A stretch of DNA of 64,000 nucleotides from the NCBI GenBank assembly GCA_048940445.1, contig JBHLON010000003.1:32001-96000 (forward strand), in the 5' to 3' direction. Positions within the stretch are counted from its first letter, which is position 1. Each line of letters begins with the position of its first letter. Below, piece after piece: positions 1-64,000 of the stretch. The notes beneath the pieces were generated by a model that was not told the DNA's origin, did not search any database, and was given only the letters and a program-made list of their open reading frames with translations. The position numbers were made by a program, and so were the translations under genes. Source of the stretch: Promethearchaeota archaeon (lineage in GTDB: Archaea > Asgardarchaeota > Lokiarchaeia > Sigyniarchaeales > SOKP01).

Positions 1-184
1 ATATTTCAAGTGGCATCTGCTGATATTGTGTACTGAAGTTATATATGGATGAGAAAATAAAAATAGAAATAATATCAAAAAGAAATATTGAAAAAATATC
101 ATGTATTTGGCGAATTTCTGATTTTATATCTTTCTTAATTAGAGCAAAGAATAATTTAATTCTAAATGTAAATTTTATCCTCAT
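1..184 (-). CDS. ccmB: Heme exporter permease CcmB (N-terminal part, runs off window start)
   Basis: Not in ORF track. Manual translation from ATG at 184: MRIKFTFRIKLFFALIKKDIKSEIRQIHDIFSIFLFDII..., a CcmB-like 'ALxKKDxxxExR' start, directly downstream of ccmA. Confidence 0.75.
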   Translation of the reverse strand, partial: MRIKFTFRIKLFFALIKKDIKSEIRQIHDIFSIFLFDIISIFIFSSIYNFSTQYQQMPLEI

Positions 185-203
185 TTAATTCCCAACTATT
201 ATC

Positions 204-917
204 TTAAAAATATGTTTCTATTTCAAATTCTTCAAAATTCTCTTTTGTAATTACTTTATTAATCTTTCCCTTCTTTAAAACAATTAAATCATCACAAATT
301 TTGGTTAACACCTCTACTTTATGGGTTGTAAGAATTATCGTCAAATCATTACCTTTTCTCAATTTTTGGAGTAAATCTACTAATAACTCACTTGCTTTAA
401 AATCTAAACCGGAAAATGGTTCATCTAAGAATAAAATTGAAGGTTCAGGCATTAAGACTCTAATTATTTCAACCTTCTGTTTCATTCCGTGAGAAAGATT
501 CCGAATAGGTTCATCTAACCAATCTCGGATATCAAATAAATTTGTAAACTTTTCTATTTTACGATTAATCTGATCTTTATTAAAATTATAATGTAGGTTT
601 TCATAAAACTGTAGATTTTCATTGATTGTTAATTCTTCATAAAGAAAAGATTCTTCAGTAGTAATACCAATCGCATTTTTAATAAGACGTGGGTCTTCAT
701 CAAAATTGTGTCCTTGAATATAAACTTTTCCAGAGGTTGGATTCGTTAATCCTGATAAAATCTTAATTAATGTTGTTTTACCTGCTCCATTTGCTCCAGC
801 AACTCCAAAAGTTGTATTATTGATCACTTTGAATGAAATATTTTTCAATGCAAAGAAGTATCCAAATTGTTTTGAAATATTTTTACAGTTTATAATTACT
901 TTATTTTCAATAGCCAA
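204..917 (-). CDS. ccmA: Heme exporter ABC ATPase CcmA
   Basis: Walker A GANGAGKT, LSHGMKQ signature, LFLDEP Walker B; between ccmB and ccmF. Confidence 0.8.
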   Translation of the reverse strand: MAIENKVIINCKNISKQFGYFFALKNISFKVINNTTFGVAGANGAGKTTLIKILSGLTNPTSGKVYIQGHNFDEDPRLIKNAIGITTEESFLYEELTINENLQFYENLHYNFNKDQINRKIEKFTNLFDIRDWLDEPIRNLSHGMKQKVEIIRVLMPEPSILFLDEPFSGLDFKASELLVDLLQKLRKGNDLTIILTTHKVEVLTKICDDLIVLKKGKINKVITKENFEEFEIETYF

Positions 918-1027
918 ATTCTTCGACCTATTATCTTATATTTAATATAGGAGTAAGTTCCTAAATGAAGCAAGTTAATTATCTTAAATTTAAATTAGTA
1001 AATAAAAAAATTTTGCTATTTAAAAGA

Positions 1028-1360
1028 TTATTTAATTAATCTTTTTGTCTTTGAATTCAGCTATAGAATAAGAAGTATAATGGAAATAGCCGAAACCGTG
1101 CCAATTATTAATCCTAAGTCGAATCCTGATACTATTTCTTCTCCAGGATTTACTATATTCCCTGTACATGATACTATTGATAAATATCCAGTATTAGTTT
1201 GAGCTGAAGAGCTGGAGAGCTGAAATGGCAAGATGCCCCAGGAGGGCTTCCATTAAAATTATCAAAATAACTTGGGTAAGTAAAAGTATACCCAGTAAAT
1301 AGCATTAAAGGGTAGATAATAATCATAAAAGGTAAAATTATCCTCTTTTTATTATATCTT
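1028..1360 (-). pseudogene. Degraded secreted protein with a GASCH motif and Loki-CTERM-like anchor
   Basis: Manual translation: signal peptide, then YPSYFDNFNGSPPGASCH, a frameshift near 1210, then ...EEIVSGFDLGLIIGTVSAISIILLIL*LNSKTKRLIK*. Confidence 0.6.
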
Positions 1361-1499
1361 AAAGATCGCTCTTAATTTGTTAGGGTTATCTCAAACCTTT
1401 AAACTTATTTTTTAGAAAGATTTGTGAATTTAAACTATTGATGCAAAAATCGCAGCTAATTCCCAATAGTTTTTTAATAGTTGAAATTTAATTTTTTTA

Positions 1500-3206
1500 A
1501 TGAATTTTAATAAAAATTCCTTAAGATCAATTCTTATTTATGATTTTGTAATTATTATAACTATCGTTCTCATTATCCCAAATATATTAAACTTTGTTAG
1601 CTTAAATTTAAAAGTTCAAATATTATCTTATCTTGCCAACATCCTAATTATATTAAATATCTTATTTGTGATTGTAGATTTATTCTTTCTAATATGGAAG
1701 AGAGAAAATTATTTCTACCTTCCATCACTCAATATGACTCTATCAATTTCAATTTTCTTGCTTTTGGAATATTGTTTTGTAAATAATTATTATGATTTTG
1801 TGTATGTATGGAGTTATAGTGAATCAAGTTTAGCACTTGTTTATAAAATTGTTGCAATATGGGCAGGTCAAGCTGGTTCAATAATGACATGGATGGTGTT
1901 CAATTCTATAGTAATATTTTTTTATAGAATCAAAAATCAAGATAAAGAGGACAAAGTTTTCATTTGGTCAAGTATTTCTTCTATGCTAATATCTATTGTT
2001 TTTTTAATAATTCTATTTTCCCTTAATCCTTTTGAAGTTGAACCACCTGTATTATTTCCCAATGGCTTTGGACTTAATCCTTCCTTAATGTCTCCTTTTA
2101 TGATTTGGCATCCTTTTTTTACTTTTATAGCATATGCCATCTTTCTAATTCCATTTACAATTAGTATGACAGAAATTATAAAACCGCAATTTTCTTTAAA
2201 AAATCCATATCAACGGGCATTTTATAACTTCTCTTTAAAATTTGGATGGTTAGTTATTACACTAAGTATAGGTCTTGGTGCTTATTGGGCAAAAATCACT
2301 TCTAGTTGGGGTAGATATTGGGGTTGGGATCCAGTAGAGATTGTATCTCTTATTCCGTGGTTTTTTTGCACAGCTTTTTTTCATTCCAATCTATTTAAAG
2401 TAAAAAATGCAAAGATTATTAAAATGAATTCTATTTTGATCTTCCTTTCAATAATTTTTACAACACTGATAACAAGGGGAGGAGGATTAAGTTCGCTACA
2501 CGCATTTACAGGTGAAGGAGAACTAATTTTATGGGTTATAATAATTGGTATTATCCTATTAGTATTAGCATTATATGTGATTTATGAAGTGTTGAATTAC
2601 CTTTTCGAAGAATATCATAAAGTCAAAAGCCTTTTTGATTTATTAAGTTATCTCATTTTATTTTGTCTATCTTTTGTTTGCATTTTCGGCTTAATAATTC
2701 CTCCCTTAACTAGCTTCATATCTAATTTTATCGAAATAAACACGATATACCTTGGTTCAAACTTTTTTAGAATTCCAGCATTTTTATTAGCTATATTATT
2801 AGCAAGTACACTCATTTTCTGTTCTTTATGGGATATATATAAAGTAAAGTGGATTTTTATTACTATATTTATTATATTTTTTATTCAATTGACTATTTCA
2901 ATATTTTTACTATTTCTATTTAATATTTGGATTAATCCATTCATAGCTATCTGTTACTATGCTCTTGTGGCTTCGATATTTAAATTAATAAAGCAAACTG
3001 ACATTAAAATGGGATTTAATAAATTCTTTAGAATAAACTCAAAAACAATTATCCATGCTGGAATATCACTTATTTTAATTGGAAGTTTAATTAATGTTAG
3101 TTACGAAATTGCTCTAAGTATTTTTTACATTTCTGGATTTACATTTTTACTAATTGGGATAATTCCATCTATTTTTATAGTTTTTTTTATTAAAAATAAA
3201 CTTTAA
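1500..3206 (+). CDS. ccmF: Cytochrome c biogenesis protein CcmF (heme lyase)
   Basis: WWD-type motif WGRYWGWDPVE, WAGQAGS, GLNPSL...IWHP, SLHAF; multi-TM. Confidence 0.92.
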   Translation: MNFNKNSLRSILIYDFVIIITIVLIIPNILNFVSLNLKVQILSYLANILIILNILFVIVDLFFLIWKRENYFYLPSLNMTLSISIFLLLEYCFVNNYYDFVYVWSYSESSLALVYKIVAIWAGQAGSIMTWMVFNSIVIFFYRIKNQDKEDKVFIWSSISSMLISIVFLIILFSLNPFEVEPPVLFPNGFGLNPSLMSPFMIWHPFFTFIAYAIFLIPFTISMTEIIKPQFSLKNPYQRAFYNFSLKFGWLVITLSIGLGAYWAKITSSWGRYWGWDPVEIVSLIPWFFCTAFFHSNLFKVKNAKIIKMNSILIFLSIIFTTLITRGGGLSSLHAFTGEGELILWVIIIGIILLVLALYVIYEVLNYLFEEYHKVKSLFDLLSYLILFCLSFVCIFGLIIPPLTSFISNFIEINTIYLGSNFFRIPAFLLAILLASTLIFCSLWDIYKVKWIFITIFIIFFIQLTISIFLLFLFNIWINPFIAICYYALVASIFKLIKQTDIKMGFNKFFRINSKTIIHAGISLILIGSLINVSYEIALSIFYISGFTFLLIGIIPSIFIVFFIKNKL

Positions 3207-3266
3207 TCTATATCTCCTAGTGTTTCAAATAATTCTTTTTCTTTTTATAGTTAGATAAGGTCTTGA

Positions 3267-3312
3267 CTTTCGAGTTTAAACTTTTTTTAAAAAAATTGTT
3301 TCAGTTTGAAAC
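3267..3312. promoter_or_regulatory. Paired 15-bp palindromic operator
   Basis: CTTTCGAGTTTAAAC (3267-3281) and GTTTCAGTTTGAAAC (3298-3312), 31 bp apart, upstream of the 3473 operon. Confidence 0.6.
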
Positions 3313-3472
3313 TAAAGATTGATTGATTGTTTAAATTACTCAGTTTTGAAAAAAGTTAAAAATTGTTAAGTTTATAATAAAGTTAATTGCCAAACTTTTT
3401 TAAAATTTAAAAATAAGTTTTATTAAGGTTAATATCTGAAATATTGATCAAAAAAAATAATTAAAACTGCTA

Positions 3473-4342
3473 ATGATGTTGAATAAAAAAGTAATTGCAA
3501 TAATCTCAGCTTTTTTTCTAGTTGTTTTTGTCTCAATTTTTTTAAATGGAAGTGCTTTTCCGAGTTATAATCAACCTCATGAAAATTGTCATACTATTCC
3601 GGGAGGTTATTCAATTGAAACTAATATAACTACCTCAAATTCTGTCAACGCTTCATCTATTATTTCATTCAGCATTACAGCTACTGGTTCGAATTTGTTC
3701 ATTCAAGCACCTCCAGATGCTAAACAAAATAATGACTTTACTATTAACCCTACCACCACTAGAATATTAGATAATTCTGTATACGACTTAGATTCTGCTC
3801 TGAATGCAATGACGGTTATATTTAATATAACAGCTCCTTCAGAAGATGGATATTATATTATTCTCATCTTAGCTGGAGATAATTCTGTTTCTGGTAGTCC
3901 GCCTCCTTTCGATTATATAGATATAGCATTTAGTATTGGGGGTGAACTCCCACCAGCTCCAACAATAGATATATTTAATCATTTTGGAATCTATATGGGA
4001 TTGACTGCCTTATTGATATTATCTGTAAGTACAATTTTAGTTTTAATAAATGAGAATAAATTTGTGAAGATCCACGGTATTCTAGCTGGGGTTTCATGGG
4101 GTTTAACCCTTACAAATGTCATATCGCTAGCAATTTTAAATTCTGCAATCTGGACATCATTTTCATTTGGAATCCATTGGCCTCATATAATATTAGGAGG
4201 AGCTGGATTAGTTACCGGGTTCCTCAGTATGTTGTATGGGATCGCAGCAGAGCGAAAGAATGCAAAATTAACTGGCTATATAACTTTAATTTGCTGGTGG
4301 GCTGCTTTCTTTTCTGGCTTTTTAATGGTTCCATTATTTTAA
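3473..4342 (+). CDS. Membrane protein: signal peptide, HENCH motif, extracellular beta domain, 4-TM His-containing (cytochrome b-like) C-terminus
   Basis: AFPSYNQPHENCH after the signal peptide; TM His residues in KIHGIL and HWPHIIL. Confidence 0.55.
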   Translation: MMLNKKVIAIISAFFLVVFVSIFLNGSAFPSYNQPHENCHTIPGGYSIETNITTSNSVNASSIISFSITATGSNLFIQAPPDAKQNNDFTINPTTTRILDNSVYDLDSALNAMTVIFNITAPSEDGYYIILILAGDNSVSGSPPPFDYIDIAFSIGGELPPAPTIDIFNHFGIYMGLTALLILSVSTILVLINENKFVKIHGILAGVSWGLTLTNVISLAILNSAIWTSFSFGIHWPHIILGGAGLVTGFLSMLYGIAAERKNAKLTGYITLICWWAAFFSGFLMVPLF

Positions 4343-4360
4343 AAAAAGGTGATAAATAAA

Positions 4361-5863
4361 ATGAATTATTCTAATACTAAAGAATTGAATAGTGAAACTA
4401 ATATAGAAGATCAGGAATTTGAGAGAAAAAAAGATAAACAGAATTTTGAAGAGGTACTGAAGGAGTTTATATCTCCTTATCATGTTAGCTCTAATCCTTA
4501 TGAGCTCGAATCTGCATCAGCAGATCTAACTTCACTTCCCTCATATCATTATAAATTCAAAAAAAGTTATTTAGCTAATTTACTTGTTCGTCCTGCAGAT
4601 ACTGCTAGTCTTTCAAAAGTAATAGAAAAATGTAGGGAACGAAATATTCCAGTTACAGTAAGAGCTGCTGGAACATCATGCTTTTCTTCAGCTACTCCCT
4701 CAAAAGGTGGTGTAATAATAGATACAAGGAGACTAAACATGATCCATAATATTGATAAAGATAATATGACAGTTAAAGTAGGGTCTGGTATATCTTGGTT
4801 AAATTTAATTGAAAAACTTGCTGATTATGGTCTCGCACCTAAATGTTATCCTACAAGCTTTAAAACATCATGTGTAGGAGGTTTTATCGCTACTCCAGGA
4901 ACAGCTGGTATAGGAGTATTAAAATATGGAACAATGAAAGATTCAATTATAAATTTAAAACTAGTCCTGCCAGATGGAAAAATCATATCCCTTTCCAAGG
5001 ATTCTAACGGAATGTTTACACTCGAAGATGCATGTGGAACTTATGGGATTTACGGTGCTATAGCTGAGGTTGAATTATCTCTAACTACTTTAAAAACCTC
5101 CCTAGAGATAGTTGGTTATGGGTTTAAATCGATTCATGAAGCGGTCGAATTTTATCAAAATTTGAAAAATGATTCAAATAAACCATTCTTTATATCTATT
5201 TCAGAACGAAAGTTTGAAATATATTCTCATGTTAATTTCCCTGATCAAGATTGGTTAGTTTGGGCTGTCTTTTACGACGATCCAGAGATAACATCTCAAT
5301 GTGTATCTGCATCTGAACGATATGCTTCTGAATTAAATGGAGTGGTAGTCGATAAATCATATTTAAAAGAAAAATGGCGTGATATCAGTGATGCAGAAGT
5401 AGCGATAGGAAGATCAAGTAGAAATTTAATTTTTCAAGAATATTGGATCGCTGATAAGAGATTAGAGTCATTTATCCAAAAATATCTCAACCAAGATAAT
5501 AAATACAAATTTCCAACAGCTTTATATACAATTTCAGGACCTTTAGGGTGGAGTAGGGTGAAAGTTTTTGGATTATCTGATATTGAAAAAACTAGTGAAT
5601 TTTTCACTGTAAAGGCGTTTTTACATGATCTCTCAATTCAGGCATTTGCTCAAGGTGATAGAGTATATACAATAGGAATTGTAAACACGTTTTATTTGTT
5701 TAAATATAGACCACAGTTAGTCTCGAAAATGAAAAAATTAAAAAATTTTCTAGATCCAAAGGATTTATTTAATTCTTATCGAATAGTAAATACTAGATTA
5801 AAATTCTGGAGAATATCATTATTGTTTAATACTGCGAAATTGTTGTATAAAATTTTTAAATAA
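4361..5863 (+). CDS. FAD-linked oxidoreductase (GlcD/D-lactate dehydrogenase, VAO fold)
   Basis: VRP...IPVTVRAAGTS, PTSFKTSCVGGFI, GTYGIYGAI, LDPKDLFN; ATG 4361 follows GGTGA SD (track start 4349). Confidence 0.8.
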   Translation: MNYSNTKELNSETNIEDQEFERKKDKQNFEEVLKEFISPYHVSSNPYELESASADLTSLPSYHYKFKKSYLANLLVRPADTASLSKVIEKCRERNIPVTVRAAGTSCFSSATPSKGGVIIDTRRLNMIHNIDKDNMTVKVGSGISWLNLIEKLADYGLAPKCYPTSFKTSCVGGFIATPGTAGIGVLKYGTMKDSIINLKLVLPDGKIISLSKDSNGMFTLEDACGTYGIYGAIAEVELSLTTLKTSLEIVGYGFKSIHEAVEFYQNLKNDSNKPFFISISERKFEIYSHVNFPDQDWLVWAVFYDDPEITSQCVSASERYASELNGVVVDKSYLKEKWRDISDAEVAIGRSSRNLIFQEYWIADKRLESFIQKYLNQDNKYKFPTALYTISGPLGWSRVKVFGLSDIEKTSEFFTVKAFLHDLSIQAFAQGDRVYTIGIVNTFYLFKYRPQLVSKMKKLKNFLDPKDLFNSYRIVNTRLKFWRISLLFNTAKLLYKIFK

Positions 5864-5994
5864 AATCTTCAAAAAGCAGTCAGGATGGAGGTCATTCATA
5901 AAAAATCAATTCAAATAAAATATAACAATTAGACTTAATTAATTATAAAAATATGATTTATATAATATTGTTTAAAATAAGGAGAAAGAGTTAA

Positions 5995-7362
5995 ATGAGC
6001 GAAGGTAAAGAAAAAGATGATATAAGAAATGTAATTACAACAGGTCCTCCGGTAGCTGGTTTAGTGTCACCATCTAAAGAAAATTTAATAGAACCTAAGA
6101 GTAAAAGAAAAGAGGAAAAATATTCTTATGAACGCTGTACTCATTGTGGATATTGTCGACATGTTTGTAGGGTTTATAATACCTCCTGGTCTGAAACAGA
6201 TTATGCAGGTGGACGGAATAGGATTATTAAAGCCCTTGATAGCCACGATATCAAATTTGATAATGAAAAAATAATACCTTCAGTATTTCGTTGTATGCTT
6301 TGTGGTAATTGTAGAGTCGTCTGTCCCGTTGGAATTGATACTTTAGAAGTTTTTCAGACTTTTCGGAAAGCGGTAGTACGGAAAGGTGCTATACCTCCTA
6401 AACTAATAACGCTAAAAAATTCAATTATTGAAAATAATAACCCGTTTTTAGAAAAGCATATTGATAGATTTAATTGGTGTGACGCTTGTGAAGAAGGAAA
6501 AGAAGCATATGAAAGAGCAAAACAAGAATTAGAATCAATAAAGGCTGAAGTCGACTTGGAAGTTCCTAAACGTATACCGGGTAAAGTAGGGTATTTCGTT
6601 GGATGTACTTCTTCCTATAGAAATAAAGAACTGGTAACTGCGACAAGCCAGGTTTTAGCAAAACTCGGAGTTAAATTTGTACTTTTTCCAGAAGAAAGAT
6701 GCTGTGGCTCAGTCTTATTTAGAACTGGGCTTGAAGATGAGGCTCTTGAACTTGTAAAACATAATTACAGAACTATTCTAGAAAGTGGAGTATCTGAATT
6801 AGTATTTTCTTGTTCCGGATGTTTTTCCACATTCACTCTTGAATATACTAAATATGCTGGTCATAAACTTGAATTTGATCTTTATCATCTAACACAATAT
6901 GTGTTAAAGACTGTGAAAGAAAAGAATTTAAAAATTCGATATACAAAGCGCACAAAAGATGATCCCTTACTAATTACATATCATGATCCTTGCCATCTAG
7001 GCAGATATTGTGGAGTTTATGAAGAACCAAGAGAACTTATAAATATGATTGAAGGTATAAAATTATTCGAAATGAAGCATAATCGAGATATGTCATGGTG
7101 CTGTGGAGCAGGTGGTGGTGTAAAAGCGTTATATGGTGAAATTGCTGGTGAGATTGGGAGAGATAGATTAACTGAAACTCGTACTTGCATGGTAAGAATA
7201 CGAGAGGATCGTCTAAAGGAAGCATTAGAAACTAATGCTGAAGTTCTTGTGAGCTCCTGTGTTTTTTGTAAAAACAATTTGTTTGAAGTTGCAACTGAAG
7301 ATAACTCACCTATAAAAGTCATGGATATTTCACAACTTCTAAACGATTGTGAATTCTATTAA
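5995..7362 (+). CDS. Fe-S oxidoreductase, GlcF/HdrD-like (2x[4Fe-4S] plus two CCG domains)
   Basis: CTHCGYCRHVC, CMLCGNCRVVCP, YFVGC, ERCCG, YHDPCHLGR, WCCGAGGG, SSCVFC. Confidence 0.88.
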   Translation: MSEGKEKDDIRNVITTGPPVAGLVSPSKENLIEPKSKRKEEKYSYERCTHCGYCRHVCRVYNTSWSETDYAGGRNRIIKALDSHDIKFDNEKIIPSVFRCMLCGNCRVVCPVGIDTLEVFQTFRKAVVRKGAIPPKLITLKNSIIENNNPFLEKHIDRFNWCDACEEGKEAYERAKQELESIKAEVDLEVPKRIPGKVGYFVGCTSSYRNKELVTATSQVLAKLGVKFVLFPEERCCGSVLFRTGLEDEALELVKHNYRTILESGVSELVFSCSGCFSTFTLEYTKYAGHKLEFDLYHLTQYVLKTVKEKNLKIRYTKRTKDDPLLITYHDPCHLGRYCGVYEEPRELINMIEGIKLFEMKHNRDMSWCCGAGGGVKALYGEIAGEIGRDRLTETRTCMVRIREDRLKEALETNAEVLVSSCVFCKNNLFEVATEDNSPIKVMDISQLLNDCEFY

Positions 7363-7395
7363 AAGAAAATTTTAATACACTTTTTCTTTTTCATC

Positions 7396-9459
7396 TTAAA
7401 TCAATTCAGGGATAATTTTCAGCTTCTTATTTTTTAAATGTAATTTTTTCAGTAAAGAAAGAACTGTTATCGATTTGGGTAAATCTGTTAAATCGTTGCT
7501 ACTTAACCATAATTGTTCCATTTCATTAAGTAAGCAGATTGATTCTGGGATAGTTCTCAGCTTATTATCATCTAAGTTTAAAAATTTTAAATCTCGAATT
7601 AATCCTATAGATTCAGGAAGCCAGATTAGCTGATTATTATTCAATCTTAAGACTTTTAAAGATTTTAAGTTCCCTATAGACTCTGGTAGCACAGATAAGT
7701 CATTCCAGGATAAATCCAGTGTTTCTAGTGAATAATGAAGATTGATTGAATCGGGGATTTTAATCAATTTATTGTTCATTAGGTATAGATGTTTAATAGA
7801 TTTTAATAACCAAATTGATGTAGGTAATAATTCCAATTTATTCCATCCCAATTTTAATGTCTCTAATGATTTGAGAGTCCCAAATACATCTGGCAAATTT
7901 TTTAATTTATTTTCTTCTACATTTAGGTACTTTAATGAAGTAAATAAATTTAAAGTAGAAGGGAGGTAAGTTAAAAGATTTTTCTCAAGATTAAGAGTTT
8001 GGAGTGATCTTAGTAGGCCAATCGATTCAGGTAGAATTTGTATCCTATTTGAACTTAAAATTAAATTCCTTAAAGAATTAAGATTACCGATGGAATCAGG
8101 AATTCGTTCTAATTTATTTCCTTTTAAGTCTAAGTACTCTAAAGAAGAAAGGTAACCTATTGAATTAGGTAATTCAGTTAGTTGATTATCTGATAAACTT
8201 AAGGATTCTAGCTTATAAAGTGCACCAATTGAAACTGGTAATTTTTTCAGTTTATTTTTATTCAAGTTTAACATCTTTAAAGAGGTGAGTTGCTCAATGT
8301 TTTTAGGTAAAGTACTAAGATTATTTCCTTCTAGATCCAGAATTTCTAAATTTTTAAAAGTATAAATTGTCTCAGGGAGGGTATAAATATTGCAATTTTT
8401 TAAAATAAGGTGTTTTATTGACCTGAAATTTTCAATACAGCTTGATAGAGTAACAATAGATTTTCCCTCAATAAGTAACTTGATTACTTCACCTTTTTGC
8501 ACTCCATATTGTAATTGAGGATTTTTCTTTTTCAAGTAACAAATAGTAATAAAATTTCTTAAAATATCAGATAACTTTGAAATCGAAATATTATCAATTG
8601 AAGCATATAAAATTAATAGCTCTTTAATTGAATTTACAAATTTTTTATCTTCAATTTTTTCAATTTGGTAAATCAAAGTCTTCTTTGCCACATCATTATT
8701 AAGTCTTTCTAAAGCTTTAATTAAAGCAATGTAACAATTGAAGGTTAAGTCGTTATTTAAAGCCCATTTCAGAGAAAAGAATTTAATTTCTTTTAGATTT
8801 TTTAGATTTCTCATCCCTGCTATATCAGTAGTATCTTTTAGTAATTCCCTATACCTCCAATTTATAACAAGATCATCAACTTCAGAGAAATCTAATTTAA
8901 TGATTAAACCATCTTTTAAAGTGTATTTGAGTTTTTTGAATTTCTTTAATAAAGAAAAAATAGTTGCATGATTAATTAGAATTTCTGCTAAATCTTGAGT
9001 ACTATAATTATAGATCAACTTATTTTTAAAGAGAACTGATAAATTCTTTTTAAATTGCTCTGTCTCTATCTTTTCAATTTCATTAATTAGAAGATTATTT
9101 ACCTCTATATCCTTAATCTTCATTAGAGATTTAAGGATTGTGATTAGACAATTATAGCAAGATTCATGTTGAAGAACCCATAAGAAAGGCTTTAACGCCT
9201 TCTCTTTAAATTTATTCTTTATCACTCTTGCAGCAGCATGTCTTAGATTCTCATTTGAGTCAGAAATTAAAATATTCTCCAATATTTGAAATACTCCATT
9301 ATGTTTAATGTCAATTTTATTTAAGATTTCAATAGATTCCTTCCTTATATTGTCATCATCAATATTTTCAATGATATCAATTAATAAATCTATGAATTTA
9401 GTTTTTCCGATATTTTGCCCCCTATAATCATTATATATTGCGCTAGGTTGTAAATTCAT
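7396..9459 (-). CDS. HEAT-repeat plus leucine-rich repeat protein
   Basis: About 15 consecutive 23-aa LPxSIGxLxSLxxLxLxxNxL repeats; N-terminal HEAT-like LRHAAARVI. Confidence 0.9.
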   Translation of the reverse strand: MNLQPSAIYNDYRGQNIGKTKFIDLLIDIIENIDDDNIRKESIEILNKIDIKHNGVFQILENILISDSNENLRHAAARVIKNKFKEKALKPFLWVLQHESCYNCLITILKSLMKIKDIEVNNLLINEIEKIETEQFKKNLSVLFKNKLIYNYSTQDLAEILINHATIFSLLKKFKKLKYTLKDGLIIKLDFSEVDDLVINWRYRELLKDTTDIAGMRNLKNLKEIKFFSLKWALNNDLTFNCYIALIKALERLNNDVAKKTLIYQIEKIEDKKFVNSIKELLILYASIDNISISKLSDILRNFITICYLKKKNPQLQYGVQKGEVIKLLIEGKSIVTLSSCIENFRSIKHLILKNCNIYTLPETIYTFKNLEILDLEGNNLSTLPKNIEQLTSLKMLNLNKNKLKKLPVSIGALYKLESLSLSDNQLTELPNSIGYLSSLEYLDLKGNKLERIPDSIGNLNSLRNLILSSNRIQILPESIGLLRSLQTLNLEKNLLTYLPSTLNLFTSLKYLNVEENKLKNLPDVFGTLKSLETLKLGWNKLELLPTSIWLLKSIKHLYLMNNKLIKIPDSINLHYSLETLDLSWNDLSVLPESIGNLKSLKVLRLNNNQLIWLPESIGLIRDLKFLNLDDNKLRTIPESICLLNEMEQLWLSSNDLTDLPKSITVLSLLKKLHLKNKKLKIIPELI

Positions 9460-9565
9460 TTTACCATTAATTCCTGTTAATTTAATAGAAAGAAAAATAG
9501 ATAAAATTTCAAAAAAAAAATTTCTATTCTAGCTCCATTCCAATCATAAAGTTAACTTTGAATCT

Positions 9566-9760
9566 CTAACGCATCTCAACGTTCATTAAACTAGAATAAA
9601 GCTCTTTTCCTTTATTATCTGCTATGGAGAATTTTAGATGGGGTGTTCCAGCTAATAATAAACTAAAATATTGATCAACATTTGCTTTTCCATCAATTTC
9701 AAATGTTGGAATAGATAATTTTTCTTCTAATTCCAGTTCCATAGATATTGCTTCGACCAT
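9566..9760 (-). CDS. Small hypothetical protein (64 aa)
   Basis: ATG start, protein-like composition, own promoter region with palindromes. Confidence 0.55.
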   Translation of the reverse strand: MVEAISMELELEEKLSIPTFEIDGKANVDQYFSLLLAGTPHLKFSIADNKGKELYSSLMNVEMR

Positions 9761-9878
9761 ATTTTATCATCTTTTTGTTTTTAGTTTGCATTAATCTATT
9801 TTATCTAAACTAAAATTCTCCTTGAAAATATTTAAATATATCGGTTATTGGTTAATTTAAACAACTGAATCCTTTATT

Positions 9879-9923
9879 GTTTCAATTCTAAACAATTTTA
9901 ACTAAATAGTTTCAATTTAAAAG
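9879..9923. promoter_or_regulatory. Paired 15-bp palindromic operator
   Basis: GTTTCAATTCTAAAC (9879-9893) and GTTTCAATTTAAAAG (9909-9923), 30 bp apart; weaker third site at 9848-9862. Confidence 0.55.
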
Positions 9924-10071
9924 ATAAAAAATACTTGAATTTTTCTTTTCATCAAAAATTAAGGTGTTCAAACGATCGGATCCCAACAATTTTAAGATTT
10001 TTTGATCATTCTCCTAAATTTTAAACGAAAATGGTTACCCATTTCTTATAAAATATAAGTATTCGATAATT

Positions 10072-10746
10072 TCAGGTTTTGATTCGTTTTAACAAAGATT
10101 CCCAAAATCTCATTTTAAAATCCCCTGAAAAGTGAAGTGAACGATCCTCTAAACTTATAGCTTTTACTGAACACGCTCTAACACACGTACCGCATTTGAT
10201 GCATTTTTCTTCATTAAATGATACTCTAGTTTTTTTTGAGCCATTATCACTCTGTGATTTAGATTTAATTAGAGCTTCCTGAGGGCATACATCCACGCAT
10301 GACATGCATTTAATACATTTATCCCAATCTATAGAGATTTTACCATCAAAATATACATTTATGATTTTTTTAGATTTTTTAGATTTAATTGATTTATAAT
10401 CTAATCTGGGGACAACCTTATTTTTCACTATCCCTAAATCATCTTTGTTTATTAATTTTTCATTATATTTAAGAGATATTGCTGTTAGGGGGCACATAAA
10501 CATACAAGTCCCACAATATGAACATTTAAGGACATTTGGTGTATCAGGTACGAGATCCTCTGTTTTTACCCGTACTTTTCCCTCTAAATTTCGAGCAGGA
10601 ATAGCATTATTAGGGCAAACTTTGATACAAAAGCCACATCCAATGCATTTTTCCTTATCGATCGCAATAGTATAATTTTCAGTATAAAAATTTAAAATTA
10701 CTTCATTAAATTTATCTGTCTGAATTTCTTTAACTCTTGGATACAA
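10072..10746 (-). CDS. Polyferredoxin, 4x[4Fe-4S] (MvhB/FwdF-like)
   Basis: Four CxxCxxCxxxC motifs; last gene of the hdrCBA-mvhD operon. Confidence 0.85.
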   Translation of the reverse strand: MYPRVKEIQTDKFNEVILNFYTENYTIAIDKEKCIGCGFCIKVCPNNAIPARNLEGKVRVKTEDLVPDTPNVLKCSYCGTCMFMCPLTAISLKYNEKLINKDDLGIVKNKVVPRLDYKSIKSKKSKKIINVYFDGKISIDWDKCIKCMSCVDVCPQEALIKSKSQSDNGSKKTRVSFNEEKCIKCGTCVRACSVKAISLEDRSLHFSGDFKMRFWESLLKRIKT

Positions 10747-10781
10747 TTCTCATTCAACCTATAATAACATTTTTCATAAAA

Positions 10782-11204
10782 TTATGTAGTTTTTAGTGGA
10801 TTAGGGCCTAATTCCTTCAATTCTTCTACAAAATTATTAACAACATTCGTAAGTTTGCTTCCTTCAGATGCAGAAACAAAGATATATTTAACTCTTTTTG
10901 GATTTATTCCGAATTGTTTTAAATACTTCGATAATAATGGTATTTTTCTTGCAGTTTTTTGATTTCCTGTCACATAATGACAATCTCCCAGATGGCAATG
11001 TGAAATTAAAACACCATCTACCCCATCTTTTAAGGCAGTAACAACAAAATATGGGTCAATTCTTCCTCCGCACATCACACGTAAAATCCTTAGACTAGCA
11101 TATCTCTGCATCCGTGAGGTTCCTGCTTGATCTGCTCCTGCATAAGAGCACCAATGGCAAAAAATGCCTAAAATAGATGGATCGTAAGATTTAACTTCTG
11201 TCAT
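10782..11204 (-). CDS. mvhD: Methyl-viologen hydrogenase subunit D ([2Fe-2S]), Cys form
   Basis: FCHWCSYAGAD, RVMCGGRID, DGVDGVLISHCHLGDCHY. True start MTEVK at 11204; the track start 11339 overlaps hdrA. Confidence 0.93.
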   Translation of the reverse strand: MTEVKSYDPSILGIFCHWCSYAGADQAGTSRMQRYASLRILRVMCGGRIDPYFVVTALKDGVDGVLISHCHLGDCHYVTGNQKTARKIPLLSKYLKQFGINPKRVKYIFVSASEGSKLTNVVNNFVEELKELGPNPLKTT

Positions 11205-11209
11205 GATAA

Positions 11210-13192
11210 TCAGCCCTCCACTTCGTCTAGTTTTTGAATTGCTGTATGCACCATTGGTATCAATTGAACATCTCCAAATTGATTTTGTATAATAGCAGAA
11301 TTTGGACAAGCAGCAACGCAAGTACCGCATCCCTTGCATAAAACTTTATTAATTTCGGCAATACCTTTAATTTCATTAAAAGAAATTGCATTGTAAGGAC
11401 ATAAACTTAAGCAACTTTTACAACCAGTGCATTTATGATTTAATACAATAGAAAAGATGGGATCAATCTCAACCTTTCCTTTAGCAATTAGTAAAGATGC
11501 TTCAACTGCAGCTGCTTTTGCTTGAGCAACTGTATCAGGAATGTCTTTAGGACCTTGAACTGTACCTGCAATGAAAACTCCATCCGTAAGAGTTTCTACT
11601 GGACGTAATTTAGGATGAGCTTCCATTAAAAACCCATCTTCTGATTTTTGTACATTAAACAAGCGTGAGACTTTATTCGAATCTGCTCGTGGCTCTAATC
11701 CCACTGCTAGAACTAACAAATCGGCTTCTATTTCTACTAATCTTTGGAGGAGAGTATCTTCTCCCCGGATGATAATATTATGATTTTTATCTTCAAATAC
11801 TTCAGAAATTCTTCCTCTTATAAATTTAACACCATAGTCTCTCGCAGTAGAATCATAAAATTCTTCATAACCTTTTCCGAATGCTCGGATATCAATATAA
11901 AAAATATAAACGTTAGAATCTGGATGCTTTTCTTTATAAAGGCGAGCTTGTTTTGCTGAATACATACAACATACTCTAGAACAATACTTATTTCCTTTTT
12001 CAGTAAAATCTCTACTACCTACACATTGTAAAAAAATAATAGTCGATGGTTCTTTTAAGTCAGACGGTCTCTGGATTTTACCACCAGTTGGACCAAAAGA
12101 GCTTAATAGCCTTTCCATTTGAAGTCCCGTAATCACATTTTGATATCTTCCATACCCATATTGAGTTAATATTGTTGGATCATATGTGTCAAAGCCTGTT
12201 GCCAAAATTATTGCTCCCACCTTAACTTCTTTATACTCTATTTTATCATCGTAATTAACCGCTCCAACAGGACACACTTCCGCACATATTCCACATTGTA
12301 TACAATGCTGCATATCAATTGTATATTTTCCTGGAATAGCTTGAGGAAATGGGATATAGGCAGCTTTTCTTTTTTTCATTCCAATATCAAATTCATTTGG
12401 ACTTACGACTATACACGCTTCAGCACAACTTCCGCATCCAGTACATTTTTCTTGATCTATATAGTGAGGGTATTTCTTTATATTGACAATAAAATTACCT
12501 ATGTATCCCGAAATTTCAGAAACTTCAGAATACGTCATTAATTCAATATTTTTTGCTTTAGCTACTTCAGACATTTTAGGGGTAATAACACATGATGAAC
12601 AATCTAATGTTGGAAATGTTTTATCAAGTTGTGCCATATGACCACCTATAGAAGGTGTTTTTTCCACTAGATAAACCTTATAGCCAAAATTTGCGAGAGC
12701 TAAAGAAGCATTCATTCCAGCTATTCCTCCACCTACTACTAAACATGCTGGCTCGACATCAACATAAAATTTATCTAATGCTCTTAGTTCATTAACTTTA
12801 GCTACACCCATTCTAATATGTGCTTGAGCGATTTTATAAGCTCCCTCAGGGTCATTTGCATTAACCCAACTACACTGTTCACGAATGTTTGCTATTTCGC
12901 ATAAGTATTGATTTAAACCAGCATCTTCACAGACTTTTTTAAAGGTGGATTCATGCATTCTAGGTGAACAAGACGCTACAACTACTCGATCTATTTCACC
13001 ATTTTCAATCTTTTCTTGAATTAATCCTTGACCAATTTCTGAACACATAAACTTATAATTTTCAGCTGCAATCACATTAGGCAACGTTTTAGCATATTTA
13101 GTTAGTTTATCTACATCTATTACTCCAGCGATATTATTACCGCAGTGACAAATGAAAACGCCTACTTTCTGTTCATCCTTCAATTTCATCAC
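11210..13192 (-). CDS. hdrA: Heterodisulfide reductase subunit A
   Basis: GVFICHCG, ASCSPRMHE, NIREQCSW, GGGIAG, DKTFPTLDCSSC, QCVGSRD, YCSRVCCMY, EAHPKLRPVET. Confidence 0.97.
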   Translation of the reverse strand: MMKLKDEQKVGVFICHCGNNIAGVIDVDKLTKYAKTLPNVIAAENYKFMCSEIGQGLIQEKIENGEIDRVVVASCSPRMHESTFKKVCEDAGLNQYLCEIANIREQCSWVNANDPEGAYKIAQAHIRMGVAKVNELRALDKFYVDVEPACLVVGGGIAGMNASLALANFGYKVYLVEKTPSIGGHMAQLDKTFPTLDCSSCVITPKMSEVAKAKNIELMTYSEVSEISGYIGNFIVNIKKYPHYIDQEKCTGCGSCAEACIVVSPNEFDIGMKKRKAAYIPFPQAIPGKYTIDMQHCIQCGICAEVCPVGAVNYDDKIEYKEVKVGAIILATGFDTYDPTILTQYGYGRYQNVITGLQMERLLSSFGPTGGKIQRPSDLKEPSTIIFLQCVGSRDFTEKGNKYCSRVCCMYSAKQARLYKEKHPDSNVYIFYIDIRAFGKGYEEFYDSTARDYGVKFIRGRISEVFEDKNHNIIIRGEDTLLQRLVEIEADLLVLAVGLEPRADSNKVSRLFNVQKSEDGFLMEAHPKLRPVETLTDGVFIAGTVQGPKDIPDTVAQAKAAAVEASLLIAKGKVEIDPIFSIVLNHKCTGCKSCLSLCPYNAISFNEIKGIAEINKVLCKGCGTCVAACPNSAIIQNQFGDVQLIPMVHTAIQKLDEVEG

Positions 13193-14129
13193 TAACTCTT
13201 TCTAAAAATGGTTTAATCGATGTAAAGGGTGGCACTCCTTTTAATTCTATATCTCTTACTAGTCCAACATCTTCTGGACTTAAGCCTATTGCAAGACCTA
13301 AGAGCTGTGTATAATAAATAACAGGAAAATTAAAAGGAGTCTCAATCTTTTCTTTAAATATATTATTAATCTCAATTTGACCTAGATCAAACTGAAGATG
13401 ACAAAAGGGACAGGCAGTAACAATAATTTCTGCTCCAGCAGTCCTCATGTTTTCTAACTTCTCTCTAGTAAAGTCTAATGATATCTCTTTAAAGGCACTT
13501 CTCACTGCTCCAGCTGCACCACAACACATATTTTTGTCTTTATAATCTATACTCTTACAGCCAGTTATTTCTACTAATTCATCTAAAAATTGTGGATTTT
13601 CGGTTTCATTACCCCAAGGTCGAATATTCGCTGGCTTTTGAATATGGCAGCCATAATGAACTGCTACGTTTAAATTTAATCCTTTTTTACGGCCGTACTT
13701 TACTCTTTTTCTTAATTTTTCTATTCCAATGTCTTTGTATAGAATTTCTATAATATGTTTTACATTTACGCTTCCTTGATATTCTCGATTTATTTTAGCA
13801 AGATGTTTGTTGACCATCTCTTTTTTTAGTTTGTTTGTTTTCAATTGATGATTGACTTCAAGTAAGCTTCCATAACAACCATTACACATCGTAGCGAGGT
13901 CAAGATTGTTTTGTTCTGCAATTGTTAAATTCCTAGCTCCTATAATCAACCAAGTATCTATATCAAATCCACGAAATACACCTGGGGCTGGACAACAAGA
14001 TGCCCCATTCATTTCAACAAATTCAATACCCAATTTTTGAAATACATTCCGAGTCGCTAATTCAATAAAAGGATATCGGTTTGGAATAACGCAACCAAGG
14101 AAAAGTGAATACTTTCGATTTATGCTCAT
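13173..14129 (-). CDS. hdrB: Heterodisulfide reductase subunit B
   Basis: FLGCVIP, ASCCPAPG, CNGCYGSL, HYGCH, CCGAAG, ACPFCHLQFD. Confidence 0.96.
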   Translation of the reverse strand: MSINRKYSLFLGCVIPNRYPFIELATRNVFQKLGIEFVEMNGASCCPAPGVFRGFDIDTWLIIGARNLTIAEQNNLDLATMCNGCYGSLLEVNHQLKTNKLKKEMVNKHLAKINREYQGSVNVKHIIEILYKDIGIEKLRKRVKYGRKKGLNLNVAVHYGCHIQKPANIRPWGNETENPQFLDELVEITGCKSIDYKDKNMCCGAAGAVRSAFKEISLDFTREKLENMRTAGAEIIVTACPFCHLQFDLGQIEINNIFKEKIETPFNFPVIYYTQLLGLAIGLSPEDVGLVRDIELKGVPPFTSIKPFLERVSDEIEG

Positions 14130-14164
14130 CCCTTTAAAACCTCTTAAATTTTAATAGTAATAAA

Positions 14165-14740
14165 CTATCTTTCTTCTTTGTTAACCTCTTTTTTTTTGGA
14201 ATCAAGATTTACTAATTTATCAAATTTAGCGCTGTGAAGAAGTATCTGGATTTCTTTCAGATCAGTCTGATTAGAGTGGACAGTTGGTGGTATTTGTTTT
14301 AAACCATATGATTGCCTTAATCTTTTCCATTTATCATCATCTATAGGGACTCCATGTCCTGAGTCATAAAGTTTTTTACATAATTCAAGGTGACTTTCAA
14401 GAATGAATCCTTTTCGCACTGCTAGATTTCTCAAATAAATAAGCATATCTGTTATAGGTAATTTACGAGGACACCTCTCGAGGCAAGTATAACAAGTAGA
14501 ACAATACCAAATATCTTTTTCTGTTAGAACTTCTTCAATACCCAATTGAACTTTTCTTATAATTGTTCTAACTCTTAATGCCGTTCTTCTTCCTGATGGA
14601 CATCCGCCAGAACAAGTTCCACATTGAATGCAGGCATTAATTTCGGGATATCCTGCATTTTTTAAAGAGTTGGCTAAATTATCTGTGAAGCTTTTAATTA
14701 TCTCTGGTTCAGAATCGATCATACTTATACTTTTCTCCAA
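14165..14740 (-). CDS. hdrC: Heterodisulfide reductase subunit C
   Basis: CIQCGTCSGGCPSG, IWYCSTCYTCLERCPR. Confidence 0.95.
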   Translation of the reverse strand: MEKSISMIDSEPEIIKSFTDNLANSLKNAGYPEINACIQCGTCSGGCPSGRRTALRVRTIIRKVQLGIEEVLTEKDIWYCSTCYTCLERCPRKLPITDMLIYLRNLAVRKGFILESHLELCKKLYDSGHGVPIDDDKWKRLRQSYGLKQIPPTVHSNQTDLKEIQILLHSAKFDKLVNLDSKKKEVNKEER

Positions 14741-14913
14741 AAATTTTTCATTATTCTTCTATTTAATAAATTTTTTTGATAAAATAGTAATTTAGAAGAG
14801 ATAGGATAGACTTAACTTTAATTAAGTCTGTAAAAATAGACCTTTTCTTAATATTTAAGTTTTTCTTTTACTTAATATAGGATTGGGAAATTCTAACTAT
14901 TCAATCCTATAAT

Positions 14914-14958
14914 GTATCAATTTTAAACAACTTTTTAGTATTAATTTAAATTTTAAAC
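14914..14958. promoter_or_regulatory. Paired 15-bp palindromic operator upstream of the hdrC operon
   Basis: GTATCAATTTTAAAC (14914-14928) and ATTTAAATTTTAAAC (14944-14958), 30 bp apart. Confidence 0.45.
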
Positions 14959-15351
14959 TTATTCTCCATGAAAATAAATAAAATAAATTTTTGAATAGCG
15001 TTTTGGATTACTAATGAAAAAGAAAATTTACGTTGAATGAAAATTATTCTCATTATTTTGGTTAAAAATTAAATAATATTAATATAAATAGATAATTCTA
15101 ATTCATTGTAATTCTGTAACGACTCAAGAATTTCAGATTTTTTTATTTCTAATTCGAAAGTTTAATAAATTATCATGTCGGTACAAAATAAGCAACCCAA
15201 TTCAGCAGATCGGTTTAGAAAAATTTATTTCAACTGACAAAGAGAGATAATTTAGCATAACGGGTTCCTTTTTTTTTATAACAAGTTATTTTTTCTAATT
15301 TAATTATTTTATTTTATACGAGTTATATATAACTAATAAATATAGATTAAA

Positions 15352-16722
15352 ATGTCTTTAACTGTAAATTATTTACAACTCAGCTCTTGCTGGGGATGTC
15401 ATCAGAGTCTATTAAATGCCCATTTTGAATTACTTCCAATTCTACCTGAACTAAATTTCGTTTTTTGGAGATCAGAATATACTAAAACGAATCGCAACCA
15501 AATTAAGAAAGGAAAGATTGGGATTATAGAGGGAATTATAAGAACAAAACAAGATACTGTTAATGTCAAACGATTAAGGAAAGAATGTGAATATATTGTT
15601 TCTCTAGGAGCATGTGCTTGTTATGGAAGCATTCCGGGATTAGCTAATTTAATTGATAAAGAGGAATTAATAAAAAGCGAATTTATAAAAAATGAAAAAT
15701 CTTTGGATGAAGAATATGATGTTCGAAATTTTGATTTACCAGATTTTGAAAAATATGTTTATAACGTTAAAGATATAATTCATGTTGACATTTACGTTCC
15801 TGGTTGCCCCCCAAAAACTGAAAACATAATTGCAACAATTTTACACTTAAAATCATTTATTTTAGACCGTGATAGTCCACAAAATCAAAATTTTTCTGTA
15901 TGTGATAAATGCAATCTATTTAATGAAGGTTGTTTCTTAGATAATGGTACATTATGCTATGGTGCAATAACCGCTGGAGGATGTAAACTAATGTGCCCAA
16001 ATAAAGGTGAAATTTGTTTTGGTTGCTTTAAGCATACAAAAATTCCGGGAGAGAAAGCAGAAAGTTTGCTTGATTTAATTATGAATTTAGATCAATTAGA
16101 TGAAAAAATTAGATCAAATTTTTTACGTTTTCTAATATTATATTTAGGATCCACAAGTATTACAAGTTTTTACTTTTATGATGACTTGGTTCAACGTTTA
16201 GCCTATGAACCCGAAAGTTTTAATGATTTTGAAAATAAAAACACCAAGAAATTAGATTTAAATCCGACGGGAATAGAAATAAATGATGATATTATTAGCT
16301 CGATAATTTTTCTATTAAAGAATGATCGTAACTTCAAATTTAGCTCTAAAACTGTCTGTAGTCATTGTGATAGAGTGATTGTTAATAAGGTTCCAACTGA
16401 GTTAAAGAGAGATTATGAAGGATTACCTACAACAGATAAATGTTTCCTAGAACAAGGATATATATGTCTTGGGTTAGTCACTCAAGCAGGATGTGGAACA
16501 ATCTGTCCTAATAAAGGAAATGCTCCTTGCTTGGGATGCTATGGACCTCCAGTTGGTATTAAAGATCAAGGTATAAAGCTTATAAGTACATTGGGTTCTC
16601 TATTATCTGATCGTGATCCCAAAGAAATTTTAGATTTTATTAAAGATCCTGTAGGACTATTTAATAGATTTACATTGGCAGATAGTATTTTAGGACATAA
16701 AAACTATAAAAATAATCATTAG
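15352..16722 (+). CDS. mvhG: [NiFe]-hydrogenase small subunit MvhG-like with duplicated C-terminal Fe-S domain
   Basis: SSCWGCHQS, LGACACYGSIPGLAN, VPGCPP, then two CxxC...CFL..G..C.G..T..GC...CP.....CxGC modules. Confidence 0.85.
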   Translation: MSLTVNYLQLSSCWGCHQSLLNAHFELLPILPELNFVFWRSEYTKTNRNQIKKGKIGIIEGIIRTKQDTVNVKRLRKECEYIVSLGACACYGSIPGLANLIDKEELIKSEFIKNEKSLDEEYDVRNFDLPDFEKYVYNVKDIIHVDIYVPGCPPKTENIIATILHLKSFILDRDSPQNQNFSVCDKCNLFNEGCFLDNGTLCYGAITAGGCKLMCPNKGEICFGCFKHTKIPGEKAESLLDLIMNLDQLDEKIRSNFLRFLILYLGSTSITSFYFYDDLVQRLAYEPESFNDFENKNTKKLDLNPTGIEINDDIISSIIFLLKNDRNFKFSSKTVCSHCDRVIVNKVPTELKRDYEGLPTTDKCFLEQGYICLGLVTQAGCGTICPNKGNAPCLGCYGPPVGIKDQGIKLISTLGSLLSDRDPKEILDFIKDPVGLFNRFTLADSILGHKNYKNNH

Positions 16723-17048
16723 TTCTTTTCAATAGGCTTAAAATTTTTAAAAAGATGGCGAATTCCCATTATTGGATGTAAATATATCATGCGAGGGCCA
16801 GAATATCGCATAACCTCTTGAATTCTTTCTCTCATAGTAGGTTTATAACAATGAATAGGACATTTTTTACAGGTCGGTTTATTTTTTCCAAATCTGCAAT
16901 TTTTTAATCGTTCTTCAACATATTCAAGAAGTTCAAGACATTCATTACATAATTCGCTTTTATTACCATGAAATTTCTTACAATATATTTTAACCATTGT
17001 TTGAACAGTAATTCTTTCTTTTTCAATAGTCTTATTGTATGAATTCAT
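16719..17048 (-). CDS. YgbA-like (nitrous oxide-stimulated promoter family) protein
   Basis: IYCKKFH...LCNEC..L..Y...RL..CRFG..KPTCKKCPIHCYKP.MRE.I..VMRYSGPRM..LHP. Confidence 0.85.
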   Translation of the reverse strand: MNSYNKTIEKERITVQTMVKIYCKKFHGNKSELCNECLELLEYVEERLKNCRFGKNKPTCKKCPIHCYKPTMRERIQEVMRYSGPRMIYLHPIMGIRHLFKNFKPIEKN

Positions 17049-17192
17049 TTTATAATCACAATATAATTTTCCCCTTAATATTTTCTATTGTAAGTAATAA
17101 ATAGCGAGTTTTTATTTTTTCGTATAAATACCATCAAATATATTATATTGAATAATCTAAATTCTTTTAATTTTTCCTTCTTATTTTCATTT

Positions 17193-18245
17193 ATGAGTAT
17201 GAAAAAAGTAAGCTCGAGTGTCATTCGTCTTGCTCACGGTGCTGGTGGCTTATTACAAGAAGAGTTAATTAACTTTATTACTAAGAACATAACCTATAAA
17301 AATGTTAATAAGGGAATAGGTGTCGAAGAGTTAGACGATGGAGCTACGATTCCATTGGAAGATTACGATAAGGAAATTGTAGTAACTTCAGATGGATATA
17401 CTGTATACCCACTATTCTTTCCTGGAGGAAACTTAGGAATTTTAAGTGTTTGTGGAACTGTTAATGATTTACTTATGATGGGTGCACAGCCTTTAGCTAT
17501 TAGTTCTATTATTATAATAGAAGAAGGATTGAAATTTGAGTTATTAGAAAAGATTATCAATTCATTTAATTTTAAAGCTAGAGAATCTAATATCTCTATT
17601 ATTGCGGGAGATACGAAAGTAATGCCCCGTGGTACATTAAATGAATTAATTATGGCTATTACAGGAATAGGAATTAAAGATAAATCTGTAAAGATTTTAG
17701 ATAGTAATTTACAGCCGAAAGATAAGATTATTGTGACTGGATCCATTGGCGATCATGGAACAGCATTAATTTCCAGTCGAGAAGGGTTAAATATCTCATC
17801 TGATTTAGAATCAGATGTTGAAACCTTATTAGAAATTTATAATAATTTAAAAACAGAAATAAACAACAATTATATTCATGCGATGAAAGATCCTACGAGA
17901 GGTGGGATTGCCGCTGCTTTAAATGATTGGGCTATGAAATCTAATGTTGGTATTATGTTAGAGGAAGATAATATCCCAATTAAAAAGCAAGTAGTTGCTG
18001 TATGTGAGATGCTTGGTTTAGATCCTTTCAATATTGCTTCTGAAGGCAGAGCCTTATTATCTGTTGATCCTAATCAAGCAGTAAATATTCTTAAAAAAAT
18101 AAAATCTACAAAAATAGGAAAAGATGCTAGCATTATTGGGGAAGTAACGACCGAAAATAATAAGAAAGTTTTACTTAAAACATTGATCGGCGGAACGCGA
18201 TTCATGGAGATGCCTTTGGGTGAAGTTATTCCCAGAATTTGTTAA
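17193..18245 (+). CDS. hypE: Hydrogenase maturation protein HypE
   Basis: LAHGAGG, PLFFPGG, GTVNDL, GDTKV, MKDPTRGG, C-terminal PRIC; ATG 17193 preferred over track start 17148. Confidence 0.96.
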   Translation: MSMKKVSSSVIRLAHGAGGLLQEELINFITKNITYKNVNKGIGVEELDDGATIPLEDYDKEIVVTSDGYTVYPLFFPGGNLGILSVCGTVNDLLMMGAQPLAISSIIIIEEGLKFELLEKIINSFNFKARESNISIIAGDTKVMPRGTLNELIMAITGIGIKDKSVKILDSNLQPKDKIIVTGSIGDHGTALISSREGLNISSDLESDVETLLEIYNNLKTEINNNYIHAMKDPTRGGIAAALNDWAMKSNVGIMLEEDNIPIKKQVVAVCEMLGLDPFNIASEGRALLSVDPNQAVNILKKIKSTKIGKDASIIGEVTTENNKKVLLKTLIGGTRFMEMPLGEVIPRIC

Positions 18246-18279
18246 ATTGAATATTTATTTAAGTATTTAAACTAAAAAT

Positions 18280-19374
18280 ATGGAAATTCCAGGAACAAGT
18301 CTGTTAAAAGATAAAGCATTTGCCGAAAAACTTGTAAACTCTATTAAGAAAATATGCAGAAATCTTAACAGAAATATCAAACTAATGCATGTATGCGGCA
18401 CACACGAGCACACCATCTCCAAATATGGTTTAAGAACGCTACTCCCTAAGGAAATCGAGGTAGTTTCAGGACCAGGATGCCCAGTTTGTGTGTGTCCAGC
18501 GGCAGATATTGATAAAGCTGTTGAATTGGGTAAAAGGGATGATGTTATTATTACTACTTTTGGAGATATGATTAGAGTCCCTGCTACCAATATTTCTTTG
18601 GCTGAATTAAAGTCTCAAGGAGCAGATGTACGTATCGTCTATGGACCCCATGATGCAGTTAAAATAGCACAAAATAATCCAAATAAAGAAATTGTATTTT
18701 TTGCAATTGGATTTGAAACAACGGTTCCTTTGACGGGATATGAAATAAAGGTTAAGCCTCCTTCTAATTTTTCAGTAATCTGTGCCCATAAATTAATTCC
18801 TGCTGCTTTAGAGCTTTTAATTAGTCAATCTAAAATAGATATTGATGGTTTTATTTCTCCTGGGCATGTGTCTACAATTATAGGGTTGAAACCTTTTCAA
18901 ATTTTTTCGGATGCATATAAAGTCCCAAATGTGATAACTGGATTTGAACCCAATGATGTTTTATTAGCTATTCTTATGTTATTAAAACAGATTAAAGAGA
19001 AGAATTACAAGACCCAGAATGAATACTCTAGGGTTGTGAAACCTGAAGGAAATCTTGTAGCCCAGAAGATTATCGAAGAAGTTTTTGAGTCTGTTTCATC
19101 TCCTTGGCGAGGAATTGGGAGAGTCTTGGATGGAGGATTAATTATTAGAGATAAATATGAAGAGTTTAATGCCGATAAAAAATTTAATATCAAAATATCT
19201 AAATCGCAAGACATACCCCCGGGTTGTTCTTGCCATTTAGTAATGGTTGGTAAACTTTTTCCTTATGAATGCAAACTTTTTAGGAAGGAATGCACTCCTC
19301 TCTATCCAGTAGGTCCTTGTATGGTTTCAAGTGAAGGTACTTGTTCAATATATTATAAATATTATCAGGAATAA
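18280..19374 (+). CDS. hypD: Hydrogenase maturation protein HypD
   Basis: MHVCGTHEH, SGPGCPVCV, GFETT, PGHVS, GPCMVSSEGTC. Confidence 0.97.
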   Translation: MEIPGTSLLKDKAFAEKLVNSIKKICRNLNRNIKLMHVCGTHEHTISKYGLRTLLPKEIEVVSGPGCPVCVCPAADIDKAVELGKRDDVIITTFGDMIRVPATNISLAELKSQGADVRIVYGPHDAVKIAQNNPNKEIVFFAIGFETTVPLTGYEIKVKPPSNFSVICAHKLIPAALELLISQSKIDIDGFISPGHVSTIIGLKPFQIFSDAYKVPNVITGFEPNDVLLAILMLLKQIKEKNYKTQNEYSRVVKPEGNLVAQKIIEEVFESVSSPWRGIGRVLDGGLIIRDKYEEFNADKKFNIKISKSQDIPPGCSCHLVMVGKLFPYECKLFRKECTPLYPVGPCMVSSEGTCSIYYKYYQE

Positions 19375-19397
19375 GTTTTGGTGTTTATATTAGTCGG

Positions 19398-21800
19398 ATG
19401 ACTGAGAAAACTGTAGAGATTAATATAACAGGAATTGTTCAAGGAGTAGGATTTCGCCCGTTTTTATTTAACTTAGCAAAGGATTATAATCTGAATGGTG
19501 TAATTTTAAATAGGGGTAATGCAGGAGTTCGATTAATTGTTCAAGGTGAACCAGTTAAAATTCAAACATTTATTGATACTATTCCCCTATCCAAACCAGT
19601 CATTGCTTATATTGAAAGTATAAATAGTAAGGAAATTCAAACGAATAACAAATATGATAACCTTGAAATTATTAAAAGCGAACAAGGTCGTGGTATTAGT
19701 TTAACACTCCCACCAGATATAGCAACGTGTATAGACTGTGTAAAAGATATGCGAGATAAGGACCTGGAGAAATACTTTAATTATCCTTTTATAGCATGTG
19801 CTGTTTGTGGTCCTAGATTTACCACCGTTCGAACTTTGCCTTATGATAGAGAACGAACTACAATGAGCAATTTTCCACTTTGTAAACATGCATTTCCCCA
19901 ATCATGTATTAAAGAATATAATTCTTTTAATAACAGACGATTTCACGCTCAAACATTTGCCTGTTCAGTTTGCGGTCCTAATTATACTCTCTATGACAAA
20001 TCTAAAAAAGCAATACCTATAAACTCAATTGAAGAAATGTTGCTTGAAACTGCTAAAAAAATCAATAATGGTGAAATTGGAGCAATTAAAGGTATAGGGG
20101 GAGTTCATCTTGTTTGTTTAGCTGAAGATAGTGATGTCATATCAAAACTTCGAAATAGGAAGGGTGATCGAAAATTTAAGCCATTCGCTGTTATGATCCC
20201 AAATTTAGGATTAATAGAAAAAGAATTCAAAATCTCTGAAAAAGAAAAAGAACTTTTAGAATCTTTCAGGAGACCTATTGTATTATTAGAGAGAAAAAAT
20301 CTCTTTACAAATCCTGGAATAAGTGAAGAGGTAGCTCCAGGTTTAAATAATGTCGGTATAATGCTCCCCTATTCTGGTATACATTATTTATTGTTCGATT
20401 ATATAGGAGAAAAACCATTAGTTTATACTAGTGGGAATAAATCAAATATCCCGATGGGAATAGATAATAACATAATATTTGACCAACTTCATGATTTAGC
20501 CGATTTCTTTTTACTCCATAATCGTCCTATATTTCAAAGAGCTGATGATAGCGTTCTAAGAATTCATAATGATAAATCAAAATTAATTAGAAGATCACGA
20601 GGGTATGTTCCCGAATATTTATCTCTGCCTTTTAAAGTAGAGATTCAAGGTGCAATTGCAACTGGTCCTGAATTAACAACGACAGGAGCAATTTTACGGA
20701 GAAATCGAATTTTTCCCACTCAACATATTGGAAACACCACTAACTTAGAGACTTATGAATTTTTAAAAGATGCTATCTTTCATATGAAAAATCTATTGCA
20801 AATAAAAGATTCTGAAATTGAGTTTGTTTGCTGTGATGCTCATCCTGCATTTGTTTCTACTAAATTAGGCAATGATTTGGCGTCATCTTTTAAGGTTAGG
20901 TTATATCCTATTCAACATCATTTTGCACATGTATTAGGTTTAATGGCTGAAAATAAAGTAGAAAAAAGTGAACGTGTAGTAGGTATAAGTGTTGATGGTG
21001 TTGGATATGGAGATGATGGTAACGTTTGGGGTGGTGAAATTTTATTAAGTTCTTATCATAATTATAAACGATTAGCTCATCTTCAATATCAGCCGATGAT
21101 TGGAGCAGATAGGTGTACAAAATATCCTGCAAGAATGGTCGCCTCAATATTATTAAACAAACTAGGCATTGAAGAAGCAACTAAACTCTTCACGCTTTTG
21201 AACTTAAAGAAGGATCTTGAATATAAGGAAAAAGAAATAAAAACCATAATATCTCAATATAATGCTGCAAATAACCATTTTCCCGCTCAAAATATTCCAC
21301 TTACGAGTTCAGCTGGTAGAATTTTTGATTGTATCTCTTACATTTTAGGAGCCTCGAAAATAAAAACATATAGAGGAGAACCTGCTATGAGATTAGAGGG
21401 ATTAGCTGCTAAAGGAAATCCAAAAGATGTAAATCTTGAAATTAACTATACTAAAAATGATGGAGTTTATGTTATTGAATCTTCGGACCTAATTTTACAA
21501 ATATTAAAGCTAAAGCTTAATAATTCACATCTTGAAAGTGATATTGCTGCTGCTTTTCAAATTAAGTTCGCTGAAAAATTCGCTGAATTGGCTATAAAGA
21601 TTGCTACAGACCATAACATTGATAAAATTGGATTAACTGGCGGTGTAGCATATAATTACTCTTTTTCTAATACAATTAAAAACTTTATAGAAGAGAATGG
21701 TTTTACTTTTTTAGAACATGATGTGATTGCTTCAGGAGATGCTGGTATAAGCACGGGTCAATTAATAGGGGGATTATTTAAATCTTTAAAAAAAAATTAA
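19398..21800 (+). CDS. hypF: Carbamoyltransferase HypF
   Basis: GIVQGVGFRPF, CAVCGPRF, RRFHAQ, KGIGG, QHHFAH, DGVGYG.DG.VWGGE, TSSAGRIFD, GDAGIS.GQ. Confidence 0.97.
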   Translation: MTEKTVEINITGIVQGVGFRPFLFNLAKDYNLNGVILNRGNAGVRLIVQGEPVKIQTFIDTIPLSKPVIAYIESINSKEIQTNNKYDNLEIIKSEQGRGISLTLPPDIATCIDCVKDMRDKDLEKYFNYPFIACAVCGPRFTTVRTLPYDRERTTMSNFPLCKHAFPQSCIKEYNSFNNRRFHAQTFACSVCGPNYTLYDKSKKAIPINSIEEMLLETAKKINNGEIGAIKGIGGVHLVCLAEDSDVISKLRNRKGDRKFKPFAVMIPNLGLIEKEFKISEKEKELLESFRRPIVLLERKNLFTNPGISEEVAPGLNNVGIMLPYSGIHYLLFDYIGEKPLVYTSGNKSNIPMGIDNNIIFDQLHDLADFFLLHNRPIFQRADDSVLRIHNDKSKLIRRSRGYVPEYLSLPFKVEIQGAIATGPELTTTGAILRRNRIFPTQHIGNTTNLETYEFLKDAIFHMKNLLQIKDSEIEFVCCDAHPAFVSTKLGNDLASSFKVRLYPIQHHFAHVLGLMAENKVEKSERVVGISVDGVGYGDDGNVWGGEILLSSYHNYKRLAHLQYQPMIGADRCTKYPARMVASILLNKLGIEEATKLFTLLNLKKDLEYKEKEIKTIISQYNAANNHFPAQNIPLTSSAGRIFDCISYILGASKIKTYRGEPAMRLEGLAAKGNPKDVNLEINYTKNDGVYVIESSDLILQILKLKLNNSHLESDIAAAFQIKFAEKFAELAIKIATDHNIDKIGLTGGVAYNYSFSNTIKNFIEENGFTFLEHDVIASGDAGISTGQLIGGLFKSLKKN

Positions 21801-21975
21801 ATGTTAATCTGAAATTTTTAGATTTTAGTCTATTATTCCAAATAAATTAATCGATTTCCAAAATTCTTTACTTTTATTATTTAAAATTATAATAAATTAA
21901 TTATTTCATTTAAGGTAAATAGCTAACTAAAGGAAAAGGTATGCATTTATTGCTGTGATGGGTTAGAAAAACTCA

Positions 21976-23505
21976 CTATTTTTTAGCTCTTTCCATTGAT
22001 ATTGATTTTTCTAATTCAATTAATTTTTCTATAGACTTCAATGGATAATTACCAGTTAAACATGCCATACATAATTGGTTCTCAGTTTTGTGTAAAGCAT
22101 CTGATAGATCATTTATCGTTTGATACAGTAGTGAATCAGCACCAATCTGTTTTTCAATCTCTTTAACATAGTTTTCTTTATAAAGCATTTGGAACTTACC
22201 TGCTATCAGTTCTTCTTTTGTCGGAAAATCAATTCCCATATAGCATGGACTAATTATTGGAGGACAACTTATACGTAAATGCACTGCTTTAGCATTCCCA
22301 ACATTTTTTAATATAGATACTATTTGTTGTGTAGTGGTACCTCGAACTATTGAATCGTCCAATAAAATTACATCTTTTCCCTCTACTATACTTCTAATTG
22401 GATTTAATTTATCTTTTACAGCAATCTTTCTCTTTTGTTGACCAGGTAAAATAAAAGTTCTATGAATATATCGATTTTTCATCAAACCTTCCACGTAAGG
22501 TAAACCCGATTCTTTTGCATATCCTACTGCAACACTTCTACCAGAATCTGGAACTGGAACGACTATAGCATTTTTTCTAAATTCTGGATCCTTTAAAAGA
22601 GGATCATTTTTAGCTAAGTTTATTCCTAATCTTAATCTTGCTTCAGCTACAGATACTCCATCAATAACTGAATCGGGACGAGCAAAGTATACAAATTCAA
22701 ATTGACAAAGAGCTGTTCTCTCTTTTTTTAGTATTGCTTCTGAATGAATATCTTTTTGATGACTTAAATGAACAATTTCCCCTGGAATAACGTCTCTTAT
22801 AAATTTTCCACCTACAGCATCAATTGCACATGATTCAGATGCCACAAAATATATGTTTCTCTTCTCGGTTTTTAATTCACCTATACATAAAGGTTTAAAC
22901 CCCAAAGGATCGCGCATTGCGTAGATATCACCCTCCGGTGATAAAAGTATCAGAGAATAGGAACCATCAAAAAACCTACTGGCAATCTTCAATATTTCTG
23001 GCCAATCTTCTGTTCCTAAAGCTAATGAAGCTATAAATTGTGCAGCTATTTCAGTATCAGTATTCGTAATGAAAATCCGGCCCATATCTTCCATTCTCTT
23101 TTGAAGATCAGCATAATTTGGGATCGTTCCATTAAATGCCATAGAAAATTCAATTTCATTGTTTTTAAGGTGATACGGCTGCATATATTCGAGAGAGCTA
23201 TACTCTTGAGCTCCTGTCGTGGCGTATCTGGTATGACCTATACCAACATTTCCCCAAAATTTAGATAATATTTTATTGGTTAATACACTTGATACTAACC
23301 CTTTCTTTTTATATGTATATATTTTTCCACCTGTTTTTAAAATAGAAATCCCCGCTGATTCTTGTCCTCTATGTTGCTGCGCAATAAGACCTGTATATAT
23401 CAAATTTGAAACTGAATAGCCAATATCGTTACAAGTGGCCCCAAAAACAGCACAATTTTCCCTAACTTTCTCTCCTAAAGGGGTACAACTATAATTTAGA
23501 GTCAT
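21976..23505 (-). CDS. purF: Amidophosphoribosyltransferase
   Basis: ENCAVFG (propeptide plus catalytic Cys), QHRGQESAGI, GHTRYAT, CQFEFVYFARPDS, DDSIVRGTT, CMACLTG. Confidence 0.97.
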   Translation of the reverse strand: MTLNYSCTPLGEKVRENCAVFGATCNDIGYSVSNLIYTGLIAQQHRGQESAGISILKTGGKIYTYKKKGLVSSVLTNKILSKFWGNVGIGHTRYATTGAQEYSSLEYMQPYHLKNNEIEFSMAFNGTIPNYADLQKRMEDMGRIFITNTDTEIAAQFIASLALGTEDWPEILKIASRFFDGSYSLILLSPEGDIYAMRDPLGFKPLCIGELKTEKRNIYFVASESCAIDAVGGKFIRDVIPGEIVHLSHQKDIHSEAILKKERTALCQFEFVYFARPDSVIDGVSVAEARLRLGINLAKNDPLLKDPEFRKNAIVVPVPDSGRSVAVGYAKESGLPYVEGLMKNRYIHRTFILPGQQKRKIAVKDKLNPIRSIVEGKDVILLDDSIVRGTTTQQIVSILKNVGNAKAVHLRISCPPIISPCYMGIDFPTKEELIAGKFQMLYKENYVKEIEKQIGADSLLYQTINDLSDALHKTENQLCMACLTGNYPLKSIEKLIELEKSISMERAKK

Positions 23506-23621
23506 AATTTAACATATCTTGAAAAAGAGATGTACATTTTCAACCATAAATACAATTAATACAAATGAATAATAATTTTTAATTATTAGTTTAATAGAAT
23601 ATATATAATTTACAATTTTAG

Positions 23622-24278
23622 CTGTTAAAAATTAAATTCAAAAATAAAGATTTTGCTTTTATTATCTTAATAGGCGGAAAGAGTAATCGTTTTGGAACAG
23701 ATAAATGCCTTTTTCAATTTAAAGGAAAAGCTCTTATTGAACATCAATTAGACATATTGACTCAATTTCCCTACGATATTTTTATAACTGCTAGTTCTAA
23801 GAACCAAGTTCAAAAATGCTTAGACCAAATTAACATTAAAAAGATTACAGCATTTATCATAGATGATGATCTTATTTTAAATGGGAATGTGCGAGTTGCT
23901 ATGCTAGGATTGTACTCTGCTTTTAAAGAATTACGAGTCCTTGGGTATCAAAAAGCTTTTGCATTATCATGTGATAATCCACTGATCAAATATGAGGTTA
24001 TTGATTATATGATAAAAGAATGTCAAAACTACGATTGTTGTATTCCAAGATGGAACAGTGGCTTTCTCGAGCCTTTATTTGCTATTTACTCTGTTGAAAA
24101 AGCTTATGTATCTTCATTAAACAATTTAAAAAAAAGAAAGTATAGATTAGTTAATTTAATTAATGATTCTTGGCAAATTAATTACATTTCAATCGAAGAT
24201 TCTATCAAAAAATTTGATTTGAATCTCTTTTCTTTTAAAAATATTAATAATCCGGAGGATATTGAAACTTTAGAATAA
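23622..24278 (+). CDS. mobA: Molybdenum cofactor guanylyltransferase MobA (non-canonical start)
   Basis: Frame stays open upstream of track start 23757 and encodes FIILIGGKSNRFGTDK; also LSCDNP, LEPLFAIY, FKNINNPED. Only CTG (23622) or ATT/ATC/ATA codons are available after the in-frame TAG at 23619. Confidence 0.85.
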   Translation: MLKIKFKNKDFAFIILIGGKSNRFGTDKCLFQFKGKALIEHQLDILTQFPYDIFITASSKNQVQKCLDQINIKKITAFIIDDDLILNGNVRVAMLGLYSAFKELRVLGYQKAFALSCDNPLIKYEVIDYMIKECQNYDCCIPRWNSGFLEPLFAIYSVEKAYVSSLNNLKKRKYRLVNLINDSWQINYISIEDSIKKFDLNLFSFKNINNPEDIETLE

Positions 24279-24314
24279 ATGAGATAAAAAAATAAAAAAA
24301 AGTTAAATCTAAAT

Positions 24315-24809
24315 TTACTTTCTTTCTAAGAACACACTGATAATTCCTAAAACTCCTCCAGAAATCAGTACATAAGTTCCTAACCCTAATTGGTCGATGG
24401 GTACATAAAATGGAAATATACCTGCAACTTGAGACGCTTCAAAATAGGTTTCAAAAAATTCGCTTTTAATGCCTAAAAAGTCTGTATAAGTTAAAAAGAA
24501 AAACATTAATCCAATTGCTAATGGAAAAAGGGAAAAGATAAAGCTAACAGCTCTATTGGCCATACCAATTATTTGCAATACACCAGCGGCAAGAAAAATT
24601 ATAAATAACGCTACTAATAAATAATAAACCCAAATGTCAACACCTAAATAGGCAGCATTTCCAGCAGGATCTGCAAATAACGAAGTTAAATTAGTTATGA
24701 ATCCAACACCTGAACTTACACCGGTCAATGAAGCAGAAACCGCTAGAACATAGGTACCAATAATGGTTATTATCCCGCTTAATAATGCTAAAGCCCTTCC
24801 AGATTTCAT
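24315..24809 (-). CDS. Hypothetical 4-TM membrane protein
   Basis: ORF with four hydrophobic segments. Confidence 0.75.
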   Translation of the reverse strand: MKSGRALALLSGIITIIGTYVLAVSASLTGVSSGVGFITNLTSLFADPAGNAAYLGVDIWVYYLLVALFIIFLAAGVLQIIGMANRAVSFIFSLFPLAIGLMFFFLTYTDFLGIKSEFFETYFEASQVAGIFPFYVPIDQLGLGTYVLISGGVLGIISVFLERK

Positions 24810-24930
24810 TTAAATTCTACCTTTTATAATTTGCTTTTTTTTAATTAAGATATTCTTAATAAGATTAATCAAAATAGAAAAGATATAAAAATTTAAGTGT
24901 TCTTAAATTATTGATTCAACATTTATCTCT

Positions 24931-25602
24931 TTATTTGCGGCAGCTTATTATAAGGAAATTAGCCACAATGTTACAATCAGTTAAATGTGGAACTTTTTCA
25001 ATTGCTTCTTTAGTTGCTTTAGGTTCACTTATTTTTTCTAGTTTAAATCCAACGTCAAATATTGTATTAAACCATATACTTAATGTTCTATGAAACCTGG
25101 GAACCTTAAATTTCTTCATATCTTTAGTTAATTCAATTGGAGCTGCATTAATAATCCATTCCTCAATAAAACCTTCCATTTCATTAAAATAATCTCCACA
25201 TATTAACCCATTTTTATTCCCTTCTCGATCCTTTATCCATTCATGGATTGGGGTAGAATAGTATGGATGAAGAATAGAAAATTGAAAAAATCCACCACTT
25301 TTTACTATTCTATATATTTCTTTTAGTGCCTTATCTAATTGAGTCATATCCATGAAAGTCATAGTAGAAATTGCAAAATCAAACTCATCACTATTAAATG
25401 GTATATTTTTAGCATTTACCAGTTTATATTTAATCCCGAGACGATGGTGCTTCTCTTCTTCCATTGCTTTTTCAATAAATACTTTAGAAATATCGATACC
25501 TACCATTTGCGCTCCCTTTTTATGCGCAATTCTCGTGTTATATCCTTTTCCACAGCCAATATCAATCCCTCTCATTTGAGAAATTTTTGGAACGATGCAC
25601 AC
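24931..25602 (-). pseudogene. Class I SAM methyltransferase, probably 5'-truncated
   Basis: IDIGCGKG motif I lies only about 12 aa from an in-frame stop; the usual N-terminal segment is replaced by a dppB-derived fragment. Confidence 0.6.
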
Positions 25603-25619
25603 AAATTTTTAAAATTTTT

Positions 25620-25877
25620 AACAAGATACCGAAATCTGTCCTAAATCGTTGTTATACCATTATTCTAGGTTTTGTGTTATATTTTCTGGTGCTATTAATC
25701 TTTTTTTTAATCTCAAGGCTTTTACCAGTAGGTCCCATCTTAGCATATCTCTCTATTTCATATACATCTTCACAATATGATCAAATGTGTCATCAATTAG
25801 GATTTCATAGACCATTTTTTGAACAATTCAAAAAAAGTAATAAATTTAAAATATTAGGTTCTATTAAGATTTCTTAA
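25620..25877 (+). pseudogene. Degenerate duplicate of the 5' end of the downstream dppB-like gene
   Basis: FLISRLLPVGPILAYLSISYTSSQYDQMCHQLGFHRPFFEQF vs FLLSRLIPGDPVLAYLPTPYTPSQYDQMYRQLGLDKPPFQQF in the 25957 ORF. Confidence 0.75.
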
Positions 25878-25956
25878 AATCATAATATACTCACAAAAAC
25901 GTTTAAATATTTATTTAATTTAATTCTAATAAAAATCCTGAAGGGTCAATATTATC

Positions 25957-27882
25957 ATGAATAATGTTAATAAGCGATTTGGTATAAAAAAAGTATTTTT
26001 TAACTTAATATATACGGTAACTATAGGAATTATTCTATTTTTTCTGGTAATTTATATCTCATTTCTGCTGTCAAGACTTATACCGGGAGATCCCGTCTTA
26101 GCCTATCTTCCTACGCCATATACACCTTCACAATATGACCAGATGTATCGCCAACTGGGGCTTGATAAACCCCCCTTTCAACAATTCATCCTATATCTTG
26201 GAAGGATGTTTTCTGGCAATTGGGGGATTTCGAACTCAATTAATCATGGGATGCCAGTCACAGAACTATTTGGGCGTTATTGTTTACCAAGAACAATCGA
26301 TCTATTACTCCTACCATTACTTATTGGAATAGTGCTGGGTGCGTTATTTGGAAATCTTTCCATGAAAGTCAAACATAAATGGATAGATAAACTAGTTCAA
26401 ATTCTTACTTTAGTTGGATGCGCATTGCCTTTATTTTTTCTTGGAATGTTATTTCAGTATGTTTTAGGGTATGTATTTCAAATATTTCCAACGATGGGTT
26501 ATAAAACACCTTCATACCCAGATCCTACTTTGATAACAGGCTCCCGAATTATAGATTCATTTCTATCTGGACAATTTTATCTCATCCCTGATTATTTACT
26601 TCACTTTGTTCTGCCATGGTCAGTATTAACAATCGGAATTGGTTCCTTAACCGCATTATTAGTGCGAATATACCTGTTAAATAAAGGTAAAAGACGTTCA
26701 ATAGTGCCAAACTCTTTTAATACAGCAACAAGTTTTGGATTGATTTTTGGATTTATAGTAATAATAGAAACTACATTTGGTTTATATGGAGTGGGCCAAT
26801 TATTTATCCAATCAATTATGAGTGCAGATTATTGGGTGCTTAATTCATTTATATTTTTGATACCTATTACGTTTGTCATTTTACTTGTGTTTTGCAATAT
26901 CCTCTTTATAGTATACGGTTTAATCAAGCGCATTATTATTAAGAAACTTGCCTATAAGCGATCTATAACTAAGAAGTTAAAACATAAAAATGAAATCAAG
27001 TCTGAAAATAATGATCCTCCTGCGATCAGTGGTTCTAATCAATTAGGTGTAAGGCAAGAGAAAGGAATTAAAAAGCAATTCAAAGATTTCTTAAGCTACT
27101 TTAATAAGAAATTATTATCTCCATTAACTATTTTTGGCTCAATAATTCTTTTGTTTTTCATTCTGATTTCAATTTTCCCTCAAATATTAACTCCCTATAC
27201 ATTTGAACAAGCAATTGAGCCTATTCCAGGAGCATGGGGTCCACCCTCACCGCTTCATCCATTTGGTCAAACTAAATTCGGTTGGGATGTTTTAGCAAGG
27301 GTTGTTTATAGTAGTCGAACTGCATTATCAACCATACCTCCCATTATTGGAATTGGGTTGTTAGGAGGATTGATAATTGGCATCCCTATGGCATTATTAA
27401 ATCGCCGATTTAAAATGTCAACTGAGATCTCAATGATAGTAATTTTTTGCGCTCCTATCTATTTTGGTATACTTGTAGTTCTTTCTTCAGTAGCACCAGT
27501 TACACTTGGCAATTCAATGCTTCTTTATGGAATCCTTCTGATTCCATTCTTTACTTTATTGATTGCAAAAACACGAATAAATGGATTTGAAATCATGAAG
27601 AAAGTGATTCCATATATCCCCCTATTCATTGGCTTTATTTTAATAATTGACGCTGGTATTGGATTTTTGGGCTTTTCTGATCCCAGATTTATTTCATTTG
27701 GGAATGAACTCAACGAATCAAGGATGTTTATCTATAATGCTCCTTGGGCTACCATTTGGCCCGGTCTATTCTTATTCTTACTCTCGTTAGGATTCTTTTT
27801 GCTCTATGCTGGTCTACAAAAGAAGCCCAGAGAAAATCCTTTACTATTTGCACCTGTACAAGAACAACCAATAAAAATATAA
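25957..27882 (+). CDS. Fused DppB-DppC peptide/nickel ABC permease
   Basis: N-half DppB (PGDP, GNWGIS, IETTFGLYGVG); C-half DppC (PPSPLHPFGQTKFGWDV, GFLGF, APWATIWPG). Confidence 0.85.
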   Translation: MNNVNKRFGIKKVFFNLIYTVTIGIILFFLVIYISFLLSRLIPGDPVLAYLPTPYTPSQYDQMYRQLGLDKPPFQQFILYLGRMFSGNWGISNSINHGMPVTELFGRYCLPRTIDLLLLPLLIGIVLGALFGNLSMKVKHKWIDKLVQILTLVGCALPLFFLGMLFQYVLGYVFQIFPTMGYKTPSYPDPTLITGSRIIDSFLSGQFYLIPDYLLHFVLPWSVLTIGIGSLTALLVRIYLLNKGKRRSIVPNSFNTATSFGLIFGFIVIIETTFGLYGVGQLFIQSIMSADYWVLNSFIFLIPITFVILLVFCNILFIVYGLIKRIIIKKLAYKRSITKKLKHKNEIKSENNDPPAISGSNQLGVRQEKGIKKQFKDFLSYFNKKLLSPLTIFGSIILLFFILISIFPQILTPYTFEQAIEPIPGAWGPPSPLHPFGQTKFGWDVLARVVYSSRTALSTIPPIIGIGLLGGLIIGIPMALLNRRFKMSTEISMIVIFCAPIYFGILVVLSSVAPVTLGNSMLLYGILLIPFFTLLIAKTRINGFEIMKKVIPYIPLFIGFILIIDAGIGFLGFSDPRFISFGNELNESRMFIYNAPWATIWPGLFLFLLSLGFFLLYAGLQKKPRENPLLFAPVQEQPIKI

Positions 27883-27919
27883 ATCCTATTTTTTATTCTT
27901 TTATTCTCTAATTTAAAAT

Positions 27920-28657
27920 TTAAGCAGACGGTTTTATTTTACGTACTTTAATCGTTTGAAGAATAAGTATTATTGTACCAAAAATTAAAAAGAACAATAA
28001 AAGTAAACCTATAGGGTCCTTTAAAATTTGACTACCTTGAATAAATACAAAAAATAAATAAAAAACAAATCCAAAAATGTATATTATTAAATATAATGAT
28101 ACTCGAGGAATTACTCTGTTCCTAATACGAATATAAAATTTGAAGATCCCATTTTTTATCTCCTCTTTTATATAATATTTTCCTTCCACTTCATCTTTCA
28201 ACAACAATCCCGCATCAATAAGTTTAGTTATCTGATAAGAGACCGTTCCGGATGAAGATATATCCAAAGCTTTCTGAATCTCTCGTATTCCCGCTAATCC
28301 ATGTGTAAATACATACCAATAAATTTGAAGAGTTTTGCCTTCCAATAGCAGTTCTTTAGTAGGTTTATGAGTAATCATCTCAATTTCAGGTTTATCTAAA
28401 AAACTTAGACTAAAGATAATAATACCATATGCGATAAAAGCTGAAATCGAGATAAAAATATAAAGGTCTATCATCAAAATTCCTTGAGAATAGATTATCA
28501 AAAACGTAATTGTCATTATCCCATGAAGAATTATAATATAATGAAAAACTCTTTTAAGATAATAAACTATGAAATTTTTTGAATAAGCTTTTCGAGATTC
28601 AAATCCCCCAGAACTTTTAACTTTTTCATCTTGTTGGTTTGTTTTTTTTATTACCAT
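27920..28657 (-). CDS. Membrane-anchored winged-helix transcription regulator
   Basis: EGKTLQIYWY...GIREIQKALDISSSGTVSYQITKLIDAGLL wHTH flanked by two TM helices on each side. Confidence 0.8.
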   Translation of the reverse strand: MVIKKTNQQDEKVKSSGGFESRKAYSKNFIVYYLKRVFHYIIILHGIMTITFLIIYSQGILMIDLYIFISISAFIAYGIIIFSLSFLDKPEIEMITHKPTKELLLEGKTLQIYWYVFTHGLAGIREIQKALDISSSGTVSYQITKLIDAGLLLKDEVEGKYYIKEEIKNGIFKFYIRIRNRVIPRVSLYLIIYIFGFVFYLFFVFIQGSQILKDPIGLLLLFFLIFGTIILILQTIKVRKIKPSA

Positions 28658-28732
28658 TAAAAATCCTAATCCTCCTTAATATAAGCTATTCTTTTTCAAC
28701 TTTTAAACCTTGCTCAAATCTATTGGATTAAT

Positions 28733-28750
28733 TGTTCAAAAGTTCGAACA
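28733..28750. promoter_or_regulatory. Candidate operator palindrome between the wHTH regulator and dppB
   Basis: TGTTCAAA-AG-TTCGAACA (8-bp arms, one mismatch) in the divergent intergenic region. Confidence 0.45.
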
Positions 28751-28863
28751 CGAAAACCTATTTAAATCTATTAGTGCTTTTTAATTATAGCAAAAATAGT
28801 TCGATATTCAGTTTCCTTTATTAAAATTTACTTAATAGAAAAAATTAAGGATGTTTTTGGACA

Positions 28864-29883
28864 ATGAGTATGATAAAATATATTATTAGAAGATTGCTCG
28901 CAATTATACCAGTACTCTTTGGTGTACTGACATTAACATTTATTTTATCAAGATTTATGCCCGGGGATCCTGTTCTCGCATATTTACCGGAAGGTCATGT
29001 AAATCCTGAACAGTACAGACGGGTGATGCATTTACTAGGATTAGATCAACCCCTCTATATACAATATTTTCGGTATCTTGGTGATTTATTTACGGGGAAT
29101 TGGGGTATTTCTGTCTCGATTGTGCGAGGGATGCCAGTTTGGGATTTAATTATGGTCAGTTTACCTCGAACCGTTGATATTGCTATTTTATCCATTATTA
29201 TAGCTGCGTTTGTGGGTATAAAAACAGGAGTCATTTCTGCAAAACATCGAAATAAAGCAAAGGACACCATCTTCAGAGGCATGTCATTAATTGGGGTCGC
29301 TGTCCCGGTTTTCTTTCTTGGTATGTTATTACAATATATTTTGGGTTACATCTGGCCTATTTTTCCGACAACTGGATTTAAGACATATAGTTATCCTGAT
29401 CCCAACTTTGTCACTGGATTCAGGTGGATCGATGCGTTAATTTCTGGTAAAATTTATATGGTGTCTGACTATTTTTATCATTTGATCTTACCCGTGTTTT
29501 GCTTATCATTCATCTCATTGGCAGGAATCGTAAGACAGACGCGATCCAGCATGTTGGAAGTATTAGAGCAGGATTACGTAAGAACTGCAAGGGCAAAAGG
29601 CTGTAAAGAGAAGGATGTTATCAATACCCATGCTAGAAAAAATGCTATGATCCCTACCACTACTGTGATTGGCTTGAGTTTTGCTGGTCTTTTATCAGGT
29701 GCTGTTCTCACAGAGACAACATTTGGATTAAATGGAATAGGTCAATTGCTTATTCAATCCATTCGTAATTCAGATTATTGGGTGCTCAATGGATTAGTCT
29801 TTTTCTTCTCGATAATATTTGTTATTATCAATTTAATCACAGATTTAATCTATGGGATGCTAGATCCAAGGATTCGATATTAA
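28864..29883 (+). CDS. dppB: Peptide/nickel ABC transporter permease DppB/OppB
   Basis: YIIRRLL, MPGDP, RSSMLEVLEQDYVRTARAKG (EAA loop), LDPRIRY. Confidence 0.93.
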   Translation: MSMIKYIIRRLLAIIPVLFGVLTLTFILSRFMPGDPVLAYLPEGHVNPEQYRRVMHLLGLDQPLYIQYFRYLGDLFTGNWGISVSIVRGMPVWDLIMVSLPRTVDIAILSIIIAAFVGIKTGVISAKHRNKAKDTIFRGMSLIGVAVPVFFLGMLLQYILGYIWPIFPTTGFKTYSYPDPNFVTGFRWIDALISGKIYMVSDYFYHLILPVFCLSFISLAGIVRQTRSSMLEVLEQDYVRTARAKGCKEKDVINTHARKNAMIPTTTVIGLSFAGLLSGAVLTETTFGLNGIGQLLIQSIRNSDYWVLNGLVFFFSIIFVIINLITDLIYGMLDPRIRY

Positions 29884-29943
29884 AGTAATTAAGGAGGGTG
29901 ATTTTTGCGAAAAGAAGAAGTATATAAAATCCAATTGGGAAAA

Positions 29944-29972
29944 AAGAGACAAAAAATTCTTGTCTCTTATTT
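29944..29972 (+). terminator. Hairpin after dppB
   Basis: AAGAGACAA-aaaattc-TTGTCTCTT perfect 9-bp stem followed by ATTT. Confidence 0.35.
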
Positions 29973-30197
29973 CCCTCCTTACATTTTATTACATCAACCT
30001 TCTAAAACCTTAAAAATAATCTTTTAGATACTCCCCAATTATTTTTAAAAAAATCTTAACTCCTCCAACCCATCTATTTATATTATATAGAAGGTGCCCA
30101 AATTTTTATTAATAACTTTGAATAACATATATCTTAGTTCAATTTTTTAAGAATTGAATTCCATCAGCAAAAATAGAGTAAATATGAGGAGGGAGAT

Positions 30198-30731
30198 ATG
30201 AAAGCTGGAAAGCTTCTTACAATCATTGCAGCAAGTATTGCAGTTGTAAGTATTCTTTTAGGATTGATTGCACCTCAATATTTTGGTTGGTATAGGATAG
30301 AAGGCTATACTGGAGATTCATTAGTAGTTGGACTCTATACTACTGGTTTTGGTACAATAGTCACAATGCCACCGGGTTATGTACCTTTTCAAATTATGAA
30401 TCTAACACTAGTATCAGGAATAGTATTAATAATTGGAGCTATTCTCTGTATTAATGGAGCATTAGTAGAAAAAAGAACTCTAATTAATATTGGAGGAATC
30501 TTAATAATTATAACACCTTTACTTTCTTTAATAGATGTCCAACTGGTTTCTGGGAATTTTTATATCAATGTTTTAGATATATTGGGAGGACCCGAATTTG
30601 GCACATTAATCTGGGGCAGCTATACAATAGGACCGGGCTCCGTTCTTATTTGGGGTATTTGGATTGGTGCTTTCATAGCATTTGGAGCTGGAATCTTAGC
30701 ATTAGTAGGTGCAGGCTTAAAATTAAAATAA
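30198..30731 (+). CDS. Hypothetical membrane protein
   Basis: GAGGAGGGAG SD, four hydrophobic segments, T-tract after the stop. Confidence 0.8.
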   Translation: MKAGKLLTIIAASIAVVSILLGLIAPQYFGWYRIEGYTGDSLVVGLYTTGFGTIVTMPPGYVPFQIMNLTLVSGIVLIIGAILCINGALVEKRTLINIGGILIIITPLLSLIDVQLVSGNFYINVLDILGGPEFGTLIWGSYTIGPGSVLIWGIWIGAFIAFGAGILALVGAGLKLK

Positions 30732-30995
30732 AATTCTTTTTTTTCTTTTAATGAAAATAGTTTTTAATTTTTAAAATAAGATAAAAATTTATAGGCTTTA
30801 GAGCTAGACTCTTTATTTTCTTCTTATTTTTTATTACACCAACTTTTTAAATCTAAAATCTATTCCCCTTTTTAACCTAAAAATAATAATAAATCTTTAT
30901 AAAAATCATTGATTTTTCTCTTTAATAGAACAAATGTAATTTTAAACCAAAAGGTTTAATCTAACATTAATAGAGTAGAATATAGGAAATCAACT

Positions 30996-32777
30996 ATGAG
31001 CAACTTAATAATTAAAAATGGATTTGTATATGACCCGCTCAATAAAATCGACGGCGAAAAGAAAGATATCTACATTAAAGATGGACTCATTGCCGAAAAA
31101 GTTAATACCGACGCAAAAGTAATCGATGCTTCTGGAATGGTAGTGATGCCGGGTGGTGTTGATATGCATACCCACATCGCTGGACCCAAAGTCAACATTG
31201 GACGAGCTCTACGACCCGAAGATAAAGTCCCTGAATCAAACCTAAAGAAAACTAAGACTACACGATCTGGAACAGGTTTTAGCGTGCTCAGTACATGGTA
31301 TACCGGTTATAAGTACGCCCAAATGGGCTATACTACAGCTGTTGAACCTGCAATGCCACTTCTCGAAGCTCGACACACCCATGAAGAATTCCTTGAAATT
31401 CCAATCATCGATAAAGCTGCCTTACCCATATACGGAAATAATTGGTTCGTCCTGAAATATATACGCGACAATGATATTGATAAACTCACTGCTTACGTGA
31501 ATTGGATACTCCAAGCAACCAAAGGATATGCCATTAAAATCGTAAATCCCGGAGGGGTAGAAAACTGGGCATGGGGAAATGTGTGGCTTTTTATAGTCTG
31601 CACCCTAGAAAATTGTGAAAGTTTAGATGACCTAGTTTTCCATTGGAGCGTAACGCCTCGAAAGATTATTGAAAGTTTGGCAAAGGTTGCTGAGATTTTG
31701 AAACTGCCACATTCAATCCATGTTCATTGTAATAATTTAGGGCATCCAGGAAACTTCAAGCATTCCCTTGAGACATTTAAAGTTTGCGAGAGCATAAAAG
31801 CTAATAATGGTCGAAAAACAAGTCTTCATGTAACCCATTGTCAATTTAATGCATACGGTGGTACAAATTGGAATGATTTCACCTCTGGAGCCGGTGAGAT
31901 TGCCGAATACGTAAATGCACATAAGCATCTTACCATTGATTGCGGTCAAGTAGTATTTACTAAATATGCAACCACTACGATGACTGGAGACGGACCATGG
32001 GTCACAGATGAGTATCTTGTCTGTGCATGAAAGTTCGCGCTCCATCATTTAGGTGGGTATTCCAGCTGGGGTTCAAAGCCAGGCATTAAGTGGGTCAACG
32101 GGCAAGTAGAGGCAGAGTCAGGTTCGGGTATCGTGCCCTATTTTTTTGATCCTAAAAATAGTGTGAATGCGGTTCAATGGGCGATAGGTCTGGAGTTGAT
32201 GCTTCTGATAAAGGATCCGTTTCAAATTGGCTTTTCCACTGATCATCCAAACGGAGCGCCCTTTACCACTTATCCGATGGCGTTCAAATGGTTGATGGAT
32301 CGAAAAAGTCGAGACGAGATGCTCAAGAATTCGGTCCATAAGAAGGCAAGTACAGCATCGACTTTATCTGATCTTGATAGAGAATTATCGCTCTACGAGC
32401 TTGCAATTGTCACACGAGCCGGTACTTCGAAGATTCTTGGGATGAGGGATCGCGGTCATCTGGGTGTGGGAGCTCTTGGAGACGTTTCGGTATATAAATT
32501 AAACCCAAATAACTATACGGGACATGATATTGAGAAGGCGTTTAGTTCGACAGCATACACAATTAAAGAAGGCACAATCGTGGTAAAGGATGGGGAAATC
32601 ACGGCAGCTCCAATGGGAACTTTACTGCGTGCTGAAGGCACACTAAAGGAGAATCTTATGGAGGAGATGCTTGATGACGTGCGCCATAGCTGGAGAGACC
32701 ATTATAGCATAAACTTCAATAACTATGCGGTTCAGGATGCTTACGCACCAAAAGAGAAAGTATTCAGAGGAAATTAA
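30996..32777 (+). CDS. fwdA: Formylmethanofuran dehydrogenase subunit A, interrupted by two 30-nt BHB introns; join(30996..31578,31609..32001,32032..32777) = 573 aa
   Basis: PGGVDMHTH, GYTTAVEPAMP, IKIVNPGG, HSIHVHCNNLG, HVTHCQF, STDHPNG. Both track ORFs (30996-32030 and 32133-32777) are in the same frame, separated by one TGA inside the second insertion. Confidence 0.93.
31579..31608 (+). other. Candidate mRNA intron 1 (30 nt, relaxed BHB/HBh')
   Basis: GGGG-AA^A-TGTG(T)GGCT-loop-AGTCTGCA-CCCT-AG^A; excision converts WG-NVWLFIVCTLE-NCES to WGKNCES. Confidence 0.8.
32002..32031 (+). other. Candidate mRNA intron 2 (30 nt, canonical BHB, contains in-frame TGA)
   Basis: CGGAC-CATG-GG^T-CACAGATGAG-tat-CTTGTCTGTG-CATG-AA^A-GTTCG; excision gives DGPWEFALHHL. 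Confidence 0.92.
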
Positions 32778-32786
32778 TTTTTTCTT

Positions 32787-34607
32787 TTATTTTTTTCTAT
32801 TTAGGAATTCAACTTTATTATTTGTTTTCCAATATCCATTCGGTGGCATCTTAATATTCCATTCGCTTCTTAATTTGTGAAATGTACTTTTTGATGTAGA
32901 AAAGCGATCAACCAATTCATAATTACGATATTGATATACTAGATCTTGAAGCTCTTGTTTATTGATACCCAAGTTTTTAAGTTTCATCTTTAAGTTTTCA
33001 AATGCTACACGTGATTCCGAAAAATGTTTATCTTTTCTTTCTAATACTTTAATGTTTGATTTTTTACATAGATTTGTCATTTTATTAAAATATTTTGCCC
33101 CAACAAATAAAGAATATTGAGCTTGTTGCAAGTGTATCTTTCCACTTTTATCTTTATAGTATTTTGATTCAATAGTTCTTAAAATTGAATTATCTACATT
33201 CAATGCATGTTTCATTCTAACTAAGAATTGTTTGGAGGTAGAACAGATACGGGTAGTTCCACTAAATCCATCTCCATCATAATAACCTCGGATATAACCC
33301 ATTAATAATTCTTTTTTTGAATTCATATTAACTCCTTTTGGAATATCTTGTTTATAAAATTTTGGTAGTGATTTTCTTTTTGCCTTTGAAGAGCTGAAAC
33401 CTTGTAATTCCAGATCTTTAGCAATTTTATTATTTACAAAATTTAAATAAGCGTAATTATGGGATTTTCCCGTTTTATAATGATTTCTGGTTCTATATCT
33501 GATACGATTTTTATCTATTCCTATGTCTTGACATAATCTTTTTATTAGGACATCATCTTTTTTTGATAATTCTATGAAGATAACTTTCTTAGGAGTTTTT
33601 CTTTTGGTTTTAATTCCATTTTTGTAATAATGTTTCTTAGTCATAACACTTCCATCAGCCATCAAAAATCCGAGCCAATAAGCTTTTTGAAGAGTATTGA
33701 TTTTGTTAAAATAGTTTATTTTCAAGTTGGGTTTATGCAAGTGCCATTGTTGGCAAGACTTATCTTTTAAGTCAGTATGGTGGCTAACATAACTGTTAAT
33801 ATGATTAACAAGGTTTTTAGCTTTCTCATTTGGAAAGTTAGATTGTATATTTTTTATGAATCTATTCAGAATTTCTTTAGAGAATTTATATATTGGATTA
33901 TATAGTTTAGAATTTGGATTAAATCTTGGCATTATAGCTTGTTGGATGTAATCATATCCTTTCTTGCTGTTGATGTCATAAATATATTTGCTTAATTTCC
34001 AGTAAGATAATTCATCACGGTATTTTTCGTTTGGGACGAGTTTTCCGACTTCTTTTCGTAGTTTTTCGACGAGCCATAAGGTTGAGTACTTGGGGAGTAT
34101 ATTTCCTTGTTTATCTTTTATGATATCGTTATTATGTTGTTTTGTAGAGGAGGGTTGTTTTATTTCATTATTTTTGGAGAATTTTTTATAGAGAAGGGCA
34201 TCTTTGGGGTTAATAATTTTATTTTTTGATTTAATATTGTTGGTTAGCTGTGGTGGTTGGATTTTGTTGAAACTTGGATGTTTAAGTTCGGATTTGTTCT
34301 TGGAAGGTTTGTTGGGAGAGATTAAGATTCCTTTGGGTATTTTTAGTTTGGGGATACCTTTTGGATCAAGCCCCCAGCATTTGGGAGGTGGGGATATATC
34401 ATTAATTTTGGGGTTGAGAATATCTTCTGGTGAGACTATTCTTGGATCAAGAATTTTGTTGTACTGAGGCGTGGTATAAGAACCAGATGGGTATTTAGGA
34501 TGAGTTATTTTATTATGGGGGGTGTCTTCCTCCTGGATTTCAGGGTTGTGGAGTTCTTCTTTGATATCTTTTTTCGGGGATTGTGATTTACATTTACATT
34601 TTTCCAT
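32787..34607 (-). CDS. Free-standing two-motif LAGLIDADG homing-endonuclease-family protein
   Basis: AYWLGFLMADGSV and GYIRGYYDGDGF motifs; Pro/Lys/Asn-rich N-terminus; C-terminal HTH-like ...WNIKMPPNGYW. Confidence 0.85.
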   Translation of the reverse strand: MEKCKCKSQSPKKDIKEELHNPEIQEEDTPHNKITHPKYPSGSYTTPQYNKILDPRIVSPEDILNPKINDISPPPKCWGLDPKGIPKLKIPKGILISPNKPSKNKSELKHPSFNKIQPPQLTNNIKSKNKIINPKDALLYKKFSKNNEIKQPSSTKQHNNDIIKDKQGNILPKYSTLWLVEKLRKEVGKLVPNEKYRDELSYWKLSKYIYDINSKKGYDYIQQAIMPRFNPNSKLYNPIYKFSKEILNRFIKNIQSNFPNEKAKNLVNHINSYVSHHTDLKDKSCQQWHLHKPNLKINYFNKINTLQKAYWLGFLMADGSVMTKKHYYKNGIKTKRKTPKKVIFIELSKKDDVLIKRLCQDIGIDKNRIRYRTRNHYKTGKSHNYAYLNFVNNKIAKDLELQGFSSSKAKRKSLPKFYKQDIPKGVNMNSKKELLMGYIRGYYDGDGFSGTTRICSTSKQFLVRMKHALNVDNSILRTIESKYYKDKSGKIHLQQAQYSLFVGAKYFNKMTNLCKKSNIKVLERKDKHFSESRVAFENLKMKLKNLGINKQELQDLVYQYRNYELVDRFSTSKSTFHKLRSEWNIKMPPNGYWKTNNKVEFLNRKK

Positions 34608-34753
34608 TTTAATTATTTATTGTGATAATTATTCTTGAGAGTTGATTAGGAGTAGATCTATTTAAATGAAAAATCGTGAAATGAGGATAGAGAATATTTA
34701 ATAGTGATACCATCATTTTGAAATATGTTAGCCGATATGGTAAATCTTTTTAG

Positions 34754-35662
34754 GTGGTTGTTGTCGGTTTGATTTTAAATATGATTGTCTTAATTTCATC
34801 ATCTATTTATATTATATTTTTATTTTGGAAAAAAACCAGTACAAAGAACCAGAAACGAGGAAAGTATGATCTTTTTATAAAGAAACTCCAAAAGAAACTA
34901 ATATATAGACCAGATAGTCATATTCTATGGGATAATTTAGGTCTTGCTTATTATGTGAGCGGAGAATTAAATCTTGCGTGTGATGCTTATAAAAAAGCTC
35001 TTGAGACTAGCGAAGATTCAAGGTCTGCTTTACTAGGGATAAGTGATGTTTATGTGGCAATGGAGGAATTTGAATTAGCTTTAGAGTTTTGCTATCAAGC
35101 TTTTAAGGGTAAAGCGGAGATGAAGATTGATGCAACTACAATGGATATGATGGAGCAAGCATTAGTAAAACCTTATATAGGAGATGAACATATTTGGCAT
35201 ACTCTTAGTTCCATTTATGCGAAGATGGAAGATTATGAACAAGCAATCACTGCAGCGGAAAAAGCCTTAGAGATTAATCCTAAATTAAAAGAATCCTGGT
35301 TAATATTAGCATCAATCTATAACAATATTGGTGAACATGATAAAGCTATCGATGCTGCTGAAAAGGCATTAGAGATTGATGCTAAGGAGTATCTTGCATT
35401 GGGGCATAAGGGGTATGCTTATTATAAAAAAGGAAATAAAGACTCGGCATTTGAATTATTGAATAAAGCAATCTCTCTCAATCCGAAATCTGCACATCTT
35501 TGGTATCTATCAGCTGTAATCAATTTAAACATGAAAAATTATGATAAGGCTCTTGAGGCTGTTGATATTAGTTTACATTACAGATCTCATGACAAAGTAA
35601 TACAGAAACTTCGAAAGGAAATTATTGATTTAAGATTGAAAGATTTGGCGAGCAAGGCTTAA
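34754..35662 (+). CDS. Membrane-anchored TPR protein
   Basis: N-terminal TM; repeated W..LG..Y......A..A..KALEI.P motifs. Confidence 0.9.
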   Translation: MVVVGLILNMIVLISSSIYIIFLFWKKTSTKNQKRGKYDLFIKKLQKKLIYRPDSHILWDNLGLAYYVSGELNLACDAYKKALETSEDSRSALLGISDVYVAMEEFELALEFCYQAFKGKAEMKIDATTMDMMEQALVKPYIGDEHIWHTLSSIYAKMEDYEQAITAAEKALEINPKLKESWLILASIYNNIGEHDKAIDAAEKALEIDAKEYLALGHKGYAYYKKGNKDSAFELLNKAISLNPKSAHLWYLSAVINLNMKNYDKALEAVDISLHYRSHDKVIQKLRKEIIDLRLKDLASKA

Positions 35663-35909
35663 CAACTTGTTTAAAGCGGACTATCTAAGATTTTAGTAAT
35701 ATATTCTTCTCTGGTGGCACTATTGAAAAGTAAGGCATATTACTTTTTTGATTTTTAGAATAATTTAGTTCATTTTCATAGAGAGTATCGTAACATTTGT
35801 TTGGTCATGTCCTAAACCTAATAATCAAAGGTTTTTTGTATTCGAAATGTTTTAAATTAAAAGTAAAATTTCAACCTAATAGAATACTAGAAAGAATTTT
35901 AATTTTAAA

Positions 35910-37184
35910 ATGGTAAGAGAACGTATATTTTGGCAACTTTTTGGTAAACGATTAGTGAGTTATAAAGAACTTGAGAATGGGGAAATAGTAGGTACTGGAT
36001 TTTTAAACCCAATTATAGATAGATTTCGCCTAATAATTATGCTTATTTTTCAGACTAACTATTATAAAAATTATAACTTGGGTCAATGGCGTGGAAAAAG
36101 AGTCGCAAATACATTTTCCCCCCCAATAGGCAGTCGAGCTATGTTCCGAGCTATAAAGAACGTGATTAGAGGAAAAATATTAAGACATGCTCGACCGATT
36201 GCTATGACATTTGCAGTTACGTATAAATGCCAATGCAATTGTGTCCATTGTAGTGCAGGGAAGTTTCAAAAAGTAAACATTCCTGAATTAAGTACAGAGG
36301 AGGCAAAAAGGGTAATTGAAGAAAGCCAAAAGCTTGGAGTATCAATCATAGCTTTTACAGGTGGCGAACCTTTATTACGTAAAGATATTTTTGAGTTGAT
36401 CTCACATGTCAATCAAAAAAAGACAGTTCCGATACTATTTACTAATGGCTTACTTCTTACTCAAGAGAATGTAGATAAATTATCTAAAGCAGGATTATAC
36501 TCCCTCTTTGTAAGCATAGATAGTCCAGTTCCAGATGAACATAATAAATTAAGAGGTATGATTGGTCTTTTTGAAACAGCTATAGAAGGAATTAAACGCG
36601 CGAAAGAGATAGGTATATTTGTTGGATTTTCATCCTATGCTACGCAATCATCTACTAAAGCAGGAAAGTATAAAGAAATTCATGAACTCGCAAAAAAATT
36701 GGGATTACATAATGTGATGTTATTTGATGGTGTTCCAACTGGAAAAATCTTGAAAGATACAAGAGAACTTCTAACAGTGGAGCAACATGAAGAAATTCGT
36801 GAATTTTCATCAAGATTACATAAAAGTAAAATTGTTCCCCCGCTCTCTTCACAATCTTGGCAAAATTCTATTGAATCTTATCTTGCAGGTGTTGGATGTT
36901 TAGCAGCATATATTCAATACTATATCACAGCATATGGGGAGGTAACTCCATGTGACTTTACTCCTTTATCATTTGGTAATATTCGTGATGAACCTTTAAA
37001 GAAAATTTGGATAAAGATGATCCATCATCCCGTTTATAGACATCGAGTAACTGCTTGTAGAATGCAGAATGCAAAATTTCGCTACTTTTATATTGATCCA
37101 ATTCCTGATGAGGTTAAACTTCCATATGATATCAATAAACTTCCAGCGGTAGATTACCGAAAAGAACAAATTCCTAATAATTAA
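35910..37184 (+). CDS. Radical SAM/SPASM-domain protein
   Basis: CQCNCVHC, FTGGEPLLR, GCLAA...GEVTPCDF, C-terminal CRM. Confidence 0.92.
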   Translation: MVRERIFWQLFGKRLVSYKELENGEIVGTGFLNPIIDRFRLIIMLIFQTNYYKNYNLGQWRGKRVANTFSPPIGSRAMFRAIKNVIRGKILRHARPIAMTFAVTYKCQCNCVHCSAGKFQKVNIPELSTEEAKRVIEESQKLGVSIIAFTGGEPLLRKDIFELISHVNQKKTVPILFTNGLLLTQENVDKLSKAGLYSLFVSIDSPVPDEHNKLRGMIGLFETAIEGIKRAKEIGIFVGFSSYATQSSTKAGKYKEIHELAKKLGLHNVMLFDGVPTGKILKDTRELLTVEQHEEIREFSSRLHKSKIVPPLSSQSWQNSIESYLAGVGCLAAYIQYYITAYGEVTPCDFTPLSFGNIRDEPLKKIWIKMIHHPVYRHRVTACRMQNAKFRYFYIDPIPDEVKLPYDINKLPAVDYRKEQIPNN

Positions 37185-37228
37185 TTATATTACTTAAAAA
37201 TCAAGGTTAATTATCAAAATACAATTTA
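37122..37228 (+). repeat. Direct repeat, copy 1 (3' end of the radical SAM gene plus downstream DNA)
   Basis: Core ATCAATAAACTTCCAGCGGTAGATTACCGAAAAGAA (37131-37166) matches 40006-40041 at 35/36 nt. Confidence 0.85.
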
Positions 37229-37346
37229 CACATGATAAGCACAAATCCTAAAAAACTTTAAATGCAAATATCTTTAATTTCAATTTTTATTTGATTAATT
37301 TTATTTTTTTAAAAGAAAAATGGGAACAAAAAAAAATAAATAATGA

Positions 37347-39821
37347 TTAATCTATTTTTTTCTTTCTATGTCTTACTATTGATAAAACTGCTATACTTAT
37401 CACAGCAGCTACACTAATAATATAAATTAAAATAATCAGTTCGATTGGAACTCCGCTGGTTCCTTGACCATACATGCAATCACCATTATTGCTAAAAGAA
37501 TTTCCTTGGCAAAATTGTTCAACGATACATTCATTATTTCCTATTAACGTATTTCCCGAAATTGTATTATAATTACTGCGATATAAGGATATCCCGAAAT
37601 TATTTTCATTGGCAGTATTACCCTGGATAGTGTTATAATAACTGTAAAATAATTCTATCCCATTAAAAGGGTTATTATTTGCGGTGTTTCCTGAAACTGT
37701 GTTATAATAACTGGAAATTAATTCTATCCCATTAAAAGAGTTATTATTTGCGGTGTTTCCTGAAACTGTGTTATAATAGCTGTAAAATAAGATTATCCCA
37801 CTAAGAAAGTTATTATTTGCGAAGTTTCCTGAAATGTCGGAACTATTACAACCTATTAGACAAATACCATAATCATTGTTATTTGCAATGTTTCCCGAAA
37901 TGGTGTTATGATCACAACGTACTAGGTTTATCCCATAAAGATTATTATCTACAGTGTTTCCCAAGAGGGTATTGTTATAAGAATAGTATAATGAAATTGC
38001 ATTAGTACTATAAGAAATCTCCAAGTCTCTTATTAATGAATCATTGCAATTGACCAGTATAACTTGTCCAGCATCAAAAAAATCGTCTGATCTTAAATTT
38101 TTTTCATTAACATAATAATATAATGGTTTTCCATTCACTAGATTTGTAGTGCTAATATCTTGGGAACTCAAAAGTTCAACTGAACCCTCAATAATTAATC
38201 CACATTTATTCATAATATTTCCTGAAACTGTGGTATGATTATTTGAGTATAAGACTATTCCATATGAGCTATCATCTATGATGTTTCCCGAAATGGCGGT
38301 ATGATCACATTTTTCCATTCGTATCCCATATTGATTGTTATTTGCGTTGTTTCCTGAAACTGTGATATGATTATTTGAGAATAAGTCTATTCCATCTGTG
38401 TTATCATCTATGATGTTTCCCGAAATGATGGTATGATTACAGCCTTCCAGTTGTATCCCATCGTTATTATCATTTACAGTGTTTCCCGAAATAGCGGAAT
38501 TATTACTACTCAATAGATAAATACCAAAAAAGGCATTATCATTTGCGTTGTTTCCCGAAATAATGGAATTATTACTATTTAATAGAAAAATACCAAGGGT
38601 ATTGTTATTTACGATGTTTCCTAAAACAGTGATATTAACGCTATTTATTAAAGAGACACCGTAATAATTGCAACTTGCGTTGTTTCCCGAAATGGTGGTA
38701 TAATTACTCTCAGATAAAGGTATCCCAAATAGATTATTATTTGCGATATTTCCCGAAATAGTGGAATTGTTACTATCTAATAGATAAATACCATTAGTAT
38801 TGTTATTTACGATGTTTCCGAAAACAGTGATATTAACGCTATTTATTAAAGAGATACCATAATAATTGTTATTTGCAGTATTACTCAAAATGTTAATATC
38901 ATTACATGACCTTATGTCGAATCCATTATTATTACTATTTGCTATATTTCCTGAAATTGTAATGTTAGTACAATAAGAGACTGAAAATCCTATAGCAATA
39001 TGAGAAACACTCAAGTTTGATACCAATGAATTATGACAATTGATCAGTATCACTTGCCCTCCATTTATAAAATCGTTCAATCCCAAATTAATTTCATTAA
39101 TGTAATAATATATTGGTTTATCATTCACTAAATTTGTGGTGTCTATTCTATTTGGTAATATTCCCTCCCACAACCTAATTCCACAATTAATCATTTTATT
39201 ACCTGAAATCGTGTTATTAATACTATAGTATAAATTTATCCCCATATAGTTGTTATTTAAAGCGTTTTCTGAAATTATATTATTGTTACTATTGAATAAA
39301 TTTATCCCATCATTATTATCATTTACACTGTTTCCAGAGATCGTATTATTAATACTAAAGATTAAAGTTATTGCTGTATCAAAATTATTACTCACGTTAT
39401 TGTTCATTATTAGTCCATTCGTAACGTTACTTAAATAAATACCTGAACCAACAGCATAATTTCCTGAATTATGTAATGTACAATTTTTAATTATAAAAGA
39501 TACATTAGAGTTTTGAATCAAGATACAATTTCCTAGACCACCTCCATCTATCTCCACATCTTCTATAACAAAGGGCTCTGAGTAAGTGCCATTCCCAGTA
39601 CATATTCCAGTATTTTTAGCCACAAACCAATTAGAACTTGGATCATTATCATCAATATAAATTGGGGGGGATAAAGCTGAAATTTTAAAATTTTCATGAT
39701 CTGAATTAATATATTCTCTAAAATCTGAAATTTCATAATTAAAACTAAAGGAAATCATTGGTGAAAAAAGGAAAAGGATACCTAAAATAATTAAGACTAT
39801 TTCATCGTGATTTGATTTCAT
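37347..39821 (-). CDS. NosD-type right-handed beta-helix surface protein with C-terminal TM anchor
   Basis: Many 22-aa ISGNxxNNNxxGIxL repeats, CTGNGTYSEP; start MKSNH at 39821 parallels the paralog's MKSNT. Confidence 0.88.
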   Translation of the reverse strand: MKSNHDEIVLIILGILFLFSPMISFSFNYEISDFREYINSDHENFKISALSPPIYIDDNDPSSNWFVAKNTGICTGNGTYSEPFVIEDVEIDGGGLGNCILIQNSNVSFIIKNCTLHNSGNYAVGSGIYLSNVTNGLIMNNNVSNNFDTAITLIFSINNTISGNSVNDNNDGINLFNSNNNIISENALNNNYMGINLYYSINNTISGNKMINCGIRLWEGILPNRIDTTNLVNDKPIYYYINEINLGLNDFINGGQVILINCHNSLVSNLSVSHIAIGFSVSYCTNITISGNIANSNNNGFDIRSCNDINILSNTANNNYYGISLINSVNITVFGNIVNNNTNGIYLLDSNNSTISGNIANNNLFGIPLSESNYTTISGNNASCNYYGVSLINSVNITVLGNIVNNNTLGIFLLNSNNSIISGNNANDNAFFGIYLLSSNNSAISGNTVNDNNDGIQLEGCNHTIISGNIIDDNTDGIDLFSNNHITVSGNNANNNQYGIRMEKCDHTAISGNIIDDSSYGIVLYSNNHTTVSGNIMNKCGLIIEGSVELLSSQDISTTNLVNGKPLYYYVNEKNLRSDDFFDAGQVILVNCNDSLIRDLEISYSTNAISLYYSYNNTLLGNTVDNNLYGINLVRCDHNTISGNIANNNDYGICLIGCNSSDISGNFANNNFLSGIILFYSYYNTVSGNTANNNSFNGIELISSYYNTVSGNTANNNPFNGIELFYSYYNTIQGNTANENNFGISLYRSNYNTISGNTLIGNNECIVEQFCQGNSFSNNGDCMYGQGTSGVPIELIILIYIISVAAVISIAVLSIVRHRKKKID

Positions 39822-39996
39822 ATCAGTTTCGCTAATATAATTTTTTTTAGAACTAAAATATATTTTAAAGCTTTCCTTTATAAAGCTTTGTTTCAATTAT
39901 AGGGGTAAATTTTTATTCAGGTAAGCTAAAAATTGTTTGAAAGCTCTATTAATTCAAAAGCCATTATTGAAGCTAATTCCTAATGGTGTTATATTT

Positions 39997-40102
39997 CTAT
40001 ATAACATCAATAAACTTCCAGTGGTAGATTACCGAAAAGAAGTAATTCCTAATTCTTAATTAAATTACTTTAAAATCACGAAAGTTATTAAAAGACAATT
40101 TA
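39997..40102 (+). repeat. Direct repeat, copy 2 (orphan 3' end of the radical SAM gene)
   Basis: Encodes YNINKLPVVDYRKEVIPNS* vs YDINKLPAVDYRKEQIPNN* at the end of the 35910 gene. Confidence 0.85.
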
Positions 40103-40120
40103 AGGATATACTGAAAAATT

Positions 40121-41212
40121 TTATGTACAATTATCTTTAATTTCAAAATTCTTTTTTTTTATATAGATTATAATTACTATGATTGAAAGTGTACTAAATA
40201 AAAAGATTAAGCTATACCCTGAAATTAATGGTGTTGATACTTGATCATATGTACAATCTCCATTATTACTAAAAGAATTTCCTTGGCACCTTTCTTCAGA
40301 GATGCATTCATTATTTCCTATTAAAGTATTTCCCGAAACTATGTTAAAATCACTATATGATAAATATATTCCACGATCATTGTTATTGGCGGTGTTTCCC
40401 GAAATTATGTTAAAATCACTATAGGAGAAAAATAACCCACGATCATTATTATTGGCGGTGTTTCCCGAAATGATGTTATTATGACTAAGTCCTAAATATA
40501 TCCCCAGGCTATTGGAATTTACGATGTTTCCCGAAATGACATTGTCATAACAATTTATATGTAAATAGATTCCCCAATTAGTATTATTACTTACGATGTT
40601 TCCCGAAATAATGTTATTATTACAATTATCTAATTTTATCCCATAACCATTATTATTTGCAATGTTTCCTGACATAGTGATATTATTGCAATTTTCTAAA
40701 TAGAACCCATAACCATTATTATTCGCAATATTTCCTGACATGGTGATATTATTACAATTTTCTAAATAGAACCCATTAGCACTAAATATACAATAGTTAA
40801 TAACCAAATATCCTTCAATAACATTGTTCAGGTGAATACCTGAATTTGGATAAGGAAATCCTGCTGTGAGTGTACAATTTTCAATTTTAAAATAGACATC
40901 GGAATTCTCAATCAAAATACAAGTTCCTGATTCTCCACTATTTATTTCTAAATCCTCTATAACATAAGGCTCGGAATACGTACCATTTCCTGTACAGATT
41001 CCAGCAATCTTGGCAGTTGTCCAATTATTATTAATATGAATTTGTCCCGAAATTTTTGAAGGTTGCAAAATGTCAACATTTGAATTAAAATCATCATTAT
41101 AGCTTAAATTCTTGTTAGTACCTATAATATAACTAGAATTATTAAAAATTGATGGTAAAAAAGCAAAAATGAGTACTAAAATTATTAAGTTCGATTTTGT
41201 GTTTGATTTCAT
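40121..41212 (-). CDS. NosD-type beta-helix surface protein with Loki-CTERM-like anchor
   Basis: Paralog of the 37347 gene; ends ISGYSLIFLFSTLSIIVIIIYIKKK. Confidence 0.88.
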   Translation of the reverse strand: MKSNTKSNLIILVLIFAFLPSIFNNSSYIIGTNKNLSYNDDFNSNVDILQPSKISGQIHINNNWTTAKIAGICTGNGTYSEPYVIEDLEINSGESGTCILIENSDVYFKIENCTLTAGFPYPNSGIHLNNVIEGYLVINYCIFSANGFYLENCNNITMSGNIANNNGYGFYLENCNNITMSGNIANNNGYGIKLDNCNNNIISGNIVSNNTNWGIYLHINCYDNVISGNIVNSNSLGIYLGLSHNNIISGNTANNNDRGLFFSYSDFNIISGNTANNNDRGIYLSYSDFNIVSGNTLIGNNECISEERCQGNSFSNNGDCTYDQVSTPLISGYSLIFLFSTLSIIVIIIYIKKKNFEIKDNCT

Positions 41213-41457
41213 AATAATTTCGCCAATATTTTTTTAAGATTCAAGTAAGATCAAGGAAAATTTCTTTAATATAATTTTGTTTCAACTGTTACAAATTATT
41301 ATTTATGATTAATATCATTAGGTTATTCATCATTATTTCATATACTAAATTCAGTTTTAATAGAAGTCTTAGTGTTTCTCTGAGTTTGATACTAAGTTTT
41401 ATATAGAATAAGAGTATTATTTTTTTTTATTAAAAAATAGAATTAAATTGAAATCTA

Positions 41458-42723
41458 ATGCCAACCGAATTCGAGAAGAATTTAGAAAAATATGCCGAAG
41501 TCATATTAAAAGTTGGTTTGAATCTCCAACCTAAACAGCATTTACTGATTGGAGGACCTACTTCCTTCAGCGATGGCGTCCCTTTTGAAGTCGCTCCGTT
41601 AGTACGCATAATTGCAGAAAAAGCATATAGAATGGGGGCAAAACTTGTTGATGTAATATGGGCAGATGAGCAATTACGCATGATTCGACTTCAGAATAGT
41701 CCTAAAAAGTTACTTAGAGAATATCCAAAATGGAAAATAGATGCAAGATTTAATATTTCTCAGGCAGGTGATGCTAATCTTATATTTTTATGTCCAAACC
41801 CAAATTTATTGAAAAATGTGGATCCTAGTTCGATTTTAAAGTTTCAATTCTTCTTAAATAAACAACTTCAATCAGTTACTAAGCTTGTAGGAGCGAACGC
41901 ATTAAATTGGTCAATAATTTCAATACCAACGGCAGCCTGGGCAGAAAAACTATTTCCAAATATTAAATCAGAGGAAGCAACTCGGAAATTATGGGATATT
42001 ATTTTTGAAGTTTGTCGAGTAATTGAAGACGATCCTGTTTCTGCTTGGCAAACTCATATTGAAAATCTAAATAAACGTTGCAGTTATTTAAATAAGAAAC
42101 AATATAAAGCACTTAAATTAACCTCTCCTGAAACAGATCTAACAATTGGGATAGCAAAAGACCACATTTGGCATGGAGGAAATGAAATCTCGCAAAAAGG
42201 TATTAGCTTTACAGCAAATATGCCTACTGAAGAGATATTTACAATCCCGCATAAAGATAAAGTTGAAGGGGTCGTTAAAATCACTAAACCTTTAATTATT
42301 GAAGGACAACTTATTGAGGAGGCTACTTTTCAATTTTCAAATGGGGAAGTTATGAACGTAAATGCCAAATTTGGTGAGAATACTATAAATTCAATAATTA
42401 ATTTTGATGATGGAGCCCGAAGATTGGGAGAGATTGCTTTAGTACCTCATAGTTCCCCTGTGTCAAGGAAAGGGATGATTTTTTATAATGCATTAATCGA
42501 CGAGAATGCTTCAAACCACATTGCACTGGGTAGTGCATATCGTCCCTCTTTAAAAAATGGTAATGATATGACTGATGAAGAATTCACATCTGCTGGAGGA
42601 AATGACAGCATAATCCATCTTGATATGATGATTGGGTCAGGAGAGATGAATGTTGATGGAATTACAGAAGATGATAAGGTTGAAGCTATAATGCGAAATG
42701 GAGAATGGGCATTTGAAGTTTGA
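41458..42723 (+). CDS. M29 family aminopeptidase (AmpS/AmpT type)
   Basis: LEKYAEVILKVGLN, ANMPTEEIFT, LGEIALV, LIDENASNHIALG, NDSIIHLDMMIG. Confidence 0.93.
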   Translation: MPTEFEKNLEKYAEVILKVGLNLQPKQHLLIGGPTSFSDGVPFEVAPLVRIIAEKAYRMGAKLVDVIWADEQLRMIRLQNSPKKLLREYPKWKIDARFNISQAGDANLIFLCPNPNLLKNVDPSSILKFQFFLNKQLQSVTKLVGANALNWSIISIPTAAWAEKLFPNIKSEEATRKLWDIIFEVCRVIEDDPVSAWQTHIENLNKRCSYLNKKQYKALKLTSPETDLTIGIAKDHIWHGGNEISQKGISFTANMPTEEIFTIPHKDKVEGVVKITKPLIIEGQLIEEATFQFSNGEVMNVNAKFGENTINSIINFDDGARRLGEIALVPHSSPVSRKGMIFYNALIDENASNHIALGSAYRPSLKNGNDMTDEEFTSAGGNDSIIHLDMMIGSGEMNVDGITEDDKVEAIMRNGEWAFEV

Positions 42724-42847
42724 AAACCTCAAATCTTTTTATACAATTATGTAAAATTTTAAATGCTTTGTCATTAAATTGTACTCTATATTGAAATCTA
42801 ATTTAAAAAATGAATTAAAAATCAAATTATATAGGTGATAAATAGAA

Positions 42848-43162
42848 ATGATGTTCATTACATATTGGGAGATAAATCCAGATTTCGATCCAGCAGAATT
42901 GGCTGAAATAGCTCAAGAACTTATAAGCAAAAAGGTTTATCCTGCAGAAGGAATTAAAGAGCATGCATTTTATATTAGTACATCAGATTATTGGGGTATT
43001 GGTATAGATGAGGCTGAAAGTGAAGAAGCATTAGCCAGGAATGTTAATATGTGGAGAATAGCTAAACCCGGCTTTATTAAATTTATAAAATCCACTCCTG
43101 CTATGGAAGTTGTTAAAGTACTCCCGGTATTGGTAAAATTGAAAAAACAAATAAAAGGGTAA
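42848..43162 (+). CDS. DUF3303-like small protein
   Basis: MMFITYWEI start, PAEGIK, TPAME; GGTGA SD. Confidence 0.65.
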   Translation: MMFITYWEINPDFDPAELAEIAQELISKKVYPAEGIKEHAFYISTSDYWGIGIDEAESEEALARNVNMWRIAKPGFIKFIKSTPAMEVVKVLPVLVKLKKQIKG

Positions 43163-43270
43163 TAATATAGAGACTCTGTATCGTTCTGAAAAATCTTAAC
43201 CCTTTAAATTCAACTTTTTTTCTTTATTCTGTTTATAAGAGTATTATTTAGATTTTTATGCATTTAGCAA

Positions 43271-43573
43271 TCAATCGCTACTTTTAGAGAGCAATATATG
43301 ATTATCATAAACATCATAAAGCAGCTCAAAGAATTTGAAAAAATTAAGAACTTGATATTTTTTCGGTGATTTAGCTTCAAATCTTTTTATAACTTTATGT
43401 TTTTCAAGGTAATGTAAGGATCTCCAATAAAAATTAATTTTGGAGTGATCTAATGGGTCAATCTTATATAATTTTCTTATTTTTTTTACAGATATAAGTG
43501 AATTATATTTGGATTTCGTTATAGTTCCTATGGCACGAATAGTTTCATCTAGGTATTTTTCTGGTATTTTCAT
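43271..43573 (-). CDS. Hypothetical basic protein (wHTH-like)
   Basis: 100-aa ORF, basic, FYWRSL..LEK..VI.....SPKKY pattern. Confidence 0.65.
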   Translation of the reverse strand: MKIPEKYLDETIRAIGTITKSKYNSLISVKKIRKLYKIDPLDHSKINFYWRSLHYLEKHKVIKRFEAKSPKKYQVLNFFKFFELLYDVYDNHILLSKSSD

Positions 43574-43600
43574 TAATCCCCATCGATACTTTTTATGTTT

Positions 43601-44809
43601 TCATTGATTATAAATATTTTTCCTTTGACTTGATTTCGTAAGCAATTTCCTACATATTAGATAAATTGATATTAAACCAATTATTCCCAGTAGGATAATT
43701 ATATCATAACCAGGAATCCTTCTGAGAAATGTGAATGGTGGTAATTCGGAAGGAGGATTTACAATTAATGTAATTACATACGTTTCAAAAGTATAATCAT
43801 CTCCTGCGAAAGCCAATATTGATATGCTATAAACTCCTTCTTGGACATTTGACAAAATTGCTTCATATATTCCATCAGAATCTATATCTTCAAGTTCTTC
43901 CTGTCCATAAACCCAAAGATATGTTACTGTAGCATCTTTAATAGTATTATTTTGAGGATCTTTTAAAATAATTTTTAATAACACATCTTCTCCACTAAGA
44001 ACTTCTATATGAGGCCCTCCATCTTCTCGATAAATGGTTCCAATTATTTTATAAATATCAATTCTTAAATTCATAATGTTAATTAAATAATTTGGGGCTT
44101 GAGCAATAATTGCAAAAAAATTAATTCCAAGCGATAGATTGGTTGTATTGAGAAGGAGATTATATTGTTCTAAGATAGAACTTTCTGTTAGATTTAAAGT
44201 TAGCCCGTCACCTATTAATTGAATCGTTGCATTTGTAATATGAAGTCCAGTTTGACTATCTCTATATTTCATGGTTATATTTAGAATATTTCTTATGGTA
44301 GTTTCAACAAAAGGATCAAGAGTTTTATTAACGCTATCTACAAATAAGTCTAATTGAGATTCTTTTTCGACTAATTCAACGAAAAATTGAATACTTTGAG
44401 GTTGGTAATTTTCTTTTTCAGCAAATATGGTTAATATAGTAATACCTTGCTCTAGATCATATCCTTTTATTGTAATGTTGTAAGATTGATGGCTATTTTC
44501 ACTTAAATTAGACCACCCAATTAATATTACTGTTGCATTAGGGATGTGTGTTCCATTTTCAAGATTTCTGTAGAATACTGTAACATTTAAAACATCATCA
44601 CTTCTAATTTGAATCATTTCTCCACCATTTCTATGAACTCCATTAATAAATAACTCTAAAGAAGAGTTGTTTGAAGATTCTAAGTGATGGTTAACTTGAC
44701 TACCACATATAGAATTAGAGCCCCAGATTAAAACTGACATATCTGGAGATAAAGGTGCATATGAAATTATAATGAGAGGAATTATTAAGGTTAATGTTGT
44801 TATTCTCAT
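43601..44809 (-). CDS. Secreted Ig-like repeat protein with Loki-CTERM anchor
   Basis: Signal peptide, repeated LNITxxY...I.NAT modules, C-terminal IPGYDIIILLGIIGLISIYLICRK. Confidence 0.8.
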   Translation of the reverse strand: MRITTLTLIIPLIIISYAPLSPDMSVLIWGSNSICGSQVNHHLESSNNSSLELFINGVHRNGGEMIQIRSDDVLNVTVFYRNLENGTHIPNATVILIGWSNLSENSHQSYNITIKGYDLEQGITILTIFAEKENYQPQSIQFFVELVEKESQLDLFVDSVNKTLDPFVETTIRNILNITMKYRDSQTGLHITNATIQLIGDGLTLNLTESSILEQYNLLLNTTNLSLGINFFAIIAQAPNYLINIMNLRIDIYKIIGTIYREDGGPHIEVLSGEDVLLKIILKDPQNNTIKDATVTYLWVYGQEELEDIDSDGIYEAILSNVQEGVYSISILAFAGDDYTFETYVITLIVNPPSELPPFTFLRRIPGYDIIILLGIIGLISIYLICRKLLTKSSQRKNIYNQ

Positions 44810-45141
44810 TTTTTTTTTACTTATTTAATTTCGTCTGGGATTTAAATAGGATATTTTTAATTATATATGTTTTTATAAGTAAGAGTAGAATAAGCTAGGC
44901 TTTTTTATATTTGAAAATTTAAATCCTTCCCTATAAAATATAATGATAGGATTTTAAATGCTTTTTCTTGGACTGATTGATTTATCACATATACCAGTAT
45001 CTGGTATTTTTACTCTTGTTTTAAACTTAATTGCTGCAATAATTATTTCAATAAATGATATTACTTTTCGGGCTGAATAATTGGGATAATAATATTAAAT
45101 ATGAATAGTTATTCTCTTTTCTATTTCATTTTCGCGCATTT

Positions 45142-45540
45142 TTACATAACATATAATAATATAATGGTACACGCTGTAATTGTAAATACTATACAGCAGC
45201 TTATCATAATTACTTTTTGTAATTTAGTATACAATTTCTTTTTACAAAAAGGACATCTAACCCCACGCATCATTGTTGGGTCCCCTATCAGCCATCCTAT
45301 TGTGTGTTTCAGAGAATAAGGCTCTCTTTCAGGGACGACATCCTTCTTGCATCTTTTGCAATATATCAATTGTTGAGTGATGTTTTTATATAATTTTTCC
45401 TTATCAAAGGCATGATTAGGTGGGGTTTTCTCCACTGTTTCGTGAGTCATCAATTTATTATAACAAATGGAGCAAAGTCCATTATATTTCTCGCTAGTCT
45501 TATTTGAGGTTTGGATTCCACATTTAACACAGGCGGGCAT
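45142..45540 (-). CDS. Double zinc-ribbon tail-anchored protein
   Basis: CVKC/CSIC and CKRC/CPFC pairs, C-terminal TM; start MPAC preferred over track start 45582. Confidence 0.7.
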   Translation of the reverse strand: MPACVKCGIQTSNKTSEKYNGLCSICYNKLMTHETVEKTPPNHAFDKEKLYKNITQQLIYCKRCKKDVVPEREPYSLKHTIGWLIGDPTMMRGVRCPFCKKKLYTKLQKVIMISCCIVFTITACTIILLYVM

Positions 45541-45772
45541 GATAATAAAAATTGCATTAAAATATTTATTGTATAATAACATCGATAATTATACATTTAA
45601 GTCTTTCGAGAAGAAAACCTAGAATTGATGCTATTTATGTTTTTACAAAATTTCTTTCTAATCCCTTTCTTAAATTTTAAATTCTTAATCTTTAAAAATT
45701 TAAATTTGTTAAACTATTTAACTTTGAAATTAAAATGTACTTAGAAGTAGAAAGATTAAGGAATTTAATTGA

Positions 45773-46564
45773 GTGGAAAGATTGAATATTGACCAAATAA
45801 TGGAAGGATACCAAAATGTTGGAGGATTTAAATTATATTTTAAAAGAACTATTAATGGGAGCCCTACTGTGATTTTTGACTCCGGTTTAGGTGATGATAT
45901 AACATCTTGGGAAAAAATCTTTCCTTATATTGCATCTCGAACCTCAGCACTAGTATATGATAGAGCTGGAATTGGCAAGTCAGATTTTAGTTTGTATTCT
46001 CGTAGTGCTGAACAAGTAGCTCAAGAATTACATACTTTATTAAAAGAGTTAAAAATAAATCCTCCTTATATTTTGGTAGGACATTCTCTTGGAGGTTGGC
46101 ATATTCGTGTTTTCGCTGGACTTTATCCTAAAGAAGTATGTGGATTATTACTTATTGATCCGCAAGAGATTAGTTTCTACAAAGAATGGAAACGTATGTA
46201 CCCTAAACATTTTGAATATGAATATCAGACATGGCTTGAATATTTTAATAATTCGCCTCAAGGGGAAAAATTAGAGTGGGAAATATTAAAAAACAGAATT
46301 GAAGCTCCTTCTAACCCTACTCCAACTTTAGTTGATGTACCAACGATTTTAATCACAAGTATACAAAAAGAAGAACTGCCAACTGAAGAAGGATTCAATC
46401 CCGAGATCCGTAAATTAAAATTTGAAATATCCTCAAAATGGATGTCTAGATTAAATAAAGCTACTAATATTCTTAAGGCTGATGTTGGACATTATATTCA
46501 TAAAGAGGATCCCGCCTTAATTCGTAGGCTAATAGATTACTTAATTGATATAAATAGAGAATGA
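45773..46564 (+). CDS. Alpha/beta hydrolase
   Basis: YDRAGIGKS, GHSLGG nucleophile elbow, GHYIH. Confidence 0.92.
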   Translation: MERLNIDQIMEGYQNVGGFKLYFKRTINGSPTVIFDSGLGDDITSWEKIFPYIASRTSALVYDRAGIGKSDFSLYSRSAEQVAQELHTLLKELKINPPYILVGHSLGGWHIRVFAGLYPKEVCGLLLIDPQEISFYKEWKRMYPKHFEYEYQTWLEYFNNSPQGEKLEWEILKNRIEAPSNPTPTLVDVPTILITSIQKEELPTEEGFNPEIRKLKFEISSKWMSRLNKATNILKADVGHYIHKEDPALIRRLIDYLIDINRE

Positions 46565-46772
46565 AAAGATGATTATACTATTCCAAACCAATCTGTATAG
46601 TAATTTATAACTTCGACAAATGGAATATTCTCTTTTTTAATTTTTTCTATGTCTCGTAGAGCAATAAATTCAAGATCCGTAGTCTCAATGCTATGAAATA
46701 ATGCCATAAAAAAATAAGTTTTATCACAATGATTAAAAAATTCTCTTTTTGAACAAACATTCATTTTTTTTT

Positions 46773-47765
46773 TTACTCTCCAGGGTATTTAAAATTCCAT
46801 TGAGAGCGTAAAGTATCCATCGTTTTCATGATTTCCAGAGTTTCATTTAAAGGCATGGTTTCACTTTCGAGTTTACCAGTTATTAAGCAATTATTTACTT
46901 CCATCGCTTCATAGTTATATCCTGGATATTTAAAAGGTACTTTGATTGTTTTTTTCAGTTTACCTTCCAATTTTAAAATAAACTTTGATGGATGGTAAAA
47001 ATTGGGAATTCCTATATAACCTTTCGTACCAAATATAAAGGCTTCGTGCGGCATAATCATTCTGTTTGAAGCAGAAAGCATCGCAGTCTGTCCTTTTTTA
47101 TATTCAAATAAATAACAAGATTTTTCGTCCACTCCCGTTTCTCCAATATATGCGCTGCTTCTTACTTTATATGGAGTTTCTTTATAGATCATACTTGCAA
47201 AAGAAATAGGGTAAATTCCTAAATCTAACAATGCGCCTCCTCCCAATTCAGGATTAAATGATCGTTCTTTGGGGTTAAACTCTTGCTTAATTCCAAAATC
47301 AGCTCTAAAATGTTGAATTTTTCCTAATATTTTCTTATCCAAATATTCATTTAATTTTAAAATACAAGGTAAAAATCTTGACCACATCGCCTCCATCAAA
47401 AATAAATTATTATTACGGGCAGTTTCTATTAACTCTTCTGCTTGTTTAGAATTCAATGTAAAAGGTTTTTCACAAAGAACTGGCTTTCCATGATTTAAAC
47501 ACAATGAGGCATTTTCATAATGAAAATTGTTAGTCGTAGCAATATATATCACATCAACAGCAGAATTATTCACTAATTTTTCATAATTATCATAAATACT
47601 TTTCACATGAAAAATTTTACCAAGACGTTCAGCTTTCCCTTCAGTTTTAGATGCAACAGCTTCTAGTATTGTATTAGGAAGAGCTTTTAATCCTTCAGCA
47701 AACATATGTGAAATGTTTCCACAACCTAAGATTCCCCATCTTACTGTTTTTCTCATACTATTCAA
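46773..47765 (-). CDS. Gfo/Idh/MocA oxidoreductase
   Basis: WGILGCGNI, CEKPF, MEAMWSRF, GGGALLDLGIY. Confidence 0.93.
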   Translation of the reverse strand: MNSMRKTVRWGILGCGNISHMFAEGLKALPNTILEAVASKTEGKAERLGKIFHVKSIYDNYEKLVNNSAVDVIYIATTNNFHYENASLCLNHGKPVLCEKPFTLNSKQAEELIETARNNNLFLMEAMWSRFLPCILKLNEYLDKKILGKIQHFRADFGIKQEFNPKERSFNPELGGGALLDLGIYPISFASMIYKETPYKVRSSAYIGETGVDEKSCYLFEYKKGQTAMLSASNRMIMPHEAFIFGTKGYIGIPNFYHPSKFILKLEGKLKKTIKVPFKYPGYNYEAMEVNNCLITGKLESETMPLNETLEIMKTMDTLRSQWNFKYPGE

Positions 47766-47801
47766 TTATAAGTTTAATTTTAAAATTCTTTTGAATCTCT
47801 C

Positions 47802-49022
47802 TTAATCCACGCGTTCTGTGTCTTTCTTAAGATTTTTCTTAAAATGAATTTTTTCAATAACAAAATGACTCAATAAATAGCATAACATAACCGTTAAAAG
47901 AAATATAATAGCAAGTTTTATAATAGGATAAAGGCTTACAGATGCAAATCCAAGTGATATGGCGACAAGGATAGGTGGATGAACGAGATACATATGATAT
48001 GCACTAGCGGACAAGTTCCGTAATATAGGTTCCTGTTTATTGAATTTTGCATAAAAAACTTTTATTAAAACAAAAATTACTCCCATGCAAATGATATTAT
48101 CTACTAAAGCAAATATAAGAGCATGTAAATTATTCCCTCCTGTAAAATCGATAAGATTAACATTAATTACTATAGCTATAAAAAAATCGATATAAATTGC
48201 CACAAGTGAAATGATTATTGTAATTAACCAGATTTTTACATGTTTTTTAGACATTTTTTCGAACCACAAATACCTAATACATATAATACCGATGCTGAAC
48301 ATCATTAGATACTGAATGAGTTGCCCCCATGGTATTTCTAAAGGGCGTTGATCTATAGGTAAGAATATACGGATTAAAAAAGTAAGAAATCCTAATCCAA
48401 TAGCTAAAAGGAGGAGAGAACAATATCTTGGGATGGAAAATAGCTTTGGAACTTTTTTCTGTATGGCCTTTAGTTTAGTTATTTGACGCCAGAAAGTATA
48501 AACCGCAGTGAAGATTAGTAAAACCTTAAGAAACCACATAGGTCCTGCAAACGATAGAAATTCAATAAATGTTTCCCATGATACAAATCTACTTAAATAA
48601 TATTCTAGAAACGTTCCTTGCAACATAGGGTTAGTATTCCAAGGAGAAATTCCTAATTTAGCTAGAACATATATCATAAGAGGATTAATTAATATAGTAT
48701 ATAGAAGGAGAGGGATACCAAGACGAATTAGTCGTTCTTTCCAGAATCTACGAACCCCTTTTCGATCATAACTTTTTGGAGTAAAATATCCCCCCAATAA
48801 AAAGAATAATCCTAAGAGTGAAGTTTGAAACACACCTCCAATTGAGGTTAAAAGTAAAAAGAATATATAACTGAAAGGATCTTCTGGATTAGACTCTTTA
48901 TAATACCACCAACCCACCTCACCATAAGTGACCGTCACGTGCCAAAAAATCACTAGAATAGTAAAAAGGACCTTTATATTATCAAGGAAGAGATACCGGA
49001 TCTTTTGAAATTCTGTTTTCAT
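47802..49022 (-). CDS. Acyltransferase family 3 (OpgC-like)
   Basis: R.LFLDNIK....LVIFWH, LFFLLGGYF, ERLIRLGIP, GPMWFL, Y.MYLVH. Confidence 0.9.
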   Translation of the reverse strand: MKTEFQKIRYLFLDNIKVLFTILVIFWHVTVTYGEVGWWYYKESNPEDPFSYIFFLLLTSIGGVFQTSLLGLFFLLGGYFTPKSYDRKGVRRFWKERLIRLGIPLLLYTILINPLMIYVLAKLGISPWNTNPMLQGTFLEYYLSRFVSWETFIEFLSFAGPMWFLKVLLIFTAVYTFWRQITKLKAIQKKVPKLFSIPRYCSLLLLAIGLGFLTFLIRIFLPIDQRPLEIPWGQLIQYLMMFSIGIICIRYLWFEKMSKKHVKIWLITIIISLVAIYIDFFIAIVINVNLIDFTGGNNLHALIFALVDNIICMGVIFVLIKVFYAKFNKQEPILRNLSASAYHMYLVHPPILVAISLGFASVSLYPIIKLAIIFLLTVMLCYLLSHFVIEKIHFKKNLKKDTERVD

Positions 49023-49300
49023 GGGAATGGAACATCTTATTTTTCAATTAATTATATAAGGGTGTTGATTTCTAATATAAAGTTGATCTTTTTTCAATAC
49101 CTTTGAATTTTCTAATTACCAAATGATTTCTCTTCTCAAATGAATATCATAATTAGTCTTTAGATCAAGTCTTCAAATTCTTAGGAAATTAAATTCTGAA
49201 TTTTAATTATCTTATTAATTAAATAGTTCTACTCTTTAAATAGAATGATTAACTATATTGCAGAAATTCAATAATTAAAATAGTAAAAATGTGATATTAA

Positions 49301-49615
49301 TTGCCAAAATGCCCATATTGTAAAAATGAACTCGAAGTAAAAATTGAAATAAACTCTGCACCTATCAATGATAAGTTTAGAGATGATATATTAAAAGTTT
49401 ACGAGGCTTTCATAGAAATTCAAGCTGAGATTGCCCCATTTGGGGGAAAGATGCTAAAAAGTATGGCAAAATGGGGTCTGAAGTTTGTTGATAAATACTT
49501 AGATCGGATTGGGGCCATGCCCTTAATATGGCACTCTTGTTCAAAATGTGATTCTGTAATATCATCCGAATCCTTAGTTGATTTGATGTCTTCAAGGACG
49601 TCAGGCTCATCATAA
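49301..49615 (+). CDS. Small zinc-ribbon protein
   Basis: CPYC...CSKC around a helical insert; TTG start. Confidence 0.7.
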   Translation: MPKCPYCKNELEVKIEINSAPINDKFRDDILKVYEAFIEIQAEIAPFGGKMLKSMAKWGLKFVDKYLDRIGAMPLIWHSCSKCDSVISSESLVDLMSSRTSGSS

Positions 49616-49749
49616 AAAGAATTACAATTTAATTCCAGTAAAATGGAATTTTAATTTTTTTTATTATTTTTTCCAGAAAAAAATATATTAATTTGTACTT
49701 ACTTCTCTCTGTAATTAATCCTTAATATTTCTTTTAAAACATTAAAACT

Positions 49750-50265
49750 ATGGTCCGAATAGTCGAGGTTTCACCACATAATCGAAAATGGAAAAAGAAG
49801 TTTGACTTGGAGGCTAGAATTATTAAATCAATTTTTAACAAAGAAATATTAGCCATCCATCATATAGGCAGTACTGCTATACCTGAAATTAGTACCAAAC
49901 CTATCATTGATATTTTAGTTGAGGTTTGTAACATAGATGTAATAGATAACTATAATGCTAAAATGATTACTCAGGGTTATATTCCAAAAGGAGAGTCTGG
50001 TATCCCTAGAAGAAGATTATTTATCAAAGGTAGTGAAGAATTAAGAACATTTCATATTCATATCTTCGAAAAAGATAATTCTGAAATAACTCGTCTTCTA
50101 AATTTCAGAGATTATTTGAAAGCTCATCCTAAAGAAGCACAAAAATATAGTAAATTAAAAGAAAGACTCGCGCGAGAATATTCAGAAAATATTGATGGTT
50201 ATTTAAAGGGAAAAGATAATTTTATTAAAAAAATTGATAAAAAAGCTAAAGATTGGAGATGTTAA
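49750..50265 (+). CDS. GrpB family nucleotidyltransferase-fold protein
   Basis: HHIGSTAIP...KPIIDI, HIHI, FRDYL, Y..LK..LA. Confidence 0.92.
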   Translation: MVRIVEVSPHNRKWKKKFDLEARIIKSIFNKEILAIHHIGSTAIPEISTKPIIDILVEVCNIDVIDNYNAKMITQGYIPKGESGIPRRRLFIKGSEELRTFHIHIFEKDNSEITRLLNFRDYLKAHPKEAQKYSKLKERLAREYSENIDGYLKGKDNFIKKIDKKAKDWRC

Positions 50266-50307
50266 ATAATTTTTAATAGAAATTAGATTCTGAATTTACA
50301 TTTGAAA

Positions 50308-52185
50308 TTATAATAAACCCTCTTTTTTAAGCTTCGATTCAACATTATTTAAATTTAGCCTTTGCAATATTTCAGAAGTGGGCACACCTTTATCATTCCA
50401 CCCCACCGCTGTGTAATATTCGGATTTTAATTTCTCAAATATATCTTTATCTATTGATTTCCCTTTATATGGTCCCGATGGGAGAGGTTCCCAAAATCTA
50501 GATGGCAGATTATCGTCTTGCTCTGATCTCCATTCTGCATCTGGTCCTCCAAGCAATGACACTGCTCTCTGTAATTGTAAAATTCTTAATCCTTTTTCAC
50601 TGAACCAACTTTCTTTTAGTAATTCCCAACCCGTTACAGTTTGATAGAAACTTGCGATTTGATCAAAATCGAGAGTAAAGGTGGTAAAGAAACAATATAC
50701 GGCAGAATCGCTCAGAATTGAGTTTAATTCACTTCCATCTCCATCAATAGGAAGTGCGGCTGATGATGTATGATCTCCTGCTTGAACTGATACGCTATAT
50801 CCAATGGAGGTTTGTGTAACCATATCTTTGCCGCTTTTAAGGCCGTGAGCTCCGATTGCCATGCCTTTAAGATGAATCGCATACTTAAGTATTTCGGTTT
50901 TTTTCATTTCTTCAAGTTTTAAAGCTGCTCGATATATACCTTCTGCTAATATATCTCCAATACCTTCTCTAAATGCAATTTTTCTGGCCAATTCTGCAAA
51001 CGCGTCAACATTTCCCCATTCAAGATTAATTCCTCCTAAATCTTCTTTTGAAAGGATACCCCTTTGGAATAATTCTCCAGTAAATCCCAAAATAGCGCCA
51101 CCTTGAATGCCACAAAATCCTAATTCTTCGATTATATACGAGAGATAAATATTCTGTTCTGGTGAAAAAATACCCAAATTTGTTCCCAAGAATGCTTCAA
51201 GCTCATAGTCGGGATTATCACAGATTGCCCCAGCGTATTTTCCATCTCTTAATACCGCTAACTTTAGGCACGTAACAGGACAGCCGTAGTCTCCCCAGTA
51301 CTTTTTTACCCAAAGTTTGTCGAATTCTTCACCTCTATAACTTTTTTCATTATGCCATTCTTCCTGCCAATTTCTAACTGGCTCTGAACTTGAGTCAGCA
51401 CCAAATGTATATCCTCCTGATCCTGTCCCCCAACGTCTAAAAAATTCTATTGTAAAACAATTCTTTGAAAATTCTTGCGATAGCTCAAGCATTTTATCTT
51501 GATCGATCACATCTGGTAAGGGCCCAAAACCTTTTACGACCACTGCTTTCAAGTTTTTAGAACCCATTACACCGCCGTATCCTCCATAACCAGCCGCGTG
51601 AGCATATTTTGCTTCTACGGCTGCTACTCGGGATTTATTTTCTCCAGCAGGACCAATATAAAGAACTGAAGGTTCCTTAAACTCACCATAATTAGGATGA
51701 ATCTTTTTGATGTCATTAATCGAATCTTTTATGAGGTAACGCATAGATTCTCTGCTAGTTTTTCCCCATATGTGTGAAGCATTCTTAATCTCTACGTAAT
51801 CATCGCAAATAAATACATAACTCGGTTTTTCAGCCTTTCCCGTAAAGATTATTCCGTCATAACCTGCACATTTCAATTCCACACCAAACTCTCCTGCGAC
51901 TGTTGATCCTATAATTCCATTACCCTGGGGAGACTTCCCTGTTACACAAATTCTAGCACCAAGAAAATATCCCGTAAAAGGGCCAGTAAGCATGAGTAAA
52001 ATATTTTCAGGATCTAGAGGATCAATAGTCTCCCACTTATTTCCAAGCCGATCCCATAATATCTTTACTCCTAAACCCCTACCTCCGATGTAATCCCGAA
52101 GAATTTCATCTGAAAATGTAATTTCTTCGATTTTATTATTTGTCAGATTTATTTCCAGAAATTTTCCCGCATAACCATTCACCAT
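50308..52185 (-). CDS. aor: Tungsten aldehyde:ferredoxin oxidoreductase family, large subunit
   Basis: YIGGRGLG, KSPQ, LKCAGYDG, IGPAGEN, MGSKNLKAV, GCPVTC, PDYE, YY...GW...GVP. Confidence 0.88.
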   Translation of the reverse strand: MVNGYAGKFLEINLTNNKIEEITFSDEILRDYIGGRGLGVKILWDRLGNKWETIDPLDPENILLMLTGPFTGYFLGARICVTGKSPQGNGIIGSTVAGEFGVELKCAGYDGIIFTGKAEKPSYVFICDDYVEIKNASHIWGKTSRESMRYLIKDSINDIKKIHPNYGEFKEPSVLYIGPAGENKSRVAAVEAKYAHAAGYGGYGGVMGSKNLKAVVVKGFGPLPDVIDQDKMLELSQEFSKNCFTIEFFRRWGTGSGGYTFGADSSSEPVRNWQEEWHNEKSYRGEEFDKLWVKKYWGDYGCPVTCLKLAVLRDGKYAGAICDNPDYELEAFLGTNLGIFSPEQNIYLSYIIEELGFCGIQGGAILGFTGELFQRGILSKEDLGGINLEWGNVDAFAELARKIAFREGIGDILAEGIYRAALKLEEMKKTEILKYAIHLKGMAIGAHGLKSGKDMVTQTSIGYSVSVQAGDHTSSAALPIDGDGSELNSILSDSAVYCFFTTFTLDFDQIASFYQTVTGWELLKESWFSEKGLRILQLQRAVSLLGGPDAEWRSEQDDNLPSRFWEPLPSGPYKGKSIDKDIFEKLKSEYYTAVGWNDKGVPTSEILQRLNLNNVESKLKKEGLL

Positions 52186-52715
52186 TCATACACCTCTTTA
52201 GTTGCTTTTTCACCTAATATTTTTACTGCAGTTTCATGTGCGAGTTCTTTAGGGGTTTTAGCTGGTGTTTTATTCGTTTCTATATCTTGACTTTCTAAGA
52301 GAATCAAAGTATCCCACTTTCCTTCTTGACAACTAACTGTACATTTCGGTTTACCACCACATAAATCGCAAATTACTATGTAATCATCTCGAGGATGGAG
52401 ATGTGGTATTCTTCCAGGGCAGGCATTAATACATGTTCCACAAGCGGTACATTTCAATTTGTCAGTGATTACAGCTCCAGTAAGATCGTTTATAGATAAA
52501 GCTTCTTCGGGACAAGCTTCAACACAAGGATAATCATTACATTGAAAGCAAAGATGAGGTATTTCTACTCCGGGAACGAACATAAAAACTCTCACTCTTG
52601 AAGCTTCCGGCCAAATTTTCCCTTCGTGATAAAGAGAACACGCAATCTCGCATCTTCTACATCCGCTACATTTTTCATAATTTCTTTTTATCCATAGATT
52701 ATTTACATCTTCCAT
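52179..52715 (-). CDS. 4Fe-4S dicluster small subunit of AOR
   Basis: CSGCRRCEIAC, CFQC..YPCVEACP, CTACGTCINACP, CDLCGGKPKC; overlaps the AOR start. Confidence 0.88.
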   Translation of the reverse strand: MEDVNNLWIKRNYEKCSGCRRCEIACSLYHEGKIWPEASRVRVFMFVPGVEIPHLCFQCNDYPCVEACPEEALSINDLTGAVITDKLKCTACGTCINACPGRIPHLHPRDDYIVICDLCGGKPKCTVSCQEGKWDTLILLESQDIETNKTPAKTPKELAHETAVKILGEKATKEVYEW

Positions 52716-53138
52716 ATCAATACCTCATTACTTGTAAATGGTCATTTTTTATTAAATTTTCTCTTATTTGTAATAAGCTTATACGCAATGATGAAATACA
52801 CATCTGATAATTTAGAGAAGTGAATATTTAAAGCAAATCGTGCTCCAAATTATCTTAATTATAGGGATTAAAGATGTAAGTAGAGATAATTATTAATTTC
52901 TTAAAAGTATTAAAATTTAAACCCAATCCTCTTTTTTTAAACCATTAGAAAAAAGACATGTATAATAGTAACTTTTAGATCGTACATATTTATGGCATAT
53001 CTTAAAGAAGAGTTATTGCAAGAAATTGAAGGAAAAATTGCTAAAAGAATAACATTTACTGTGAATTAGGGACTACTTTTATAAAAAAAAAAAAAGGATT
53101 TTAAAATATTGTTCTCATCTATCACATTTGATTTAGCT

Positions 53139-53831
53139 TTATAAGAACCAATGTTCCATATAATTTGTCAGACAGGATGCCGGACCGACCGGCAATTCCA
53201 TTGGGCCAAAAGGTGTTTCAACTTCCCATATCGCTCCAACAAGAGCCCATCCTCCTCCTTCCCAAATTAAAGGTTCTTCGTCCCAGGGAATTGTCGCAGG
53301 ATTCATGGGATCATCAGGATCAGCTTCATAATATTTGGCTGTAGGACTTAGAAACATCAAAATCTGTGCTGATACATATTTACCTTCAGTATTTGGCATG
53401 GTTATTGGAAATGAATTACGAAAAAATACTTCGAAATTGGTATCAGTAGTTTTAAACATTCCCTCACCCATTACCCACGTAACGTTAATCCACCAGACAT
53501 TAAAGATTGGGCAATAAAAGTAATGATTAGTCGTTAGAACTAATCCATCTTGGAGCTTTCCTATCATCATATACACTTTTTTACCTGATTCATAGATTTT
53601 TTGATTGAATTCTATATGCACTTTATCATCTTTAATCTTTGCCATGATAAAATTCGTTGCCCCAGCAAAACCTGGATCTATGTCATCTCCTTTTGCCATG
53701 ATATCAACCATTAAGATACGATTAGGATTAGTAGCTTTCACCGGTGCTATCATTGCTACAATACCAAGTAAAAGTGACATCGTAATCAAAATTGTAGTTA
53801 ATTTTAATTTCTTTTTCACTACCACTTTCAC
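53139..53831 (-). CDS. Secreted hypothetical protein
   Basis: Basic N-terminus, hydrophobic signal peptide (VKA|T), GGGGTG SD/start. Confidence 0.7.
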   Translation of the reverse strand: MKVVVKKKLKLTTILITMSLLLGIVAMIAPVKATNPNRILMVDIMAKGDDIDPGFAGATNFIMAKIKDDKVHIEFNQKIYESGKKVYMMIGKLQDGLVLTTNHYFYCPIFNVWWINVTWVMGEGMFKTTDTNFEVFFRNSFPITMPNTEGKYVSAQILMFLSPTAKYYEADPDDPMNPATIPWDEEPLIWEGGGWALVGAIWEVETPFGPMELPVGPASCLTNYMEHWFL

Positions 53832-54197
53832 CCCATATTTTTTTTAATATAGATCTTTTACTCGCCTCGAAAGGATTGATCCTTTAAACAAGGCGTTAAT
53901 TTTAACATAAAAAAAAATGTTATAAAATGTTTCGAGACATCATATTTATAATTGAGGCTTCGATAGTTCCATGGAACACATACATTGGGATGGATGTTTA
54001 ATTTTATCCCGCCTTCTATTGGAATTCAAATAAAAATATAAGAATAATAAATATATAACGCTTTCTACATATTTATAAGAGTTCCTCAGTGCAATTTTCA
54101 AAGAAACCAGATTATGAATTTAGGTGAATAAGGAAGAAAATAGAATAATAAACTTATCTTTTCGTAACCTACTTTAAATGACAGGGATTTTTCACTC

Positions 54198-54227
54198 AAT
54201 TTTCATTGAAATCAGATGGTGAATTTA
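54198..54227 (+). repeat. 30-bp direct repeat, copy 1
   Basis: AATTTTCATTGAAATCAGATGGTGAATTTA; 28/30 identical to 56159-56188. Confidence 0.85.
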
Positions 54228-55316
54228 ACTTTCAAAATTGAGGGGATATGTACCCCATTTTTTTATCGCTTTTGGGATTGTCATAATATTATTCAATGAG
54301 ACGCCCCAAGGTAAGCAACAAATAGGGCTCACAGCATATCTTCCTCCAGGAGCTAATTTCTTGATGTTTTCTTTTACTATATTTTCAACATCACGTGAAG
54401 TACCATTGAGTAATTCCCTACTTACATCTATATTCGCTCCTAATATTGTCACCTCAGGATGATTCTTCTTAAATTCAACCCAATATTCAATATCTAATGG
54501 ATGTGAACCATTCACCGCCAATAACTCTAGTTCATTACACATTTCATCAAAATAAGGATTAGTTCCACAATTATGGAGAATAATCCTTGCTTTTGTTTCT
54601 TTCTGTAATTGTTTAATAAATTGTCCTTCATATTTCATAGCATTTTCAAAACTCATCATGTGTTTATTAAACGCATAACCAGTAAAGAAAATTGTTCGAC
54701 TGGCTCCCACTTTTTCAATAAAGAAGTTATACAAATCCAATTGAGATTGATACACTTTTTCACAGAGCTTTAATAACAGTTCAGGGTTACGACGCATATC
54801 TCGATATGCTTGTACCCCTCTCAATTCTTGGACTACCGACCAAATTCCAAGAGAACAACTCAGTTGAAACCTTGTTTTTTCTTTAACAAGATTAGTTGCT
54901 GAGAGACAAGTATCCCATAATGAGATTTTACTATGATCTGGTATCTCTAATCTTTCGATATCTTCTTCAGATTTGCAAATATCACCTTGCTTAACCATAA
55001 ATACTTTATAGTCAGACCATTTAATTACATTTTCTTTATTATTTGCTTCTGCAAATGCCAATGCTTCAGCAGGACCGGCATAAGCCGTTGGAATTGAAAG
55101 TGTGTCTGCTTTTATGAATTCATATGTCGCAATAGCAGCATTTGCATAAGCTTTAGGTGAAGAAAGAAGCTCTCGAAGGGTTTTACCTGATATTCGGCAT
55201 ATTAATTCTTCGCATGCGAGCGGAAAAAAGGGTACTCGGTCAATATCTGATAATCCAGCAAAAGTAGCTCTTATTCTACGGGTAGATGCTTCCCAATCAT
55301 GTGGCACTTTAAACAA
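54225..55316 (-). CDS. UroD/MtaA-family methylcobalamin methyltransferase
   Basis: DRVPFFP, IILHNCG, ILGANID, GGRY.VSPICC.P......NI; coupled to the corrinoid protein. Confidence 0.85.
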   Translation of the reverse strand: MFKVPHDWEASTRRIRATFAGLSDIDRVPFFPLACEELICRISGKTLRELLSSPKAYANAAIATYEFIKADTLSIPTAYAGPAEALAFAEANNKENVIKWSDYKVFMVKQGDICKSEEDIERLEIPDHSKISLWDTCLSATNLVKEKTRFQLSCSLGIWSVVQELRGVQAYRDMRRNPELLLKLCEKVYQSQLDLYNFFIEKVGASRTIFFTGYAFNKHMMSFENAMKYEGQFIKQLQKETKARIILHNCGTNPYFDEMCNELELLAVNGSHPLDIEYWVEFKKNHPEVTILGANIDVSRELLNGTSRDVENIVKENIKKLAPGGRYAVSPICCLPWGVSLNNIMTIPKAIKKWGTYPLNFES

Positions 55317-55959
55317 CTCCCATTAGTTCTTTAATTAATTTCACACCTTCCCAACCATCTTTGGTCCAAGCATCGGCACCGATATGTTCACATGATTCTT
55401 CAGATAAAATGCCGCCACCTAAGACAATTTTTGCTTTAATCCCTTCTCTTTTAAGTAAACTAACAATCTCTGTCATTTTAGATATTGTTACAGTTAGTAA
55501 TCCACTTAATCCTATAATATCTGGATTTTCTTTTTTTGCCATATATAGGAATTTTTCAGGAGGAACGTCTACACCTAAATCGATGACATCAAATCCTTGA
55601 CCTTGTAATAGCGCTACTATTACAGTCTTCCCAATATCATGTAAATCTCCCTCAGGAGTTCCAATTAATAGTTTACCCTGTGAATGATGAGTTCCTTCTT
55701 CTAATTTAGTTTTAATCAGATTCATGGAATCATTAATGGCATCAGCAGCTAAAATCATATCCGCTAAAAAAAATTCTCCCTTTTCATATTTTTTTCCAAC
55801 TTCTTCAGCCCCACTGATTATTGCTTCATTTAATATACGTTTAGGTTTAACTTGTGTATCTAATGCTTGTTTGACAAGATAAGTTGCATCTTCTGATAAT
55901 CCTTCAATAATGGCATTTTTTAGTCTCAGTAGTGTTTCATGTTCACCCAAAATTCTCAA
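55309..55959 (-). CDS. Corrinoid (cobalamin-binding) protein, MtaC/MtbC-like
   Basis: GDLHDIGK (DxHxxG), DLGVDVP, SGLL, LGGG. Confidence 0.93.
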   Translation of the reverse strand: MRILGEHETLLRLKNAIIEGLSEDATYLVKQALDTQVKPKRILNEAIISGAEEVGKKYEKGEFFLADMILAADAINDSMNLIKTKLEEGTHHSQGKLLIGTPEGDLHDIGKTVIVALLQGQGFDVIDLGVDVPPEKFLYMAKKENPDIIGLSGLLTVTISKMTEIVSLLKREGIKAKIVLGGGILSEESCEHIGADAWTKDGWEGVKLIKELMGVV

Positions 55960-56158
55960 TCACAATTGAGTAGTTAATTCAAGAATCAAATAGCTTAGAT
56001 TATATGATATTCTAATAAAAACCAATTTCTATAAAAATTTTATGATATATTTGATTCGTCAACTAACCATGGTGGAAAGATAACTTCAGAAACAAATTTA
56101 GGTTTTAATTTCTATGTATAAGATAAAACCTTATTTTCTTAAAAAATACTCTTAGTGA

Positions 56159-56188
56159 AATTCTCATTGAAATCAGATGCTGAATTTA
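56159..56188 (+). repeat. 30-bp direct repeat, copy 2
   Basis: AATTCTCATTGAAATCAGATGCTGAATTTA. Confidence 0.85.
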
Positions 56189-56318
56189 CACTTCATGAAC
56201 CTTTTTATCATTCCAAATCCAAAATTATAAACAATAGCAATTAATGGACTCCCACTCTTTAATCAATCATCTTTGAAATATATATATTAAATATCTAAAA
56301 TTAAAATTCGAAAATAAA

Positions 56319-57062
56319 ATGTCAAAAATAGATATTAGAAAAGATCTCCATGATTTTGGGAAATATATTCAAGTTGCTGCAATTTTAACGATTGTGAGCA
56401 TTTTCGCTGGAATAACTGGTTTTATTGCAATTATTTTTGTTTTTATTGCGATAAGAAGTCTTAAGAGAGTAAATTATTCCTTAAATAACTTATCATTACA
56501 TGAATTTCGCTCAAAATACATCAAAGGTTATATCTCAAGAATATGTGGTATGGTTGTCTTTATTATCGGAGGAGTTAATCTTGCTTTATTTTTCTTTAGC
56601 TCAACCTCAATTCCAATCTATATCTCACTCTCTATCCCTATAATTCTTATGATCTCCGGTATAATATTTATATACGTAGGCGTGGCAGCCGAAATGAAAG
56701 CGTGGAAAAACTTAAAAATGTTTTTTGAGAATAATTTTAAGTTGTTTCCAGCTTATATGTCTGAAGAGGCAATTAAGGGGTGCGATAAACTAAAAACGGG
56801 TACACTCTTAAGCTCCTTAGGATTTTTAATTGTTCCGGCAATCATCGGCTTTATCTATCATATCAAAGGATATTTCATGCTCGCAACACTAAAAAAGTTG
56901 CCAATTTATGACACTCCAGAATCTTCGGAGCTGCAAACTCCTGTACCTGAATCACAATCCATAAAAAGCTATGAACTAAGAATAAATTTTTGCCCAAATT
57001 GTGGGGCTAAATTATCTGGAATAGGGAATTTTTGTGCCCAGTGCGGTTCAGAAATCAGCTAA
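56319..57062 (+). CDS. Membrane protein with C-terminal double zinc ribbon
   Basis: TM helices; FCPNCGA...FCAQCG. Confidence 0.8.
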   Translation: MSKIDIRKDLHDFGKYIQVAAILTIVSIFAGITGFIAIIFVFIAIRSLKRVNYSLNNLSLHEFRSKYIKGYISRICGMVVFIIGGVNLALFFFSSTSIPIYISLSIPIILMISGIIFIYVGVAAEMKAWKNLKMFFENNFKLFPAYMSEEAIKGCDKLKTGTLLSSLGFLIVPAIIGFIYHIKGYFMLATLKKLPIYDTPESSELQTPVPESQSIKSYELRINFCPNCGAKLSGIGNFCAQCGSEIS

Positions 57063-57157
57063 AATTTATTTAAAATACTTTCTTTTTTTTTAAATCTCTA
57101 AAATTTAAATTCAAACTTTTCTTTTCTGAATTACACTTATTTGATCATTAATGTAAT

Positions 57158-57952
57158 ATGTCAACGATTTATTTTACCAAAAATCCGGATAGAAAAAGAT
57201 TTGTCGCGTCGCTAATACCAAGATTTATAAAACATATTGACGGGAGAGTTCTTATAAAAGTAAATCTAGTCTCATATAACGCGTATCCAACAACAACTCA
57301 TCCTGAAATGATAGAAGCTGTGTATGAGCAAATTAAATCAAGCTCCTCTGAAATAATATGTGGGGATGGTCAAAGCATAGATTTATCAGCCAAGAAGATA
57401 GAAAATCATCCAATTATTGAAAAATGTGAAGAGTTAGGTATTCCTTTTGTAAACTTTTATGATCATTCTTTTAAAAAAGTAAAAAGCACGAGAGGATTTT
57501 CTTTAAAAGTATCGGAAATTCCATTTCAGCAAGACTTTATAATCTCTCTTCCGATTTTAAAGGATCATTTTATTGTAAAACTAACTAATGCTTTAAAGGA
57601 TAAGTTTGGATATCTACCAAAAACCGAACGATTAAAAATGCATACAAAGCTTAAAGATATTCACAAAGGAATCGCTGAATTAAACACTATATTTAAATCC
57701 CATTTAATTATTTGCGATGCCTTAAAAGTAATGGTAAAGGCTCAGGAATTTAGGCATGGTGGAGAAGAAAAAGATTTAGGGTATCTCTTTGCAGGAACAG
57801 ATCCTATTGCTTTAGATTTTTATGGTTTTAAGATATTGCAACCAATTTCAATTAAATTAAAAGATATAGATAATCCATTGGAAATAAAATATATTAAATA
57901 TGCTTTAGATTATGGAGTTGGATCCACGGATTATAATATGGAAGAACTTTAG
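57158..57952 (+). CDS. DUF362 family protein
   Basis: VLIKVNLV...TTTHP, ISLPILKDH, T.ALK..FG, DPIALD. Confidence 0.85.
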   Translation: MSTIYFTKNPDRKRFVASLIPRFIKHIDGRVLIKVNLVSYNAYPTTTHPEMIEAVYEQIKSSSSEIICGDGQSIDLSAKKIENHPIIEKCEELGIPFVNFYDHSFKKVKSTRGFSLKVSEIPFQQDFIISLPILKDHFIVKLTNALKDKFGYLPKTERLKMHTKLKDIHKGIAELNTIFKSHLIICDALKVMVKAQEFRHGGEEKDLGYLFAGTDPIALDFYGFKILQPISIKLKDIDNPLEIKYIKYALDYGVGSTDYNMEEL

Positions 57953-58253
57953 ATGTAAATCTCTACAATACTTGTATCTAAAATAAATTAGAGATAATAT
58001 TATTAAATTGTTAAAGATAAGATCACAGTTCTTAAAGAGTTAAAAGAAATTGTCAATAGAAGAGCATAATTCTTCATTAAAAAATTTTAAAAAGTATTTA
58101 GCTTTATTCATTTAATTTATTATAAATAAAAACAAGTAATCTTTAATTTTTTTAAATAAAAATATTAAAATTTAATTTTGAATTTCTGATTTTAAAGTTC
58201 TTATTCTCTACTAAATATTTACATAATCAAATATCTTCAAAGAAAATTATATT

Positions 58254-59210
58254 ATGGATTTTTTCACTCATTTAGTTTTTGGAGCCCTAATATACATCCT
58301 TTTCTTAAAGGATTTTGGTTTTAGTTATATCTTTCTAGCGGTTCTATTTTCGGTATTACCAGACTTAGATATTTTCATCATACCATTAAAAAGGATAATT
58401 AAGTCAAATTATCTGGAACATCGTGGAGGTTCTCACTCCTATATCATAGGTATAATGATTTCCGGTATTGGTGGCATTTTATATTCTTTAATAACACAAC
58501 AATCATTCATTAACGCCTGGTTTATAAGCATGGCTTTTTACAGTTTACATGTGTCTATGGACCTTCTCACGACTACAAAAATTCCTTACTTATATCCACT
58601 ATCTAAACAAGAAAAAAGCTTTTATGTTGAAAAAGCTGGGAGCTTATTCACTATGATAATTTCAGTATCTTTCCTGGTTTTATTAGGCTTTTTATATAAT
58701 TTCTCAGCCGATCTATCTCTGCTTAATTTATTCATTAACGTTTATACTTCCTTCTTCTTCTTATATTACTTGTATCGAATTATATCTAAGGTTTGGATAT
58801 CTTCAAATCTTGAAAACAATCAGAAATACTTTCCTGGAATTTTACCTTTTTATTATACTATCTATAATCATGACATTATAGGCAATCAATTTTCTTTGGG
58901 CATAGAAAAGAGATCTCATTTTTCAAACACGAAAGGAATTGAAATTTTCAATAATGTTTTAGATGCCAAGGAATTTTCTCTCTTTAAAAAGGGAACAAAG
59001 TTATGTAAGGCAGATTACTATTATGCAAAATGGACTTTATTTCCAACATTTACCAGGAATCAGGATACCTTCTCAATTAGATATTTCTTTTTAGAAACAA
59101 TGATGAGAAGCAGGACTATGTATATTCAATTTATTTTTAGAAAGTCTACACAAGAGTTAATTAGTTTTAATCGAGGATCTGGACGTATCCAACAAAGCAT
59201 AATTAATTGA
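58254..59210 (+). CDS. Membrane metal-dependent hydrolase (YdjM-like)
   Basis: MDFFTH, LPDLD, HRGGSHS, LHVSMD. Confidence 0.88.
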   Translation: MDFFTHLVFGALIYILFLKDFGFSYIFLAVLFSVLPDLDIFIIPLKRIIKSNYLEHRGGSHSYIIGIMISGIGGILYSLITQQSFINAWFISMAFYSLHVSMDLLTTTKIPYLYPLSKQEKSFYVEKAGSLFTMIISVSFLVLLGFLYNFSADLSLLNLFINVYTSFFFLYYLYRIISKVWISSNLENNQKYFPGILPFYYTIYNHDIIGNQFSLGIEKRSHFSNTKGIEIFNNVLDAKEFSLFKKGTKLCKADYYYAKWTLFPTFTRNQDTFSIRYFFLETMMRSRTMYIQFIFRKSTQELISFNRGSGRIQQSIIN

Positions 59211-59245
59211 ATGGGATAATAGATGTATATCATTAATCAAATCTT

Positions 59246-59662
59246 ATGAAGAAAATATATAAATACAATATTATAATTTTTGAATATATCATAAAATTTG
59301 ATCAAAAAGGAGCGAAATTTAATTATGAATTTTTAAATTTCAATAACAAAAGGGCAAAGGGTGTTCTATTACTAACATTACTCCTTCTAGTAAACTTTTA
59401 TACATTCGTGTTTGTACTAGATGAACTTAATCCTAATAAATCTAAATTAATTAATGAAACAAATGAACTGAATGACCTTGAAGATAATTTAAAGAGCAAT
59501 GGTGTATCTTCTTTATTTGACGGTATGTATATTCAACATAATTTTACTGAATATCCCTCAATTTCGGATTCTAATATTACTTATAGCGAGATATCAGCAG
59601 ACATTTTTAATGTTTCATGGTCATTTAATGGTATATATAACATTAAGACATCTAATCAATAA
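59246..59662 (+). pseudogene. Probable truncated N-terminus of a secreted protein
   Basis: Signal-like TM followed by a short extracellular segment that ends abruptly; start uncertain. Confidence 0.35.
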
Positions 59663-59720
59663 TAAATGCATTTAAATACTTACAAGTATAAGATTGTTCA
59701 AAAAAAGGAGTACTAATAAA

Positions 59721-60290
59721 ATGTTGAAAAAAAAACTAAGAAAGCCAAGAACGTTATTATATCCAATGCCGGCAGTTATTGTAGGATCAATTGTTGATGA
59801 AAAACCAAATTATTGCACTATTGCATTCTGTGGAGTAGTAAATCTTTCTCCCCCAATGATTTCAATTGAATGTGGTCCCGGCCATTATACAACAAAAGGC
59901 ATTCTAAATAATATGGAGTTTAGTGTGAACATTCCTTCATTAGAAATGGTAGAAATTACAGACTTCCTTGGTATGAAATCAGGAGTAGAAATTGACAAAT
60001 CACAACTTTTTGAAACATTTTTTGGAGAATTAAAAAAAGCACCTTTAATAAGTGAAGCACCAGTTAATCATGCTTGTAAAGTAGTAAAGATTGTAGAACT
60101 TGCAGAAAGAAAGGATTTATACATTGGTCAGATAATTAATACTTATATTAATAAAGATTGTCTAACTAACGAGGTTCCAGATGTTAAAAAAATCAATCCA
60201 ATAATCTATTCACCATCTAATAGAACCTATTGGAATATAGGTCAAGAAGTTGGAAAAGCATGGAAAATTGGAAGGAAATATAAAAAGTAA
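59721..60290 (+). CDS. Flavin reductase-like FMN-binding protein (flavoredoxin)
   Basis: LYPMPAVIVG, KPN, EFSVNIP, G.KSG..DKS, APLI.EAP...CKV. Confidence 0.9.
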   Translation: MLKKKLRKPRTLLYPMPAVIVGSIVDEKPNYCTIAFCGVVNLSPPMISIECGPGHYTTKGILNNMEFSVNIPSLEMVEITDFLGMKSGVEIDKSQLFETFFGELKKAPLISEAPVNHACKVVKIVELAERKDLYIGQIINTYINKDCLTNEVPDVKKINPIIYSPSNRTYWNIGQEVGKAWKIGRKYKK

Positions 60291-60319
60291 ATAAAAATAA
60301 AAGAAAAATGTTAAAAAAC

Positions 60320-61837
60320 TTATAATTGTGGACTATTATTAAAACACCATAAATCCTTGATTCCTAGATTATCTCGTATCAAAGGAGTTTGAATTTGGTT
60401 TATATTTTTTAAAAATCCAGAGGGCATGAAATTTATTGCATAGTTAAATGCGGCTCCTATTGTCTGATTTTGGTTTAATTGATCCCAAAACTGATGAAAA
60501 AACCATGAACCAGCAAATCCATCAGGATTATTGTTATCTCGCCAGTACCATGAAAGAATATCAGTTGTAGATGTGATTAATATAGAATTAGGAATATTGT
60601 ACCAGCTTAATCCAATGTTTGAGTTTTGGTTCAAAAAGTTCCCACTAAAACAAATATCAATATTTATCAAAATCCTTTCGCAATTTATTTGTCTAATTAG
60701 ACTAAAAAATTCCAACTCAGTAATATAACTATCATCTGCTTCAAAATGAAACGTAGCATTACCATCTCCTAGAATTTTATTTGAACCGTGATCTACCAAA
60801 TAAATAATTAATTGATCATTTGATTGAATCCTAGAGGCAAAAGAACCTGTGATTGACACATTTAACTCCTGTTTGAACCTGCTAGCATTTACATCATCAT
60901 TTTCGACATCTACATCAGCAAGAGTCCCTGATCTATTTAGATCGTTAGGAAATCCATCAAATGCGTCAATATCGATTATGTTATCTCCAGTATGATATAA
61001 CATTAAAAAAATATTGTCATCTGTATATCCATGAGTTTTTAAAGTCCAGTAAACTTGAAGAGCTTGGGCAGGAAATCCATCTGAGTCTATATTACTCAAG
61101 GGTGGATTTGGGATAGGTGGTGGAAACCAATACTCTACTTTAACATCATCAAAAAGTACCATATCATTACCATTCATATAACCCTCAACTGCTAAAACTA
61201 AATTTAATTGTGTGATTTCATTTAGAGTCGAATTATCGGCAATCCCAGTTACATTCAAAAACATCCATCCCCAGAAACCTCCATATAATCCTTTCGACCA
61301 ATCCTCTCTTACTATACCATTGCTTGAATTCAACCACCGAAGTCCTATTCTTACCCCTGATCCAGGAGGTGTTATAATAGCAGGTGTAACTGGTGGAAAG
61401 TTTGTATTGGTTGTAATATTAACCCAGGCAGTAAGTCTGTATGCAGCAAATTTAAGTAACTCAAAATAATTTGTCCAATTGTATACAAATTCAGTATTAA
61501 CATATTTAGGTTGGGGAGGAGATGTTAATGCATATAGAAATATAAATCCAGGAGTATTATGACCAGGGAGTGAGGTATCAACTCCTCCAGATGCATTACT
61601 AAAATCTGGTATCCACATAGGTTCCCCTTCAATATCAAATTTTGAGTCCTTTCCATTATTAAAGTCAGGTTCCCCATCTTTTCTGTAATAATCATTTGCA
61701 CTACTAAGAATGAGTGCTTTTCTTAAACCATAAGTTGATGGCTGATTTAATGGTAAAATGATAATAACTAAAGCAATAATTAATATTCCAACGAAAAGGA
61801 TTATTATAAAAGGGACGTTCTTCTTTATATTCATCAT
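60320..61837 (-). CDS. Membrane-anchored C13 (legumain/GPI-transamidase clan CD) peptidase with inserted beta domain
   Basis: GYTDDNI.L, IYLVDHG (His) and IDICFSG (Cys) dyad, T.G.AFNYA, QTP. Confidence 0.8.
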   Translation of the reverse strand: MMNIKKNVPFIIILFVGILIIALVIIILPLNQPSTYGLRKALILSSANDYYRKDGEPDFNNGKDSKFDIEGEPMWIPDFSNASGGVDTSLPGHNTPGFIFLYALTSPPQPKYVNTEFVYNWTNYFELLKFAAYRLTAWVNITTNTNFPPVTPAIITPPGSGVRIGLRWLNSSNGIVREDWSKGLYGGFWGWMFLNVTGIADNSTLNEITQLNLVLAVEGYMNGNDMVLFDDVKVEYWFPPPIPNPPLSNIDSDGFPAQALQVYWTLKTHGYTDDNIFLMLYHTGDNIIDIDAFDGFPNDLNRSGTLADVDVENDDVNASRFKQELNVSITGSFASRIQSNDQLIIYLVDHGSNKILGDGNATFHFEADDSYITELEFFSLIRQINCERILINIDICFSGNFLNQNSNIGLSWYNIPNSILITSTTDILSWYWRDNNNPDGFAGSWFFHQFWDQLNQNQTIGAAFNYAINFMPSGFLKNINQIQTPLIRDNLGIKDLWCFNNSPQL

Positions 61838-61903
61838 TTCTCAATAAATCATTTAAATTTTATTTGAAATATTTTTAATCCAAAACTATTTTTTCAAAAA
61901 ACT

Positions 61904-62161
61904 TTAAATTTTTATTTTAAAGATGCTAATTCTTTTGTCAAATGGATCTTTAAATTTTTGAATAAAGTCATATTCTTGCAACTTTTTTAGTGCGTATGCG
62001 ACTGTACGTTTAGGAAGAAGACTCTTCTTTAATATTTGCATTTGATTTAAGGACCCTCGTTCTTTTAATATATACAATATAAATTTACTTGATGGTGATA
62101 AAGAATATAGATTAATTTTCTCTTCATAACTAGAAACTGAATATTTATCTTCTACAATCAT
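61904..62161 (-). CDS. Small wHTH (MarR-like) regulator
   Basis: LSPSSKFILYIL...LPKRTVAYALKKL...D.FDKR. Confidence 0.85.
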   Translation of the reverse strand: MIVEDKYSVSSYEEKINLYSLSPSSKFILYILKERGSLNQMQILKKSLLPKRTVAYALKKLQEYDFIQKFKDPFDKRISIFKIKI

Positions 62162-62277
62162 TTATTTTATCTTTCCAGAGACTAATTATTTGAATATAAT
62201 TCTTCAATTTAATATACTCTTTTTTCTTTAATAAGTATTTTGAATAATAATATACTTAAACGATTCCTTTAATCCTA

Positions 62278-62322
62278 ATTTCGATTTGAAACTAAAACTA
62301 AAATAATGTTTAAATCTGAAAC
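62278..62322. promoter_or_regulatory. Paired 15-bp palindromic operator between divergent wHTH and Lrp genes
   Basis: ATTTCGATTTGAAAC (62278-62292) and GTTTAAATCTGAAAC (62308-62322), 30 bp apart. Confidence 0.6.
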
Positions 62323-62492
62323 CCTCAATAGAAATTCAAGAGATGAACTTACATTATTGGAAGTTGAAATATATGTAAAAATGGCACTTAATTTTTTATA
62401 AAAAAAAAGATTTGTTAATTAGCGGATGTTCATCTCATATAACACTTCTTTGATCTATATAAAAATTTTAGAAAAGTGAGCAAGCACTCAGG

Positions 62493-63041
62493 ATGAATAA
62501 TAATCAGATAAAATTAGATAAAATTGATTTGAAGCTGATCTCAGTTTTACAAAAAGATCCCAGTTTAACTCATTACCAAATTGCCGAAATTATTAATCGG
62601 AGTCAACCGACTGTAGGAACTAGGGTAAGAAAACTTAAAGAAAAAGGAATTTTACAATTTCAAGCAGGGATAAATTTCAAAAAAATTGGAATTCAATTAG
62701 CAATTGTAAATTTAAATACAAAAAATCCAGAGGAAATAGTAGACATGGTAAATGATTGCCCTTTTATGCTAAATGCGTTTAGGCTAAGTGGAACGTTTAA
62801 TATGTCTGTTTTAATCGCAAATACAAATCTAAGAAAGTTAAATAACGTGGTCGATCAACACTTTAGAAATAATTCCAATGTTCAAAAAATTGTGATAGAA
62901 TTCATAACAGATACTGTAAAAAATTTTATTCTTCCAATTGACATTGATTCTGAACTTATTTTACCAAATTTAGAAGATGGTTGTAGCTCTAATTGCAGAT
63001 ATTGTGAATATAATAGAATAATGAGGTTCAAAAAATCTTAA
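62493..63041 (+). CDS. Lrp/AsnC family regulator with C-terminal Cys cluster
   Basis: LDKIDLKLI..LQ.D......IA......PTV..RVRKL.EKGIL HTH, RAM domain, tail CSSNCRYC. Confidence 0.92.
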   Translation: MNNNQIKLDKIDLKLISVLQKDPSLTHYQIAEIINRSQPTVGTRVRKLKEKGILQFQAGINFKKIGIQLAIVNLNTKNPEEIVDMVNDCPFMLNAFRLSGTFNMSVLIANTNLRKLNNVVDQHFRNNSNVQKIVIEFITDTVKNFILPIDIDSELILPNLEDGCSSNCRYCEYNRIMRFKKS

Positions 63042-63065
63042 ATAATTGAATCTTCAACTAAAAAA

Positions 63066-63998
63066 TCATAAAATCAAAGATTTAATTTTATCGTCTTCAA
63101 TTTTTTTACATGTAATTATATTATCCAATTTTTTAGAGTCAAATCCATAAATTATTGATCCACAGCTTTCTTTCAAGTCTGAATACCTAAGTGTGACTCC
63201 AGCAGCAAAATTAATCGTATCATTATCATATTTTCCTTGAATAATAGTTGTAGGTCCTGGTACTTCTTTAGCTTCCATCATTAAATCTTTTGAATTTTTA
63301 ATTTGAGTTAGCATATTATTTTCGAATTCATTCCTACCTATAATTATTTTAGAATTTTTATACCTAATATGTCTTCCGTATTTAAGAAAATTAATCTCGG
63401 GCATTGCTAAATCTTCATTAAAAGTAATATAGTCTCTCATTCTTCTAGAAAATTGTTTATCGGTTAATAAGCAACCACCACATGCAAAATATTTATTCAG
63501 AAGGCCATATTTTCTTGCTAGTTCGAGTTGTATTTTTCTACTCCTACCCTTTATTCCCATCAATTTAGATCTATCAATTAATCCACTTTTTTCTACATTA
63601 GTAGGTGGTAATAATAAAGCGGACAATGGTCTTAATAACTGACCTGTAAGACCAGATTCATTTTCTACTATTTTTAAAGCCTTTAAATTTTGAGATTTAG
63701 GTCTCTGATCTAAAACTTCTCCAGTAAATACAAAATCTGCTCCCAATTTTTTCATAATTTTCATTGCTTTTTTGAGGATGTAAATCCTACAATCAATACA
63801 AGGATTTAAGTTTTTCCCGTATCCAAATTTTGGATGGCGTATGATCTCTAAATAGTCATCTCCTTTTTGAGCAAATAAAACGGAAATTCCTAACTTTTCA
63901 TAATAGAGATTTAACCCACATTCTGAACTTTTTAATGCTTTATCGCAGATACAAAATGGAGATTTAAAATTAAGTCCGATAACTTCTATACGTTGTAA
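63066..63998 (-). CDS. ThiI-like tRNA sulfurtransferase / DUF814 family protein (5' end outside window)
   Basis: Frame open to window end (...GKNLNPCIDCR...); TGEVLDQRPKSQ, LLRPLSA, GRSRK.Q, GGCLLTD, GRH. Confidence 0.85.
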   Translation of the reverse strand, partial: LQRIEVIGLNFKSPFCICDKALKSSECGLNLYYEKLGISVLFAQKGDDYLEIIRHPKFGYGKNLNPCIDCRIYILKKAMKIMKKLGADFVFTGEVLDQRPKSQNLKALKIVENESGLTGQLLRPLSALLLPPTNVEKSGLIDRSKLMGIKGRSRKIQLELARKYGLLNKYFACGGCLLTDKQFSRRMRDYITFNEDLAMPEINFLKYGRHIRYKNSKIIIGRNEFENNMLTQIKNSKDLMMEAKEVPGPTTIIQGKYDNDTINFAAGVTLRYSDLKESCGSIIYGFDSKKLDNIITCKKIEDDKIKSLIL

Positions 63999-64000
63999 CT

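Follow-up and report, generated by a model that had tools for sequence, protein, structure and literature searches.

Two predicted bulge-helix-bulge introns in the coding sequence of fwdA in a Promethearchaeota archaeon

The fwdA gene at 30996-32777 (forward strand) of the 64,000-nucleotide stretch of Promethearchaeota DNA analysed here (the window) is interrupted by an in-frame TGA at 32028-32030, beyond which the same frame goes on encoding FwdA. Is this a broken gene, or could the stop be removed before translation? In the FwdA model TIGR03121, the ORF starting at 30996 covers positions 2-321 and the frame beyond the TGA covers positions 330-555, so that the two match consecutive parts. As the preliminary description of this DNA expected of gene callers, the locus is split into two listed ORFs. 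The source assembly (G000) comprises 3.64 Mb with a G+C content of 30% and is 93% complete. Its assignment to the Asgard archaea is upheld, its same-genus relatives G017 and G029 being Promethearchaeota. Only one fwdA was found in this genome. The gene stands without other fwd genes, flanked by a 177-aa membrane-type ORF and a nuclease-like ORF. Many relatives carry a second FwdA-like gene, about 30% identical, which was not found in this genome.

Anatomy of the interrupted gene

The TGA lies within a 30-nt segment (32002-32031, forward strand) that had been described as a canonical bulge-helix-bulge (BHB) intron. All parts of that structure are present in the sequence: an outer exon helix (31991-31995/32033-32037) and a central helix (31996-31999/32026-32029), whose 5' strands together occupy 31991-31999, two 3-nt bulges on opposite strands (32000-32002 and 32030-32032) and an inner 10-bp hairpin (32003-32012/32016-32025). 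The BHB is the minimum-free-energy fold and makes up 61% of the ensemble (z -2.5; equal stability in 2 of 200 shuffles), and the segment ranks first across the 3.6-Mb genome among frame-repairing BHB-shaped segments of up to 60 nt. Cutting after the second base of each bulge, the rule of the archaeal splicing endonuclease EndA, removes 32002-32031 and gives DGPWEF. The precise gap that had been proposed as a check is found: intronless FwdA homologues show a clean 30-nt gap exactly at 32002-32031. Homologues do not carry the segment as normal coding sequence either; its 10 residues are unconserved and absent in 110 of 120 homologues. The insert consists of a single hairpin in 30 nt, in contrast to the ribozyme core of a few hundred bases that defines group I and II introns. 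The unspliced product is, as had been stated, a 344-aa protein without the Asp aligned to D385 of the solved FwdA, presumably a metal ligand; no such product of this fwdA is on record. A search of metagenome contigs for the exact spliced-junction pattern gave no match.

The preliminary description recognised this one intron, which stands, and missed a second BHB insert upstream (31579-31608, forward strand). Intron 1, as we call it, is also 30 nt long, in frame and free of stops, and adds ten residues after WAWG to the unspliced translation. Its BHB is of the relaxed type, with a central helix GGGG/CCCT, 3-nt bulges at 31577-31579 and 31607-31609 and a weak exon helix; folded by itself, the local sequence does not reach significance (z -0.3). 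The cut rule yields WAWGKN, the commonest reading among homologues (119 of 144 proteins), and the insert appears as an exact 30-nt gap against all aligned homologues, coincident with the predicted cuts. In genome G099, of another genus, site 1 is occupied by an unrelated insert of 31 nt, which shifts the frame and contains a stop; with the cut rule applied, a frame of 575 aa is recovered. The insert at site 1 is therefore not a protein loop. The alignment gap and the G099 insert are thus what argue for a predicted intron 1. These two mutually unrelated sequences are the only site-1 inserts known; a pattern search of 135 genomes returned the present one and chance matches, and missed the G099 insert, which a protein search found.

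The gene is accordingly divided into exon 1 (30996-31578; codons 1-194 and the first base of Lys195, with the HxH and Lys metal-site motifs), exon 2 (31609-32001) and exon 3 (32032-32777, with the STDHPNG motif and, at 32033-32037, a strand of the exon helix), all on the forward strand. Excision of both inserts gives a 573-aa FwdA, the usual length in the group, and excision of 32002-32031 alone gives 583 aa. Compared with three relatives, all parts of fwdA have a pN of 0.03-0.11 and a pS of 0.56-0.81, and exon 3 is thus under purifying selection. In codons 326-359, which separate the stop from the following start codon (GTG), pN is 0.025 against a pS of 0.77. Purifying selection on these codons disfavours a restart at that GTG, which would skip them.

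The enzymes expected of a host of BHB introns, an EndA with the catalytic Tyr/His/Lys and an RtcB ligase, are encoded in the genome. It has RtcB, on contig C94, and two EndA paralogues, on C3 and C62: an alpha-like subunit, whose closest solved structure is the catalytic subunit of Aeropyrum pernix and in which Tyr, His and Lys are aligned, and a second subunit without the His. The hetero-oligomeric type of EndA is the one that cuts the cbf5 intron (PMC2738675).

Recurrence at site 2 and similar inserts in other genes

Two genomes of the same genus, three of another genus and several metagenome contigs have an insert at the identical base of site 2. There are 13 distinct ones, 12 of 30 nt and one of 33 nt, with pairwise identities down to 7/30 (median 17/30). 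In an ungapped alignment of 12 carriers, 93% of the cells pair and 10 of the 18 pairs have changed on both sides (all nine inner pairs and one central-helix pair), figures that, like those for codon choice below, overstate independence because the carriers are kin. None of 500 shuffles reaches the covariation score, sliding the partner strand lowers pairing to 22-41%, and RNAalifold finds the BHB unprompted. All three helices are kept while the insert sequences diverge; at site 2 it is the structure of the BHB introns that is conserved and not the sequence.

The exons take part in this conservation. The covarying central-helix pair is A-U in five carriers, U-A in five and a U-U mismatch in two, so that the third base of a proline codon co-varies with the intron. 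Glu is encoded by GAG and Gly by GGR in all 14 carriers, compared with 15 of 33 intronless loci for each, the search pattern for the latter being slightly looser; this synonymous choice preserves the exon-exon helix, which has all five pairs in every carrier and in 5 of the 33 intronless loci. In every one of the 14 carriers the insert holds an in-frame stop even though its length is a multiple of three; half of the carriers were found through truncation, and the six found by DNA pattern likewise all have the stop. Full-length members of the clusters of truncated homologues were considered as spliced copies and proved to be other alleles (79-90% DNA identity).

Comparison of purA, uL11, a uvrA-like gene and dnaG with same-genus genomes reveals similar inserts elsewhere in this genome. 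Against intronless relatives, purA has one cleanly delimited insert of 30 nt, uL11 has two (38 and 29 nt) and the uvrA-like gene, a lead from a genome BHB scan, has one of 31 nt. In all three genes the cut rule applies with a four-pair central helix in each insert and restores the conserved peptide, and it is followed equally by the frameshifting inserts of 29, 31 and 38 nt. The purA insert (locus L106, contig C134 ~73770, reverse strand) lies within the WGD motif, shares the GGGG/CCCT central helix of fwdA intron 1, and is common to eight close relatives and absent from seven more distant ones. The two uL11 inserts are at C61 ~46000-46150 (L107); the uL11 genes of relatives (L127-L141) have further insert sites in varying combinations. 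The canonical BHB insert of the uvrA-like gene (L109, C63 31236-31206, reverse strand) recurs in G010 and G002 and is absent from the close relatives G017 and G019. A 37-nt insert in dnaG (L108, C67 4642-4678) also fits the cut rule, and inserts of 34-37 nt occur in all five relatives checked, none of which is intronless. No further copy of either fwdA insert was found in the genome.

A scan for the motif alone cannot count introns genome-wide, since without a codon filter the BHB geometry gives 15 matches and control geometries give 4-11, no clear excess; with the filter, the fwdA intron itself is lost. For tRNAs the evidence is suggestive. ARAGORN finds 13 in the genome and others emerge once BHB inserts of 27-33 nt are removed, in a crude search that is partly noise, so introns of about 30 nt are probably common in the tRNAs of this genome. 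Examples recovered only after such removal are tRNA-Arg(TCG) (C67 30153-30039) and tRNA-Gln(CTG) (C119 ~67159-67127), both on the reverse strand.

Proposed splicing and alternative explanations

We consider it very probable, from sequence comparison, that both fwdA inserts are endonuclease-spliced mRNA introns. In the pre-mRNA a 4-bp helix would form between the 3' end of each intron and exon positions -6 to -3, flanked by two 3-nt bulges; a two-subunit host EndA would cut after the second base of each bulge, and RtcB would join the exons, as in tRNA introns and cbf5. Two such events would produce the 573-aa FwdA. The anatomy, the exact gaps, the covariation at recurrent inserts, the selection on exon 3 and the enzyme genes are observed here and, together with the single copy of the gene, they support the earlier proposal of a spliced C1-metabolism gene in an Asgard archaeon; the cutting, the joining and the identity of the enzymes are predicted. 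Against the intron reading stand the weak exon helix and plain fold of intron 1 and the U-U mismatch in two of the site-2 carriers.

Could the ribosome instead deal with the stop itself, reading through it with selenocysteine or Trp, or jumping across the hairpin in the manner of T4 gene 60 and mitochondrial byps? The stop in this genome is TGA, the insert length is a multiple of three, the hairpin is strong and a nuclease-like gene is adjacent, much as T4 gene 60 has a nuclease gene beside it. Other carriers, however, have TAA at another position, there is no conserved UGA at a Cys/Sec column, and the ten residues that read-through would insert are those lacking from nearly all homologues. 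Bypassing would require matching take-off and landing codons, whereas TGG precedes the insert, TGA or AGA stands at the landing site, and the junction falls within a codon. Recoding has no need of covarying exon-intron and exon-exon helices, and read-through is excluded because the sister inserts shift the frame. We therefore regard translational recoding as very unlikely. It is hardly credible, too, that a hairpin-forming insertion broke fwdA and that its halves now decay or yield two proteins. Besides the two listed ORFs, it could be said for this explanation that FwdA may be dispensable in some lineages, the G062 copy, with two stops, being apparently in decay; but purifying selection is strong in every exon and extends to the codons that a restart would pass over, this is the only copy in the genome, and 13 different structure-preserving inserts have settled at one site on scattered branches.

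We give next to no weight to removal of the 30 bp at the DNA level, or to a tiny transposon with a target-site duplication, despite the CATG at both ends in this genome and the existence of intronless close relatives. CATG is palindromic, and CTTG/CAAG in other carriers identifies the ends as complementary rather than repeated; excision of the segment between repeats would still leave a stop; G-U pairs favour the fold of the sense strand (-21.8 against -17.0); and neither insert has another copy in the genome. The intronless relatives are other alleles, since they differ by 10-20% elsewhere. The chance of an assembly artefact is negligible: the genome is a fragmented metagenome assembly, but inserts of differing sequence occur at the same site in independent NCBI, JGI, ENA and Logan assemblies.

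Distribution, the LAGLIDADG-like neighbour and known systems

The predicted fwdA introns are rare and scattered. Seven of about 110 family genomes having fwdA carry an insert, and on a tree of 63 rows, hand-thinned around the carriers, intron presence changes 13 times and a single carrier clade is rejected (p-AU 6e-46). The intron can be present in one relative and absent in another whose protein is 97% identical, and near-identical inserts sit on distant branches (L069 versus L076-L079). The suggestion that splicing acts as a regulatory switch finds no support in this distribution. Patchy carrier counts do not separate gain from loss, but are easier to reconcile with lateral spread or repeated gain than with conserved regulation; the introns resemble tolerated passengers, gained and lost at fixed sites.

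Convergent with the 3' end of fwdA is a free-standing LAGLIDADG-like ORF of 606 aa (32787-34607, reverse strand). It matches PF14528 with an E value of 2.7e-4, just under the cut-off, and has both LAGLIDADG motifs, each with its acidic residue, and a low-complexity N-terminal part; among solved structures its sequence finds no counterpart. Of 135 family genomes, 69 have homologues, and four more are present in this one (C78, C119, C49 and C71). A homologue adjoins fwdA in four of the seven carriers (G000, G017 as a fragment, G144 and G099) and in one of about 103 other genomes (G018), a tally cross-read by eye from two surveys of fragmented contigs in which kinship leaves two to three independent events. 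Two of the three carriers without such a neighbour are on short contigs. The G018 gene (L004) is intronless, reads WAWSRN at site 1 and diverges more from its close relatives between about nt 540 and 1020, the stretch between both intron sites. The 606-aa ORF may thus be a candidate homing endonuclease linked to the introns.

Other irregularities were noted around fwdA. The G018 gene appears mosaic, both between the intron sites and towards its 3' end. Several relatives, mostly carriers, have orphan partial fwdA copies, at L085 4066-4527, L197 2744-3001, L203 5685-6362, L204 1315-1962 and L205 2282-2851; the orphan 5' piece in G099 ends at codon 190, four codons short of site 1, and in L085 a 315-aa unknown ORF separates fwdA from its 3' duplicate. 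The orphan fragments of G099, G144 and G112 give no support to an intron-nuclease cassette, no LAGLIDADG homologue being adjacent to them within the stretches inspected. The fwdA of G062 (L201, C164) has no insert and is interrupted by two point stops around codons 170-178; it is likely an ordinary pseudogene or a sequencing error.

A broader proposal can be made tentatively, and we regard it as possible but rather doubtful: that the tRNA machinery is in routine use by Promethearchaeota to splice mRNAs with several introns, and that the fwdA introns spread through a putative LAGLIDADG nuclease cutting intronless alleles near codon 195 or 326. If so, intron and nuclease would travel together in an archaeal chromosomal form of collaborative homing, which would explain repeated gain at fixed sites. 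EndA-type splicing is predicted in one Asgard genome at two fwdA sites and in purA, uL11 and the uvrA-like gene. If this is true, the closest prokaryotic relatives of eukaryotes splice ordinary mRNAs before translation without a spliceosome, which would bear on views of how introns spread and on eukaryotic splicing of mRNA by proteins alone, exemplified by IRE1 and RtcB. For annotation, such genes would be called split or dead, and in-frame introns like intron 1 would escape notice as false protein insertions, in both cases distorting metabolic reconstructions.

The closest known counterpart is the BHB intron that cbf5 carries in Desulfurococcales and Sulfolobales (Watanabe 2002; Yokobori 2009, PMC2738675), whose splicing is confirmed by cDNA, introns in other protein genes being only predicted (PMC2738675). 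In the searchable literature cbf5 alone documents archaeal EndA-type splicing within coding sequence, and fwdA adds a predicted case; our search, which reached few subscription journals, found no paper on Asgard mRNA introns. Common to both systems are a short intron without an ORF in the coding sequence, BHB or relaxed BHB boundaries with cut sites behind the second base of the bulge, a hetero-oligomeric EndA, a phase-1 position in a conserved motif and lineage-specific absence. Unlike cbf5, fwdA is a metabolic gene in another phylum with two introns per mRNA, and several unrelated genes of the same genome have inserts of near-uniform length (29-38 nt). The cbf5 intron reflects one old gain with losses, whereas the fwdA introns are very patchy on the tree, and their splicing is inferred where that of cbf5 is shown by cDNA.

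The 46-nt intron of Haloferax HVO_1309 (Schwarz 2020, PMC7714728) is also a BHB substrate of EndA in an mRNA, but it lies in the 5' UTR, outside the reading frame; according to that paper, cbf5 provides the sole other example in an mRNA. The non-canonical tRNA introns described from Asgard archaea (bioRxiv 10.64898/2026.10.13.758758) share the BHB motif, repeated gains and, in most genomes, a two-paralogue EndA, and for the newly found ones splicing in an Asgard cell is a prediction, as it is for fwdA; that study is restricted to tRNA genes, and the terms 'mRNA' and 'cbf5' are absent from its text. The putative nuclease recalls collaborative homing in phages such as the cyanophage psbA system (reviewed in PMC3984707), in which a free-standing nuclease likewise lies by a conserved gene with an ORF-less intron. 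The phage intron is of group I, whereas fwdA would have a host-spliced 30-nt BHB element beside a putative LAGLIDADG-like nuclease on the chromosome.

Follow-up and report, generated by a model that had tools for sequence, protein, structure and literature searches.

The fwdA gene of an Asgard archaeon, encoding formylmethanofuran dehydrogenase subunit A, was confirmed to contain an insert of exactly 30 nt without a stop codon at positions 31579-31608, which is very probably an mRNA intron of the tRNA type, with a relaxed bulge-helix-bulge (BHB) motif, that is spliced out of the transcript; at the DNA level it is probably tied, by homing, to a neighboring nuclease gene. Positions refer to the window, i.e., the whole 64,000-nt stretch of DNA analyzed here, which corresponds to contig C47 of a host genome (G000) of 3.64 Mb with 30% GC and 93% completeness; features lie on the plus strand unless indicated. 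Asgard archaea are close prokaryotic relatives of eukaryotes, and the host is probably of the Lokiarchaeia type, since neighboring proteins have close relatives labelled Promethearchaeia. The fwdA gene (30996-32777), detected as a single copy in the genome, is predicted to comprise three exons (30996-31578, 31609-32001, and 32032-32777), separated by the above insert (site 1) and by a second intron of 30 nt (site 2, 32002-32031) with an in-frame UGA and a canonical BHB. As the site-1 insert is in frame and stop-free, translation does not demand its removal; evidence for an intron comes from the exact boundaries, from the layout common to frame-breaking inserts of the same genome, from a frame-breaking insert at the same junction in another genome (G217), and from the EndA type. 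The flanks of the locus hold two ABC-type peptide permease genes, a radical-SAM-like gene, and a long gene of parallel beta-helix repeats (25957-29883, 35910-37184, and 37347-39896; assigned by eye from the translations), and a promoter and terminator scan gave no signal above chance level.

The coordinates, helix, and bulges of the original prediction were all correct. The central helix of 4 bp pairs the exon strand GGGG (31573-31576, from the Trp-Gly codons) with the intron strand CCCU (31603-31606), forming three G-C pairs and one G.U. The 5' bulge AAA (31577-31579), with the predicted cut between 31578 and 31579, is followed by four contiguous intron-intron pairs, which belong to an intron-internal hairpin (31580-31602) of 4 bp, a bulged U, another 4 bp, and a 6-nt loop. 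The 3' bulge or loop AGA (31607-31609), with the predicted cut between 31608 and 31609, is closed by a single exon-exon pair, U31572-A31610, so the outer helix is as weak as had been predicted (about 1 bp). A strict BHB motif has at least two pairs closing the second bulge; with an outer helix too short for the strict motif, the site-1 insert is by sequence criteria a relaxed BHB mRNA intron. The cutting rule of EndA, which cleaves each 3-nt bulge behind its second base, takes out exactly the insert that homology defines. With 31579-31608 removed, the product reads W-A-W-G-K-N-C-E-S-L-D-D and is identical to that of three related genomes (G029, G021, and G012), in agreement with the prediction that the cut restores the expected Lys; among the 30-nt registers tried, G-K-N resulted only from starts at 31579 and 31580, which give the same product. 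The probability of the site-1 helix was 0.80-0.85 in contexts of 140-220 nt and 0.01 in one 81-nt window, and the lowest-energy fold adds U31572-A31607 to the helix (probability 0.29), a competing 5-bp alternative. The evidence for the motif is geometric, not energetic.

Comparison with orthologues bore out the predicted 10-aa insertion. A clean gap of exactly 10 residues was found against the solved methanogen FwdA structures (5T5I and 9SW6), and the insert is missing from 28 loci of the genus and class and from 34 metagenome loci, all of which read W-x-W-G-K/R bar one recoded allele. Retention of the insertion in related FwdA proteins, named beforehand as evidence against splicing, was looked for, and the orthologues proved to be without it. 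The site-1 insert is known from one assembly, and its own pairs are accordingly not open to covariation. A pattern search of 135 family genomes for inserts at the site-1 junction matched only the host genome and G217, a member of another genus. The G217 insert is 31 nt long, has a stop and a frameshift, and is unrelated in sequence; it folds as a BHB in the same register with a weaker helix (two G.U), and its removal gives W-G-E-N, not W-G-K-N. The fwdA genes of the two genomes do not form a clade (p-AU 2.6 × 10−7), which makes two separate gains the simplest reading. Around the G217 insert, 32 of 90 bases differ from a 93% identical relative and few differences are seen downstream, a divergent patch as expected if the insert had arrived by recombination.

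Site 1 belongs to a class of inserts in the host genome. When relatives were compared without regard to motif, over 728 kb at the protein level and over 843 kb of DNA in the case of the related genome G017, and targeted checks were added, homology confirmed nine inserts of 21-31 nt that break the frame and share the BHB layout; they lie in fwdA (site 2) and in the genes for mevalonate kinase (mvk), a GH38 glycosidase, purA, uvrA, an Sm protein, an RHH regulator (one mismatch in the central helix), an LMW phosphatase, and one unnamed product on contig C61. Inserts of this class are most often 30 nt long and most often have AAA as the first bulge, and A is the opening base of the second bulge in 10 of 10 cases; site 1 fits all three features. 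Its weak outer helix is no oddity, because the inserts of purA (no exon-exon pair), mvk (one), and GH38 (one) are equally weak and yet must be removed to make protein. In each of the 16 family genomes that carry it, the GH38 intron retains a stop, a paired central helix, and a single exon-exon pair. The site-2 position is also occupied in G017, G029, G237, G350, and one metagenome contig, with diverged interiors. Around site 2, the divergence between G029, which has the intron (L003), and G021, which has none (L004), is twice that elsewhere (0.16 versus 0.07-0.09), a possible conversion tract.

Two further inserts of this kind were seen in G017: 33-nt, stop-containing BHB inserts near 167313 of its contig C11 and near 23476 of its contig C17, both missing from the host genome, one in the P-loop region of a translation GTPase and one in a glycine-rich motif. 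The Sm/Lsm gene of the host (C26:3313-3343, minus strand; L146) is interrupted by a BHB insert of 31 nt that shifts the frame, is missing from five relatives, and has ends resembling those of the site-1 insert. A joint pattern matches just these two sites; most of the shared letters are forced by pairing or by the class consensus, and a common origin of the two introns is not claimed.

The splicing machinery encoded by the genome was analyzed as the original prediction had proposed. There are two EndA paralogues, encoded on contigs C3 and C62: the alpha subunit, whose best match is the catalytic subunit of A. pernix, aligns without gaps over the loop with K44/R46 and has the catalytic His, and the second paralogue lacks this His. 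An RtcB gene is also present. The loop holding K44/R46 confers cleavage of relaxed motifs (PMC3241643). From this composition we infer a two-subunit, broad-specificity enzyme, and cleavage and ligation by EndA and RtcB at site 1 are highly probable. The fwdA transcript would fold with exon GGGG paired to intron CCCU, the two-subunit EndA would cleave both bulges according to the above cutting rule, and RtcB would join the exons and restore Gly-Lys-Asn. Once site 2 had been spliced as well, the mRNA would encode full-length FwdA.

The alternative that survives best, although unlikely, is that the insert is of BHB origin and is now spliced poorly or not at all, persisting by virtue of an unbroken frame and of the protection it gives the DNA against the adjacent nuclease, so that FwdA is partly or wholly made with ten extra residues. 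Such a state would suit an insert that is in frame and stop-free, as DNA protection needs no splicing, and it would agree with two G.U among the first four stem pairs and with the context-dependent folding described above. However, the insert shows no decay relative to obligate introns (constrained fold of -8.7 kcal/mol, against a range of -1.9 to -12.1), and the orthologues read at site 1 differ in length by no more than one residue. The lysine that aligns with Lys178 of 5T5I, a metal ligand, is found 15 residues before the site.

Far less probable is an ordinary in-frame protein insertion that resembles a BHB by chance. Relaxed motifs of a looser definition are common (about 1,500 in the open frames of the genome), and the site-1 hairpin is not unusually stable (z = -0.19), but the motif coincides with boundaries that are fixed independently by homology. 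An equally good motif in any of three registers was obtained in 272 of 400,000 shuffled inserts (6.8 × 10−4), and at a 30-nt length in 18 of 2.74 million random coding positions (6.6 × 10−6). Among 56 clean indels counted against G017, the top three BHB scores belong to the three intragenic ones of 30-33 nt; moreover, other lineages have frame-breaking inserts at the same junction and 16 nt away. Just as improbable is that the insert reflects misassembly or damage to a defunct gene, for although it comes from one assembly and an exact-protein look-up of the fwdA product gave no second record, the insert copies nothing else in the genome, exact BHB geometry is not expected from an error, fwdA has a dN/dS of 0.04 against its nearest relative and similar numbers of amino-acid changes on the host and G017 branches (15 versus 11-13), and an intact fwdB is present elsewhere in the genome.

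It had also been suggested that more such introns may hide genome-wide, and this part was not supported. Stop-free introns are to be expected, as 33% to 65% of shuffled 30-mers are stop-free; one of the seven known inserts of a length divisible by three is stop-free in this genome, in a set biased towards broken genes. The lack of a stop codon in the site-1 insert is most simply explained by chance. When the genome was scanned by motif and frame rescue, whether or not a coding model was applied, matches with 3-nt bulges were no commoner than controls with bulges of 1, 2, 4, or 5 nt, indicating that the motif alone cannot find these introns. An in-frame scan with the class consensus gave 23 matches versus 31 and 12 in controls; five of these matches were covered by relatives, and only site 1 was an insertion. 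No second stop-free in-frame case was present in about 1.1 Mb compared with relatives, a comparison that introns common to all compared genomes would escape. Hidden in-frame introns in this genome likely number a handful at most. Where an insert has neither a stop nor a frameshift, as at site 1, gene callers turn the intron into protein.

What is new, and was not part of the original prediction, is a free-standing LAGLIDADG gene beside the intron-bearing fwdA. The ORF at 32787-34607 (minus strand), convergent with fwdA, encodes a 606-aa double-motif homing endonuclease: it has two LAGLIDADG-type motifs with acidic residues, a weak match to PF14528 (21.6 bits; cut-off 22.5), and a 66% identical orthologue named LAGLIDADG family homing endonuclease by NCBI. 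A close orthologue was found in 2 of the 135 family genomes, the host and G018, adjoining fwdA in both. G018 has no site-1 intron and is the sole genome of the 135 with a non-Gly codon after W-x-W, reading W-S-R-N. When G018 is compared with close relatives, the number of differences per 60 bases rises abruptly from 2 to 18 at codon +11 (p ≤ 0.001), four codons from site 1 (+15), and then decays towards the nuclease gene; the divergence step of the host genome itself maps loosely, at codon -22. The next nuclease homologues, chosen by protein similarity alone, all adjoin fwdA. In one cluster of these, fwdA has a 29-nt BHB intron with a stop and a frameshift, 16 nt upstream of site 1, and one contig ends before site 1. 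The four nucleases form one moderately supported clade (90/89), and the stretch is altered in all three lineages of the clade in which the site is visible, in two of them by different introns and in the third by W-S-R recoding accompanied by a conversion step. No nuclease match was seen in flanks of about 0.75-1.5 kb at some 60 fwdA loci at which the stretch is intact.

Since the carriers of this clade with a visible site are altered and the loci without a nuclease match are intact, the pattern points to collaborative homing. We infer that the nuclease targets the intron-free site-1 stretch, a claim based on three independent lineages; its putative target region (31558-31616, codons V-E-N-W-A-W-G-K-N) is split here by the site-1 intron. 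At the DNA level, it is likely that the intron interrupts the recognition site, protecting the allele that bears it, and spreads together with the nuclease gene by gene conversion. If so, this would explain both how the site-1 intron arrived and why it is kept, and it bears on the open question of how short ORF-less archaeal introns arrive. A broader proposal, towards which the balance tips slightly, is that nuclease carriers escaped self-cleavage of this fwdA stretch in three ways, i.e., a stop-free BHB intron, a frameshifting BHB intron 16 nt away, and codon recoding; tiny mRNA introns spliced by EndA would then owe their origin or spread to the immunity they confer, and a stop-free intron could give rise to both a spliced and a retained form of the protein.

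Nuclease genes of other lineages were also found beside fwdA. G217 has a LAGLIDADG-like gene just upstream of fwdA that is 31% identical. Downstream of fwdA, G350 has a long LAGLIDADG-like ORF (L312) and G017 a LAGLIDADG remnant (L102:15409-15687); in both genomes, which are exceptions to the above pattern, site 1 is intact and the site-2 intron is present, and a separate nuclease may target site 2. A second LAGLIDADG gene of the host genome (C78:66101-67123; L143 and L333) lies 278 nt from the GH38 intron (67401). All six nuclease carriers seen at GH38 have the intron and three intron-free alleles are without the nuclease, as are 9 of the 15 intron alleles whose flanks were long enough. The other three LAGLIDADG-like genes of the genome have no convincing intron-bearing neighbor, and seven of the nine intron genes have no LAGLIDADG-like gene within 3 kb. 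Pairing of nuclease and intron as a general rule was thus rejected, since most intron genes are without such a neighbor and the pairing is not obligatory.

Archaeal mRNA splicing by the tRNA splicing endonuclease has been reported for cbf5 and HVO_1309 (PMC10485636). The cbf5 pre-mRNA introns of Crenarchaeota are BHB introns of 16-44 nt, often relaxed and linked to a hetero-oligomeric EndA (Yokobori 2009, PMC2738675), and some of them, with lengths of 33, 36, and 39 nt, keep the frame (PMC2738675). A frame-keeping BHB mRNA intron is therefore not new in kind. Site 1 resembles the cbf5 case as a short BHB intron in coding sequence with a relaxed motif and a frame-keeping length; splicing has been demonstrated for cbf5, whereas the fwdA intron is a prediction. 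The fwdA case further differs in its Asgard host, in the metabolic gene affected, and in having two introns in one gene, and the genome differs in having at least 10 inserts in nine genes, patchy gain, and an adjacent free-standing nuclease, whereas two genes have been reported for archaeal mRNA. The HVO_1309 mRNA of Haloferax volcanii is likewise reported to be spliced by the tRNA splicing endonuclease (PMC10485636), there a homodimeric enzyme in a different phylum and gene. A literature search, with most subscription journals outside its reach, found no report of Asgard mRNA introns.

Non-canonical tRNA introns of Asgard archaea have the same motif and enzyme type as site 1, and the preprint describing them reports repeated independent gains and leaves the route of arrival open (bioRxiv 10.64898/2026.10.13.758758). 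That census concerns tRNA genes, and no mention of mRNA or cbf5 was found there. ARAGORN gave just 21 tRNA genes in the 93% complete host genome, many with introns, and multi-intron tRNA genes were probably missed by the program. Collaborative homing, by F-CphI and the psbA group I intron of cyanophage S-PM2, and intronless homing are known from phages (PMC6083498, PMC10448857), where a free-standing nuclease lies by a conserved gene and the carrier is taken to be protected by an intron lacking an ORF or by a changed sequence at the target, as proposed here. The fwdA case differs in its cellular archaeal host, its LAGLIDADG nuclease, and a protein-spliced 30-nt BHB intron in place of a ribozyme, and cleavage is here a prediction.

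Four natural fwdA alleles are available: the intact one (as in G017 and G021), that with the site-1 intron, that with the upstream intron (L298), and W-S-R (G018). Aberrant copies of the gene were also encountered. A copy in G225 (contig C164; L283) has two in-frame stops and zero net insertion over the stretch searched. G217 has, on contig C54 (L282, L307:2270-2866), a second fwdA 5' half whose 3' half was not found nearby; this 5' half stops right after V-E-N, inside the putative nuclease target.

Follow-up and report, generated by a model that had tools for sequence, protein, structure and literature searches.

A free-standing LAGLIDADG gene beside a mini-intron-bearing fwdA gene in an Asgard archaeon: a candidate for collaborative homing

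The gene for formylmethanofuran dehydrogenase subunit A (fwdA) of a Promethearchaeota archaeon, a Loki-type Asgard genome (G000; comparison genomes are labelled G0xx or G1xx), carries two putative tRNA-type mini-introns of 30 nt and is located tail to tail with a free-standing LAGLIDADG gene. From the comparison of related genomes we consider it somewhat probable that the latter encodes a homing endonuclease specific for fwdA and that a mini-intron interrupts its target, in which case the pair would be the archaeal counterpart of collaborative homing in phages.

According to the scheme that we favour, the endonuclease would belong to a lineage specialised on fwdA and would recognise a highly conserved stretch of the intron-less gene, in the G000/G018 sub-lineage most likely the WGKN-coding site. 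The resulting double-strand break would be repaired from an endonuclease-bearing genome, and the nuclease gene would thereby be copied together with flanking fwdA sequence. The nuclease-bearing allele would be protected because a BHB mini-intron of 30 nt, devoid of an ORF, divides the target at the DNA level. Since EndA and the RtcB ligase would excise this mini-intron from the mRNA, FwdA would still be made. The second intron, at GPW/E, may be a mini-intron of the same build but of greater age, linked in G144 to a sister sub-lineage of the endonuclease. In this scheme we infer where the enzyme cuts, that the intron gives immunity and which way transfer runs, and a single nuclease cannot easily account for two introns that lie 0.75 and 1.17 kb away.

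Results

The fwdA locus

In the window analysed, a stretch of 64,000 nucleotides, fwdA occupies one reading frame on the forward strand (30996-32777) with a single in-frame TGA at 32028-32030. An alignment with 20 fwdA genes of the same genus revealed two exact inserts of 30 nt, which are missing from ~100 further fwdA genes in the order. Exon 1 (30996-31578), identified by a match to NCBIfam TIGR03121/NF042911 and by the congener alignment, ends with W-A-W-G and the first base of a Lys codon. It is followed by intron 1 (31579-31608), which is in frame and stop-free and whose boundary is ambiguous by 1 nt, an A being present on either side. Exon 2 (31609-32001) ends with G-D-G-P-W plus a G, intron 2 (32002-32031) holds the TGA, and exon 3 (32032-32777) includes the stop codon at 32775-32777, all on the forward strand. 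Upon removal of the inserts the protein reads WAWGKNCE and GDGPWEFALHH, which is exactly the conserved sequence and bears out the introns that the sequence-only reading had placed at WGKN and GPWE.

A spacer of only 9 nt (32778-32786) separates the convergent stop codons of fwdA and of the two-motif LAGLIDADG gene, which is encoded on the reverse strand (32787-34607; 606 aa). The ORF lies outside any host ORF and outside both introns; the tail-to-tail position and the free-standing character that had been claimed for this gene were thus confirmed by the ORFs and motifs. No second copy of a displaced or duplicated fwdA 3' exon beyond the nuclease gene was found by tblastn in the window or in the whole genome, and therefore a displaced- or duplicate-exon architecture does not apply to G000.

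Distribution and mobility of introns and nuclease genes

Class-wide scans for inserts at the two fwdA sites covered 161 genomes. Introns at site 2 were found in six genomes only (G000, G017, G045, G119, G133 and G144), which represent at least four separate lineages, and introns at site 1 in two only (G000 and G099). The site-1 introns of G000 and G099 are non-homologous copies, and within its genus intron 1 is confined to G000. A relative of the nuclease gene is located 17 nt tail to tail from fwdA in G144 and 0.86 kb upstream of fwdA in G099, so that both genomes repeat the arrangement of a free-standing nuclease gene by a fwdA gene with an ORF-less intron. In G045, G119 and G133, intron 2 is present without a nearby nuclease gene (in G119 the contig extends only 567 nt past fwdA). 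The proposal that intron and nuclease move as one unit is compatible with G000, G099 and G144, where the two co-occur, but not with these three genomes with the intron only, nor with G018, which has the nuclease only.

The G018 gene, an orthologue with 58% identity, is inserted exactly between the fwdA stop codon and a 98-aa ORF that directly abuts fwdA in G012 and G045, where the site is empty. This copy is without the C-terminal ~75 aa, and in G017 only decayed remnants of the nuclease gene were detected. We regard the endonuclease gene as mobile, since close relatives either carry it or show the same site intact and empty.

Gene conversion and the candidate cut site

At site 1 of the intron-less fwdA gene of G018, the codons GGN AAR AAY are replaced by TCA CGT AAC, and G197S is among just three changes that G018 alone shows at columns invariant elsewhere. 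Substitutions unique to G018 number 7 in nt 1-575 and 24 in nt 576-720, with the site-1 junction at nt 583; a divergent conversion tract starts exactly at site 1. The 3' ~320 nt of this fwdA gene, beside the endonuclease gene, are divergent as well. G045 displays donor-like sites at nt 951-972, directly upstream of intron 2, and sister-like sites elsewhere, and its conversion tract around intron 2 is local (~nt 860-975) and ends short of the fwdA 3' end. From the G045 mosaic and from the spread of the carriers over at least four lineages we conclude that intron 2 is mobile as DNA and has passed from one lineage to another by gene conversion. With respect to the target site of the nuclease, the G018 evidence favours WGKN; the breakpoint at site 1 could equally have arisen when an intron-less donor converted an intron-bearing allele and so erased its intron.

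These tracts bear directly on the possibility of intronless homing, in which the nuclease would cut at or near its own insertion point, that is, the fwdA 3' end or the spacer, and the introns would be unrelated BHB passengers that are co-converted or persist nearby and confer no immunity. Such a process would fit the divergent fwdA 3' end of G018, a rearrangement around a methyltransferase gene in G133 that includes a duplicated fwdA 3' end, and the nuclease-free introns of G045, G119 and G133. It would also fit the location of all five G000 paralogs and of the G144 copy, which lie tail to tail at 9-24 nt from the stop codon of their neighbour and point to a preferred insertion at gene 3' ends. 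However, the G018 tract begins exactly at site 1, which is rewritten, rather than at the 3' end, the G045 tract does not reach that end, the site-1 intron of G099 is present although the nuclease gene lies upstream of fwdA, and intergenic spacers are poorly conserved targets. We therefore regard intronless homing as an explanation to be taken seriously but rather unlikely, and prefer cleavage within a conserved fwdA site that is disrupted by a mini-intron.

Linkage of nuclease genes to disrupted sites

The sequence-only reading had allowed for a coincidental adjacency, and mini-introns and free-standing LAGLIDADG genes might indeed each favour conserved genes and meet at fwdA without any functional link. 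Several such nuclease genes are present per Asgard genome, five in G000 and up to seven matches in congeners, which would make chance encounters easier. In the survey of fwdA loci, a nuclease gene or its remnant was found to adjoin fwdA in four of the seven intron carriers and in one (G018) of ~105 intron-less loci. Fisher's test on these counts gives ~3e-5, a value that treats related genomes as independent. When only phylogenetically independent contrasts were considered (n = 4), three of the four went in the same direction (sign-test p = 0.25), or all four if the rewritten site of G018 is counted (p = 0.125), and such contrasts are too few for significance. The expected co-occurrence is thus seen in the raw counts and falls short of significance in the independent comparisons.

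On the other hand, a WGKN or GPWE site is disrupted in all four genomes with a fwdA-linked nuclease, by an intron in G000, G099 and G144 and by rewritten codons in G018, compared with only 3 of ~105 loci without a nuclease. In a tree of 84 family members, the fwdA-linked nucleases of these four genomes, which belong to two genera, fall into a single clade (SH-aLRT 95), and the recombination boundaries described above match the intron sites. A LAGLIDADG homologue in G054 was considered as a further fwdA-linked gene and rejected; it is located on a separate 4.4-kb contig and falls into a different clade.

A second nuclease-intron pair was identified in G000 itself, where a GH38 gene contains another 30-nt BHB intron at a distance of ~285 nt from a paralogous LAGLIDADG gene. 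The idea that other LAGLIDADG genes would likewise neighbour BHB-interrupted genes is supported by this pair but not by three of the five G000 paralogs, whose neighbour genes (including ACAD and UPF0047) show no 10-aa gap in Pfam alignments, which is a weak exclusion of introns. A strict genome-wide scan for BHB helices yielded ~125 matches per intron length and no peak at 30 nt, and was unspecific in this AT-rich genome. Filtering BHB candidates by ORF repair recovered intron 2 along with a small number of further plausible candidates, most of the output being gene junctions. Applied to 160 distant LAGLIDADG loci, this filter, which has low power and misses stop-free in-frame introns and relaxed BHBs, returned 0.046 candidates per kb near the genes versus 0.059 far from them and hence no enrichment. 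While this crude scan is what coincidence would predict, the single clade, the four disrupted sites, the GH38 pair and the matching boundaries all speak against it, and with the reservation that the independent contrasts number only four we consider coincidence very unlikely.

The LAGLIDADG protein

The 606-aa protein consists of a Lys/Pro/Asn-rich N-terminus, a region conserved in the orthologue alignment (~aa 170-290), a LAGLIDADG core (~aa 290-530) and a conserved C-terminal tail. Motif 1 (YWLGFLMADGS; 33648-33680, reverse strand) contains the acidic residue D318 and motif 2 (YIRGYYDGDGF; 33264-33296, reverse strand) the acidic residue D446. Both aspartates are invariant in orthologues, of which the closest further ones (P0003 and P0004) are 51-57% identical; in a 33-sequence alignment the equivalent residues are D34, which never varies, and D162, with a conservation of at least 90%. 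The Pfam match to LAGLIDADG_3 (PF14528; E = 2.7e-4) scores 21.6 bits and stays under the gathering cut-off of 22.5 bits, which paralogs in the same genome clear with 33-43 bits. A sequence-profile search of PDB sequences with the protein gave no match, and membership in the tandem alpha-beta-beta-alpha-beta-beta-alpha fold was therefore settled by structure. An AF2 model of aa 285-606 (pLDDT 93, pTM 0.85) was compared with the PDB using Foldseek, and the top 48 matches were all LAGLIDADG enzymes at probability 1.0, among them I-DmoI, I-OnuI, I-AniI, I-SceI and PI-PfuI, with target-normalised TM values of up to 0.60 (I-DmoI). Taken together, the ORF looks like a functional monomeric two-domain LAGLIDADG homing endonuclease, with an activity that is predicted from sequence and model.

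A domesticated DNA- or RNA-binding protein with a maturase-like or regulatory role, and hence no nuclease action on fwdA DNA, might be suspected from the best Foldseek match, the bI3 maturase, and from the long N- and C-terminal extensions. This is highly improbable given that aspartates are conserved at both catalytic positions, that the sporadic distribution, the decay in G017 and the truncation in G018 are as expected of a selfish gene, and that BHB introns are spliced by EndA, as established for archaea (PMC7714728), so that a maturase is not needed.

Structure of the mini-introns

Intron 2 folds into a canonical hBHBh' structure, GGAC CAUG GG↓U [10-bp hairpin] CAUG AA↓A GUUC, in which cuts after the second bulge base (arrows) yield exactly the 30-nt insert; the fold has an energy of -24 kcal/mol (z = -2.9). 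Across the six carriers 92% of the cells are paired, and six pairs are changed on both sides, including pairs of the central helix (A-U to U-A) and of the exon-exon outer helix (C-G to G-C). The observed pairing score was reached by none of 500 shuffles, and slid controls were 25-51% paired. Intron 1 is a relaxed BHB with a 4-bp central helix (GGGG/CCCU), the bulges AA↓A and AG↓A and an inner hairpin; the outer helix is absent at the 3' site, and the z-score of the fold is only -0.5. The genome encodes the splicing machinery, namely two paralogous EndA-domain ORFs (scores of 104 and 72 bits) together with a single RtcB (560 bits). On this comparative evidence the fwdA inserts are BHB (tRNA-type) introns, and their splicing is predicted.

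That fwdA is instead a pseudogene, or tolerates 10 extra residues and has its TGA recoded or read through, is barely credible: the frame does stay open through intron 1, but fwdA is single-copy in the G000 genome, otherwise intact and strongly conserved, both inserts interrupt invariant motifs (WAWGKN and GDGPWEF) with the same BHB geometry of 1+23+4+2 nt, and intron 2 shows compensatory changes across six genomes.

Discussion

The fwdA locus suggests a DNA-level mechanism, testable at the bench, by which mini-introns may spread in protein genes. In a wider version, which we put forward tentatively and hold to be less probable than the fwdA scheme itself, the Asgard family of free-standing LAGLIDADG genes would drive the fixation and lateral spread of tRNA-type mini-introns in protein genes. 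The introns would persist by immunising conserved sites against cleavage, and successive nuclease sub-lineages would each have left their own fwdA intron, at WGKN and at GPWE. If this is true, nuclease-intron pairs would provide a general way for Asgard archaea to gain mRNA introns. Among archaea these are the lineage closest to eukaryotes, and the pair described here therefore bears on the colonisation of protein genes by introns before the spliceosome. In addition, the genome comparison suggests a set of LAGLIDADG enzymes with candidate targets (fwdA WGKN and GPWE).

In the literature searched, cbf5 is essentially the sole protein-coding gene of archaea for which BHB introns are documented, with their origin and spread unexplained, and we found no paper describing a fwdA intron paired with an adjacent nuclease. 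The cbf5 pre-mRNA intron of Desulfurococcales and Sulfolobales (PMC2738675) resembles the fwdA introns in being a BHB intron of a protein gene, in its gain and loss among relatives and in its presumed splicing by EndA, but it belongs to another phylum and another gene, and an adjacent homing endonuclease is not reported for it.

Intronless homing by the Seg and Mob enzymes of phage T4 (PMC3984707, Fig. 5c; PMC2988022) likewise involves an endonuclease gene between conserved genes, its presence or absence and co-conversion of the flanks. There is no intron in those cases, whereas the conserved sites of fwdA are either interrupted by mini-introns or altered in their codons.

Archaeal rRNA BHB introns encode LAGLIDADG homing endonucleases such as I-DmoI, I-PorI, I-ApeI and I-PogI (PMC2602781, PMC4496867). 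The fwdA system shares with them the archaeal host, the two-motif monomeric fold (TM ~0.6 to I-DmoI) and BHB introns, whose mobility at the DNA level would depend on the nuclease. In contrast to these systems, the fwdA-linked nuclease gene is not intron-encoded but located at a distance of 0.75-1.2 kb on the opposite strand, the intron is too small for an ORF, the host gene is protein-coding rather than an rRNA gene, and the 606-aa protein has ~290 extra N-terminal and ~75 extra C-terminal residues.

The closest parallel to the proposed mechanism is phage collaborative (trans) homing, as described for MobE/I-TevIII of T4 and for a cyanophage in which free-standing F-CphI lies next to the ORF-less group I intron of psbA (Zeng, Bonocora and Shub, 2009, as cited in PMC3984707; PMC2790892). 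In both settings a free-standing endonuclease gene adjoins a conserved gene with an ORF-less intron, and the intron insertion site is proposed to be the nuclease target, so that the intron shields the allele and both spread by break repair; for fwdA this cleavage site is a prediction. The fwdA introns differ in being 30-nt protein-spliced BHB introns rather than self-splicing group I ribozymes, the nuclease is of the LAGLIDADG type rather than EndoVII-like or HNH, and the host is a cellular archaeal chromosome with two introns in the gene. If our reading is correct, collaborative homing extends from the group I introns of phages to the protein-spliced introns of archaea.

Results

The fwdA gene (30996–32777, forward strand) is a single reading frame with one in-frame TGA (32028–32030). 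Both halves were assigned to formylmethanofuran dehydrogenase subunit A (NCBIfam); the first half carries about 10 extra residues, and a gap separates the two. Alignment with 20 fwdA genes of the same genus delimited two forward-strand inserts of exactly 30 nt each, intron 1 (31579–31608) at the WGKN-coding site 1 and intron 2 (32002–32031) at the GPWE-coding site 2. Removal of both yields WAWGKNCE and GDGPWEFALHH, matching the invariant sequence of 22 congeners. Since this genome (G000) holds a single fwdA copy, the gene must be spliced to be functional; no displaced fwdA exon was found at the locus. A 606-aa ORF with two LAGLIDADG motifs (32787–34607, reverse strand) has its stop 9 nt from that of fwdA. 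Reading frames and congener alignment confirm the sequence-only reading's description of the inserts and this ORF.

Intron 2 has a textbook hBHBh' fold (GGAC-CAUG-GG/U, a 10-bp hairpin and CAUG-AA/A-GUUC; −24 kcal/mol, z = −2.9), and cutting after the second bulge base (slash) releases exactly 30 nt. Pairing holds in 92% of cells across the six carrier genomes, and six pairs are altered on both sides, among them pairs of the central helix (exon CCATGGG and intron CATG in one genus, CCTTGGG and CAAG in the other) and of an exon-exon outer helix. The covariation score was reached by 0 of 500 shuffles, and slid controls scored far lower. Intron 1 shares the geometry (1+23+4+2 nt; central helix GGGG/CCCU, bulges AAA and AGA) and is classed as a relaxed bulge-helix-bulge (BHB) because it lacks the outer helix at the 3' site. 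The splicing genes of G000 comprise two for EndA-domain proteins and one for RtcB.

Pattern scans of fwdA in all 161 genomes of the class revealed site-2 inserts only in G000, G017, G045, G119, G133 and G144, and site-1 inserts only in G000 and G099, the latter being 31 nt long, offset by 1–3 nt and not homologous in sequence to intron 1 of G000. In the fwdA tree, intron-2 carriers lie within groups of intron-less relatives, in at least four separate lineages. Because the carriers are scattered and the copies have position, length and a (U/C)AUCU(U/C) loop in common, lateral spread of intron 2 is more economical than many precise losses. The tree also departs from genus assignment (G099, G095 and G125 of g22 with g1 sequences; G003 and G007 of g1 with g22), which may reflect two fwdA types or past exchange. 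In G133 (L235, C35, 5738–7827) the fwdA 3' end (aa 487–572) occurs twice, near-identical, around a 275-aa methyltransferase-like ORF; its intron 2 differs by 1 nt from that of G144, and no LAGLIDADG gene lies nearby. In G062 (L213, C164:323–2008) fwdA is of normal length but has in-frame TAG and TAA codons, which may point to a pseudogene or to misassembly.

The 606-aa ORF scored just under the threshold on Pfam LAGLIDADG_3 and had no match among the PDB sequence profiles searched. An AlphaFold model of aa 285–606 (33 relatives in the alignment) reached pLDDT 93, and its top 48 PDB neighbours were all LAGLIDADG enzymes, including I-DmoI, I-OnuI, I-AniI, I-SceI, PI-PfuI and the bI3 maturase. 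The aspartates of both motifs are conserved among relatives. The family has five members in G000 and recurs widely across Asgard MAGs carrying the labels Promethearchaeota, Hodarchaeota, Helarchaeota, Thorarchaeota, Odinarchaeota, Hermodarchaeota and Atabeyarchaeia.

Among 42 genomes of the genus, only G018 has a close orthologue (58% identity, without the conserved C-terminal ~75 aa). It lies precisely at the junction of the fwdA stop with a 98-aa ORF; this ORF abuts fwdA directly at the empty site of G012 and G045. Past the nuclease gene of G000, the gene order no longer matches that of relatives: a TPR protein (34754–35662) and a radical-SAM protein (35910–37184) take the place of the 98-aa ORF of G012, G018 and G045. 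In G017, the closest relative of G000, all that remains downstream of fwdA is decayed pieces of the second LAGLIDADG half. There are two (L036, C17; 9410–9706 and 10579–10701), separated by a 224-aa signal-peptide ORF (9845–10519), and these may be what is left of two successive nuclease genes. In a second genus, G144 carries a 1089-aa relative (L211, 114–3383) tail-to-tail with fwdA, 17 nt apart, and G099 a 1205-aa relative (L214, 8732–12349) 0.86 kb upstream of it, both with very long N-terminal extensions. The nucleases of G000, G018, G144 and G099 form one clade (SH-aLRT 95, quick tree of 84 family cores), and the endonuclease lineage is therefore tied to fwdA. The clade also takes in two metagenomic orthologues and one copy between purQ and purS; this copy (L208, G115:C11, 1270–2613), tail-to-tail with purS, suggests a target-gene switch.

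In G018, the site-1 codons read TCA CGT AAC in place of GGN AAR AAY, and G197S is one of only three changes unique to this genome at otherwise invariant columns. Its unique substitutions number 7 in nt 1–575 and 24 in nt 576–720 (simulated p = 0.0025 for the cluster), the intron-1 junction being nt 583. Identity to sister genes runs as a mosaic, from 92–94% (nt 1–575) through 74–76% (nt 576–720), ~82% (nt 721–1100) and ~91% (nt 1101–1400) to ~80% (nt 1401–1719) beside the nuclease gene. Such a pattern would be expected from a site-1 break mended from a divergent nuclease-bearing donor; alternatively, it could be the scar of an intron taken out by conversion.

Discussion

Our best reading, to which we give somewhat better than even weight, is that a fwdA-specific homing nuclease cuts intron-less fwdA and is copied in, the mini-intron protecting the resident allele. 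The free-standing enzyme would cut a conserved site, WGKN being favoured for the G000 sub-lineage, and break repair would copy in its gene plus flanking fwdA sequence. The mini-intron would split the target in DNA, and EndA and RtcB would take it out of the RNA. Intron 2 would be a mini-intron of greater age, mobile in its own right and associated with the sister nuclease sub-lineage.

Intronless homing from the fwdA 3' end, with the introns as passengers, is the strongest competitor, though we think it rather unlikely. All five LAGLIDADG-family genes of G000 (C47, C78, C119, C49, C71) end 9–24 nt from the stop of a convergent neighbour (fwdA, phosphodiesterase, acyl-CoA dehydrogenase, UPF0047 and a 193-aa unknown), and this stop-proximal placement is a recurrent insertion geometry. 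No introns were evident from the Pfam alignments of the last three neighbours. Counting against our best reading, the one nuclease at fwdA lies 0.75–1.2 kb from two introns. In G045, fwdA shows G000/G017-like states at nt 951–972, directly upstream of the intron, and sister-like states elsewhere, a conversion tract that is short and has its centre at the intron rather than at the 3' end.

Coincidental adjacency is improbable in our judgement. A nuclease gene or remnant lies within 1.5 kb of fwdA in four of seven intron carriers (G000, G017, G099, G144), and beside intron-less fwdA only in G018 among ~105 loci (Fisher ~3e-5, by hand arithmetic on related, non-independent genomes). Phylogenetically independent pairs gave four contrasts only, three in the same direction (p = 0.25), or four of four (p = 0.125) with the rewritten G018 site counted as a disruption; fewer than six pairs cannot attain 0.05. 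The co-occurrence anticipated by the sequence-only reading holds in the raw counts, while four independent contrasts could not have reached significance. Intron and nuclease are often apart (G045, G119, G133, G018), and a crude scan found no enrichment of ORF-interrupting BHBs near 160 distant family members. A check of whether other LAGLIDADG genes of G000 neighbour BHB-interrupted genes was positive in one case: on contig C78 (L040:9337–9440), a divergently oriented paralog (66098–67105, reverse strand) lies ~285 nt from a 30-nt BHB intron that splits a GH38 alpha-mannosidase (67336–70166, forward strand) between THWDRE and WYLPF. This paralog has 42% identity and is also tail-to-tail with the phosphodiesterase gene (18 nt); the insert holds a TGA and has the central helix CGUG/CACG.

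A domesticated or maturase-like role for the protein is very improbable, both motif aspartates being conserved, and that the inserts are not introns is the least credible reading of all, given the intron-2 covariation.

BHB introns in mRNA have been described for cbf5 (PMC2738675), and LAGLIDADG enzymes are encoded inside rRNA BHB introns (PMC2602781, PMC4496867). The literature searched contained no account of BHB mini-introns in an Asgard protein gene that are paired with a free-standing LAGLIDADG gene. The proposed scheme would work like the collaborative homing described in phages (PMC3984707), of which the fwdA locus is a candidate, not a proven, member, and whose defining feature is an endonuclease target that coincides with the intron insertion site.
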